This document shows, in pieces, positions 1 to 64,000 of a DNA stretch of 64,000 nt. Each line of letters begins with the position of its first letter. Positions within the stretch are counted from its first letter, which is position 1. Made by a program: the position numbers and the translations under genes. A model generated the notes under the pieces. It did no database searches. It was not told where the DNA came from and saw only the letters and a program-made list of their open reading frames with translations. Source of the stretch: Chiloscyllium plagiosum (taxonomy: Eukaryota). Location of the stretch: positions 3,929,462-3,993,461 of the forward strand of contig NC_057755.1 of assembly GCF_004010195.1 (NCBI RefSeq). Reading direction: 5' to 3'.

Positions 1-649
1 TCACCTGATGATCTTCGTGTCTTTGCATGCTAAAGTCTGCTGTTCGACAAGCAAACAAATGATTTTCACAGTGTACAGGTAGATATGACAATAATAATAA
101 AACAAATCAAATCATATCAAAGGTGAAAGGAGAAAGGACAATGACAGAGATGATGGAAGCGGTCGAACATCAAAGCCAGTGGAATAACTTGTGAGGACAA
201 GACGTGCTGTGTTTTTGATAGAGCTGAAAAGTTTGAAATGCCAGAGGATGGCATGTTGAATGTTGAGGGTGTTGCTGAAATATGAAAAGTGCATCACTGG
301 GAAAGTTGCTAAGGTGGCACTGATGCTTTCACAAAGAAAAGTATCCTGAGAAGAAACAACAGTTCGGGCAATTACAGTCAGAGTCATTTTGGAGTCAGTG
401 GCTCTGGAGAAATGTTGGTTAAAAGACGATGGACTATATAGGAGTTGGAGAAGTCATAAAGACAGAGAGGTTTATAACGCAGAAAAAGATATGCACTTTG
501 GCCTGTAGAGTCTATGCTGGTCAAATTCAATTGCCTAACAATTCTCATGTAGTTTTCCAGCATTAGGTCCATAACCCTGCCATTACAACTACACACATAA
601 ATAGTTCTGTTATCAGGGTATCCGCCTCTACTGCCCTTACAAGGAGCCA

Positions 650-1065
650 TCTAGGGAGCCAAACTCTGGCTACCTGCAGCCTGGAGGAAGAATGCCTCAT
701 CTTCCGCCTTGGGACCACCCCCCCCCACCCCCACAAACACAAGAGATCAATGTGGATTTCCCCTCTTCCCACCTTATCCCAGATCCAACCTTCCAACTCG
801 GTGTCGCCCTCTTGAACTGTCCTACTTAACCATCCTCCTGCCTATCTATCCACTCCACCCTCCCCTTCGACCTATCACCATCACTCCCACTTTCATCTAA
901 CTATTGCATTCCCAGCTACATTCCCCCACAACAGCCCCCCTCCCATTTATGATTCAGCCCCCTTGGGCCGCTCCCTCATTCCTGATGGAGCCTACTAAAA
1001 CGTCGACTTCCCTACTCGGCGGATGCTGTCTGAGCGGCTGTGCTTTTCCAGCACCCCACTATTCT
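650..1065 (+). mobile_element. Penelope-like element 3' fragment
   Basis: LEEECLIFRLGT-type GIY-YIG tail, pyrimidine-rich UTR and terminal repeat (ggatgctg...tgtgcttttccagcacc). Confidence 0.7.
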
Positions 1066-1149
1066 ACCCGTCCAGGCAGTAATTTCCAGATTGCCACCAC
1101 AGTCTCAGTGGCAAACGAAACATCCTGCCTCTTTGCATCCATGCCCCGG

Positions 1150-2050
1150 TCATTTACAAGCCCAAAAAGGGGAAAACGTATGTATTTCAATGCTGTCTAT
1201 GCTCCTTATGATTCTATATATTGAAACCACGTCCGCTCAAGAATCTTCCCTGCCCCAACGAAAACAAGACTAATCCATCCAATCTCGCTTCGTACCTAAA
1301 GCTTTCCAACATTGGAATCATCATGGAAATCTCTGCATCATTTCCAGGGCAATGAAAATACACCTACCTTGTGGATTCCAGAACTGCACACAATACGCTC
1401 GCTGTGGCGTGGCCAATATTTTATACAGTTGCAGCATATTTTCCTTGCACTTCATCTCTATTAAAAGAACAAAAAATGTTCCTTATTCCTTTTGAACCAT
1501 ATTATCGACCTGTCAAGCTGCCATATGGTGTTCATGTGCAGCAAGGTCCCTTTGATTTTCAGTGTGTCTCAGGCTCTTACCATTCGTCATGTTTTTCCCT
1601 TGCCTTGTATTTCCTTCCCATGTGCATTAGCTCACAAATACTCATACTGAATTCCATTTGCCACTGATCAGCCCATCTCACCAGCCGATTTACACCATCC
1701 CATAATCGAAGGATATCCTCTTCACTCTTCAGCACTTCATCAATTTTTTCCTGTCAGTGAACTTATCCTGTATATTCCCCAGTATGTTGGTTTCCCGGTA
1801 GATGTGAATACCACCGTTCATCTTTAGTGGAACATGTGGGCCCTGTATTCTTTCTATTTCCTTCTTGAATGCATCCCACTCCTCGAACATGGATTCCCCT
1901 AAAAGTGTCTGCTCTCTGTCCAATTGCACACAACCTTATTAACATTTGGGATTGCTCCAGTTTAGAACTTTGATTTCTTGTCCTCGTCTTTTTCCAAATT
2001 AATCTTGAGTTATTGTCATTGTCTGCAAAATTATTCCCCACTGAATTGCC
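1150..2050 (-). mobile_element. Old CR1 LINE fragment
   Basis: Degenerate reverse-complement CR1 ORF2 sequence (e.g. ccagaactgcacacaatac, ttccatttgccactgatcagccc). Confidence 0.55.
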
Positions 2051-2069
2051 AGGTAGGAGAAAGAGGAAT

Positions 2070-2890
2070 TCAGATGTTGGAGATCAGAGTAGAGAGTGTG
2101 GTGATGGGAAAGCACAGCAGGTCAGGCAGGATTCTCGTCAGATCAACATCCCTCACTCCCAGGACCTTCTACTGCCACCACAGGAAGTGCAAAACCTGCT
2201 CCCACAGGCCGCCCCCTCACCTCAATCCAAAGCCCCAAAGGGTCCTTCCACATCCAACAGACGTTTACCTGTACCTCCACAAATGTCATCGACTGCATCC
2301 ATAGCACCCGATGTGGTCTCCTCTATATCAGGAGACTGGATGCCAACTTGCGAAGCTTTTCAGAAAACATCTCTGGTACACTCACACCAACCAGGTCAAC
2401 TGCTCCATGGCTGAACACTTCAACTCCCCCTCCCACTCCACCAAGAAAATGCAGGTCCTTGGCATTCTCCATCGCTAAACCCTAACCGTGCACTGCCTAG
2501 AGGATGAAAGCCTCATCTTCGGCATTGGGACCCTGAATCCACACGGGATTAATGTGGATTTCACCAATTTCCTCATTCCCCCTCCCTCCACCTTCTCCCA
2601 TTCCCAAGCCTCCAACTGAGCACCGCCCCCTTGACCTATTCATCTTCCTTCCCATCGATCCGCTTCACCCTCTTCTCTGACCTATCACCCACTCCTCACC
2701 TTCATATACCGAGAACATTCCCAACTCCCTTGCCCATAGCCCCACGCACACCCGTTTTTGTCTAACCCCACGCCCCATCCCCACGGCCTACAAACTTCAT
2801 TCCTGAAGAAGGGCATATGCCTGAAACGTTGATTCTCCTAGTCCTCAGATGCTGCCTGGCCTTCTGTGCTTTTCCAGCAGCACATTCTTC
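2070..2890 (+). mobile_element. Penelope-like element (GIY-YIG end) with inverted 5' terminal-repeat fragment
   Basis: CxxRKCKTC motif, degenerate GIY-YIG, 3' terminal repeat at 2795-2890, inverted copy of that repeat at 2070-2130. Confidence 0.8.
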
Positions 2891-3587
2891 CCATTGAAAT
2901 GTCAGCCACTTACCCACCTTCATTCCATAAAAACCGGCCAGGAATGCCATCAAAGTGGGTGAAAGTACTAAAAACCAGTCTGGGATTGGCCAGACGAAGC
3001 TATACAGTATGTTGTGGTAAAGAGAGAAGGAAAACAACCTCCAGTTTATCCAGCAGACAGCATCAGAGGGATAATGTGTTAAAACAGCTGTAAAATGCTC
3101 CAGACCCAGGGGTGAAACGGGAAGATCCGGGCCAAGTGTTGGATGATAGAGTGGGGGAGGAATTCCAATGAGAATCGTGAACACGTGGAGTCTAATGAAT
3201 AATATCCAAAGTGTGGAAAGCTGTGGGTAATCATGAAGGGACATTTGACAGAGAATGATTTGTTGCTGACAGTAAGAATAGGTCATATTCACTGTGGGTT
3301 TAAATAATGCTCAGGTTCATTCCATGTTTCAGAGATGAGTATTTCAGAGATAGCCACTGTCAGGTAGGAAAATAAGCTTCAATGTGCAGCTCTGGACTCA
3401 TTCAGAAACAAACAACATGCATTGTGGGACAGGAGAAGCGGAATGAAGGAGATCATGAAAAATCCAATGTTTAAGGAGTCAGAGAGAACTGATTATCAAT
3501 TCTTAACTGATTGGATCCTGCATTATGAAATTCAAAACTGTACACTTGACCGTTGCATGTGTCTCCATTCAAATGAAGACACTCCAA

Positions 3588-5445
3588 ATCGCAGAATTAA
3601 AGAAAATCCCATAGCATTTTATTCTTATTTAAGAAGCAAGCGGGTAACTATAGAAAGGATTGGTCCACGAAAAGATAATGAAGGAAGGCTGTGTGCCAAA
3701 TCTGAGAGAATGGGTGAGATTCTGAATAATTACTTTGCATCAGTGTTCACTGAGGAGAGGAACATAATGAATCTTGAGATTTGAGATACAAGTATAATTA
3801 GTCTGGATCACGTTGGCATAAGTAGAGAAGATGTATTGGGTGTGCTAGAGGTTATTAAGGTGGACAAATCCCCAGGACCGGATGGGATCTATCCCAGGTT
3901 GCTGAGGGAGGTGAGAGAGGAAATAGCTGGGGCCCTGACAGATATCTTTATGGCAACTTTAAATACAGGTGAGGTGCTGAAGGACTGGAAGGTTGCTCAT
4001 GTTGTCTCCGTGTACATGAAGGGAAGTAGGGGTATTCCAGGTAACAACAGATCCGTGAGCCTGACGTCGGTGGTGGGGAAATTGCTGGAGTTGGTACTGA
4101 GAGATAGGATATTTTCATATTTGGAAAGGAATGAGCTTATCCGTGATGTGCAACATAGTTTTGTGCGGGGGGGGATTGTGCCTTACCAACTTGATAGAGT
4201 TCTTCTCGGAAGTGTCCAAGTTGTTAGTTGAAGGAAGCGCTGTAGATGTTGCATACATGGACTTTAGTAAAGCGTTTGATAAGGTTCCCCATTGCAGACT
4301 AATGGAGAAAGTGAAGTTACGTGATGTGCAGGGTGTTCTAGCTAGGTGGATAAAGAACTAGTTGAGCAACAGGAGACAGAGAGTAGTAGTTGAATTCGAA
4401 ATGGAGAAAGGCGACCAGTGGTGTTCCACAGGGGTCAGTATTGGGGAGACTGTTGTTTGTAATATACATAAATGATCTAGAAGAGGCTATTGTTGGAATG
4501 ATCAGCAAGTTTGCAGATGACACAAAGATTGGTGGAGTGGCAGAAAGCATAATGGACTGTCAGAGAATAAAGGACGATACATACAGACTGGAAGGTTAGG
4601 CGGAAAAATGGTAGATGGCTTTCAATCCAGACAAATGTGAGGTGATGCATTTAGGCAAGTCTAATTCTAGAGCGAATTATACAATGAATGTAAGAGCCTT
4701 GGGAAAAATTGATGGGCAGAGAGATCTGGGAGATGCATTGTACTCTGACGGTTGCTGCACAGGAGGATAGAGTGGTCAAGAAGGCATATAGTATGCTTGC
4801 CTTCATCGGACGGGGTATTGAGTATAAGAGCTGGCAAGTCACGTTAAAATTGTACAAGACATTGGTTCGGCCGCATTTGGAGGACCATGTACAGTTCTGG
4901 GCGCCACATTACCAAAAGGATATGGACGCTTTGAAAAGGGTACAGAGAAGGTGTACGAGGATGATGCCTGGTATGGAAGGTGATAACTATGAAGAGAACT
5001 TGAACAGGTTAGGTTTATTTTCACTAGAAAACAGGAGATTGGGGGGGGGGGGCGGCTGATTGAGGGTTACAAAATCATGAAGGGTATAAACAGGGTGGAT
5101 AGAGACAAGCTTTTTCCCAGCGTGAAGGATCAAATACCGAGAGGTCATGCTTTCAAAGTGAGAGTTGGAAAGTTCAGGGGTGATACACGTGGGAAGTATC
5201 CACGTGTTCCAAACGCACACCACAGAGGGTGGTGTGCGTTTGGAATGCGTTGCCAGTGGAGCTGGTAGAGGCAGGCACGGTAGATTCAAGATGCATCTGG
5301 GCAGATGCATGAGTAGGTGGGGAGCAGAGGGGTACAGATGTTTAGGAATTGACCGACAGGTTCCGTCAGATCATTTGGATCGGCCCAGGCTTGAGGGGCG
5401 AAGGGCCTGTTCCTGGGCTGTAAATTTTCTTTGTTCTTTGTTCTA
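3588..5445 (+). mobile_element. 5'-truncated CR1 LINE (ORF2 RT), inactivated
   Basis: KSPGPDGIYP, YMDFSKAFDKVPH, GVPQGSVLG and KFADD motifs across frameshifted ORFs; ttctttgttctttgttct tail. Confidence 0.92.
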
Positions 5446-6439
5446 TCAGCCAACTGCAGATTAGAACTGCGGATTACAACTTTCTGTCAAGACAGGTATG
5501 GAGCAAGCTGCCAGAGAAAGTAACGGAGGTGGTTAAAATTAGAACAATTAAAAGGTGTGGGTATATGACAAGGAAGGATTTAGGGGGTTTGGGTCAAATG
5601 CTGGCAAATGGGACAAGACTAACTAAGATATCTGATCTGCATGAACAAGTGGGCAAATGGGATTTTTCTGTGCTTTATGATTCAATATGAAGAAAATGAT
5701 TCCTCAAATCTTCATCCATCCCAAATTTTAAAAGTTCCACATGTACACCTCAATAGTTATCCACGCTGACAACCGGATACTTAATATTCAACAGTCATAG
5801 CAAACAGAACCTGAAACCCATACTGTATAAAGGAGATTAATCAGTTCTGAAACTTTTTATTGTAGTGTTATCTAAAGTAGGAAGGAATAAATGTGCTGCT
5901 ATCAGTACAAATACACAAAAATAAATATTCGCAGGAATGTGATAGTACTGGGTTTGCAAGATACACTGCTTTGAGTGACCAAAATCCATTGCAGTTCTAT
6001 AACATTTCCAATCATGCATTCCTACAAGGTAACCTCCAGTTCTGAGGTTTGATTCAGGGGTTCATAGCATTTGCCTAAGTGCAATGATGTTGTAAACCTG
6101 CTAAATCTGTTGAGGCAATGAAACAACACTATAAGAATTTTTACAATATATAATTTAACTGGATGATATTGCAACTTGTCATGGGTCTAAAACTGAGCAC
6201 TATATCAAAATGCAAATTTCTTAATTAACAAGGAGAAAGAGGGGATATATCATCTACAAATTGTAAATGCTTGTGGACAGTTACCAGAAACACCATTGAT
6301 GGCAAGGAGCATGTTGGAAACTTTCCTGGCATATTTAATAGGTAGATGCAATTTTAGAGAGGATTGGTAAGTCTATGTTGTTGCACGTGATATGCAAAAA
6401 CTAAATTCTGAGGTATTGCATTCTGTGGCTTTTTCCAGG

Positions 6440-6775
6440 CTGTCATGGTGTCTCAGTGGTTAGCACTACTGCATCATGCGCTCAGGACCTGAGTTTGATT
6501 CCTGCCTTGGGCGACTGTCAGTGTGGAATTTGCGCATTCTCCCTGTGTCTGCGTGGGTTTTCTCCGGGTGCACCGGTGTCCTGCCACAATACAAAGGTTT
6601 GCATTTTAGGTGAAGTGGCCATGCTAAATTGTCCATAGTGTTCAGGGATGTGAAGGTTAGATGCATTATTCAGGGGTAAACATAGGGTAGGGGGAATAGG
6701 TCTGGGCGGATTACTCTTCAGAGGGTCGTTGTGAACTTGTTGGGATTGTTTCCACGTTGTAGATATTCTATTTCG
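6440..6775 (+). mobile_element. tRNA-derived SINE (HE1/V-SINE-like)
   Basis: A-box-like tgtctcagtgg, B-box-like gagtttgattcc, V-type core gtgtggaatttgc...gcgtgggttt, CR1-like tail. Confidence 0.82.
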
Positions 6776-7859
6776 AGATCCTTATGTTCTGTGCGATATC
6801 CACGGGGAGATTGATGTCGCAACTATAATGATGACATTTTTATAATTCTGAGTTGGGAGAAGATATTTGTCACTGAAATTAAATTGTGGCTGGATACGTC
6901 TGACCTCATTGAGCTGTGTTAATTGTTGTTGGATCACATAACTTGGAGGACGTGTGGACCGTGTCTCAACAGAAAAACTTAAATCCCACTACTTTACGAA
7001 CAAAGAGGCAGTTTGTTGTTTTAATAAAGCTGCCCTAAAATAAATATATTGTATTGCTTTCCTGTCTATAATTAACTTTGTTTGCTGCATCAACTGTGCT
7101 TTCCTGACCTTTAATGCACCGCTTAAATCTAAGTTCGCTTTATAATTAGTATTTGATTTTTGTCCAGCAAAGTGGTGTTGAGAGAATGTACTTCACATTG
7201 CTTCAGTGATTTCAGTAGTCACAATTTATTATAAGAATCTCTAACAGTAGCGAACCTTCTCTAGAATAGGCCATTATTACCCATGTAGCAAATAATTTAC
7301 ATTATCCTGGATTACTTGCAGCAATGCAATTGAACTTTCATTGTACCATATCCCTCCCCTCCCTCTGCAGGAGAAATTCTTGTCACCTCATTGTCACTCT
7401 TCTGTCGTGGCATTAATTTGATTATGTCAGTTACTGATTCAATCGCATTCTGGCATAACATCGTGCAAAGCCAGACTCAGACGGTTCATTTTACATCCTC
7501 AGAAAATATGTGTTCTTTTAAATTTTAAAAATCATCTTATTCTTCCATTTGCTCTTTTGACAATAACCTGAGTGTCAGTTTGTTTTCCAGATCATTGAGA
7601 GTCGGGTAGTTTTATATCCATTTTCTCTGGTCAGATGACCCACAATTGTGAAGACGCCTATTTAAAAAAAGCACTTGCAACCGAAACAGAAATGCCAAGC
7701 TTCTCAAATCTATCACCAGCAATGATATTCCCGTACCAAGAATCATTCTTTATAATATGTGCAGCACCTGTACAATATTCACACGTAGTTTGGAAGGTTT
7801 GGAGTTCAGATCTAGAGGTGACACAATAAATCCTGCAAACTCCTTTGTGACTTGGATGT

Positions 7860-8720
7860 CATTGCCGGGGGGATGGTGAGTACGTTTACAAATGACACCA
7901 ATATTGGAGGTGTACTGGACAACGAATAAGATTGCTTTAGAGTCCAATGCACCTTGATCAGATGCGCCAATGGGCTGAGAAGTGGCAGATGGGGTTTAAT
8001 TCAGATAGATGTGAGATGTTCCATTTTTGTATAGCAAACCAGGGTAGGACCTATGCATTCAATGGTAAGGTCCTGGGGAGTGATGCCATACAAAGAGATC
8101 TTGGAGTGCAGATTGACAGTTCCTTGAAAGTCTGATCGCAGATAAACAGGACTGTGAAGAAGCCATTTGGCATGCTTGCCTTTATTGGTCATTGCTTCGC
8201 GTATAAGAATTGGAATGTCATGTTGCGGCTGTACAGGACTTTGGCTAGGCCACTTTCGGAATACTACGTTCAATTCTGGTCTCCCTTCGAGAGGAAAGAT
8301 ATTATGAAACTTGAAAGGGTTCAGAAAGGATTTATAAGAATGTTACCAGGGCTGGAGAGTTTGAGCTGTACGGAGAGGCTGAGTCAGTTGAAGGTGATTT
8401 TATCTGAGGGGGTAACTTGTAGAGATTTATTAAAGCATTAGGGGCATGGATAGGGTGAAGTGCCTAGGTTTCGTTCCCATGATTGAGGCGTCCAAAACCC
8501 GAGGGGAAGAGGGGAGCTTTAAGTCGAGAGGGGAAAGATTTAAAATGGAACTGAGGGACAAGTTTTTCACCCAGAGAGTGGTGCGTGTATGGAACAAGCT
8601 GCCAGAGGAAGTAGAGAAGGTGGGTACATTGCACTATTGAAAAGGCATCTGAATGGGAGCACTAATGGGAATGGTTTAGAGGGATATAGCATAGATACAG
8701 GACATTTGGCACAAATTGCT
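7860..8720 (+). mobile_element. CR1 LINE 3' fragment
   Basis: WAEKWQMGFN, AFIG, VQFWSP and FFTQRVVRVWN motifs. Confidence 0.88.
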
Positions 8721-8724
8721 CCAT

Positions 8725-9450
8725 GCTGACCATGTGCTCCTTCCAATTGCCTGCATTTGTTCAATATCCTTCTAAACCCTTCCCATCCATGTGCCTTTTC
8801 AAATGAAGTTTAAATGTTGTTATTGTATCTCCCTCAACCACTTCCTCTGGCAACTCATTCCATTCACTCTCTGCGTGAAGATATTGCCCTCAGATCCTTC
8901 CAAAATCTTTCCCTTCTCAACTTCAACCTATGCTCTCCAGTTTTTAATTCTCCATTCCCTTGGAATAAGTTTAAAAACATTCCTTCTGTGTCTGCCCTGC
9001 ATGATTTTATGCACATCAATAGGGACACCCCTCATTCTCCTCAATCCAAGGAGTAAAGTCCTCTCCTGGCCAACCGCTCCCTATAACTCAAGTCGATTAA
9101 TTCTGGTAACATCTTGGCAAATCTTTCCAGGGTGACCAAAACTGAACACAATACTCCAAGTGCAACATCACCAATGACTTATACAACTGTAACATAATAT
9201 CCCAACTCCTATACTCGTTGCTTTGACCGATGTAAGTCAGCATGCTAGATGCCTTCTTCACCATCCTGTCTACCTGTGGCACCACATTCCAAGGACTATG
9301 TAATTGTACTCCGAAATCCCTCTGTTCCACAACACTGTTCAGGACCTTCGCATTTACGGTGTAAGTTCTACCTTGGATTGACTTTCTAAAGTACAACACC
9401 TCACATTTATCTGAATTGCATTGTGTTTGCCAATCGTCAGCCCACATCCC
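8725..9450 (-). mobile_element. CR1 LINE 3' fragment
   Basis: ORF 9097..9495(-) has KCEVLYF and LEYCVQFWSP. Confidence 0.88.
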
Positions 9451-11939
9451 TGCACACACACGACATGGGTGCGGGCGAAAAATAAGCACTACCACAGTTA
9501 GGCGTTAGTCTGGGGGCATAAAAAACAAACAGAAGGATCTGAGTCTCTGTTCACTTTGAGAGCTGGCTCTGAGGGAGCTGGATCACACACACACAAAAAA
9601 AAAAAACAAGTCTTCCTTCTTGCTCCTTATTGCTGCAACCAGCAGAGACTTTTCTCTGGATTTTCATTGACCGTGGTTTTCCTTGGCCTCCTAGTGTCAC
9701 ACTTGGTCAAATGGTACCTTGACGTTGAGGGGAGTTCCTCTCCCTTCTCGTCTCGAGTTCAACTTCTTTTAAAAAAAGCTGGAATCAATGGCCCTTGTGG
9801 CACTCAAACTGGCCATCAGTAAGCAGGTTATTGCTGACCAGGTATTGCTTGATAGCCCTGTTAATGACACCTTCCTTCCCATTTCCATGTTAGAGAATGA
9901 ACAGATTAGACGTTATTTCACTACATCAGATTGGCCCTCATTTTTCTGTGTAAAACATGCCTGGGAATTTTTCACATTCTCGGTCCATGCCAGTGCTGTT
10001 GCAGCATCAGAAAACATTGGCTCAGCAGGTGTCAAGTTTTCGATATTTATGTTGTCAGGACCAAAACCTTTTAAGTATTTAGTGCCCCCTGTAATTCCAT
10101 AACATGAGGGAGAGTGAATTGAATTGGCTGGAGACTGAGATTTGTGAACATGGGGACCTCACGAGAAGGCTGAAATGAATGAATGGCTTGATATTTTCGG
10201 TTGAGGATTATTGCAAATGCTTCAGCTTTATCTTTTGCACTGATGTCCTGGATTCCCCCATAACTGAGGGTTTAGTTGGTGGAGAGCAGCCTTCTCACCC
10301 AGTGATTTAATTGTCCACCATCTTTTTTGAGTAAATATGCCAGAGCGTGGATCTGCAGAACATTGAAGCGTTGCAAAAACAGAAATTATTGGTGGAACAC
10401 AGCAGGTCTGGCAGCATCAGTGGAAAGAAAGCGGAGTTTCATTGGTTGTTTGATCGCTTCGCTCTGTCCGTCACTTGTTGCAGACAAAAGTCGTCCTGTT
10501 CTGTAGCCTCACTAGGTTGGAACCTCGTATCTTTGTTTTCAGTTCTGTTGTTTGTATGTCCTGTTGTACTATTCATTGAACCAGTCTGAAGACTTCCTAA
10601 TCCTTTTCAATGTTGCAATTTTACCAGATTCCACCATAGAGCCATTGTGCCATAAAGCATGGAAACTGACCCTTCGATGCATCCAGTCCAAGGCTGAACA
10701 TACTCCCAAACTAAACTGGCTGCACTCACCTGCTCCTGACCCATATCCCTCCAAACACTCCTATTCATGTATTCATTCAAATGTCTTTGTTCCATATATA
10801 CACCACACTCTGCATCAAGGGATTCACACCCCCACCCACAACACACACACACCACCACCAGATCGCTTTGAATTCTTTCCCCTCTCACTTTATATCTATG
10901 CCCTCTAGATTTGGACTCCTTTACCCTGTGGAAGACCTTGACTATTTACCCTCTCCATGCCACTCATGATTTTATGAACCTCGATAAATTCTTTCCTCAG
11001 CCTCTGATGTCCCAGAGTTAAAACCGCCCCAGGCGATCCAAAACCTCCAGTCAGCTATGTTGAGCAGATGGTCTATGATTGTCTGTGCAAGGTATAATTC
11101 TGATGCTGCAGATGGCCATCTAAACTTTATGGACACCTCGTCATAAGTTGTCCGAGCTGTTTGAATTCTGTCTCATTTAACACAGAGACAGTATCAAATC
11201 ACATAATGCAGCATCTATAAAATGTGGGTCAGGTAGATTCGTGGCAATGCATTTTGGAGTGTGCCAGCACAATCAGCAGGTGCTGCTGAGCCTGTCTTGG
11301 TGATGGACACTGAAGCCTTCCACACAGAGTCCATTCTCTGTCCTTTCCACATTCAATGTTGTGTTCAAACAGAGAAATTTGAGGGATGCGATAATTGATA
11401 ATCAGCAGAATGTTTCTGTGTCCGTGTTTAACCTGATGCCAGAAGGATTCTTGGGACAGGAATCGACTCCCCACCCCCCGACTGTATTCCACAGAACTGC
11501 AAACTCTGCTGGCTCTGTCCTGCCAGTGGGACAGAACCTGCCCTGAGACTATCATAGTTTTGTCTGCGACAGTGTCTGGAATGTGGCATTCTGTGAGCGT
11601 GACTATGTTTGATTGTAGCTGGAATAGTCTGTGACTGCAGGTCAGGTTTAAGTTTTATACAATGAAGAGTTAACCCTTCTTTATTTCTTTGGATCATAAG
11701 ATCAAATCAAAATAACGGTTTTATTCAGTTGAAGATTATTCACTTCAATAATCAGAATGCACACCTAATTATTGCTCAATTTAGTAACGATCCTCACTAG
11801 CTGATTATTGCTCAGTTCAATCATTGCAATAAACAGCTGAATCATGTTTAGATGAGTAAACACATGATCTTTGCACGACATATACATCAGTAATCCGATT
11901 GAAAAGCTGGAATCTAAATGTAGTCTTCATGGACAACAT

Positions 11940-12200
11940 TAACACCACAGGTAAAGAGTGACCAGCTCCTAAGTATCTCCAGATAGCTCCCAATCTGGAT
12001 CTGGACAGTTATTCAAACATTTCCTCACAACAGACAATTTAAATCTGTTCTTGAACAAGGGGGAAGTGCATGGATCAGATTGGCCAATGGACTAGCACAA
12101 GGCTCAGTGCAATTTTTACCATTTACACAAATGAGCTGCCAATGTCTCTTAAGGTCGTCCATGTTTTTGACATCCAGTGAGTCACGTAACCTTCATAATT
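11940..12200 (+). mobile_element. Ancient non-LTR retrotransposon RT fragment
   Basis: Reads ANGLAQGS..FTIYTNELP..VHVFD, a degenerate GxPQGS/YADD region. Mirror copy at about 27340-27580(-). Confidence 0.5.
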
Positions 12201-12729
12201 TTACACTTTAGAGCAGACCCTAACTGAAGGTGTTCGAAAAGTGATGGATTACGTGGCATCTTGCATTGAATCCCTCATCAACAATATCCAGTGTATATCA
12301 GCTCCACAATCCCAGTGTCTGAACAGAATTGTGCATCTACTTTAATGGCCAGCATGATCCCAACTAACATTATTGTATGTGACTCAAACTTGAAATTTTA
12401 TGAAGATGTTTCCAATATCATATTTATCATTAACAGCAAAGTGTAATTATTGAAGATCATAAATGCTTTGATCTTAGCCACTTGATTGTCCAATGAACAA
12501 ATCCACCCATTTGTTGAATTCAATTTTCAGATTGAAATCTAATGAAAGCATAGCGCACAAATGATGAGTCTGTTTATCGCACCAAGAATCAAATTATTAC
12601 TGAGTCCAAGCACTTTGAAAATATCTTATTACTTTTCCTTCGTTTGCAAATATTCCTCATCCTAATTGTTTTCATGACAATAACTTAACTATGATTCCAA
12701 ATATTCCAGATACGAGGATATATTAAATT

Positions 12730-12940
12730 GGTTCTATCTATCTCGCATGTCAGTAATCTGGGATATGAATCTCAGTTTCTGAGTGATGCTACATACGTCG
12801 GCCTTGCCTCTGAAAGACTGACAGATTGTTTCAAACAGCATATCACTTCAGTTCTTCACAACAAGCAAGGTACCGCCTGCAACCAACCAGCTTCCACTCA
12901 CAAAACCTCAAACCCAGTGTCCACCATTAGTCATGAATGG
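12730..12940 (+). mobile_element. Penelope GIY-YIG fragment
   Basis: SNLGYE...ATYVGLASERLTDCFKQH resembles the GIY-YIG YVGxTxxxLxxRxxQH motif. Confidence 0.6.
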
Positions 12941-12959
12941 ACAACATTTTTAATGAATT

Positions 12960-14330
12960 CTAATCCATTCATGGGCATCGTTGGTTGGGTCAGCATTTAT
13001 TGCTCATCTCTCCTGGCTGCTGAGAATGTGTTGGTGAGCTGTTTTCCTGAACTGTTGTTTTCTGTGTGCTGTACATAGACTCACAATACAATTATGAAGG
13101 GCTGTAATTAGACAGGCAGGAGGCTGGAATAACACAACAAGGCAGGCAGCATCTGGGGGTAGAGACAAAGATGATTTGGGTGTAATCCTTCTTCAGGACT
13201 GGGCTAACAGGAGGTGGAGATGTCGACTTTTTTTTGTCTCTAATGAAGAAATGTGAAGCAGAGATACTTACAGAAAGGTGATATATTTACAATCAAAGAA
13301 GATGATTGACTTGGATGGGAATTTGTAGTGCATGGTGATTCCATGTATCTGCTGCCCATATCCTTTGTGATGATGTCGGTTTGGAAGGTTTTATTTGAGG
13401 AACTTTGGTGCATTTCTGCAATGCATCTGGTAGTTGGTACACATTGCTGCTACTGAGAGTCAGTGGTGGAAATAAGATGGTTGTAGTGGCCATCAAGTGA
13501 ACTGTTTTATCCCGGATAGTGTCAAGCTTCTTGAGTGTTGTTGCAGCCTCACTCATCTCGGCAAATGGGGAGTGTTTCACCACACTCCTGATTTGGACCT
13601 ATTAGATGGTGGACAGGTGGAAGTCAGGAAGTGAGTTATTCCCTGCAGTATTCCTCGCTTCTGTCCTGCCTTGTCACCATTGTATTTAAATGGATAATCA
13701 ACTTCAGAGCCTGGTCAATGCTAATCTGAACATGTTGATAGTTGAAGAATCAGCAACGGTAACCCCATTGATGTCACAGGGCGATTATGTGATTATCTGT
13801 TGTTAAGTTGATCACTGTCTGGCATTTATGTGTCATGTATGCGATTTACCACTTTTTATCCAAAGCATGGATATTGCCCCGGTCTCACTGCATTTGGATA
13901 AGGACTATTTCAGTACCTGAGTAGTCCCAAATACTGCTGAACACAGTGTAATCATCAGCTAATATCCCCATGTCTGACCCTGTGATGGAGGGGAGTCCAT
14001 TGATGAAATTACTGAAGATGGCTAGGCCTACGACACTCCTTTAAGGATAGAGATGCCCTGCAGCTGTGGTGACTGACGTCAAAGAACCACAACTTTCTTC
14101 TTTTCTGCCAGGGATGACTCCATCCAGTGGAGAATTCCCCCGATTTCCATTGCATCCAGTTTTTCTCAGGCTCCTTGAAGCCACACCAGGCCAAATGCAG
14201 CCTTGAAGTTAAGTACAGTCAGCCTCAACCCACCTCTGGAATTCAGCTCTTTTTGTCGATGTTTGGACTAAGGCTGGAATGAGGTCAGGCACTGAGTGGT
14301 GTCACTGAGCAGGTTGTTGTCTGTCAGTGA
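12960..14330 (-). mobile_element. CR1/L2-superfamily LINE 3' portion, with Penelope terminal-repeat insert near 13090-13230
   Basis: AATTLKKLDTIRDK in ORF 13293..13583(-). Same 3' end as 25610-26190(+). Confidence 0.65.
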
Positions 14331-14334
14331 ATCA

Positions 14335-15200
14335 CGGACTCTCCTGCTGACTCTCTCCACCCATCATCTATTCTTTAGGTCGTGGCTTCTTTGTTTCACC
14401 TCAAACTATAGTTGCTTTCCGCGTGTTTCCTTTAGCTGGAGTTATGATGGCGCTGCTGGTTCAGGTCTACCTCACGTTTGTGATCACGAAGATCCTGGAT
14501 CTCCCGTTATTCTCACTGAGCCAATCATGCGGTTTCCTGTTTGAGAGGCTGAGGGTCACCACACAGCTGCTAACTGGGAGGAATTTAGGGTGGACCAGAT
14601 GCTATGGGCTCTCTGTCACTCAGGTATCTTAGTCATCATCAGGTCGGCTGTGAGGCACTGCCTGAGTAAACTTTCCTTCAGTTGGATAGCTGTAGTTGAG
14701 GCTGGTGTGCAATGAGTCTTTTGTCTTCTCCATTGTGTCTAGATTTAGCGTAAAGGTACTGACAGCTGAGAGGACTGCTTCTGGTCCAGGGTGTGTCAGA
14801 GGGGCATGAGGAGCTCATTTAACCCACAGGGGATTTGTTGGAATGTCTGACCAATTTATTTGTTGTGGTGAAGCCGATCCCATTGAGACAATATTCTGTG
14901 TTTGCTTTTCCAGAAAAAGGTATACCCGCCATCTTTTTGTTTAAGTTGCCTTTTTCCTGCCATTCATATCCCACTCACAGCGGTGATGTCAATGTTGTAA
15001 TGCTGGGCGATGGCAGCAGTGTACCATTCAGGTGTATTGGTGTTGGTGTTATCCATCAGGTTCCTGATAGTCCAGCTCCCATATTCATTTGGTGGTGTGG
15101 CAGGGTTGTGATGGAATCTGCCCGTTTGTAGATCCTTTTACTGTGGAGTGGTCACTGCACACCAATCACCAATGGTCACAACGGAGGGAGGTCTGGAGCC
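14335..15200 (-). mobile_element. RTE-clade LINE remnant (AP endonuclease region)
   Basis: Minus strand reads MNMGAG..NLMDNTN..YNIDITA..QLKQKDGGYTFFWK..GIGF, typical of RTE endonuclease N-termini. Confidence 0.65.
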
Positions 15201-16694
15201 AATGACAGGGAAAATCCGAGAGAACTGAAGACCAGCCTCGGCTTTAGGATCCTGCTGGGATTGTTGGAATAGGGATTGGACAGAGAGGGTTTCTGTTATC
15301 TCCCATTAATGGAGGGACAAGAAACCTGTGATGGAACTGAGCAGCTGCTTTTTCCTGTTTCTGAAATACTCGCTTCTGAGTTCAGGGGAAAAAAATATGT
15401 TTCCTTCTTAAGGAGTGACTGAAAGAGCTTCTCAACACTGTAGTTACCGAGCAGACCGTGTCTGCCAAGACAATACAAGGAAATGCTCTTGTCTTGAGCA
15501 CTGTCTTCAAGACGCAAAAAATACAAATGGAGATGATGTTAATTTTCCAAATCTGATGTTTTACTTTTCACTTCAGCCACAAAACCATCGTTCGGACAGA
15601 AGATTTTATTTATTATTTCAGAAAGAAAGCCATTGCACCCCAACCCCATAGATCCTCTGTCATACACCCATCCCATGTCAAAGTCACTCTGAATCTCCGA
15701 AAGTGTACAGTACCGTCCTCCATCAGAGAGTCTGAGTGGACTGGAGGCAGACAAATAAAATCGATGAATATCCAGAATATAGCTTCAAAGTCAAGTGAGA
15801 AGCTGCAGGAGATCTCACATGACACAATGAACATTGATGGTGGAAGGATGACTGTTTGTGGATATGGTTCAAATCCAGGGGCTGCTCTGTTCTGCATCAG
15901 GACAATTCTCTTGAGTGTTGTTGGAGGTGCATTCATCCAGGCAAGTAGAGAGAGCTCCATCACACTCCCAACTTATGCCTTGTAGATGCTGAGCAAGCTT
16001 TGGCCAAGAGGAAATGGGAAGAGCTCAGCAGTAAGTTACTCTCTGCAGGATACCCAGCATCTGAACTGTTGTTGGACCCAGAGGATATGTTTGGCTACCC
16101 CTGTTCAATTTCTGATCAATGGTAACTGTCGGGAAATTAATCTTGATAATGCCATTGAAGCACAAGGACCTTGCTCGAGATGGTCATGCTGCAAGAACAT
16201 TGTCTAGGTCTTACAACATTTGAACATGGACTGCTTCAGGAATTGAGGACCTTCAAATGGTGGCTTCACAAACAAACAAAGATTGTTTGGTCTGTTCCTT
16301 TTCCCGCAAGCTGCCTGAAAGACCACAAGTTACGCTCAGCAAACAGTTCTCAGTTCACATCTCGAGCAACATTTTATTAAAAGAATACCAGTAACAAAAG
16401 GCCAGTGAAGGTTTCATCACCTCTACACTTCATCACTACTGGTATATTGTCCACATTCTCATTTGTGAAATCTCTCTAGGTAATCAAAGTTCAAGGACGG
16501 GAACAATTTCTGGCAGTGACAAGTTGCTCCTTTTTTGGGGTATTTGAGGTGATTTCCTCAAATTCCAGTAGCAACAATTACTGTTTTACATGCTGTTGCA
16601 TTGTTTTGGAACTTTGGAAAATTAATTGAAACCAACAGCACTTGTAAAAGAGACAGGAACAGACAAAGGCAAGGTGAGGTCAGTGCAGGAGAGG

Positions 16695-16726
<32 letters not shown>

Positions 16727-17079
16727 GAGAGAGACTTCACCACAATGAATCTGCACAGTTACTGTCTTTACTGTTTGAATTCATGTATCGTTGGACATCG
16801 GAGTGCATCTGGGAAAATGAACAAACAGTGAAATTCGCTTCTGAACTTGGAGGAACCTGTTTGGGAGAGGTCATAACACATAAACAGATAAGTGAATATT
16901 TTAGCATGGCCTTGCAGTAGCGAGTTAAGTGTGTTCTTTTTTGATAATATGTTTTATTAAGATATGTCTCTTGATTAAACGTAAGAATATAAGCCATAAG
17001 TATTAAGTTAGCCTGGCGTGGTGTTTTGTGGAGGGACGAGAATGGGCTATTTTCTCGGTCAATGTGTTGAAAAAAGAAA

Positions 17080-20000
17080 AAAATGCCTTTAGTTGAGTGA
17101 TACGCTGTTCTTGTCGATTATGGTAATTAAGGGAGAGTCTACGTGTATTTGCAGATTATATCGCAGATTGGTTGCGAACCCTATCAAATCGTTTGGATCG
17201 TTGGAGAGAAAATGAGGAATTTACAAGAGCAAGGGTGTGTGATGGATGGCAGTTGCAGGAAGGGAGAAAAGTCACAGATACGGTCACATAGATGGAGTAA
17301 CTCCAGGAAAGATAACACAGGTAGGTAGGTAGTGCAGGAGCCCTCTGTGGCTATCCCGATTTCAAACAAGTATACTGTTTTCGAAAATGTAACGGGTGAT
17401 GGATCCTCAGAGGAATGTAGCATTAACCGTCAAGTTTCTAGGATCCAGACTGGCTCAAATGCAGTGAGGCTATGTCGGTTTCCAAGAGATCGATTGTGTT
17501 AGGGGACTCTCTAGTCCAAATGTATAAACAGACGCTTCTGTGGCCAGCAACGAAAAGTAAGAATGGTGTTAAGCTTCCCTGGTGCTAGGATCAAGGATGC
17601 CTCAGAGAGGGTGCAGAGTGTTTTCAAGGGACAGAGGGGCCCGTAGGAGGTCATTGCACACATTTGAACAAACGAGATAGGAAGGGAAAAGATTGAGATT
17701 CTCAAGGAACATTACAGAGAGTTAGGCATAAATTTAAAAAGGAGGCCCTCGAGAGTAGTAATATCTGAATCCAGTACTACGAACTAGTGAAGGCAGGAAT
17801 AGGAGAATAGAGCAGATGAATGCATGTCTGAGGGGCTTGTGCATGGGAGATGGATTCGCAATTTTGGATCATTGGAATCTCTTTTGGAGTGGAAGTGACC
17901 TGTAAAAGAAGGACGGATTGCACCTCAATTAGAAGGGGACTAATACACTGGCAAGGTAATTTGCTCGAGCAGCTCGGGAGGATTTCAACTAGTAAGGTGG
18001 GGGGATGGGGCTCAGCAGATAGTGAGGAATGAGATCAATCTGATACTGGTACAGTTGAGAACAGAAGCGAGTCAAACATTCAGGGCAGGCAGGGACAATG
18101 TAGTACTAATAAATTAAACTGCATTTATTTCAATGCAACGGGCCTAACAGGAAAGGCAGATGAACTCAGGGCATGGTTAGAAACATGGGACTGGGATATC
18201 GTAGCAATTACAGAAACATGGCTCAGGGATGGGCAAGACTGGAAGCTTAATGTTCCAGGATACAAATGCTGCAGGAAGGATAGAAAGGGAGGCAAGAGAG
18301 AGGTGGTGGTGGCATTTTTGATAAGGGATAGCATTACAGCTGTGTTAAGGGAGGATCGTTCCAGAAATACATCCAGGAAAGTTATTTGGGTGGAACTGAG
18401 AAATTAGAAAGGGACGATCACCTTATTGGGATTGTATTATAGATCTCCTAATAGTCAGAGGGAAATTGAGAAACAAACTTGTAAGGAGATCTCAGCTATC
18501 GGTAAGAATAATAGGGTGGTTATAGGAGGGAATTTTAACTTTCCAAGCATGGACTGCAACTGCCATAGTGTTAAGGGTTTCGATGGAGACGAATTTGTTA
18601 AGTGCGTACAAGACAATTTTTTGATTCTGTATGTGAATGTACCTACTAGAGAAGGTGCAAAACGTGACTTACTCTTGGTAAATAAGGAAGGGCAGGTGAC
18701 TGAGATATCAGTGGGGGTGCACTTTGGGGCCAGTGACCATAATTCTATTAGTTTTAAAATAATGATGGAAAAGGATAGACCAGATCTAAGAGCTGAAGTT
18801 CTAAATTGGAGAAATGCCAATTTTGATGGTATTAGGCAAGAACTTTCGAAAGCTGACTGCGGGCAAATGTTCGCAGGTAAAAGGTCGGCTGGGACATGGG
18901 AAGCCTTCAGAAATGAGATAACAAGAATCCAGAGAAAGTATATTCCTCTCAGGGTGAAAGGAAAGGCTGGTAGGTATAGGGAATGCTTGATGACTAAAGA
19001 AATTGAGTGTTTGAATAAGAAAAAGAAGAAAGCATATGTAAGATATAGACAGGATAGATCGAGTGAATCCTCAGAAGAGTATAAAGGAAGTCGGAGTTTA
19101 CTTAAGAGGGAAATCAGAAGGGCAAAAAGAGGACATGAGATAACTTTGGCAAATAGAATTAAGGAGAATCCAAAGAGTGTTTACAAATACATTAAGGACA
19201 AAAGGCTAACTAGGGAGAGAATAGTCTCCCTCACAGGTCAGCAAGGCGGCGTTTGTGTGTAGATGCAGAAAATGGGGGAGGGGGGATACTAAATGAATAT
19301 GTTGCAACAGTATTTACTGGGGAAAAGGATATAGAAAAGATAGACTATAGGGAAATAGATGGCGACACCTTGCAAAATGTTTATGTTACAGAGGAAGAAG
19401 TACTGGATGTCTTGAAACGGGTAAAGGTGGACAAATCCTCAGGACCTGATCAGGTGTACCCTAGAACTCTATGGGCAGCTAGAGCAGTGATTGCTGGGCT
19501 GAAACTTTATTGCTGGAACAGCACAGCAGGTCAGGCAGCATCCAGGGAACAGGAGATTCGACGTTTCGGACACAGGCCCTTCTTCAGGACCTCTTACTGA
19601 GATATTTGTGTCATCGATAGTCAAAATGAGGTGCCAGAAGATTGGAGGTTGGCTAGCGTGGTGCCACTATTTAAGAAGGGTGGTAAGTAAAAGCCAGGGA
19701 ACTAGAGACCTGTGAGCCTGACATCGGTGGTGAGCAAATTGTTGGAGGGAATCTTGAGGGAAAGGTTGTACATTTATTTTGAAAGGCAAAGACTGATTAG
19801 GAATGGTCAACATGGCTCTGTGCGTGGGAAATCATGTCTCACAAAATTGATTGAGTTTTTTGATGAAGTAACAAAGTAGATTGATGAGGGCAGAGCTGTA
19901 GATGTGATCCATATGGACTTTCAGTAAGCCGTTCGATAGGATTCCCCATGGGAGACTGATTAGAAAGGTGAGATCTCATGGAATACACTGGGTAATGAGG

Positions 20001-21058
20001 CATTGGACACAGAACTGGTTGAAAGGTAGAAGACAGAGTGTGGTGGTGGAGGGTTGTTTTTCAGACGAGAGGCCTGTGACCAGTGGAGTGCTGCATGGAT
20101 CGGTGCTGGTTCGTCTACTTTACGTCAATTACATAAATGATTTGGATGCGAGCAGACGTTACAGTTAGTAAGTTTGCAGATGACACCAAAATTGGAGGTG
20201 TAGTTAACAGCAAAGAGAGTTACCTCAGATTACAACAGGATCCTTTACCAGATTGGCCAATTGGCTGAGAAGTGGCAAATGTATTTTCATTCAAATAAAT
20301 GAGAGAGGCTGCATTTTGGGAAAACAAATCTTGGCACGACTTCTACACTTAATGGTAAGGTCCTAAGGTTTGTTGCTGAACAAAGAGACCTTGGAGTGCA
20401 GTTGCATTGCTCCTTGAAACTCGAGTCGCAGGTAGATAGAATAGTGAAGAAGGCGTCTGGTATGTTTTCTTTTATTGGTCAGAGTTTTGAGTACAGGATT
20501 TAGGACCTCATGTCCCGGCTGTACAGGACATTGGTTCGGCCATTGTTGAAATATTGCATGTAATTCTGGTCTCCTTCCTATCGGAAAGAAGTTGTAAATC
20601 TTGAAAGGGTTCAGAAAAAAAAACCGCAAGCATGTTGCCAGGATGGAGCTATAAGGAGAGGCTGAACAGGCTGGGGCTGTATTCCCTGGAGCGTCGGAAG
20701 CCGAGGGGTGACCTTATGGAGGTTTATAAAATCATGGCGGCATGGATAGTGTAAATAGGCAAAGATTTTTCCCTGGGGTTGAGGGTGTGGGGAAAAGATA
20801 CAAAAGAGACCTCAGCATCAACGTTTTCATGCAGAGGGTGGTACGTGTATGGAATGAGCTGCCAGAGGAAATGGTGGAGGTTGGTACAATTGCAATATTT
20901 AAGAGGTTTGGATGGGTCTCTGAATAGGAAGGGTTTGGAGGATATTGGGCCAGGTGCTGGCGATGCGGCTAGATTGGGTTGGAATATCTGGTTGGCATGG
21001 ACGGGTCAGACCGAAGAGTCTGTTTCCATGCCGTACATCTCTATGACTCTATGACTGT
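17080..21058 (+). mobile_element. Near full-length CR1 LINE (ORF1 zinc finger/esterase; ORF2 endonuclease and RT), inactivated
   Basis: ORF1 LGDSLV esterase motif; ORF2 AITETW, YRSPN, GASDHN, KFADD; (ctctatga)n tail; many stops. Confidence 0.93.
19500..19590 (-). mobile_element. Penelope terminal-repeat fragment inserted into CR1
   Basis: Interrupts CR1 ORF2 after gtgattgctgggct. Contains hammerhead-like core CTGAAGA..GAAACGTC on the - strand. Confidence 0.8.
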
Positions 21059-21580
21059 GGGAGGCAGGCTTGGTGATAAACCTGGTTAAATGTGAATTGG
21101 ACAAAGCTCAAGTCACCTTCCTGGGTAATGTTATTGGACATAGACAAATGACCTCATGCAGTACAAAATCGATGGTATTTGGGGACTTTCACATACCATT
21201 GATGAAATTACCTGTCCTGTGGTTTCCTGGGATTGAGTCGATTTTCTCGGAAATTTGTCCCAAATTTTAGCCTTTATGCTTGCTCCACTCACAGAAGTGC
21301 TAAAGAATGGAAAGAAGTTTCAGTGGACAATAGACTGTCAGAAAGCATTTGATAGCCTGAAAGCTATGTCAACCATTGCCCTGGTATTTGCCACACCTAA
21401 TTACGAAAAGTCATTCAAAGTGGCTGGATGCGAGCAATGTGAGTGCGGGTGCTGTGCCCCTGCAGAAAGACGGCAAGAAAAAAGAAAGACCTATCAGACA
21501 TTTCTCCAGGAAATTGAACATTCATCAGCAGAAATATTTGATGGTTGAGAAGGAGACTTTGAGCGTTACAATATTTCAAC
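21059..21580 (+). mobile_element. Gypsy (Gmr1-like) RT/RNase H remnant
   Basis: INLVKCELDKAQVTFLG, APLTEVLKNGKKFQWTIDCQKAF, DASNVSAGA, FSRKL..QKYLMVEKE. Confidence 0.85.
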
Positions 21581-21597
21581 GTTTATTTCCCCCCAAA

Positions 21598-22450
21598 GAA
21601 AGGGGGAGTGGGAGAGAGAGAAAGAGGGCGGTGGTGAGAGATAGACTGGTAGAGAGAGTTATGGAGGGAGGGAGACGGAGAGAGAAGGAAAGAGGGCGAG
21701 GGGGGAGTGAGAAAGANNNNNNNNNNNNNNNNNNNNNNNNNNNNNNNNNNNNNNNNNNNNNNNNNNNNNNNNNNNNNNNNNNNNNNNNNNNNNNNNNNNN
21801 NNNNNNNNNNNNNNNNNNNNNNNNNNNNNNNNNNNNNNNNNNNNNNNNNNNNNNNNNNNNNNNNNNNNNNNNNNNNNNNNNNNNNNNNNNNNNNNNNNNN
21901 NNNNNNNNNNNNNNNNNNNNNNNNNNNNNNNNNNNNNNNNNNNNNNNNNNNNNNNNNNNNNNNNNNNNNNNNNNNNNNNNNNNNNNNNNNNNNNNNNNNN
22001 NNNNNNNNNNNNNNNNNNNNNNNNNNNNNNNNNNNNNNNNNNNNNNNNNNNNNNNNNNNNNNNNNNNNNNNNNNNNNNNNNNNNNNNNNNNNNNNNNNNN
22101 NNNNNNNNNNNNNNNNNNNNNNNNNNNNNNNNNNNNNNNNNNNNNNNNNNNNNNNNNNNNNNNNNNNNNNNNNNNNNNNNNNNNNNNNNNNNNNNNNNNN
22201 NNNNNNNNNNNNNNNNNNNNNNNNNNNNNNNNNNNNNNNNNNNNNNNNNNNNNNNNNNNNNNNNNNNNNNNNNNNNNNNNNNNNNNNNNNNNNNNNNNNN
22301 NNNNNNNNNNNNNNAAGAAAAGAGATAGGGGGTGTGAGAGAGACTGTGGGAGGAAGAGAGAGTGAGAGAGAGGGGTTGAGAGAGGAAAGAGGAGAGCGAG
22401 AATGTGAGAGAGAGGGCGGGACCGAGACACGGGAGAGAGAGAGAGAGGAG
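21598..22450. repeat. GA-rich low-complexity tract flanking an assembly gap
   Basis: Purine-rich (GA)n-like sequence on both sides of the N run. Confidence 0.85.
21717..22314. other. Assembly gap (598 N)
   Basis: Run of N. Confidence 1.
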
Positions 22451-22619
22451 TTGGGATAATTAAGGTCACAATTAAACTCCAGATGGTTTTTTGAAACATT
22501 ATTATTATATGCCTTAGATGCATGAAATACAATCTCAAAAATACATTTCCTTACAAAATAAATGATGCACAAAAATAAAACGCAAGATTTCAATCCATTT
22601 ATTATTCCTCACCACTTAC

Positions 22620-23230
22620 AATGTGATACAATTTGAACATTCCTTAAACCTTTCACTTATTCCAGCATTTAACACTTGTGACAATACATCAGCAATTACA
22701 TTACGTGTTCCAGCGATGTTCATAATCTTTATATTAAGTGGTTGCAACCAAAGGCTCCATCGGAATAGCGCTGCATTCTTTATTTGAAATATTTCAATTA
22801 AAGCCAGTGCATTATGTCTGTGCAACTTAGCATTTCACTGTTCTTTGTCGGATACAGATTTCAAAGTGTTGAAGAGCAAACAGCAATCCCAAAGCCCCCT
22901 TTATCTATCAGAGAGTATTTTCCAATGACTGTCAATGTTTCTAAGAGAAGTCCCTATGATTTCTCTGTACCTGAGTCACCAAAATGTAACAGGATATTAC
23001 ACAACCCCAGGGCACTAGCATCAACTGTCATTTTGAAAAGTCTGGAAAAATCATGAGTGGCCCACATTGATTCATTTTTTTTTCAATTTGTCTTCATCCT
23101 TGCAAAGGCAGCCTTGTGTTCTGCGAACCTAACAACTTTTTACTTGATTTCTTCACAGAATTGTTAAAGGCACAGCCAGCCAGGTATAATAATGCACAAA
23201 TTTTCAGTAACTGCACACATTGGTATAAAT
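22620..23230 (-). mobile_element. Very old Gypsy RNase H remnant
   Basis: FKMTVDAS, ALQHFE, HNAL, LFRWSLWLQP, AGTRNVIADVLS. Confidence 0.75.
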
Positions 23231-23299
23231 CTACTAATTTGTTATTCAGTTTCAGCAAGTACGAATTGTATTCGAGCCTTCAGTTTTGCTGTCCTCAGC

Positions 23300-23950
23300 A
23301 ATATGTACGTGTATGTGTGTTTGTCTATGTATGTGTGTCTGCGAATATCTCTGTGTGTGTATGTGTGTGTGTATCTCTGTCTGTGTGGATATGTATGTGT
23401 GTCTGTGCATGTCTGCGTGTGTATGTGTGTCTGTATGTGTGGGTCTGTGTGTATGTGTATTTGCGTCTGTGAATGTCTGTGTGCGTGTGTCTATGTCTGT
23501 GTGTATGGGTGTCTGTAAGTGTGCATGCACGTGTGTGTTTGTGTGTGTTCTGCGTGTCTGTGCGTGTATATATGTGTGTGTGTGTGTCTGCCTGTGTGTC
23601 TTTGAGCATTTCTGTCTCTATAGTTGTATGTATAACTATCTCAGTGTGTCTATTGATATATATTTGTATGTGTTAGTGTATATTAGTGTCTGTATTACAG
23701 TGGTTTTTTGTCTATGTGTGTCTCTGTGTCTATTTCCATGTGCTCTTGTCTGTCGTGTGTTAATGTAGCACTCTGTATCTGCATTTGTGTGTACATCTGT
23801 GTCTGTATCACTGTGTATATTTCTGTTGTTCTCGGGGTGAACTCATTGAAATGGGATCAAACTTCCCCTCTCTGTCCCTCGTGTTCAAGGTGATGTAATG
23901 TTGATGCTCATGTTGACGTATGTCTCTATGCGTGTGTGTGTGTGTGTCCA
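23300..23950. repeat. Degenerate (TG)n microsatellite
   Basis: About 650 bp of imperfect TG/TA/TC dinucleotides. Confidence 0.95.
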
Positions 23951-24072
23951 TCTCTGCCTGCAATGGAAATCATTTTGTTCAAATGTAAGTTTGAACGAAA
24001 TTAAAATTAAGATGTGTTTAATCAAAGGCTCAGAGTTCTGTCTCTCAGTTCGTCTTGTGTTTCAATGATACA

Positions 24073-24107
24073 ATACCACCCTCTGTTGGACTCCCAATGC
24101 CACTGCA
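24073..24107 (-). promoter_or_regulatory. Candidate CTCF site with upstream motif
   Basis: Minus strand TGCAGTGGC-attgggagt-CCAACAGAGGGTGG resembles the CTCF core plus upstream TGCAG module. Confidence 0.4.
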
Positions 24108-24240
24108 CAAGCATCAGGTTTATTTTGGAGAAACCATCCAAGTCTGTGAGTGTCTCCAATTGCACGTTTGTTTCATTCTTCAAATAATGTCTTTGGAGTC
24201 TTGAAGCAATTTTGCCCGATACCTTGTGAAGTCATACGTG

Positions 24241-24665
24241 AGTAAGTGAGGGGTGCAGATGCTGGCGATTAGAGTAAAAACGTGTCGTGCTTGAAAAGTA
24301 AGTTAAAAATCAGACAACACCACGTTATAGTCCAACAGGTTTAATTGGAATCACACTAGCTTTCGGAGCTCCTTCATCAGGTGATTGTGAGCGTCGCTCC
24401 AAAAGCTAGTGTGCTTCCAATTAAACCTGTTGGACTATAACCTGGTGTTGTGTGATTTTTAACTTTGTACACCCAAGTCCAACACCGGCATCTCCGAATC
24501 TTGAAAAGTATGGCCAGTCTGGCAGTATATGAGGGGCACGAGAGTCAACGTTTCAAGCATAAGCTTCTCACCTTGAAAAGCTTCCGCCCAAAACGTCTAT
24601 TCTCTTGTGTCTTGTGTGCTGACTGACTGGCTGTGCGTTTCCAGCACCACACTTTTCGACTCTAT
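24241..24665. mobile_element. Inverted pair of Penelope terminal repeats hosting a second Penelope hairpin insertion (24301-24500)
   Basis: 10-bp direct repeat ttgaaaagta at 24291-24300 and 24501-24510. The insert has about 70-bp inverted arms. Confidence 0.82.
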
Positions 24666-25019
24666 GTGTCTGTGTGTTGATGGCGCTGTCAGTTTAGATT
24701 ATGTTGTGAGCTGCAACTGTCTCTCTCTCTCGTTCTGACTGAATCCTTGAGAGAATGAATCTTCCACAGCACCACATGTCGTGGCATGGAGAGGGCAGTA
24801 AAGGGTAGCGTTGTATTTTTTTAACAGCAGAAAAATTTACAGAATGGTTTTGAATCTTCACTCCATGACAGGAAATGCTGTGCATGCTTGTGGGTTGCAA
24901 TGGTGTAGCAGCCCATTGGAATTTGTAAGCTTGATTAAAAAAAAAAGTAATCCCAGCATTTGTTATTATTCATAAGGTTTATTTATTCATAAGATAAGGA
25001 ATTCATGATACTAGATATT

Positions 25020-25330
25020 TTACTGTGTAACTGAACTTCAAATCATTATCTGGGCCCACATGGCACCTACTGTTAAAGTTCACTTGAGACTAACTTTAAG
25101 AAAGTTATGGAATTTACATATGAAAGTACTAAAACCAACATGCTCATTCTAAAAGATGAGAGATTTTCAATATATAATTTCAGTTACATGACACTGAAAA
25201 CCTTTGCGATAAATTCTGTGTCGTATGGTGCTGTTACACAACCACCTGATGAAGGAGCAGCGCTCCACAACCTAATGCTTCCAATTAAACCTGTTGAACT
25301 ATAACCCGGACTTATCTGATTTTTAACTTG
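25020..25330 (+). mobile_element. Penelope 3' UTR/terminal repeat (second family)
   Basis: cacctgatgaaggagcagcgctcc...ccaattaaacctgttg, the same family as 24301-24500. Confidence 0.7.
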
Positions 25331-25609
25331 GCATAAATAAAGGTTTGGTAGGTGGGTTCTGACAACATCATGCAATCACCTGCCACAATGTCTCACATTG
25401 AAACAGCTCATCGTTGGCTGTTTATGGCATTAGTATGTGGTCTGTTGGATTGCTACTGAGCAGTGAGACCATGTATTTAATAGCAAACATTGTCTGAATA
25501 ACTATTCTATTTAATTTCATCAGTACCCTCTGAAGGATTTGATTGTGATTGAGACTTACAGAGGTTTGCATGCTGAAAGGAATTACCCAGCAGGAGATTC
25601 AATTTCCCC

Positions 25610-26190
25610 GGACAATTCCTTTGGATTGTGCTGCGATGGAAATTCCTCAGGTTCCCAGCTCAATTCTCCCTGCACTGGGATAAGGACACTCTGTCAGGAG
25701 TGTAAGGGAATTTCCCCCACTTGCCTGGATGTGGGCATCTCCATCAATCACTCAAGAAGTTAAACACCATTCAGGACAAAGCAACCCACTTCATTGATCC
25801 CATATCCACAAACATCCAACCCCTCCACCTCTGACACTCAGTAGCAGCAGAGCATATCATCTACAAGATGCACTGCAGAAATTCACCAAAGATCCTCAGA
25901 CACTACCTTCCAATCACATGACCACTTCGATCTGGAAGGACAAGGGCAGCCGATATCTGGAAACACCACCCCCTGCAAGGTCCACTTGAAGTAACTTATC
26001 GTCCTGAATTGGAAATATATCGCTGTTCCTTCACTGTCACTGGGTCAAAATCCTGGAATTCCCTTCCTCAGGGCATTGTGGACTGCAGTGGATTAAGAAG
26101 GCAGCTCACCACCACCTTCTCAAGGGGCAACTAGGGACGGGTAATAGATGCTAACCCAGCCAACAATGCTCACATGCCATAATTGAATAA
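25610..26190 (+). mobile_element. CR1/L2-superfamily LINE 3' end
   Basis: LKKLNTIQDKA; tail gcagctcaccaccaccttctcaaggggcaactagggacggg. Confidence 0.75.
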
Positions 26191-26389
26191 TTTGAAAGTA
26201 TCGTTTCATGGTCTGGAAACAATAGGCCCCTCCTGTTTTGTTAACTGTGGAATTTTATTTATTTATAACACAAGAAATTCATGGAAACATATATTTTGCT
26301 GCATTACTGATCTTCGCTCTGAACCCAGACAATCTTGGTGCATAAATAAATGTGTTTGTGCAACAACTTAGGGTCTGCAGCATGTATGA

Positions 26390-26838
26390 GGAGAAAGTGA
26401 GGACTGCAGATGCTGGAGATCAGAGCTGAAAATGTGTTGCTCGAAAAGCACAGCAGGTCAGGCAGCATCCAAGGAGCAGGAGAATCGACGTTTCGGGCAT
26501 GAGCCCTTCTTCAGGAATGAGGAAAGTGTGTCCAGTAGGCTACCTTGTGGTTGGAGGGTTCCAAGGTGGAAGATGAGGCGCTCTTCCTCCAGCCGTCGTG
26601 TTGCTATGGTCTGGCGATAGAGGAGTCCAAGGACCTGCATGTCCTTGGTGGAGTGGGAGGGGGAGTTGAACTGTTGAGCCACGGGGTGGTTGGGTTGGTT
26701 GGTCCGGGTGTCCTAGAGGTGTTCTCTGAAACGTTCCGCACGTAGGGGACGAAACGTCTGCAACACAAATTCCCAGCTCGGCGAACAGAACCACAATAAC
26801 GAGCACCTGAGCTACGAATCTTCTCAGAAACTTTGAAC
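26390..26838 (-). mobile_element. Penelope 3' fragment (-) fused to a third-family terminal repeat (+, 26746-26838)
   Basis: MAQQFNSPSH..RRLEEERLIFHLGTLQP; well-preserved terminal repeat with hammerhead core. Confidence 0.85.
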
Positions 26839-26839
26839 A

Positions 26840-29800
26840 TAATTAAATTGTTGTCATGAAAATAGTTAGGAGTGGAAAAGTAATTAGATATTTTCAAAGT
26901 TCTTACGTTGAATAATAATTTCATCCTGAGTTTGATAACAGACTCATCAATTGTGCACTATGCTTTCATTAGATTTCAGTCTACAAATTGAACTTATGCA
27001 AATGGGTGGATTTGTACATTGGGCAATCAAGTAGCTATGATCAAAGGATTTATGATCTTCAATAATGACACTTTGCTGTTAATGATCAATACGATATTGA
27101 AAATATCTTCATAAACCTTCAAGTTTGACTCACACATAATAATGTTAGTTGTGATCATGTTGGTCATCAGTGAAGATGCACAATTCTGTTTGGACACTGG
27201 GATTGTGGATCTGACATTCACTGAGTATTGTTGCTGATTAATTCACTGCAAGATACCATGTAATCCATCACTTTTCTAACACCTTCAATGATGATCTCTT
27301 CCAAAGTGTAGGATTATGAAGCTTATGTGGCACACTAGATGCCATCAACATGGACGAACTTACGAGAAATGGTCATTGGCAATTAATCTGTACAAATGGT
27401 GAAAATTGGACTGAGCCTTGTAATAGTCCATTGGCCAATCTGTTCCATGCACTTGCCCCTTGTTCAAGGACGAGTCTAAATTGTCTGTTGTGAGGAAATG
27501 TTTGTATAACTGTCCAGATCCAAATTGGGAGCTGTCTGGAGATATTTAGGAGCCGGTCACTCTTTATTGGAGGTGTCAGTGTTGTCCAGACTGTGTTTCG
27601 ATTCCCGCCTTTTCAATTGTATTTTCATGTACATGATAATGCAAAGATCACGTGTTTACTCATCTGAACACGAATCAGCTGTTTACTGCGGTTATTGAAC
27701 TGATCAACAATCAGCTGGTGACTACAGTTACTAAGTTTAGCAAAAATCATGTGTGTTTCTGGTCATTGAAGTGAATAATCTTCAACTAAAAAAAAAATTG
27801 GTTGGATTTTAAGATTCAAAGAAATTAAGAGAGGTTAAGTCTTTATTGTATAAAACGTAAAACTGACCTGCATATTATTTCTTACAGACTAATCCAGCAA
27901 CAATCGAACAGAGTCATGCTCACGAAATCCCACTTTCCAGACCATGTCCCAGACAACATTATGATTATCTCAGGGCAGGTCCTGTCTCACTTGGAGGACA
28001 GAACCAGCAGAGGGAGCAGCCCTGTGGGGGGCATGGTGACCTTTTGCTGATCATCAATAACTGCATCCCTCGAGTTTTCATCTTTGAACACAACGTTAAA
28101 GTTCGAAAGCTCAGAGAATGGACTCTGTGTGGGAAGCTTCAGTGTCCACCACCAAGACAGGCTCAGCAGCACCAACTGCTGACTGGGCTGGGACAGTACA
28201 AAAGGCATTGTCACCAATCTGCCAGCCGCACATTTTTCAGACACTGCATCATATGATGTGGCACTGTCTCGGTGTGAAATGGGGCAGACTTCAAACAGAT
28301 CGACCAACCCATTACGAGGTGTCCATGAAGTTCAGTGGGAAATCTGCAGCATCAGAATTATAACTTACACAGACAATCATAGACTATCTACCCGACATCT
28401 GACTGGAGGGCTTGAGTTTTCAGGAAGGGTTGGACAGCTGGGGGTTTTCTTTTCTCTCGGGCGTCAGAGTTACAGGGAGAGATTGGATAGCCTGATTTTT
28501 CTTACACTGAAGTGTCAGAGGCTGAGGTAAGAATTTATAGAGTTTAATAAAATATGAGGATCATGAATAGGGTGAACGGCCAAGGTCTCTCCCGGGATAA
28601 CTGAGTCCAAACTGGAGGGCATGGGTTTAACCTGAGAAGGGAAATATTTCAAAGCGAACTGGGGGGCCGCTCCTTCATGCAGAGGGTGATGCATGTGTGG
28701 ATCTAAGTCATTTGGATGCATACATGCAAAGGAAGAGTTTGCAGGGATATTGGTCAGGAACAGGCGGGTGGGATGATTTTAATTTGGGAGTATGTTCAGC
28801 TCGGACTGTTTGCATCAAACGGCCTGTTTCCATGCTGTATGACCCTATGGCTCTATGGTTGAAGCTGGTATAATTACAGCATTCAAAAGACACTTAGGTG
28901 AGCATATGAATAGGAAATCTTCAGCTTAGTTCACTGAAGAGTACACCAGGATATACAGACAGCAACACTGAAAACCAATAGATGAGGTTCCAACCTGGTG
29001 AAACTACACAACAGATGTCTTTTGTATGCAACAAGTGATGGGCAGAGCTAAACGATCGCACAACCAATGTGGCTCTGCTTTCTCACCATGACTGCGGCCA
29101 GACTTGCTGTGTTCCACCAGTTATCACATCCACGTTCTGCAGAGCTAAGCTTCGGCACGTTTAAAAGATTCAACCACTCGGTGAGAAGGCTGATCTCTAA
29201 CAATCAAACCTTAAGTTTTGGGGGAATCTAGAACATCTGTGCAAAAGATAAAGCTGAAGCATTTGCAACAATCTTCAACCAAAACTACCAAATCGTTGAT
29301 CCATTTCAGCCTCCTCCTGAGGTCCCCATGTTCACAGATCCCAGTCTCCAGCCAATTCAATTCACTCTCCCTGATGTCATGGAATTACAGAAAGCACTGG
29401 ATACTGAAAATGTCGTGGGTCCTGATAACTTAAATATCGAAAACTCTTCGCCTGCCAAGCGAAAGTGTTCTAATCAAGCAATAGCACTGGCATGGACCGA
29501 GAATGTGAAAAATTACGAGGGCATGTTTTGCACAGAAAAATGAGGGCAAATCTGATGTTGTCAATTAATGTCTCATCTGTCCATTCCCTAGCATGAAAAT
29601 GGGAATGAAGGTGTAATTAACAGGGCTATCAAAGAATACCTGGTTAGCAATAACCTGGTTAGCAATAACCTGCCAGTTTGGGTGCCACAAGGGCCATTGA
29701 TTACAGCCCTGGTTCAAAGAAGTAGAACGTCACAGGAGATGGGAGAGGAGCTCGTGTAAACATCAAGGCACCATTTGACCGAATGTGACACTAGGACACC

Positions 29801-31190
29801 AAGAAAAAATCACAGTCAACGATAACCCAAAGAAAACTCTCTGCTGGTTGCAACAATAACATGCAAATAGGAAGACAGTTGTTATTGTTCATGTCAGCAA
29901 TTTCACCTTCAGGACATATCTGCAAGAACTCCTCAGGAAACATCATAGGTCTTACCATCCTCACCTGCTTCACCAATGAACACTCAGAGGTCTATCAATG
30001 AGAACTTTAGTACAGTGTTTTGAGAATAGCTGCTTTCCAAGAAATTGGTCTGGGTTCGATTCCTGGCCCACTGCAAATGATAAATTGATCACCAAGAGCA
30101 TAGATGAGGCTAGGGCAGTGGATGTTGTCTATATGGACTTTAGCAAGTTGTGAATGTTAAGTTACATGGCAACCAGGGAGAGTGAGCTAATTGGATTCAA
30201 AATAAACCCAATGGTAGCAAGCAAAGGATAATTGTTGAAGTTTGTTTCCCGGACTGGTGGCCGATGGCTAGTGGTGAGTTACAGGGTCCGATGCTGGGTC
30301 CTTCGTTATTTGTTATTTGTATAAATGACCTGGATGTAAACGTACAAGGTATGCTGAGTACGTTTGCAATTAATAAAATGTTAGGAGGTATCGTTGATAA
30401 TGAGGAAGATTGTCAAAAATTACAAGGAAATGCGCTGATTATTGGCAAATGCAATTCAATAGGAATAAATGTGAGGTGTTGAACTTTGGAAAGTCAAACC
30501 AAGGTCGGACTTATACCATAAATGCTAAGTGTCTGAGGAGTGCTGTGGAACAGAGGGACCTCAGAGTACAGGTACATAATCCTTTGAACGCGGTGCCACG
30601 GGTAGACAAGGTAGTGAACAAGGCATTTAGCAGGCTGGCTAACATTGGTCAAAGCAATGAGTACAGGAATTGTGACATTATGTTACAGCTGTATAAGTCA
30701 TTGGTGAGGTCGTACTTGGAGTATTGTGTACAGTTTTGGTCACCCAGTTATAGGAAAGACATAACCATTACTGAAAGAGTGCAAACACGATTTATGAAGA
30801 TGTTACCAGGATTAATACATCTGAGTTGCAGGGACAGGTTGTCTAGGATAAGAGTTTATTCTATGGAATGTTGAAGAATAAGGGATAATCTTATTGATGA
30901 GCATAAAATCATGAGGGGCAGAGGTAGGATGAATGCTTATTTTTTTTTCCACCAGGGACGGAGAATTGAAAACTCGAGGGCATAATTTGAAGTTGAGAGG
31001 GGTTAGGTTTTGGATGGATCTGAGGGGTAACTTTTTCACGCAGAGAGTGAGTGGAATGAGCTTCCCCAGAAAATGTTCGAGGGAGGTACAATAACAATAT
31101 TTAAAATTCATTTGCAAATGTACAGGGATGGGATGGGTTTATAATGATCTGGACCAAATGCGAGCAATTGGGACTTGTGAATTGACAGCA
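26840..31190. repeat. Inverted segmental duplication arm B (mirror of about 8725-12710)
   Basis: Reverse-complement similarity over about 4 kb, including identical nested junctions. ORFs 11229..11555(-) and 28044..28256(+) share REWTLCGxLQCPxPRQAQQH. Confidence 0.85.
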
Positions 31191-31235
31191 TCGTGCAGTT
31201 TGGGCCAAAGGGCCTGCTTCCACATTGTATTAGTC
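30085..31235 (+). mobile_element. CR1 LINE 3' fragment
   Basis: QGPMLGP, INDLD, KCEVLNFG, LEYCVQFWSP. Confidence 0.88.
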
Positions 31236-31444
31236 TCTGCCTGTGTGACCAGAAAAAACCCAAGCTGAAAGGTGTTCATGGATTGTTGACTCATCCTCTT
31301 AACACACGAGTATGTCATTGCACGAAAAATCCATCATTCAAATTGTTCCTTTTTTTTTCAGAATGACGGGTACTTGAGGACTCCGTTGTAGAATTGCGAA
31401 AGTAATACTTAGTAAAATAACTTAGTAAAATACTTAGTAAATCA

Positions 31445-32200
31445 GAAACCAAAACAGAAGCTGAGGTGGACATGATTGAGAGAGTCAAGTTCCTGGGAGT
31501 GACGGTAATCAACAATCTGTCCTATGCCACCCACGGAGATGCGACTGTCAAGGAGGGACAATAATGCCCCTCCTTCCTCAGGATCCTTGTGAAATTCGGC
31601 ATGTCCATAAGGAGCCTCACCAACCTTTTCAGATTCACCATTGGAAACATTCCATCTGGGAGCATCACGGCTAAGTCCAAAAACGTCTACACGCAGGACC
31701 CGCAAGAAAGTTGTGAACAAAGCCCAGACCATCACTCAAGCCAACTTCCTGTCCATGAACTGCATCTGCACTTCTCGTTCCTGGAAAAGCAGCCAATATC
31801 ATAAAATATCGCTCCCATCCCGGATATAATCGCTTCCCACCTCTTCCACCAGGCAGAAGATGCAAAAGCTTAATCACACGTACCAACAGGTTCAAGACCA
31901 GCATCTCCCCTTTTGTTATTAGACTGTGAAGGGAGCTCTCAAATTTTAAATCTGATCAAAGTTTGTGCGAAGATTTGTAGCTCGGGTGCTCGTTGTTGTG
32001 AATGGAGCTCTCAAATTTTAAATCTGATGTTGATCTTACTTTTTTACCCTCCTGTGCTAACATAACTTGTCTGCATACCTCTGTTCAATCACCCTGTTAT
32101 CTATACTTCATTGTATGTTATGATCCACCTGTTCTGAACAAAAAAACTAAACTTTTCACTTCACTTCGGTGCATGGGCCATAACAAATCAAATCAAATCA
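31445..32200 (+). mobile_element. Rex1/Babar-like LINE 3' fragment
   Basis: KFLGV...FLRxLxKFGM pattern and (aaatc)n tail. The same tail occurs at about 90-115. Confidence 0.65.
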
Positions 32201-32294
32201 AATTGCTGGAAAAGTTTCTAATCAAGTTCTGAGGGAAAAAAAAAACTGATGATGAAACATTAACTCAGATTTGCCTCTCACGATGCTGCCAGAG

Positions 32295-35270
32295 TGTGAT
32301 GAAACTGCTCCTTTAACAAGGTGATGTTGTTCTTGGGTTCTTCTTCAGAGAAGTCGTAAAAGACACAGTCTCTGAAAAGTCTAAGCTGAAGGTCTGAGAG
32401 CCAGCTTGATTATAACTAAGTGATACTACCTCAGGAAACCGGTTTTCAAGTTTTTAAAAATAAAACCATTGTACAACGAAATGGGAGTGGCCCGTTCTCC
32501 CAGTTCAGCTTCCCTCTGATTTGGTTTGGGTTTTGGCAGTTGTGTTCTGAAGCTGCTGGACCCACAGAAACAGGTCCGGGCTGGTCCTCTCTCTCTCTGA
32601 CCTCTCTCCTGGGTGTGATTTCCCCTTTTGTGCCAAGGAGTATTTATGGGGATTGTTGCAAGTATTGGAAAAGTACCATTAATTTGGGATAATCTGTTGG
32701 GTTTTGAAATACGTTAAGTTATTCCGTATACTGTTCTCTTTTGTTTGTGCTTATTTGGTAATCTTGGAAATAAATTCTGTTTTGTTTAAAACTCAGTGGA
32801 GAGGCCAGCTGCATCTCTCCTGGAAATTCCGCTGTACACCTGCTTAAAACAACTAACAAAGTGAGGGTCTGGGCTATCATCTTGAAATGTTTGGAGGGTT
32901 CTGGACTGATACATTACAGATTGGGGGCTCATCTGGGATTTGCTGTTTAGCTTGGATTTGGGATGAGGGTTCTTGGTCTGAAAGGCAGCGAGTGGTAGGT
33001 GTTAATATGTTTTGTTCTCGGTGTTCAACTCATTTGACTTAAATAGTGTTTGGGATGGCAATGGCTCTTTCAGTCACCAAAGGTTCAGTGGAGGTCGAAG
33101 AGGTGACCTTGGGGGTTTTGCAAAAAGTGATTAAGACCAAGCAGCTTGAATTAGCAGGCAGGCTGGGGTTGTAGCTTCCTCCTTCCCTGAGGAAAGGAGA
33201 GATAATTACAGCAATTACTCAGCATTTACATTTGCTGGAAACACCATCAGACTCTTTAGAGATGACTAATATCCAATTGAAAATGAAGCAGCTTGAGTTA
33301 GAGGCAAGAGACAATGAACGGGCAGCAGAAAAGAAACATTGTGAATTTTGAGTGAGAGGCAAGAGAAAAAGAACGAAGCAAGAGAGGGAGGTAAAACTTC
33401 AGGAAGTGGCACTGAAACAGGAAAGTCAGGTTAAAAGGATGGAGATGAAGAGTGAAGGTAAACTTAGTAAGGACGAGCTAACCCACGGTAGCAAAATGCT
33501 GAGTGAGAAACTGTTTTAGTATATTCAATTATTGTCTAAATTCAATGCAAAGAATGTGGAGGACTTTTTCATCTCATTTGAAAAGGTGGTTAAATAAATG
33601 TGGTGAACAGGGACCATGTGGCTTTGTTGATCTAAACAAAACTTGTAGTTTGAGCGGGTGAACTAACAGAGGAGGTATCTGGGGCATATGAGGAGGTGAA
33701 GAAAGCCATCTTAAGTGCACATGAGCTTGTGCCAGAAGACTACCAGAAACATATCAAGGAATCTAAAGAGGGAACCTAGTCAAACCTACACTGAGTCTGA
33801 AAGGATCAAACAAAGTAATTTTGGCAAGTGGATAAGGATATTAAAAATAGAACAAACATGCAATGTTTGTAGACATACAATTATTTTGGAGGGGTTCAAA
33901 TATTATCTTCCTGAAGTAGTGAGAACTCATGAGGAAGAACAGAGAGTTAAAATGGCACGATTAGCTGCTAATGAACATGAATTTGTCCAGAAATCAAAGT
34001 TTGGTTTCCAATATCAGTTTCAGTCCATACGCGACAGATACTGGGGAAAAGAGAAATCCTGATGCGGAAAGGAAAGGTAGATCATGGTGAAGATTATAGG
34101 GATAACGTACCACAGAGTAAAAAGGAAACCCCTGAAGGATACAGAGAAGTTAAAAAGCCCCAGTGTTTTCATTGCAATATAGTAGGGCGCATGAAATCAT
34201 AGTGCTGGTGGGCTAGGAAAAGCAGATCTGGGGAAACAGGATACGCCAGTGAATTTTTTGGAGTGGTAACGGAAAGGACAGTGGAGGCGAGAAAGCTGCA
34301 CCACAATGTACAAGCTGGTTGGAGGTTGGTTAAGGAAGAAGTGACAGATCTTCTGAAACCACATACCTGCAAAAGTAAAGTTTATTCGCAGATGCCAGGA
34401 GCAACAGTTTAAAAAGGTTAAAATATTAAGAGATACAGGATCCTCTCAATCTCTGATGTTGAACGATGAAGAACTATTACCAGAAGAGGTGCTAGTAACG
34501 GTAATTCACCATAAGACAAGAAGGAATCAGTTATGTTAAGTGAGGTTAGACTGTCCAGTGAAGAGTGGAGAGGTCGCGGTAGGAATATTGGACAAGCTCT
34601 CAGCTCCAGGAATACAATTTGTCATTGCTAATAATATAGCTGGTTCACAGATAGGAGTGCTGCCTACTGTGGTTGAAAAGCTAGTAGAAACTCAGGCAAC
34701 TGGACTATTGCAGGAAATATAGCCTGGGATGTTTCCTGACTATGCGGTAATGAACTCACAAAGTCACCAGTTGAAACAGAAGAGATCAAAAAGGTAACGA
34801 TTACAGAGTTGAAGTGGAATTGGCAGAGACCCTTTTTGATCAGGATTCTGAGACAAACCAGACAGATGACATAACAGACATCTTAACTCAGATAAATTAA
34901 ATGATATACAGCAAAAAGGGTGTTTAAACATTTTTTGGTTTAATTTAAACCAATTGTATTAAAATGCATTCACAGACAAAGAATCTAACTGTGCCCCTGA
35001 ACATTACTATCTTAAAAATGAGGAGAAATGGGCAGATGTTCATCAAGTCATATTGCCAGTGAGTTACAGAACGGTTGCAAGTGGAGCATGAGCTATCACC
35101 AAAGGGCATTTCGAAGTGAAGAAAACACGAGCTGAAATACAAAACCATTTTGACTGGCACAGACTGCACAAGGGTGCAGATGAATTTCGCCAGATATGTC
35201 ATACAGGTAAAGTAATTGAAAAACCACAGGCAGTAATAAAATCTGCACCTTTAATACCTAATACTGCATT
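32295..35270 (+). mobile_element. Gmr1-type Gypsy LTR retrotransposon 5' part (LTR, PBS, gag, protease, integrase N-terminus), decayed
   Basis: LTR 32295-32918 (TGTGATG...CATTACA); tRNA-Pro-like PBS tgggggctcatctgggat (32922-32939); CFHCxxxGHxKSxC knuckle; LRDTG protease; integrase HHCC-like region at about 35080-35260. Confidence 0.85.
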
Positions 35271-35949
35271 TAGGGGGAGAGAGTGAGCAAGGCAGAGAAA
35301 AAGCCGGGGAGAGAGTGAGGGGAGGTAGGGTGGCAGACAGGCAGGGAGAGAGACACACACAGATTGGGAGATTTGTGTGGGGGGAGAGAGCAAGACGAGG
35401 GAGAGAGAAAATGGGGACAAATGCATTCTAAGGAAATTACACAGGATTGTGAGGATACTTTTCCCTCAATCTTGTGGCGTCAAATGAACTGTTTTTAATT
35501 ACGGATTTAAAAGCATGTAGAAATGTAAGCTGGATAGTAATGTCACATATATCTATATTGTAATGTACAGTATTCATTCATATTTTAGAATTAATTCTTT
35601 CAATAAACTGTCAAAAACCAATTGCTACGAAAGAAGATTTTGATGTCCTGCCTATATCTATGAGCCCACATTTGGATAACAGTAACCAGGGAATTGGAAG
35701 ATCAGATTCCCAGTGTTGATAACAGTAATCTTAAATATTAAGTTGTTGTTGCTGTGATATAATTGCAGATATACCCTTATTGGTATGTTTCTATGGGCCT
35801 GTGCGTTCAGGAGCCCTGAGCAGTATCTCCACTCAGAAGTGTTGTGTCCCCTCCTTTCAATAAAAAATGTTGTAGTTGGCAGAATCGCAACGCTCGTGAG
35901 TTTGCCATTGTTTGAAAAATCCTGCCCAAATGGTCATTTCAAAACCATA

Positions 35950-37020
35950 TGGCATAGGAGAAAATGAGGATCATTTAGCCCATTGACTCTGTTCTGCCAG
36001 TCAATAAGTTCATGACTGATCATCCTTTATTCACAATTGTGCCTTTACCCCATAATCCCTCGATTCCCTTCCTAATAATACACCTGTCTGTCTCAGCCTT
36101 GAATATATTCCATGACCCAGCCTCGACAGCACCCTGTGGGAAAGAATTCCACGGATTGAAATCCCTCAGAGGGAAGATGTTCCTCCTCATCTCTGTCTGA
36201 AATAGTGACCCCTTATTCTGAGACTATGCCCTCTGGTCCTTGACACACCCACAAGGGAAAACAAACTTTTCAAACTTGCCCTGGTAAAACCTCAAAGAAT
36301 GCTTGTCCATTTTAATAAGGTCTCCACACATTCTTCTAAACTCCAAAGAGTGCAGAGCCAACCAACTCAGCCTCTCCCCATTAGACAGTTCCTCCATCCC
36401 TGGGATCAGCCGAGTTAACCCTCTCTGGACTGTCTCCAATCTATTTTTCCTTAGATAAAGAGACCAAAACTGTTCACATTATTCCAGCTGTGGTTCCACA
36501 ACTGCCTTGTATAGTTTTAGTTAAATCTCCCCACTGCTATGTTACATACCCATTGAAATAAAGACCAACAATGCATTTAGAAAAAAAAAGAACAAAGGAC
36601 TGTGGTTGCTGGAAATCAGATACAAATTCAGAAATTGGTGGAGGAACTCAGTAGGTCCGGCAGCATCTGTGGAGACAAAATAGAGTTAACGTTTCAGGTC
36701 TAGTGATTCATCTTTAGAACTGCGTTTTTCCAGAAATTTCTGTTTTTGGTTCCAGTATTCCATTTGCCTTTCCTTTTATCCAGTGAACATAGATACTGGC
36801 GTTTTCTAATTCACAGATGAGGATTCCCAAATCGCTCTGTTCTGTCGCTTTCTGCACTCTTTCTCCATGTAAATTATATTCAACCCTTCTATTCTTCCTG
36901 TCAAAGTGCATCATCTGGCTTTTTCCCTCCTTATATTCTGCCTGTCATGTTTTCACTCACACGTTTAACCTGTTTGCAACATTCTGCAGACACTGACATC
37001 CTCTCCACTTGCCTTCACAC
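35950..37020 (-). mobile_element. Older CR1 3' fragment with Penelope terminal-repeat insert (about 36590-36755)
   Basis: ETVQRGLTRLIPGM and MHFDRKNRR motifs on the - strand. Confidence 0.75.
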
Positions 37021-37129
37021 TGATTTACATTGACCCCTTCATGGCCACTCTCTGTTCTATCCAGATGGTCAATCCTCTGTCCATGTTACTGTTCCATCCC
37101 AACACCACAGGCTCAGATCTGTTTCAATG

Positions 37130-40100
37130 GAGCAAGAAAGAATGGATTCTAGGACATGGTACACTGATCAGGAACAGACACGGGACTGCTGGGTAAATGA
37201 GGCTTTATATTTAGGCAGTTGTTTTACCCGTGACACTGCTTGAGTAGTCTCTCCCACCTGTCCTCCTCCTCTAACAAAGAGAGGTTCTGTGCGCGAGTTC
37301 ATAAGGCGACTAGTTTATTTTTTAGTTTTTCAATGGTCTCTTTGGAACTTAGAATAGTGGGAATGGAGGTGAGGGCAGTTGAATGTTCCTCCTGCAGAAT
37401 GTGGGATGTAAGGGTCACCACTAGTATCACTTCTGACTTCATCTGCGGGAAGTACACCCAACTCCAGCTCCTCGACAAACGTGTTACAGAACTGGAGCTG
37501 GAGCTGGATAAACTTCGGATCATTCTGGAGGGGGTTGCACCTCAGTTAAATGAAGAAAGGAGGTGGGTTACAGTCAGAGGAGAGAAAGCAAACTGGCAGA
37601 CAGTGCAGAGATCTGTCTGTTTTCTCAATAACAAGTATACCGATTTGGATACTGTTGGGGAGGAGGGCAACTACCAGGGGTAAGCCATGGGATGCAGGTC
37701 TCTGGCACAGAGTCTGTCCCTGTTGCTCAGAAGGGAAGTGGGGGGTAAGCGGAGCAGATCATTAGTTAATAGGGACTCCATAGTTAGGGGGACAGATGAG
37801 AGGTTCTGTGGGAATGAGAGAGACTCACGGTGATTGTTTTGCCTCCCAGATGCCAGAGTTTGTGATGTCTCTGATCGTGCTTTCGGCATCTTGAGGGGAT
37901 GGGGAGCTTCCTCATGTCGTCATCCACATAAGTACCAATGGCATAGGTAGGAAGAGAGATGGGAATGTAAGGCAGACATTCAGCGAGCTACTGTGGAAAC
38001 TTAGAGCTAGGACAAACAGAATTATTATCTCTGGTTTATTACCCATGCCATGTGCTAGCAAGCCGAACAATAGCGAGAGAGAGGAGTTGAACACGTGGTT
38101 GCAGAGATGGTGCAGAATGGGGAGACTCAGTGCCTGGATAATTGGAGCTCATTCTGGGGTAGTTGGGATCTCTACAAATGGGATGGTCTACACCTAAACT
38201 AGAGGGGTACCAATTTCGGGGGGGGGGGGTGGGGGTCGGTGGTAGTAGGGGGATGTTTGCTAGTGGTCTTCGGGAGGATTAAAACTAATTCAGCACGGGG
38301 ATGGGAACCGGAATTGTAGCTCCAGTGTACAGCAGGTTGAGAGTAGTGAGATCAAAAACAAAGATTCAAGGTTGCAGGAGTGTCCCGGCAAACTGGAAGA
38401 TGGTATGAATTGTGTCCTCTGATTGCAAGAATCATCCGGGATATGGTGGGCGAACATGCAGCATGTGTTGGTACCTTGAAATTCAATCTTGTGGCCATTT
38501 CAGAGACATGGATAGAACAGGGTCAGGAATGGTTATTGCAGGTTCCGGGATTTTAATATTTCAGTAAGAACAGAGAAGATGGCAAAAGAGGGGGAGGTGT
38601 AGCATTATTAGTCAAGGACAGTATTACGGTGGCTGAAAGGTCGTTTGAGGACTCGTTTACTGAGGTAGTATGGGCTGAGGTTAGAAACAGGAAAGGTGAG
38701 GTCACCATGTTGGGAGTTTTCTATAGGCCTCCAAAAAGTTGCAGAGACGTAGAGGAAAGGACTGCTAAGATGATTCTGGAAAGCAGTGAAAGTAACAAGG
38801 TACTTTTGTGGGGTACTTTAACGTTTCCAGCATTGACTGGAAACGCCTCAGTTTGAGTAATTTAGAGAAGTAAGTTATTGTCCAAGCTGTGCAGGAGTAT
38901 TTCCTGACGCAGTATTTAGACAGGCCAAGAAAAGGCAAGGCCACATTGGATATGGTACTGGGTAATGAACCCGGCCAGGTGTTAGATTTAGCAGTAGTTG
39001 AGCACTTTTGTGATAGTGATCGCAATTCAGTTATGTTTACTTTAGAGATAGAGATAGATATATACCGCAGGGTAAGAGTTATAGCTGGGGGAAAGGCAAT
39101 TATGATGTGATTAGGCAAGATTTAGGATGCACAGAATGGGAAAGGAAACTGCAGGCCATGGGCACAATTGAAATGTAGTGAATATTCAAGGAACAGCTAC
39201 TGCGTTTCCTGGATAAGTATGTACATGTCAGACAGGGAGGAAGTGGTTTAGCGTGTTATGGTAAAGACATTGAAACCCTTGTCAAGAGGAAGAAGGTGCC
39301 TTACGCTAAGATGAGATGTGAAGGCTCAGTTAGGGTGCTTGAGAGTTACAACTTAGCCAGGAAGGACCGAAAGAGAGAACTAAGAGCCAGGAGGGGACAT
39401 GAGACGTCGTTCGCAGATCGAAACAAATAAAAACCTCAAGTTTTCTATTGGTATGTCAGGAATAAAGAATGACTCGATTTTAAGAAAGAGTTGGATAGAG
39501 CTCACAAGGATAGAGGAATCAAGCGTTATAGAGATAAAGCAGGAACAGGATACTGATTGAGAATGATCAGCCATGATCATAATGAATGATGTTGCAGGCT
39601 CGAAGGGCAGAATGGCCTGCTCCTGCACCTATTGTCTATTGTCTAGAAGGTTGGAGCCAGTCAAGTACAGTAGTGGGAAGTTATGCATGGAGTCCGAAGA
39701 GATAGGAGAGATGATGAATGATTATTTTTTATATCAGTATTTACACAGGAAAAAGAAAATGTTGCCGAGGAGAATACTGAGGTATAGGCTATTAGACTAG
39801 ATGGGATTGAGGTTCATAAGGAGGAGCTGCTAGCAATTCTGGAAAGTGTGAAGATAAGTCAACTGGGCCGGATGGGATTTATACAAGGATTCTCTGGGAA
39901 GCTAGAGAGGAGATTGCAGAGCCTTTGCCTTTGATCTTTATGTGATCATTGTATACAGGAATAGTGCCAGAAGATTGAGGTTTAACAAATTTTCTCCCCT
40001 CGTCCAAGAAGGGGAGTAAAGACAGCTAGGTGATTATATACCAGTGAGCCTTACTGTGGTTGTGGGAAAAGTGTTGGAAAGGATTATAAGAGGTAGGACT

Positions 40101-40380
40101 TATAATCATCTAGAAAATAATAATTTCATTAGGGACAGTCAACACGATTATGTGAAGAATAGGTCGGGCCTCACAAACTTTATTGAGTTAATTGAGAAGG
40201 TGACTAAACATGAGGGTAATGCAGCCGATACGGTGTATATGTATTTCAGTAAGTCATTTGATAAGATTCCCCACGGTATTGTAGAAAATACGGGATTGAG
40301 GGTGATTTGGCGGTTTGAATCAAAAATTGGCTAACTGAAAGAAGTGGTGGTTGATGGAAAATGTTCATCCTGGAGTGCGC
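37130..40380 (+). mobile_element. CR1 LINE (ORF1 and ORF2 5' part), inactivated; 3' end resumes at 44086-44690
   Basis: CSSCRMW/CGKY zinc finger, GDSIVRG esterase, YRPPK, SDRN, FSKSFDKIPH. A short CR1 tail is nested at about 39475-39645. Confidence 0.9.
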
Positions 40381-40382
40381 TG

Positions 40383-43300
40383 TACGATCATGGGGGGGGG
40401 ATATTTTAATCGCCTTAGGGATCCCGAAGTCGACAGGGTGCCAAGGAGCCAGCAGGGAACACCCGCGCAATCTAAGCAGTTAGTGGACATGTGTGAGGAG
40501 TTGAGATGAGTGGATGTATGGAGTCACATCCACCCTAATGGAAGAGACTTTACTTTCTATTCCAACCCACACATTAATTGACTTTTTTTAATGCGATTGG
40601 ATTGTTTGGACAGAGCATTCGTGTGTACAATTGGGAATATAGCTGTCTCGGACAATGCACTAGTATATTTAGATGTTAAAATCAAGCGTGATGGAAGGAT
40701 GCACGGCACTGGCACATGGACCCATTCATGTTAAGGGATGGCAAATTCGTTAAATACATCATAAGAGAGTTCAGGGCCTTCTGCGATATCAACTCTGGTA
40801 CAGCCAGTAATCCAGCAATATTGTGGGAGGCCGCTAAGGCATATTTATGAGGCTTGATCTTTCATATTCAATTACTAGAAGGAGACAGAGGGAGGAGAAA
40901 CAGTAGATGCTGGAGACCGAACTGCAGAAAGCTGAGGAAGTATATTATAATAGGGCTTCATTTGTCAAGCTGGAGCGGGTCACGTTCCTCTGGGCAACTC
41001 TCGACTCAATACACACAGGTGGCAAAAAAGGAGGTCTCCTTCACTGAACAAAGACTGTTTGAATTGGGAGATAAGCCCGGTCGATATCTGGCTAGAAAGA
41101 AAAAATGTTTCCCAATCTATTATGTCCGTCAGGGAGAAATTTGGCACGGTTACCCGTGAGGTGAAGAAGATCAATGTTAGATTTAGGCAATACTTCACAG
41201 AGTTATTCGGTCAGAGGGACACGAACATGGTGCAGCGAGAATGCAGTCCTTTTTTGAGAATCTGGACCACCCCAGTATAAAGGCGGAATAGGTTTCCCAG
41301 TTGAATGCACTTATGATGGTACAGGATGTGCAGTAAGCAATAAGGCATCTCCAGTTTGGCAAAGCACCAGGACAAGATGGATTCCCAAGTGATTTCTATA
41401 AGGAATTCATGAATGTGTTGGTGGAGCCACTTCTGGGGAAGTACAGCTATTCATATACACAGGATTGTCTTGCATCCTCTCTTAGCGAGTCTAATATCTC
41501 CCTCATTTTAAAGAAGGGGAAAGCACCCAAAGAATGTGCTTCATACAGACCAATTTCACGGTTGAATGTAGATTTTAAAATTCTATCGAAGATGCTGGCT
41601 CTGAGGTTAGAAACAGTATTGCCCGATATTATAAAAGAATATCAGAACGGTTTTATTAAGGGCCGTAGCTCCCCCAACAATATCAGGAAGGTACTGAACA
41701 TATTGTAGATTTGGTAGCAAAGATCCTGGGTTTGGTGGTCTTCCTGGATGCAGAAAAGGCATTTGCCTGGATAGAATGGCCGTATCTGTTTGGGATACGA
41801 GAGCTCTTTGGTATTGGGAGGAATCCTTTGCCAGATGCGTGGTGGTATCATATAATGGTAGTCATTACAAACAACACTAAGTCAGATATCTTTAGTATTG
41901 GGAGAGGTAGTCGATGGGAATGTCCTCATTCACTCATGTTATTTACCTTGGCAATAGAGCAGTGAGCTGAGGCTATCAGAAGGGATCCGGGATGGGAATG
42001 GTGGAGCATAAGATTTCCCCATATGTTGATGACATCATTTTATTCTTGGCCAATCTGGAGGCGTCCGGTCCTCGATTGATTCAAACAATTAATTTATTTG
42101 GCAGTTTTTCAGGCTACAGGATCAACTTTACAAAATTGGAAGCAATGCTGGTGAGGTGGGGATTAGTGGAGGTGCCTGATCTGAAGGATGGAATAAAGTT
42201 CCTGTTTAGATAGTCGTCAAAATGCGTTTTTGTATTTGGGAATTTTTATTTCCCCTGCATTCTGCCAGCTGTATAAACTTAACTGTGCACAATTACTGGA
42301 GAGGACAAAACAGGATTTGCAGCAGTGGGAGGGATTAACAATTTCATGGTTAGGCTGAATAGCCATGATCAAAATGAATGTTCTTCCTCGCCTGCTATAC
42401 CCCATGAGAATGTTCCCGTTGTTGTTCCCCTGACAAGTGTTACGGAAGTTGAATGGTTCGCTAGGGTCCTTTATTTGGTTTAACTGGTGCCCCCTACTTA
42501 AATTTGACAAAGTGCACCTGTCACAGGCTGAGGGATGGATGGACCTTCCAGACTTGAAGAGATGTCAAAAAGCGCCCTGTAGAATATGTTGGTGACTGGG
42601 TATGGGAGGATTTGGAGTCGATTTGGCCTGGGGACGTTGACGCCTCGCAGTCGAGATGTCCCCTGGATAAATTATTGCTCATGGATAAAATGAAATCTGT
42701 GACTGAGCAGTGTAAGTTCCCAATCATTTGAAATACAATGAAAGCCTGGAGGATGATGAGGCAAGGCGACGACAATTGGTCAAACGTGTCGCCATTTACC
42801 CATTTGGCAGGAGCCCAAATATTTAAACCTGCGGCAATGGACACGGCTTTAATGTATGGGAGAATAAGGGAACCTCCGGTCTGGCAGATTTATTCGCGGG
42901 GGATGTCTTGATGTAATTTATCCAGCTAGGTCAGAAGTATGGATTGTCTAATAGGGACCTTTTCTGATACTTTCAGCTAAGGGATTATATACAGAGGAAG
43001 ACCTCCCTCCTGGCTCAGTTTTACAGGACAGATGTGGAAAAAAGTGTGCTCTGATGTAAGGGAGCTCTTTCAGTTAGTACTTTGCATTATCTACAGAAGG
43101 GACGTAACTTAGGAGACGTGGAGGGACTCTGTAGGACGTGGAACCGAAAGATAGGAGAGGATATTTCATCACAAGTATGGGAAGATATATGGGAAAACGG
43201 AAGGATAATTTCAGTATGTGACGAAGTGCTGTCCATGCAATTGAAGACTTTACACGGGACTTCTATGGCACCAGACAGACTGGTTAAGTTCAAAAGAGGA

Positions 43301-44085
43301 GTGTGACCAGGGTGTCCCAAATGTAACATTACCAGAGTTATAAGATCCAGTGATGCTAGAGTGCTATAGGAAGGGAGCTAAAGGACATCTGAGTGATTAA
43401 AGTTAATGTGGATGCGGTATTTCTCCTTCTGGGGTTGCCAATTTTGCCCTCTCTGGGGGAACACGGGAAGAGATTCTGACCCACTGTGTAAGGAAGAGCA
43501 TTTTCATGAATTGGAGGTTGGAAAAACCCCAAGAACTTATGAGTTGGCGCAGGCTGGTGTTGGAGCATCTCCACCAAGACTACCTCACAAATATGGTACA
43601 TCACAAAATGGAGCAATTTTACAAGACGTGGTGGCCCTTTCTAAATTATATTGACGCAGAGTTATCAGCAATATTAATTACGGCCGTGGTATAGCCGTGC
43701 AAATCAGTATGGGCGACCGTTGGACTCCGGGAGGAGGAGGCTGGGGGAAATGTATGCGGGTACGATGACTGGAGCTCCCTGGCATGGGAGCCTCAGTGGA
43801 TGTGTGGAGAGTGAGCAAGAATCTTTATTTGATAAAGTTTAATTGAAGTTAACTTGAATATCAGTTTAAATTAATTTTCATTTAATTTGTTTTGAGTTTA
43901 GTTTAAGTTAAGTAGATCCATTTGTTATGATAGAATAGTGACTCGTTCATTATTAATAGTATCGTGATATGACATTGTTGTATTGCCTCTATCTTTCTGC
44001 ATTTTGGTATTGTTTTTTCTTGCGTATAGATTTCTTCTAAAAGATTTGATAAAGTTTCTAATAAAAATATTTATATATATAAAAA
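40383..44085 (+). mobile_element. L1-clade LINE ORF2 (5'-truncated, inactivated) inserted into CR1
   Basis: GGDFN-like start, KAPGQDG, YRPISRLNVDFKILSK, LDAEKAF, YVDD, IKMNVLPRLLYP; A/T-rich 3' end ataaaaatatttatatatataaaaa. Confidence 0.9.
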
Positions 44086-44690
44086 CGAAGGCTTTTATTG
44101 GTAGTTGGTTGAATTTCAGAGACATAAAGTCATGCTGCAGCTGTACAAATTTCTGGTGCAGCCACACTCAGAGTATTGTGTACAGTTCTGGTCGGCACAT
44201 TATAGTGTTGGAGTGTTGGAAAGGATTCAGAGGAAATTTACGAGGATGTTGCCTGTTATGGAGGGAAGGTCTGATGAGGAAAGGCTGAGGGACTGGAGTC
44301 TGTTTTCGTTAGAGAGAAGAAGGTTAAGTGGTGACTTAACAGAGGTATACAACGTGTCAGGTGATTAGATATGTTGGACTATGAGAGACTTTTTCCTCAG
44401 CTGGTGATGACTAGCACAAGGGGACATAGCTTTAAATTGATGGGTGATGGATATAGGCAGATGTCAGAGGTAGGTTCTTTACTCAGAAATTAGTAATGGT
44501 GTGGAATGCCCTGCCTGCGACAGTTGTAAACTTGGCAACTTTAAGGGCATTTAAATGGTCGTTGTATAGACATATGGATGATCATCGACGACTGTAGTGT
44601 AGATGGGCTTCAGATCCATTTCAGAGCGAAACATTGAGGGCCAAAGGGCTGGTACTGTGTTGTACTGTTCTATGTTCTATATGTTCTGTT
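44086..44690 (+). mobile_element. CR1 LINE 3' end
   Basis: LQLYKFLV..EYCVQFWS; tgttctatgttcta tail. Confidence 0.88.
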
Positions 44691-44945
44691 CAAGTTAGGG
44701 GCGGTAGGGGGCTGAGTTGGCGGAGGAAAGATGAGAGTATTGAACGGAAGTTGGGCTGCAGCTGTTCAAGGACCCAGCTCAGCACCACCTTCTCAAGGGG
44801 CATCTAGTGACGGTAATAAACACTCGTGCAACCAGAGAGACCCACATCCCATGACTAAATTATATTTAAAAAATCATTATCTGGGAACAATGGATCCTAC
44901 TGTGGGCTCCACGGAGGAGTTTAATTTTTTCATAAAGCAAGGAAT

Positions 44946-45803
44946 TCATGTAACCAGGTATTTTACTGCGTTACTGATCTTCGCTGTGTACTGGGACAAT
45001 GTTGCCACATAAATAAATGTGTTCCGCAGCATGAAGCCAACTTGCCTGAAGTGATGCAAGAAAGGAGAGAAATCATCAGGATCTATTGCTTGAATGACAT
45101 AATATAAGAAATTTACAGCATAGATTAACCACAGGAGGATGAAACTCCCAGAAATGGTGAAGAGTAAAATCACAGCCTTCCTTCTGCTCTCCATTTCTGG
45201 ATCTCTGTGATTCTCACCTTTGCTCTTACCCTTCAGCCTCTTGCGGACTCGACTGATCACTAAAATGTGTCTGACTGTCAGAACATTGAGCAACAGAATT
45301 AAAGTGAATGGCAGTAAAGGTGTCAAAATTGTATCAAGTCAATCCAATACCAACCACCAAGTCTCAGTATAGTAGCTTGATTTTATTACAGTACAATGAC
45401 ACATTGTTGATTATTGTACGAGGTTCATATTGAAAATAGAAGGGGATGTTTTTCAAACAGAACAGGTTGCAGGTTGTTGCTAGAACCACAGTCGCAGTTT
45501 TCTCAGTGCAAACTTTTGCTTTCAGATTCAGACAACAAATGGTCACAAATCAGTCAAAGGACAAAGTGATGGTGAAGCAGACAGAGCAGTCAGTGGCTGC
45601 ACAATATAAGACCTCAATAACACTGCACGCAGGTGTGATGTCCAGGAAGCACAATGTGTAATAATAATAGGGAAACCTTCTCAGTGTAAAATCAGTGATA
45701 ATCAACATCAGACCAGCAGCTGCCATAACCACCAGGTAACGAGTAGTGCAAGAAGACACACCACGTTTTCTATTTGAAAGGATTCCAATCGCTAGAAAAT
45801 TAA
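44946..45803 (-). pseudogene. GPR139-like GPCR pseudogene, exon 2
   Basis: Three ORF pieces align with the 58184-59061 protein. Lesions: acceptor AG->AA (45805-45804), TGA in DRF (45552-45550), 2-nt deletion near 45383, TGA at 45341-45339, 18-nt deletion of LSCCTN in TM7. Confidence 0.92.
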
Positions 45804-47241
45804 TTGTGGGAGACAAATTGGAAAATACATGGTGAATTACAAATCATAAATTCCTCTCGCTGTTCCAGAGAGCAACATTAAGATTTTACCATCAAAAATC
45901 AGCACACTGTGTTAGTGGAAGTGATTGAGGTTAAATGAGTTTGAATCTTAAGACTTTGACATCCAGCTCAAACTTTCCTCCAGCCCAATTATTCCCGAGA
46001 GTACGGAGATTGGACAGGGACTGCGCTCACCATCCCTTCTATGGTAGCAGAAGGAAGTCTGTGATCATTTTTTGGTTGCAAGGTAATCACTTGAGTGACT
46101 GCAATAAATTATTAAAGTTCATGGCTCCAACTCTGGCAGACATAGAACATCATTCGGAACCTCACTCCCAACTCAGTCATAGGACTGGTACATTTGATAA
46201 ACCAAACTCGCCCTTTTTCTTGGATTAGGTCATCCCCTGCTCTAAGCATTGGACCAAATCCTGATCGGAGGCATAGCAGGGCCAGAAAACAAGTCATTAG
46301 AACCTGAGTAAGATTTCAAACAAGATACTCCATGTGTCTTACACAAGTACAACATAACAGGACATTCAGAGACTCAATAGTTACAGCGTGTGAATGTTAG
46401 GCCTTCTGTGATATGCGCACTGTGAAGCTGGACATGTGAACATGACAAACGTCGTGACTTGCAGGGATCGGTGGGACAAGCCGTCAAGATTTGAAATAAT
46501 TGACCAGAGACGGTGAGAACGATATAATTGAGAAAGAGATGGTGGTTAGATGAATCTTTGCAAATCAAAACAGGGCTTATATTCTTCAAATCCTTTGCTT
46601 ATCAAAATAATGTCTCATTTAAATTGACCAAATGATCCAATAACCACTGCCATTTGTACAAGAGAGTTCTAAAACTCCGTTAACCTTTGTGTTTACAAAT
46701 GCTTCTAAGCATCTCTGCTGAACGTTCTGGCACTAATTCTCAGGCTCTGCTCCCTCATTCCAGAATCTTCAACAATGGAAATTGTTTCTTTTTTCCTGTT
46801 TATATGTTGTAGTACTTTGCTCAGATCATCCCTTTACCTTCAACGTTCTCATAAAAACAGGCCTCATTTGTATACCAAAAACAACAATAGCTCAGCAGGA
46901 CTGCCAACGTTTGTGGGAGAGAGAGCAGTGTTAACATGTCAGGCCCAGTGATCCTTCTTCAGAACTAACTTGCCTGATCTCTCTTCATACCCTCACATTG
47001 TATGAAACTGGAACGGATGGCAGAACACTGAGATCAGAGAATACTGCAGGAGCAGTGATGTTGGGATGCTCTAACAGTGGAGATTTGTACCGAGAATGCT
47101 GCTCAGTGAATCGCTATCACTGTTCTCGTGTCTGGATAAGGCTGACCAGTCAGTGAGCTGTAGTCATTATTGTTCAAATGATAAAATCAGCGAACAGATC
47201 AGCAGCAGATTAAAACAAGATCACTTCTCATAAAGACATAC

Positions 47242-47308
47242 GAGAGATGCTAATAAAAGCAAGGATGCTGTAGAATACTCTCTTCACGTGTTGAATTGTT
47301 TGATGCAT
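47242..47308 (-). pseudogene. GPR139-like GPCR pseudogene, exon 1 (MHQTIQHVKRVFYSILAFISIS)
   Basis: 67-nt exon homologous to 54564-54630, followed by donor gtatgt (47241-47236). Same phase 1. Confidence 0.85.
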
Positions 47309-48389
47309 TTTTCCCTGCGAGGTGACCTGCCCATTCAGGCAGCTGACAAGTTCCTTTTTTGAAACGCTGAGCTGATGAATTCTCAGAGACGCTGACTTAT
47401 ACTGCGTGGAATTTCCTTGGGGAGATCGAAGATACAGCTTCATTGTTGTTTTTCAAATTTCTGCCAATGAACAAAGTAAGTACAACATTACATTTAATCC
47501 CGATTATGAAGGAATGTTGCTACTTATACATTGTAACAAAATAATAAAAACAGAATTTGGAATCGGACAGCAATAATATTGTCCAATCAGACACCAGGAC
47601 TCCCATCCCGAGATCACAAAATATTTCAACCGATGCCTCATCGAGTAAGTTTACTCTGAGTGTGAATATATATCTCAGAGTTGTCCTTCTGCACTGTAGG
47701 GTAGGAACTGCCTCTTTAAAAAATAACATTACACTCCCTGATTGAAATGCGATTCTTCCCACACAGTGAATGTGTGCATGCATTCCCCATTCCCTATTTC
47801 CCTATTTCACATGAAGGACCGAGTGAGGAGAACATACTGCTTTACTGAGGGAAGGGGACTCAGTGAATAAGATGGGCTTCCAACAATGGAGACATCACTG
47901 ACGTCCCTCTGACTGACACTGTCCAACCCGATACACTGACCTCTCCGCCCTTTTTGTCGCTCTCTATCCCCACGTTTTCTTGTCTTTCCCTGTTTATAAT
48001 GTCAATGCCAGTGCTGTGCTATCATAAAATGGCTGCTGTGTACAAATCTAAAATGGTTGATGGACGGACACGTTCGGAATCCATTCTCCCAGATTTGCAC
48101 CTCACAGTTTGTACATGACCACATCTTAGCCTCCTGCAGATGGGATACAGTGAGATGGGGAGCAATGTTAGACTTGGAGGAACAATAGAGACTCAATGGT
48201 CCAATGTTAATCTGAGGGCAGGAACAAATAAGTTATGGATCTGGAACTCTGTCAGCACAGGTGAGGGAGGATTTGTGAAAAGCTTTTTTCAAATTTGGTC
48301 ACATTGTCCTATGATTTGTGTACAAAGATCAGGAAAAATATGTATGATATTTAATATGTACTGGAATAAAGGAGTACTTGACCCTAATG

Positions 48390-48393
<4 letters not shown>

Positions 48394-48420
<27 letters not shown>

Positions 48421-48480
48421 TACACACACAACACATACACTCACGTACACACGCACACACACACATACACATACAAATAC
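48394..48480. repeat. (CA)n microsatellite
   Basis: Imperfect CA run. Confidence 0.9.
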
Positions 48481-48484
48481 AGTG

Positions 48485-48715
48485 ACTAGAGTCAAAGGGT
48501 GTGCTGCTGGAAACCACAGCTGGTCAGGCAGCCTTCGAGGAGGAGGAGAGTTAACATTTCGAGCATAAGCTCTTCATCAACACATTCCTGACTAAGAGCT
48601 TATGCTCGAAACGTCGACTCTCCTGCTCCTCGGATGCTGCCTGACCGGCTGTGCTTTTCCAGCACCATACTCTTTGATTCTGATCTCGAGCATCTGCAGT
48701 CATCACTTTCTCCAC
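48485..48715. mobile_element. Inverted pair of Penelope terminal repeats
   Basis: 48488-48578 is the approximate reverse complement of 48590-48680. Confidence 0.85.
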
Positions 48716-48719
48716 ACGC

Positions 48720-50660
48720 TGTGACTATGCTGTCTCTTTAAAAAGTTATTTCCTTCTGGGTCTTTGGGAAGAGAGGTTGTTAAGGCAGAGGTGCTGAAGA
48801 GTCGAAAGTGCTAAAAGATAAAACAGGTGAACAATGGAACCGGAGTAGCTAATTCTCTAATTTCAGGGTTTCTAGTTTTAAATATCTGCAGCAATTAGAG
48901 GATGATTTGAGTACTGGACGGGTTGCACACCTCAGTAAATGATTCCTGACTGACTCTGTCTGAAATCTCTCTCTGGATATTGTTCCCTCCTGTCTGTAAA
49001 TATCTGCGTTTGAATTTACCTTTTGTCAAGCAATGTATTTATGGGATATTACTGGATTGGAATAGTTAATTAGTTAAGTATCAGATTGGTTAAACTTTTC
49101 AATAGTTAAGTTGTTCTAAGTTCTGCTTTCTTTTGTTCATGTTTCAACTGTAGGTTTTAAATAAATTGTGTTTTGCTTAAAGCCGGGTGCTTTGACCAGC
49201 TGCATCATACCTGGAACACCCACTTCACATCTGCCTTTAAAATAAGAAAAATGTTAGGGTTTAGGCTACCTCATTCAATTATTTGGAGGGGGACTGGCTT
49301 GGTCCATAACAGATTGGAGGCTCTTCTGAGATCATTGGATGTTTCCATTTGGTTTTTCGGCTTGTTAGACTCAAAGGCAGCGAATGGTAGGTGTTAGTGT
49401 CTTTTATTCTCTGAAACAACCTACAAGTTGGCATCCTATGTCCTCGATGTAGAGGAGATCACATCGGGGGTGTAATAGACACAGTAGATTAAGTGTTGGA
49501 TGTACAGTAGATGATCAGTGTGGAAGTGCATCTCCGGCAAATTTATGGATCATTTAAGTGAACTTCTCTGGGACACGCACATCAACCAACCCCATTGCCC
49601 CAAGACTGTCCCTCCCATTCTACCAAGTACATGCAGGTCCTGGGCCTCGTACATTGCCAACGCCTGGAGGAAGAAAACTTCATCTTCCACTTTGGGAACC
49701 AGCAACCAGAGGTGTTTATGTGGATTGCACCATTTTTCTAATTTCCCTTCCCCTAATCTATCCCAGTACCAAGAATCCAATTTAGCACCATCCCCCTTGA
49801 CCGATCTTACCTGTGTCCACTTTCCTTCTCAACTATCCATTCCACCCTCCCCTCCAACCTATCAGTTCCATTCCCATCTTCATCTATATATCATATTCTC
49901 AGCTACCTTCCCACCAGCACTATCTTCCTCCGATTTATCTCCCAGCCCCCCAGGCCTATTGGCCTCATTCCTAATGAAGGGGTTTTTGCATGAAACATTG
50001 ATCATCCTCCCCCTTGGATGCTGCCTGGCCAGCTGTGATTTTCCAGCACCACACTGTCTGCTCTGAACTCCAACATCTGCAATCCCCACTCTCTCCCAGA
50101 AGCTGACAGACAATGTTTCAGGACTCTCAGGAGGGACCCTGGTCAAACATGCATTGAACTTGAAAGGCTCAAACAAAGTCATTTTGATAGACGGATGTGG
50201 ATACTGAAGATAGATCTAACATATAATACTCTTAGAGAGTTGATTATTTGGAGGAATTCAGAAATTCCCTCCGAGGTAGTGAGAGCTCATTTGGAAGAGC
50301 AGAGAATTCAAACGGCAAGATTAGCAGCTGAAATGGCTCCTAATTATGAGTTGGTTATCAAATCAAGGTGTGACTTCCAACATAATTTCAATTCATGAGA
50401 GATAGAAATTATGGAAAAGAAATCTTCAGGTGGGAAGGGAAAAGTCAATCTCAGTGACGATAATAAAGACATCTTAACACAGGGCAAAAAGGCAACCCAT
50501 GAAGGGGGAAGAGAAGTTAAAAAGCTCCAGTGTATTCACTGCAATAATGTAGCCACATGAAGTCACAGTGTTGGTGGAAAGACTTTATTCAAATGGTAAT
50601 CGAAGGTACGGTGGAGGCTAAAAACCTGCACCAGAAAATTCAACCTAGCTGGAGGGTGGG
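48720..50660 (+). mobile_element. Second Gmr1-type Gypsy remnant (LTR 48720-49311, PBS, gag piece), interrupted by Penelope at about 49415-50095
   Basis: TG...CA LTR, PBS-like tggaggctcttctgagat, and gag EVVRAHLEEQR and CIHCNN.. matching 33900-34210. Confidence 0.8.
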
Positions 50661-51394
50661 AGAAATAAAGAGCCAGTGCTTCTACAGTGAAGATGTTATG
50701 AAACTTCAAATTTTCCCTGGAACATTGGAGGCTGAGGGGTGACCATGTACTGGTTTATAAAATCATGATGGGCAGGAAAGGATGATTAGGTAAGATATTT
50801 TCTCTGGGGTGAAATAATCCAAATTTGGGGCAACGATTTAAGGTGGAAGGAGCAAGGTATAAAAGGGACCTAAGGGGTCCAGAGGGATGCATAGGGTGAT
50901 GTGTGTATGGAATGAGCTGCCAGATGAAGTGGTGCAGGATTGTTGTTTTTACAACATTTACAAGGCATCTGGATGGATACTTGAATAAGAAGGGTTTAGA
51001 GGGCTGAAATGCTGGCAAATGGGACTAGATTTAAGTCAGATATCTGGTCAGTATGAACAAGATGGACTGAATGGTCTGTTTCCATGCTGCAGACCTCGAT
51101 AACTCTATGACTGAATATATTCAGTGGCCTGATGTCCTGCACACTCGAGGGTAGTAAATTCCACAGATTCAAGATCCATTGGGAAGTAATTCCTCCTCAT
51201 CTCTGTTTTAAATCTGCCATCCCCTTATCCTAAACTATACCCTCTCGTTCCAGAATGTCCCACTGAGGAAAACATCCTCTCTACCTCGTCAAACTTCTTG
51301 TGCAACCTGTGGAGACAGTGATGTAAAATCGCAGTTGTACAGCAATTTTCCATCAGTCTTTATTATTAAAAATACAACACCCACAGCTGTACTC

Positions 51395-52270
51395 CGGAGG
51401 AGGCAATGGCATTGGGTATTATCGCTGGACTGTTAACCCTGAGACCCAGAGAATGTTCTGACCACCTCGGTTTGAACCCTGCCATGGCAGGCACTGAGAT
51501 TTGAATTCAATAAAATATCTGAAATTTTATTTAATAACGTTCATGAATTAATTGCTGGGAGACAAGAAAAAAAATCCACAATAAAGACTGATGTGAAATA
51601 TGTATAACTGCCATTTTCCACCATGGGCAGCATGGTGACTCAGTGATTAACACTGCTGCCTCACAGGTACTCAGGTTCGATTCCAGCCTTGGGCGACAGT
51701 GTGCATGGTGTTTGCACATTCTCCGCGTGTCTGCATGGATTTCCTCTGGGTGCTCCAGTTTCCTCCCACCACCCAAAAGATGTGCAGGTCAGGGAAAGCG
51801 GTCATGCTAAATTGCTCATAGTGTTCGGTGCATTCGTCAGGGGTAAATATAGGGAATGGGAATGGGTCTGAGTGGGTTACTGTTCGGAGGGTCAGTGTAG
51901 ATTTATTGGGCGGAACAGCCTCTTTCCATACTGGAGGTAATCTAAGCTAATCACTGCCTCTGCATATTGTGAAAGAAGTTTTATGAGGTAGAGAGGACAT
52001 TCTCATTAATGCCCTTTAGGGAAGCAAACTGCCATCGTTACCTGGTGTGGCCATGTGATTCCAGACTCACAGCAATGTTGTTAATTCTGAACTGCCCTGA
52101 TTGTGGGTATGTTCACTCAGCGGGGAAGTTGATTGCAGACATTTTGACCCGTCTGAGTGACATCTTCAGTGTTTTGGAGTCTCCTGTGAAGCGCTGCTTT
52201 ACTGTTGGTACTCTGAACGGCCCGCTGGGCAATTAGCGATGACATTAAATGCTGCCAAGTCAGTGATGCC
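51395..52270 (+). mobile_element. tRNA-derived SINE with L2-like tail, carrying nested insertions
   Basis: tRNA-like head (ggtttgaaccctgcc) and tail gggcaattagcgatg. Related copy at about 60040-60320. Confidence 0.6.
51625..51952 (+). mobile_element. tRNA-derived SINE (HE1/V-SINE-like)
   Basis: A box tgactcagtga, B box ggttcgattcc (51674-51684), same body as 6440-6775. Confidence 0.85.
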
Positions 52271-52279
52271 CTAACAGTT

Positions 52280-53490
52280 TCATAGGAACAGAAGTAGGAT
52301 CAGGTCATTTGGCTCCTCGAGCCAGCTCCATCATTCATTAAGATCATGACTGTTCTAGCCATTGTCTCAGCTCCTCTTACCTGCACTATCCCCATTACAA
52401 ATAATTACCCAATCGTGCAAAACCTCATCCAGCCGTGTCTTGAGTAGATTTAATTAAGTTACCTCTATCGCTTCCTTGGGCAAAGAATTTCATAGATTTA
52501 TCCCTCTCTGGGAAAAGCAGTTCCTCATTTTCTCTGTCATATATCTATCTACACCCCCACCTCCCCGGAATCCTGAGGGTCTCTACCCTCGTCCTAGTCT
52601 CACCCATCAGTGGAAATAGTTTGTCTGCCTCCATCTTATCTACCCCTTTCATAATGTCACATTTCTATAAGATCCCCTCTCATTCTTCCAAATTCTGGTG
52701 AGTACAGTCCAAGACGGTTCAACTCTCCTCACAGGGTAACACCTTCATCTCCAGAATAAACAAGTCGAACCTCCAAAGCACTGCCTCCAAAGTCAGGATA
52801 TATTTACTCAAGTATGGAGACCAGAACTGCACAAAATACTCCAGGTGCGGCCTCACCAACAGCTTGAACATTGCAGTAGAACCTCCCTGCTCTTAGGTTC
52901 AGTCCCTCCACCAATGAACGCCACTATTCCATATGGCTTCCTGTTTACGTGTGGTACCTGCAAATCAACTTTTAGAGATTCATGTACAAGCACTCCTAAG
53001 TTCCTCTGCACAACAGCATGCTGCAAACGTTAACCATTTAAATAATATTCTGACCTACTATTTTTATTTTCAAAGTGGATAACTTCACATTTACCAAAAT
53101 TGTAGTCCATATGCCAGATCCTTGCCCACTCGCTTAACCGATCGAAATCTCTCTCTGCAGACCCTCCACAGTTTTCCTTTCCATTCAGTTTACCGTCATC
53201 AGCAAAAATGCATATGTTACAGTCGGTCTCCTCTTCCAAATCATTTATATGTTTCACGAACAGTTGTAGTCCCAACACAGAGCCCTGTGGCATCCCACTC
53301 ACCAGTGATCTCCAACCACACAAACACCCATTTATCCCAGCTCTTTGCTGTCTGTGAGTTAACCAGTCCATACGAGCGCATTCCCCACAAATCCATGCAT
53401 CCTTACATCATGGAAGAGTCTTTTATGCGGCTGCTTATCGAATGTGTTCTGGAAATCCAACTACACAACATCTACCTGCTCCCCTCCATC
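52280..53490 (-). mobile_element. CR1 LINE 3' fragment
   Basis: GMPQGSVLG, INDLE, FADD, KCEVIHF. Confidence 0.88.
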
Positions 53491-54040
53491 CACCACGCTT
53501 GGCTGGGCATCTTCTGGAATACTATATTCCGTACTGGTCTCCCTGCTACAGAAAAACCGTTTTCGAAACTCGAAATGGTTCAGAAAAGATTTACAAGAAT
53601 GTTTCCAGGGTTGGAGAATTTGAGCTACAGGGAGAGGCTGAACAGGCTCGGGCTGTTTTCTCTGGCGCGTCAGAGGCTGAGGGGTGACCTTATAGAGGTT
53701 TATAAAATCATGAGGGGCGTGAATAGGGTATTTTCCCTGAGATGGGAGAGACAAGAACTAGAGGGCATAGGTTTAGGTTGAGAGGGAAAATATATAAAAG
53801 AGACCTAAGGAGCAACATTTTCATGCAAAGTGGAATGAGCTACCGGAGGACGTGGTGGAGGATGGTACAATTACAACATTCAAAAGGCATCTGGGTGGGA
53901 ACATGAATTGGATGGGTTTAGAGGGATATGGGTCACATGCTGTCAAATGGGACGAGATTAAATCATGTTATCTGGTTGGCATGGACGAGTTCGACCGAAG
54001 TGTCTGTTTCCATGCTATACATCTCTATGACTCTTTGACT
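53491..54040 (+). mobile_element. CR1 LINE 3' fragment
   Basis: VQKRFTRMFPGL, LRGDLIEVYKIM; ctctatgactct tail. Confidence 0.88.
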
Positions 54041-54471
54041 TAGTTGTTCATGTGAATCCAGATCCTGGACAACTGGCGACAAGGAATACATGCAGCAATG
54101 CATACATTCAGTGTGCGAGAAGAATCACAACTCAATCAGTAAGTTTAAAAATAGGAAGGACAGCTCTGAGACATATTTTCACATTTGGAATAAACTGTCC
54201 CAATGCAGCATCGGGTCCGATGCAGCATCAGTTGAAATATTTTTAGTTCTCAGGATGGGGGTCATGGTGTTTGAGTGGACGGTGTTATTGTTGGCAGATT
54301 CCAGATTCTGTTTTTTTCTTATTTCCTTCTGATGTATGAGCAGCAAAACTCCTCCATAATTGGGAAAAAACTCGTTATTGTAATTAGTTTGTTCATTGAC
54401 TCAAGTTTGAAAAGTAGCAACAAAGCTGAGTAATGTTGTCACCTCGATCTCCCCAAGGAGCTTCCACACAG

Positions 54472-54477
54472 TATAAA
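54472..54477 (+). promoter_or_regulatory. Candidate TATA box of the GPCR gene
   Basis: ccacacagTATAAAg about 90 nt upstream of the ATG. Same context (TATAAG) kept in the intronic duplicate (55510) and in the pseudogene (47402-47397, - strand). Confidence 0.5.
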
Positions 54478-54563
54478 GAAGTGTCTCTGGGAATGCATCA
54501 GCTCAGAGTTTAAACAAGGAGCTTGTCAGCTGCCTGAAGAGACAGGTCACCTCGCCCAGAAAA

Positions 54564-54630
54564 ATGCACCGACCAATTCAACAAGTGGAGAAAGTGTTCT
54601 ACACCATCCTTGCTTTTATTGGTATTCCTG
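54564..54630 (+). CDS. GPR139/GPR142-like class A GPCR, coding exon 1 (MHRPIQQVEKVFYTILAFIGIP + 1 nt)
   Basis: ATG at 54564, 67-nt open frame encoding the N-terminus and first half of TM1, ending at donor CCTG|gtaagg. Phase 1 joins in frame to exon 2 (G+GT = Gly, giving IGIPGNLLAI). Too short for the ORF track. Confidence 0.85.
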
Positions 54631-55320
54631 GTAAGGCTTTAATACAATTGATTCTATTGTAATCTGCTGCTGATCTGGTGTCTGGTTTTATCCTTCGAAC
54701 AATAATGTCTACAGCTCACTAACTGGTCAGCCTTATCCAGGCACGGGGACAGTGTCACTGAGCAGCATTCTCGGTACAATTCTCCACTGACAGAGACTCC
54801 CAACCTCACTGCTGCTGCAACATTCTCTGATCTCAGTATTCTGTCATTTGTTCGATTTCATACGGTTTGAATGTATAAAGAGAGACCATGCAAGTTAGGT
54901 CTGATGAAGGACTCAAACCTCTAATTCTGCTTTGTCTCCATAGATTATACCAAACCTCTCAGTTTCTCCAACAATTTCTGTTCTGTTACACAAATGAGGT
55001 CTGTTTTCTAGAGGATCTGGAAGATGAATGGGTGATCTGATTTGATGCTTTCAAGATATTGACTGGAAAAGACAGGCTGGACAAGGATGAACTTTTTCCA
55101 CTGGTTGGGGGATTCTAGAATGTGGGGGCATAGTCAGAGAATGAGGGACAGAATGAAGCACTGCGACACACAAAGGGTGGGAGAAGTTTCTAACACTCTT
55201 CATCATAAGGCAGTGGATGCTGGATCAGTTGTTGATTTTCAATCTGACATACATAAAATTTTGCTTCGCATTTGTATTAAGGGGTATTGGACAAAAGCAG
55301 ATGTATAGACTTAGGTCAGA

Positions 55321-55745
55321 GTGTTATTGCCAGCAGATTCCAGATTCTATTTTTGTTACTTCTTTATGATGTACAGGCCAGTAACAGTCCTTCATTGTTG
55401 GAATTAACACGTTATTGTAATTAGTTTGTTCATTGACTGAAGTTTGAAAAAACAACAACAAAGCTGAGCCATGCTGTGACCTCGATCACCCAAAGGAGCT
55501 TCCACACAGTATAAGGCAGTGTCCCTGGGAATGCATCAGCTCAGAATTTCAAACAAGAGCTTGTCAGCTGCTAAAGGGACAGATCACCTTGCATGGAAGA
55601 GGTGATCAATTCAACATGTGTAGAAGGTGTTCTACACCATCCTTGCTTTGATTGGTATGCCTTGTATGGCTTTGTGATAAATGAAATGATTTTTTTAAAT
55701 CTGCAGCTGCTTTGCTCTCTGGTTTTAACTTTTGAAGAATAATGA
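55321..55745 (+). pseudogene. Duplicated promoter and exon 1 of the GPCR gene, degenerate, inside its intron
   Basis: Similar to about 54282-54710. Reads IQHV*KVFYTILALIGMP with TAG at 55621-55623, the ATG at the homologous position is lost, and the donor is gtatgg. Confidence 0.82.
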
Positions 55746-58183
55746 TCTCAGTGAATGATAGAAAACGATTAATGTCGTGAGTGACCTACTCCTGTTCCAA
55801 TGTTCCATTGTAAAATTCAGTATACAGACTCTGCGTTGAGAATTTCTGAGCCTTGGAATGTACTTGAGCGGGAATCTCTGTCAGTACAGAATTATACTTC
55901 GTATGGGGTCTTTTAATATGATGAAAAAGCTGACTTTATATTTCACATTTTGCTTTGGAGCTGTCTATTTCTCCATTTCATGAAACTGCTTCAATTTTTA
56001 TGCGATTTTGATGAGTATGTAAAAGTAAACTTTTTTGTGAGTCTGAAGTGTAAGGAGTGATATATGCACAGATTTCCTGGTTCTGAAAGAACTTGCCCCG
56101 CAGAAAGAGCAGTGAGTGTATGCCAATCTGTGTACAGTGATATCGTATTCTGCAAGCCTCCATATATTGACTAAAGCTTACACTGAGTGAAAACACCTTG
56201 AGCAGATATTTTATTGTAAATATAACCTATTTGACTAATGCAGTGGAGTTTCTGTGAAACATAAACGTTGAACAACTATTGGGATTTAGTTCATGAGCTA
56301 TTAAGTTCTAACTGATCAGTGATTGATGGATCAAATTTTATCTGCAACTTGGAGTCGTTTTACAGGTAAACTGCCAATCTTGATCCTTGCTTAGTGTGAG
56401 CTTTGTGACTCTGATGATAAATGGCCACAACTGAGGAACAATTGTTGAAAAACAAGAAACGTGTCGAGATCAGACAGTAGTTTGTGACCAGTAACGCGTG
56501 TAGACTGTTCATGATGAACTGGACAGTGGACATCTCTTAGTTCTGGGGCCAAAGTTACTGCTGTAATTGACGCGTTGGATGAAGGATGGCTGTTCCTGAT
56601 GGTGGGGGAGTCCAGAACCAAGAGTCATCATTGAATCAAAAGGTGAAAAGCATTGAGGATTGAGATGAGGAGAAATTTCTTCACCCAGAGAGTGGTGAGC
56701 CTGTGGAACTCTCCCTCAGGTAATGGTTGAGGCCAAACATTATGCGTTTTCAAGATGAAGGGGATAAACCTCTTGTAGTTAACGGGATGAAGGAATATTG
56801 GGGTGAGGGTGGGATTAGGGGATTGAGCTTGATGATCAGCCATGATCATGTTGAATACTGGGGCAGGTGTGAGGGGCCGAATGGCCTACTCCTGTTCCTA
56901 TCTTCGATGTTTCCACATATCTCGAAAATGAGTGGATAACTTTATGAATGATGGGTAGCAGCTGAAACGTTCTCAGTTTAAATTCTAGAATCATAAATTA
57001 TAGAAGTGGCCTTTCATCCATTGAGTTCTGTACCACCAAAGATAAAGTAAATCCAGACTAGTCAACCCTTACCGTACCAGTCCCATAGTATTCAATGTTA
57101 TGACACTGCACATACTTTATCAAATAACACTTCTCTAACTCACGGAACTACCTCTGTCTTACCAATTTGATTATGTCCTCCTGTAATCTAACATCCTCCT
57201 CCTCAATGTCACCAAGCAGCAAAACCTTGTGTCATCTGCAAACATGCTAACATCAGCACCACCCCTCCTCATGACCCCAACTTCACCCTCCAACCCCAAC
57301 GCACACTCTCTCAACTCCATTATTTATACCTACCAGGAACATTAAGGAATCCAGCACTGATCCCTATGATTCACCTCTGGGCACTGCTTATTCACTAAGT
57401 GCAGCAAACTCATTTCAGATGTCAGTTTAAGATCAACGTATTTCTATTTTTAACTTCCATCACCCTGGACATGATTCTCGATGTTTTGTTTGGATGAGTG
57501 GTATCTTATTAACCTGCGTTGCTGTTTTTCTTGCTTGTAAACCTAGTCCCTTGATACCCTCAGAAGTCTGTTACTGAGATATTTTTGAGAACCTGATCCG
57601 AATGAGCAAACAGGCAGAGCCGATAACTATTTATTATTTATCATTTAAAATTCAGCTCATTCACTTTATACATGGTTCAATCACCACACACTCTCTGCTT
57701 CCTTGTGTCAACTTCACCGTCATATCAATTTGAGTTGCAGAGACATAAACTTACAAATCTCCAGCACAGATACAGGACATTCATCCATTATATGCAAACC
57801 ATTCAAAAACAAGCAGCTAACTATTCTAATCACATTTTCCAACATTTGTAGGAATATAGGAACAGTAGTAGACCAGTCAAGCCTTCAAACCAATTAACCA
57901 TCCAATTTATCACACTATTTAAAATAGTTCCCTTACAGGGGAAGCCCCTGGTGGTGGGGAGGGCATGAGCCCATTTCCTCACCTGACTCCAAAACTCTCT
58001 GGTGTTATTGGGTTGGAGGCAAAATGGGGCAGGAGCAACTGTCTTAAACCCAACCACTTGCAAACATCCACTCCCCTAGTCCCAGATTTTATGATGGTAA
58101 AATCGAATTATTCCTCTGTGGAATAGGCAGAAGGAGTTTCTGATCAGTAATTCATGGCGTCTTTTTCCATTTGCCTTCCACAG

Positions 58184-59061
58184 GTAATTTACTGGCGATT
58201 GTTATTCTTTCTCGGGGAAAGTGTGGACTTTTGCCTTGCACTTCTTATTACCTCATGGTTATGGCAACTGCTGATCTGATGGTCATTATTATTGAGGTTA
58301 CTGTGAGGAAATTTCGCACTTATTATTACCCACGGTGTTTCCTGGACATCACTCCCGTGTGTAGTGTTACTGGGGTGCTCTTACGGACAGCCAGGGACTG
58401 CTCTGTCTGGTTCACCATCACTTTCTCCTTTGACAGATTTGTGACCATTTGTTGTCAGAAACTGAAAACAAAATATTGCACTGAGAAAACCGCGACTGTG
58501 GTTCTAGCAACAACCTTTACCCTGTTCTGCTTGAAAAACATCCCCTTCTATTTTCAATATGAGCCTCAGTGGATAATCAACAATGTGCCATTCTACTGTG
58601 TTACAAAGTCAAGCTACTATACTGAGACTTCGTGGGTGGTATTGGATTGGCTTGATACGGTTTTGACCCCTTTACTTCCATTCACTTTGATTCTATTCGT
58701 CAATGCTCTGACAGTCAGACACATTTTAGTTACCAGTCAAGTCCGGAAGAAGCTGAAGGGTGAGAGCAAAATAGAGAATCACAGAGACCCAGAGATGGAG
58801 AGCAGAAGGAAGGCTGTGATTCTGATGTTCACCATCTCTGGGAGCTTCATCCTCCTGTGGTTAATCAATGTTGCAAGTTTCTTATATTATGCCATTCCAG
58901 GAAGCAATCCTGACGATTCCCAGCAGTTTCTATATCATTTCAAAAAGGTAGGTTATATTCTGCGAAACCTAAGTTGTTGCACAAACACATTTGTTTATGC
59001 AGCAACATTGTCTTCGTTCAGAGCAAAGTTTAAGAATGCAGTAAAATCTCTGCTTACATAA
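58184..59061 (+). CDS. GPR139/GPR142-like class A (rhodopsin-family) GPCR, coding exon 2; spliced protein 314 aa
   Basis: Acceptor ctttttccatttgccttccacag|GT. Uninterrupted frame with GN (TM1), MATADL (TM2), Cys and FDRF (TM3), ECL2 Cys, TPLLP (TM5), SFILLW (TM6), NTFVY (TM7) and helix-8-like FRAKF. 67+878 = 945 nt. Confidence 0.9.
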
Positions 59062-59144
59062 ATTTCTCAAATTAAGAATACACAAATTTCCAGAGTGAAA
59101 TCCATACACGAGCCATACTCTTTCACAACCATGGTTTTTTTAAA

Positions 59145-60020
59145 AAAATTCACTCGTGGACCGTGGGGTCGCTGACTGAGTGAGGGTTTTTCCCCTTCCC
59201 TAGTTTCCCCTAGAGAAGCTGATGGTGACCTGCCTTCCAGAACCCCTGTAGTCTATGTTGATCCACAGTGAGGGCGTTCCAAGACTCTCACTCAGCAACA
59301 CTAAAAGAATGGTAATATTATTTCTAAGTTAGGATGGTGAGTAGCTTGGAGGGGAACTTGCAGGGGGTGGTGTTCGCATGTAACTGCTGACCTTGTCCGT
59401 CCTGCGGTTGGAAGGGGCTGGCAAAGTATCTTTGGTGAATTTCGGCAGTACATCTTGTGGATAGTACAATATCATGCTCCTGAGCGTCGGTGGTGGTTTG
59501 GGTGGATGGAGTCATAGAGTCATAGAGATGTACATCATGGAAACAGACCCTTCGGGTACAACCCATCCATTCCAATCAGATACCCCAAACCAGTCCAGTC
59601 CCTGCCAGCACTCGGCCCATATCCCTCCAAACACTTCCTATTCATAGAGCCATCCAAATGCCTCTTAAATGTTGCAATTGTACCAGCCTCCACCACTTCC
59701 ACTGGCAGCTCATTCCATACACGTACTACCCTCTGTCTGAAAAAGTTGGCATGTAGGTCTCTTTTATACCTTTCCCCTCTCAACCTAAACATATACCCTC
59801 TTGTTTGGACTCCCCGACCCCAGGGAAAAGACTTTGCCGATTTACACTATCCATGCCCCTCATAATTTATAGAAGATCCCCCCTCAGCCTCCGACGCTCC
59901 AGGGAAAGCAGCCCCAGCCTGTTCAGCCTCTCCCTACGTTTATGAATTGTTTGCCAATCTAGTGGGATGCTTTGCCCTGGATGGCCTTGAGCTTCTGGAG
60001 TGCTTCTTAGAGCTTATTGG
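59145..60020 (-). mobile_element. L2-like LINE 3' end with nested CR1 3' end (59510-59935)
   Basis: FFRQRVVRVWNELP; gagtcatagagtcatagag tail on the - strand. Confidence 0.75.
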
Positions 60021-61499
60021 CTGATTAAGGGGATGCATTTGGCTAGAATCATAGGACTCTGGGTATCCAGGTTCAAATCGTGCCAAGGCTAGTGAAATTT
60101 GGATTCAAAAATAATCTGGAATTCAGAGTCTAATGGTAACCATGACGCTGTTGTCAATTGGTTCGCTGATGTCCTTGAGAGCCAGAAACTGCCATCTTTA
60201 CAGAGTCTGACCTCCACGTGACTCCAGACGCACAGCAATATGGTTGTCTCTTAACTGCCCCCCGGAATGAGCAAGAAATACCGGCCGAGTGAGTGATAAA
60301 CTCATCCGAAGCATTAAAATTTAAAAAAAAAGCTCTCAAGGCAGGGACAACAGTTGTTTAGAGACAGAGTGAAACTCCCTGTACATTGCCCATGAACCAG
60401 CCCAAAACCATTCTCCATCTGGGCGAGTATTGCATGTCTGCTTTATCAAGGTTGTAGCTTTCATTTGTCAATGTTTGCTTATGAAGAGGATTGTGAGAAT
60501 GGCCGGTATTCTGATCGGTGAAGTTTTCAATGATAAACCCAAGAATCTGACAAGGCCACTCACTCAGGAAGGGGATAGACAGGGAAACGCATTTTGAAAA
60601 GGGAGGTTTCTTCTGGACCTTCCACTGGAGGCAGGTGGTTGCATTGAAGATGCGTTAATTTGTCAGGAAAAAAATGATCTGCGTCCGATCTCTCCCTATA
60701 TTCAGTTTATCCCTGCCTCACTGGGAACACAGACACAGATCTGACACTCCGTTCCCATCTGCTTCACTGTCAATGTAACAAGGCACTTTGATGACACACA
60801 CAGCAGCAGTACAGTTGACCCAAGTGGAGTGATTGCTTATTGACAAGAGACTCACAATCTCTGGGGAACTGGTGGGAGGGCCAACACAAGCAGGACCCCG
60901 CATCCCATATGAGAAGTACATTCCGGGCTGACATCCCACTTTTGTCCACCTCCTCCAATGTACCTTTCCAACTCCCTACTCCAATATCAAATCAGAACAA
61001 GTATTACAAAGTCAAAAAGGACTTTTGCATTTCATTTTTTCTGTGTGATACTTTGATGTTTGAAATTCGTGTGAGTATTGTGAAGCTGGTCTGTCCCTAG
61101 TTGTATTTGTCATGTTACTATCCTGTCGACACAATCCATTTCCAAACCTTCGAGGCGACTGTGAACACTTTCAGGCTCGGTTGCTGAAAGAGGAATGTGT
61201 CCAACAAAGGATCGTCAAAATCAAAGACAGAGGAATTCAAACACTGCCGCTATGAGGAATGACTGAGTAAAGTAAGACAATATAATTTAGGATTAAGTCC
61301 ATAAGAAATAGCAGCAGCTGAGGCCATCGGCTCCTCGAGCCTGCTCCACCATTCCACAGGATCATGGCTGATTCGAAAGACCTCACATCTACTTTCCAGC
61401 CCTTTACCCTATAACCTTTGATTCCGGACTGATCAAAAATCTATATAACTCCACCTCAAATATACACAAGGACGCTGCCCACAGCTGCCTGCGGGGAGG

Positions 61500-62200
61500 A
61501 AGGCTTATCTGCTAAATGTCGACTCTCCTGCTCCTCAGGTGTTGCCTGACCTGCTTAGCTTTTTTCAGTGCCACACGTTTTGACTCTGATTCTCCAGCAT
61601 CTGGAATCCTCAATCGTAGCCCTTGCTCCAGCCCTGCTCCGGCACAACATTTTTTTATTGGATATATGGATGATATCATCAGTGCGACTTCCCTCTCAGG
61701 TCCAGAATTGGCAAAGGTCATCTATTTTGCTTCCAGTTTCTACCCTACCTTCACTTTCTCCTGGCTTATCTCTGACTCCTTCATCCCCATCTTCAACGTC
61801 ACTGTTTCAATTCCTGGAGGTGGACTGGACACTAATGTCCAGTATAAACCGACTGACCTGCGCAGTCACCCAGACGATACACACTCAGACCCTGTTTCCT
61901 GTAAAGACCCTATTCCATTCTCCCAGTTCATCCGTCTCCATTGCTGTTTCGACGAGGCCAACTTCGACAAGGGAGCCTCTACAATGTCCACCTTCTTTCT
62001 CAACCAAGGATTCCCCAGCACCGTTGTTGACAGGGTCCTCAACTGGGGTCGAAACATCTCCCGCCCTTCCGCCCTCACCCCCTCTCTTCCTGCCCACAGC
62101 AGTGACAGGATTCCCCTTGTCCTTACGTACCATCTCACCAGCATTGCCATCCAGAAGATCATCAGCCCCCATTTCCGCCACCTCCAACCAGACACACACA
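61500..62200 (+). mobile_element. Penelope RT fragment
   Basis: GYMDDI, YKPTD, IPFSQFIRL, RIPLVLTYH, preceded by a terminal repeat. Confidence 0.88.
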
Positions 62201-62204
62201 ACTC

Positions 62205-63505
62205 AATGTTGGACTGAAGGTATAGACCTGAATGTGCGTAGTATAATAAATAAGAACGATGAGCTGGTGACACAGATCAAAATTGGAAGGTATGATGTGG
62301 TGGGCATAATTTAGACAGGACTACAAGTGGTTCAGGACTGGGAGCTAAATATCCAACGATATATGCCTGATCCTAAAGACAGGAGGTGGGCAGAGAGAGT
62401 ATGGTTGCCTTGTGAGTAAACCAATGAAATTAAATCAATAGCAATAAACAAAGTCGGGTCAGATTATATAGAATCTGTGTGGGTAGTGCTCAGGATTGCA
62501 AAGGTAAAATACCATAATGGGAGTTATCTACAGGCTTTGAAGTAGTTGTCAATATTTGGGACAGAAGCTACTTAAGGAGATAGAAGAGGCGTGTAAGAAA
62601 AGTAAGGTTACATCGATCATGGGAAGGTTTCAATATGCAGGTGGATTGGGAAAATCAGGTTGGTAGTAGATTGCAAGAAAATGAATTCGTGGAATGTCTA
62701 TAGGATGGCTTTTGGAGCAGCTTGTGGTGGAGCCCACTAGGGAACACGCAATACTGGATTTAGTGTTGTGCAATGAGGCAGACTTGATAAGGGAGCTTAA
62801 GGTGAACGAACCCTTAGGAGGCAGCGATAATAACATGATTGTAGTCACTCTGCACATTGAGAGGTAGAAGATGGAAGCAGATATAACTGTACCATTGTTG
62901 AATAAAGGCAACGACAGAGGCATGAGCTGACCAAAATTGACAGGGAGTGAAGCCGAACAGGAACGACAGTGGAACAGCAATGGCAGGGGTTTCTGGGAGA
63001 CACAGTTAAACTTTATCTCGAAGAAAAAGAAGCAGACCAAATGGACTATGAGTCAACCATGGTTTGCCAGCGAAGTCAGGGACAGCATAAAAGCAAAAGA
63101 GGAAGCATGTAGTGTGACGGAGGGCAGCGGGAAGTCAGAGAATTTGGAAGCTGACAAAGACCAACAGTTGATAACGAAGAAAGAAATAAAGAGCAAGAAG
63201 AGTAAATATGAAGCTAAGCTAGTCAGTAATGTTAGGGAACGTTGCAAAACTTTCTGTAGATATGTAAAGAACAAAGGAGAGGCAGAAGAAGACATTAGGC
63301 TGCTGGAAAATGATTCTGGAGAACTTGTAATTGGCAACAAAGAAATAGCTGAGGAAATGAATGAATACATTGCGTCAGTCTTCATGTGGAAGATAACACA
63401 TTATTCCTAAAGTTCAAGGGGGGACGGGGGACGGAAATGAGTACAGTAGCCATCATCAAGGAGAAGGTGCTAGAAAAACTGAAATGTCTGAAAGTGGACA
63501 AATCA
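62205..63505 (+). mobile_element. CR1 ORF2 endonuclease region, inactivated
   Basis: LNVRSIINK, YDVVGI, LDLVLCNE, GSDNNMI; ends at KVDKS. Confidence 0.85.
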
Positions 63506-64000
63506 CGTGGAACAGTTGGCTACACGTCCATCCGCCATGACTAGGGCCTCCAAGCTTACCGCTTCTTCATCTCCCGACGTCCCCACCAGTACCCTTCCAC
63601 TGACACTCTTATTCGTTTGGCTGAACTGGCCCTTACCCTCAACAATTTCTCCTGAGAATCCTCCCACTTGCACCAGAAGAAAGAGTAGCCATGGGCACCC
63701 GCATGGACCCCAGCTAGGCCTGTCTTTTTGTCAGTTGCACCACAGAACACACCAGATGGCCTCCTTCTTAAAAGACCGTAATTTCCCTGAGAATCCTCCC
63801 ACTTGCACCAGAAGAAAGAGTAGCCATGGGCACCCGCATGGACCCCAGCTAGGCCTGTCTTTTTGTCAGTTGCGTGAAACAGTCCATCATCCATAGTCAC
63901 ACCGGCACCACACCCCACCTGTTCCTCTGCTACATGGATGACTGCATCGGTGCCACCTTGTGGTCCCATGAAGAGGTCGAACAGTTCATCAACTTCACCA
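63506..64000 (+). mobile_element. Penelope RT fragment (runs off the window)
   Basis: LIRLAELALTLNNF, VAMGTRM, YMDDCIG. Confidence 0.88.

Follow-up and report, generated by a model that had tools for sequence, protein, structure and literature searches.

The window, i.e. the whole 64-kb stretch of DNA that was analyzed, contains one intact gene (gene A) and three relics. Gene A encodes a class A G protein-coupled receptor (GPCR) in two exons (945 nt spliced, 314 amino acids plus stop). In the reading we favor, which we regard as evenly balanced, it is one intact unit of an elasmobranch repertoire shaped by birth and death, diversified for ligands and probably chemosensory. That the family forms a repertoire with diversified ligands appears, from the sequences, quite probable; that its site of expression is specifically the chemosensory cells could equally go either way.

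Positions of gene A and of the relics in the window
Feature	Position	Strand	Description
Upstream block, putative promoter and 5′ UTR of gene A	54282..54563	+	74-80% identical to 55321-55744 and to the paralogue B upstream region
Coding exon 1, gene A	54564..54630	+	67 nt, 22 codons + 1 nt; encodes the short N-terminus and the first half of TM1; ATG at 54564
Sole intron, gene A	54631..58183	+	3553 nt, phase 1, GT-AG; within TM1, directly before N1.50
Dead tandem duplicate of promoter and exon 1, inside gene A intron	55321..55744	+	80% identical over 434 nt
Coding exon 2, gene A	58184..59061	+	remainder of TM1 to helix 8; free of stops and frameshifts
Paralogue B promoter block, exon 1 and intron start	46952..47689	-	77% identical over 767 nt
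Paralogue B exon 2, pseudogene	44946..45803	-	acceptor AA rather than AG, stops, deletions
Fragment C, third paralogue	26081..26386	-	TM7, helix 8, stop and 3′ flank; tblastn E 1.8e-8; blastn 72% over 308 nt

The preliminary description of this DNA had proposed a phase-1 GT-AG junction from 54630 to 58184 that gives a 314-aa seven-transmembrane protein. The reading frame and the N-termini of homologous proteins agree with this predicted splice. The donor of exon 1 reads CTG/GTAAGG and the intron ends with a pyrimidine tract and CAG. Among the acceptors 58184, 58185 and 58186, only the first keeps the frame, the two others leading to frames full of stops. The unspliced open reading frame of 296 aa starts from a TTG at 58171, inside the polypyrimidine acceptor tract as had been noted before. 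A single-exon gene initiated at this codon was rejected because of that location and because the homologues have a spliced N-terminus. Exon 1 is more than a chance match because 20 of its 22 residues are identical to those at the N-terminus of P0012, a zebra-shark protein, because the N-terminus has precisely the same length in 45/120 homologues, and because paralogue B carries an equal exon (47308-47242, 67 nt, GT donor). Bearing on the intron position, 24/120 homologue alignments begin at residue 24. Alternative protein models of the coelacanth P0268 and the newt P0279 break at the same place, the intron position in non-shark relatives being read indirectly from such models. The intact two-exon orphan receptor with a very short N-terminus described earlier thus holds, and the short N-terminus proved to be family-wide.

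A TATA-like TATAA lies at 54472, 92 nt upstream of the ATG of gene A, and the block at 54282..54563 is common to all three exon-1 copies in the window. A 1534-nt contig from a second species covers 56816-58353 with around 94% identity, and both exons and the promoter have many copies at ≥90% identity in two DNA runs. Two single-cell RNA runs, around 2% and 6% of which were sampled, were compared with positions 54100-59400. Run X7 yielded 75 partial reads and no junction read, and run X8 yielded no read at all; this speaks neither for nor against expression. None of the X7 reads was ≥99% identical to the DNA, 7 were at 95-99% and 68 at 90-95%; they fell mostly on repeats, a small number lying on exon 2 and on the promoter.

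In the intronic duplicate, a 4-nt deletion removed the start ATG of exon 1 and an in-frame TAG is present, with the GT donor retained. Its one in-frame ATG (55657) comes after three out-of-frame ATGs, and the product would miss half of TM1. This copy was rejected as the true first exon since the homologous start codon is absent and an in-frame stop is present. Paralogue B is arranged head-to-head with gene A, the two ATGs being around 7.3 kb apart. Its exon 2 has stops at the codons equivalent to R107 and W178 and deletions of 2 nt near C161 and of 18 nt in TM7. The remainder of the gene is absent around fragment C, which adjoins retroelement-like sequence. The surroundings of gene A are LINE-rich. 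An earlier reading of the window made no mention of these relics.

As a class A receptor, gene A scored 76.5 bits against Pfam 7tm_1 (curated cut-off 30.5), and the Pfam search to E 0.1 returned otherwise only one sub-threshold DUF and no known chemosensory family. It has seven TM helices, and the generic positions that mark the class (N1.50, D2.50, R3.50, P5.50, Y7.53 and the C3.25-ECL2 pair) are present and conserved as N24, D53, R107, P188, Y294, C82 and C161. The motifs DRF (106-108), LLWLI without the TM6 proline (246-250) and NTFVY (290-294), listed in the preliminary description, were all located. Proline is missing at 6.50 in 120/120 homologues among the residues listed, T occupies 7.50 in 118/120 and F occupies 3.51 in 117/120. 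The unusual motifs and the short N-terminus are therefore traits of the whole family, not peculiar to gene A. Human GPR139 likewise departs from NPxxY (NFFLY). An AlphaFold model of exon 2, of low confidence (mean pLDDT 61), gave TM scores of around 0.6-0.7 to class A structures; the predicted fold has an ECL2 hairpin and its best matches are peptide receptors.

Of 2,795 candidates in the family search, 2,185 proteins, counted as 90% clusters, passed E≤1e-3. Members of the family are mostly auto-named ‘GPR139’ or ‘probable GPR139’. Taxa are known for the best 120 of the 2,185 matches, and these are all elasmobranch (sharks or a skate), with 61-77% identity. The horn shark (Heterodontus) contributes 63 of these 120, 61 of them distinct at 90% and all with a near-complete core. 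Catshark members include XP_038654761.1 and XP_038636253-6.1. In a single genome, the members of the family number from dozens to hundreds. A lineage-specific expansion had been suggested for this gene; the best 120 matches bear it out, at a scale that the suggestion underestimated. An alignment of 48 sequences spanning sharks and a skate contains 41 invariant columns. Two trees were built, one quick tree and a smaller LG+G4 tree, neither of which includes true GPR139 or GPR142, and they reveal deep subfamilies common to sharks and batoids. The LG+G4 tree groups the family with an amphibian/sturgeon gene (100/100), and the monophyly of the entire elasmobranch set is weakly supported in it (85/75). 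This sister lineage (P0230, P0300-P0319) is apparently single-copy and has the ICL3 motif ‘DPE..RR’ in common with the shark family. Orthogroup OG0000365 of the whale-shark supplements (157 proteins, 12 taxa, 7tm_1, no human gene listed) might be the same family.

Variation within the family is concentrated in the ligand-binding pocket. For 30 pocket positions fixed beforehand, the mean entropy was 1.69 bits, compared with 0.63 at the 141 TM positions outside the pocket (p=2e-8) and 0.93 at the remaining positions of the extracellular half (p=2e-4). Entropy was 0.47-0.65 in ICL1-3, and 1.39 and 2.1 in ECL2 and ECL3. Pocket identity was 51% among 74 shark paralogues and 97% among 20 amphibian orthologues, while the non-pocket TM identity of the same two sets was 80% and 81%, i.e. 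the background divergence is equal. Within the horn shark alone the corresponding values were 53% for the pocket and 83% for the non-pocket TM sites. Between gene A and its six nearest named paralogues, 13-20 of the 30 pocket sites match and 105-115 of the 141 others. A contrast of 26% vs 99% for a ‘core 9’ of the pocket is not relied on, these sites having been picked after the entropy was seen. An acidic floor persists (D3.37 in 105/120 homologues, D5.39 in 99/120, D5.42 in 96/120, E/D2.57 in 108/120), and the pocket of gene A also contains the basic residues R64, R67, R90, R93, K276, K277 and R283. The conserved core consists of N1.50, D2.50, DRF, P5.50, N5.58, W6.48, N7.49, Y7.53 and the C82-C161 pair. 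The dN/dS of gene A against paralogue B, a pseudogene, was 0.41. Positive selection was not seen in the pocket: pN/pS between A and B was 0.66, below 1, on 28 codons and with B a pseudogene.

The relationship to GPR139 is more distant than the names imply. GPR139 (PDB 7VUG) is the closest solved structure by sequence and by far the top PDB match, but the direct match amounts to only 24 bits, and identity is around 21%. Against the family profile, human GPR139 scores 62 bits, an amphibian and a coelacanth receptor 177-179 and amphioxus receptors 101-121, so that GPR139 is not the closest relative outside the lineage. The earlier view of gene A as a divergent GPR139/142 paralogue is right as to the nearest solved structure and unsupported as to close kinship. 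Searches with an amphioxus protein (11 matches, all amphioxus) or a newt protein (25 matches) did not return true GPR139/142. Activation of GPR139 by Trp/Phe needs F109, H187 and N271, with R244 as the modelled carboxylate partner (PMC5430874). The equivalents of F109, H187, R244 and N271 in gene A are R90, D180, N251 and Y280, and only one of the five residues of the aromatic-amino-acid pocket (F3.33, H5.42, W6.48, R6.51, N7.39) is kept, as W248. Across homologues, F occurs at 3.33 in 9/120 and R at 6.51 in 4/120. Two further GPR139/142 traits, the TM6 W-x-P and the lack of C3.25-ECL2 cysteines, fail in gene A, which has I250 at 6.50 as well as C82 and C161. Judged by its sequence, gene A is not a GPR139/142 orthologue, four of the five GPR139 residues implicated in Trp/Phe binding being different; the lead to an aromatic-amino-acid ligand is not supported. 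The gene does belong to the wider GPR139-related group (GPR139/142/GPR210, amphioxus GPR139-like): N5.58, a non-Pro 7.50, the short N-terminus and the TM1 intron were all found, and the nearest non-shark relatives are all inside this group. Coelacanth and teleost relatives were recovered that may correspond to the GPR210A/B of Rinne et al. 2019; no accession matched the Ensembl ids of that paper.

These data support the following history. The ancestor was a GPR139-related gene, which to this day is apparently unduplicated, with an unvarying pocket, in amphibians and sturgeon. In sharks and rays, a small cassette promoter-exon1-intron-exon2 was amplified by tandem and inverted duplication, the copies often dying. 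The copies retained the G protein-facing loops and the core switches and diversified the orthosteric pocket. Each copy may therefore recognize different ligands, and all may use one signaling pathway. GPR139 signals through Gq/Gi, and by analogy this pathway would probably be the same. Together the copies would thus cover a broad range of charged small molecules or short peptides. The floor of the pocket is acidic and conserved (E/D2.57, D3.37, D5.39, D5.42), and its rim varies. The earlier proposal of a repertoire-like receptor set fits the pocket variation. Clustered birth-and-death, a hypervariable pocket and a conserved intracellular face, which are marks of a chemosensory-type receptor repertoire, were found together. 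The likeliest site of expression would be chemosensory cells, in the olfactory epithelium or the taste papillae or as solitary chemosensory cells. Sharks have many olfactory neurons, yet their known olfactory repertoires comprise just 20-62 genes (PMC10869828), and there is therefore room for an overlooked family. The paper on the catshark organ transcriptome (PMC11979771) lists no GPCR among its 50 top genes for ‘brain and olfactory epithelium’; dilute expression of one receptor per cell would equally give this result. Any neofunctionalizing GPCR family, immune families included, would be expected to diverge in the pocket among paralogues.

The main rival reading is that the receptors are innate-immune or somatosensory sentinels (in granulocytes, mast-like cells or skin sensory neurons) for microbial or host cationic peptides, similar to MRGPRs or formyl-peptide receptors. 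It would leave the same signature of clusters, pseudogenes and a variable pocket, the acidic floor suits cationic ligands, the predicted ECL2 hairpin and fold matches point to peptide receptors, and cartilaginous fishes are reported to lack the MAS1/MRGPR orthogroup (PMC8455134). However, the pocket of gene A is also rich in basic residues, and its sequence showed no special resemblance to MRGPRs or FPRs, GPR139 being by far the top PDB match; we consider this reading unlikely. Peptide-type folds, again as modelled, would also suit receptors for co-expanded endogenous peptides or pheromones with a reproductive or neuroendocrine role. This fits the kinship of the GPR139 group with FMRFamide, sex-peptide and MIP receptors: FMRFamide-receptor-like clusters are among the ESM Atlas neighbors, and GPR139 has been called an orthologue of the FMRFamide and AST-B receptors (PMC12208981). 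But a pocket for an endogenous ligand should be conserved, as it is in the amphibians and not in the sharks, and no matching ligand family was identified, which makes such a role decidedly improbable.

A largely neutral expansion, in which the cassette was copied in repeat-rich DNA, the pocket drifted after loss of ligand constraint and gene A is simply a copy not yet dead, draws on the three dead copies out of four in the window, the LINE-rich surroundings, the 77-81% identity of the non-coding flanks of A and B (on par with the coding region) and the lack of RNA reads ≥99% identical to gene A, a weak test on around 2% and 6% of two runs. It is improbable in view of the dN/dS of 0.41 even against a pseudogene, the invariant columns shared by sharks and skate, the deep shark-batoid subfamilies, which imply that many lineages were long retained, and the concentration of variation in the pocket with conserved intracellular loops. 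An aromatic L-amino-acid receptor of the GPR139/GPR142 type is very improbable indeed: the best PDB match and the common W6.48, N5.58, Y1.39 and non-Pro 7.50 speak for it, but F109, H187, N271 and R244 are all replaced, F3.33 and R6.51 are rare among homologues, and the direct match is weak.

Returning to the diversified sensor repertoire, we tentatively consider it possible that sharks and rays possess a chemosensory family derived from a GPR139-related peptide-type receptor, and not from OR, TAAR, V1R or V2R, which outnumbers all known olfactory receptors combined and may explain large olfactory organs with few receptors. The numerical basis is at least 61 distinct horn-shark genes among the 120 closest matches, compared with the 20-62 olfactory receptors known from a given species. 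No description of the family turned up in the literature searches. It is not mentioned in the main texts of PMC11979771, PMC10115646, PMC8455134 and PMC12294341 as covered by a term search, and one supplement of PMC10529500 contained no match. Cartilaginous fishes are said to have few GPCRs (PMC8455134), and 65 chemosensory genes are given for the catshark (PMC6368271); the family is concealed by the automatic label ‘probable GPR139’, and the horn shark alone matches or exceeds those olfactory totals. At the sequence level, a variable pocket joined to a conserved signaling side says that the family probably reads many ligands. Whether for smell, taste, skin sensing or immunity, this would in each case mean that a large receptor repertoire arose independently in vertebrates. 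The ancestral ligand could be approached through the amphibian orthologue, whose pocket is invariant and which is present in Xenopus tropicalis.

Compared with known systems, gene A resembles GPR139/GPR142, human orphan class A receptors activated by L-Trp/L-Phe, in Y1.39, N5.58, W6.48 and a TM7 motif without P7.50. It differs from GPR139 in lacking P6.50, R6.51, F3.33, H5.42 and N7.39, and in having the C3.25-ECL2 cysteine pair. The GPR142 orthogroup (70 proteins in 35 taxa) is unexpanded, unlike the shark family. Rinne et al. 2019 (PMC6504862) describe GPR210A/B-type orphans near GPR139/142 in coelacanth, gar and teleosts; the word ‘shark’ has no occurrence in the main text of that paper. 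These orphans and the amphibian/sturgeon gene share with gene A the short N-terminus, the C3.25-ECL2 cysteines and an apparent intron at the same TM1 position; however, they appear as a single cluster in each species, and their pocket is nearly invariant (97%), whereas the shark genes number dozens to hundreds and have a hypervariable pocket. The MRGPR/MAS1 receptors, likewise orphan class A receptors that expanded in particular lineages, have a short N-terminus and acidic residues in the pocket. They belong to an unrelated branch, reported absent from cartilaginous fishes, and would be functional analogues only. The chemosensory families (OR, TAAR, V1R, V2R, T1R, T2R) differ from the shark family, which has no sequence membership in them, descends from the GPR139 branch and has a coding intron. 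OR, TAAR, V1R/ORA, T2R and the rodent vomeronasal FPRs have a short N-terminus, compact clustered genes, many pseudogenes, lost canonical motifs and a variable pocket with a conserved signaling face. In gene pattern and sequence, the shark family is like these repertoires in each of those general features.

The two-exon structure proposed in the preliminary description for gene A, the intact class A receptor gene of the window, was borne out by translation of the alternatives: the join between its two exons gives 314 aa, and both adjacent joins break the frame. The unspliced 296-aa ORF was discarded as the product of gene A, its TTG start being located within the splice acceptor. Exon 1 is independently supported by the N-termini of homologous proteins. 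The zebra shark homologue P0012 aligned with it at 20 of 22 residues, and among the best 120 of 2,185 homologues the N-terminus was identical in length to that of gene A in 45; 24 of the 120 alignments began exactly at residue 24, the point at which mis-predicted models drop exon 1. Splicing of exon 1 to exon 2 is thus far a prediction from the sequence. Exon 2 opens with GTAATT (CAG/GTAATT, window 58181-58189), and the junction recreates a donor-like site, comparable to recursive splice sites, because of a rare G at position 1.49 (G in 2/88 homologues, V in 81/88).

Copies of the receptor cassette in the window
Feature	Coordinates	Strand	Remarks
Gene A exon 1	54564-54630 (67 nt)	+	donor CTG/GTAAGG
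Gene A intron	54631-58183	+	3' end: pyrimidine tract + CAG
Gene A exon 2	58184-59061	+	Pfam 7tm_1 match, 76.5 bits
Paralogue B exon 1	47308-47242	-	head-to-head with gene A
Paralogue B exon 2	about 45803-44946	-	AA acceptor, two stops, frameshift, 18-nt deletion
Duplicate promoter + exon 1	55321-55744		within gene A intron; start codon absent from the homologous site
Fragment C	26386-26081	-	only TM7 to 3' flank remains

Gene A belongs to a birth-and-death cluster: the window holds four copies of one cassette, of which gene A is the intact receptor gene. All three exon-1 copies share a TATA-like element located 92 nt ahead of the ATG. The dN/dS between gene A and the pseudogene paralogue B was 0.41 (281 codons), and the pair has therefore spent much of its history under purifying selection. 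In two DNA sequencing runs from the same or a related species, the summed contig depth, which is not equivalent to copy number, was about 4-45 in unique intron bins versus 360-3,400 in promoter/exon 1 bins and 280-39,000 in exon 2 bins (≥90% identity). This excess over the intron shows that many close copies exist.

Genes A and B share 77-81% identity across the promoter and the initial 280 nt of the intron (54155-54911 versus 47689-46952), which exceeds the identity at synonymous sites (pS 0.31) and may reflect a common regulatory constraint or gene conversion. Genes A and B and fragment C, the remnant of a third paralogue, stop at one codon (59059-59061; 44946; about 26280), 8 residues short of their closest homologues in whale and zebra shark, which have 322 aa, indicating that the shorter C-tail is older than these duplications. 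Between A and B lies a near-palindromic 195-nt element (48488-48681; 69-nt arms, 86% complementary) with relatives at about 49970-50100 and 61500-61610, which presumably resembles the inverted ends of a Penelope-like retroelement. The window also contains a 598-nt assembly gap (21717-22314), a long CA/GT microsatellite (23071-23768) and, throughout, many decayed fragments that we take from ORF text to be LINE (CR1-like), Penelope-like and LTR-like; no further host genes were evident in it.

Taken alone, gene A is an ordinary member of a large, apparently undescribed elasmobranch family with a sensory-repertoire-like pattern. The search retained 2,185 proteins (90% clusters, E≤1e-3) from 2,795 candidates, and the best 120 were all elasmobranch (counted by hand: Heterodontus 63, Pristiophorus 12, Heptranchias 8, Mustelus 8, Stegostoma 7, Chiloscyllium 7, Scyliorhinus 5, Cetorhinus 5, Rhincodon 4, Rhinoraja 1). 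All 63 horn shark proteins span at least 265 of the 270 core positions, and clustering their cores at 90% left 61. When representatives at 50% identity were searched with a profile, 131 matched at E≤1e-30; 16 of the 17 family-level representatives looked up were sharks, skates or rays, and no chimaera appeared among the matches listed. Gene A clusters with genes of whale, zebra and bamboo sharks in a subclade of carpet sharks (100/100), and an orectolobiform shark is therefore the probable source of the window. Automatic annotation labels members such as P0159, P0176, P0068 and P0149 as 'neuropeptides capa receptor-like', 'vasopressin V2 receptor-like' or 'uncharacterized', and name-based counts therefore underestimate the family.

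Variation was compared at 30 pocket positions, which we take to be class A ligand-contact positions; they were chosen before column inspection, and helix boundaries were drawn by eye. Mean entropy of these positions in the best 120 was 1.69 bits, versus 0.63 at 141 TM positions outside the pocket (p=2e-8) and 0.93 at other extracellular-half positions (p=2e-4), with 0.47-0.65 in ICL1-3 and 2.1 in ECL3. The amphibian orthologue served as control: 20 amphibian sequences were 97% identical in the pocket and 81% at non-pocket TM sites, as against 51% and 80% in the 74 of 120 shark homologues of 300-335 aa (46 dropped), and 53% and 83% in the 38 horn shark sequences among them. Positions 3.29, 3.32, 6.51, 7.35 and 7.39 varied most; the acidic D3.37, D5.39, D5.42 and E/D2.57 stayed conserved. 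These data show that the signalling face of the family is conserved and its pocket diversified.

Its members would thereby bind different ligands, all feeding one pathway, and the chances that the family acts in chemosensory cells seem about even. An immune or MRGPR-like sentinel role is unlikely. Between A and B, pN/pS was 0.66 in the pocket and 0.39 at other TM positions, which does not demonstrate positive selection. Neutral amplification of the family is quite improbable. The AlphaFold model of exon 2 has low confidence (pLDDT 61), with a helical bundle and an ECL2 hairpin visible, and resembles class A peptide receptors and GPR139 in structure comparison. Endogenous peptides as ligands appear very improbable. 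Activation of GPR139 by Trp/Phe requires F109, H187, W241 and N271, and R244 is included in modelled ligand binding, according to PMC5430874. In pairwise alignment, F109/H187/W241/N271/R244 correspond to R90/D180/W248/Y280/N251 of gene A; the tryptophan alone is therefore retained, which speaks strongly against aromatic amino acids.

Outside elasmobranchs, the nearest relative occurs in salamanders, frogs, a caecilian and sturgeon as one gene for each species listed (21/25 matches), a count made from 90% clusters that could mask duplicates of very recent origin. It joins the shark family with support of 100/100 (99 in a larger quick tree), and support for the shark set as a monophyletic group by itself is weak (85/75); these trees were built without true GPR139 and GPR142. 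This gene (P0230, P0300-P0319), an uncharacterised orphan mislabelled GPR139 that occurs in Xenopus tropicalis, has N at 2.50, a pocket with hardly any variation (97%) and, in amphibians, S at 1.50. Beyond it come receptors of coelacanth, teleosts and frogs, with those of amphioxus further still. All these non-shark relatives have short N-termini, and alternative coelacanth and newt protein models break at the TM1 intron position of gene A; both traits, short N-terminus and intron, are therefore ancestral. Human GPR139, whose intron presumably lies at the same place, is the best PDB match yet distant, scoring 24 bits against gene A and 62 against the family profile. The interpretation of gene A as a divergent GPR139/GPR142 paralogue from a lineage-specific expansion was accordingly upheld in part: relatedness stands, whereas membership of the GPR139/142 orthologue group does not, amphibian and coelacanth proteins reaching 177-179 bits in the profile search. 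The coelacanth, teleost and frog receptors are probably the 'GPR210' orphans placed beside GPR139/142 by Rinne et al. (PMC6504862).

No description of the family was met in the full-text literature searched, which includes few subscription journals, nor by term search in the main texts of PMC12294341, PMC11979771, PMC10115646 and PMC8455134 or in PMC10529500 (supplement); the literature covered also took in PMC12208981 and PMC10953447. The family could be hidden in a published table as orthogroup OG0000365, with 157 proteins, 12 taxa, 7tm_1 and no human gene listed in supplementary file 5 of PMC8455134. Earlier surveys report 20-62 olfactory receptor genes for each cartilaginous fish (PMC10869828), 65 chemosensory genes in the catshark (PMC6368271) and a 'relative paucity' of cartilaginous-fish GPCRs (PMC8455134). 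The family is related to GPR139/142 but failed the orthologue test; it belongs by sequence to none of the OR, TAAR, V1R, V2R and taste families, but its putative mode of working is that of a chemosensory-type repertoire.
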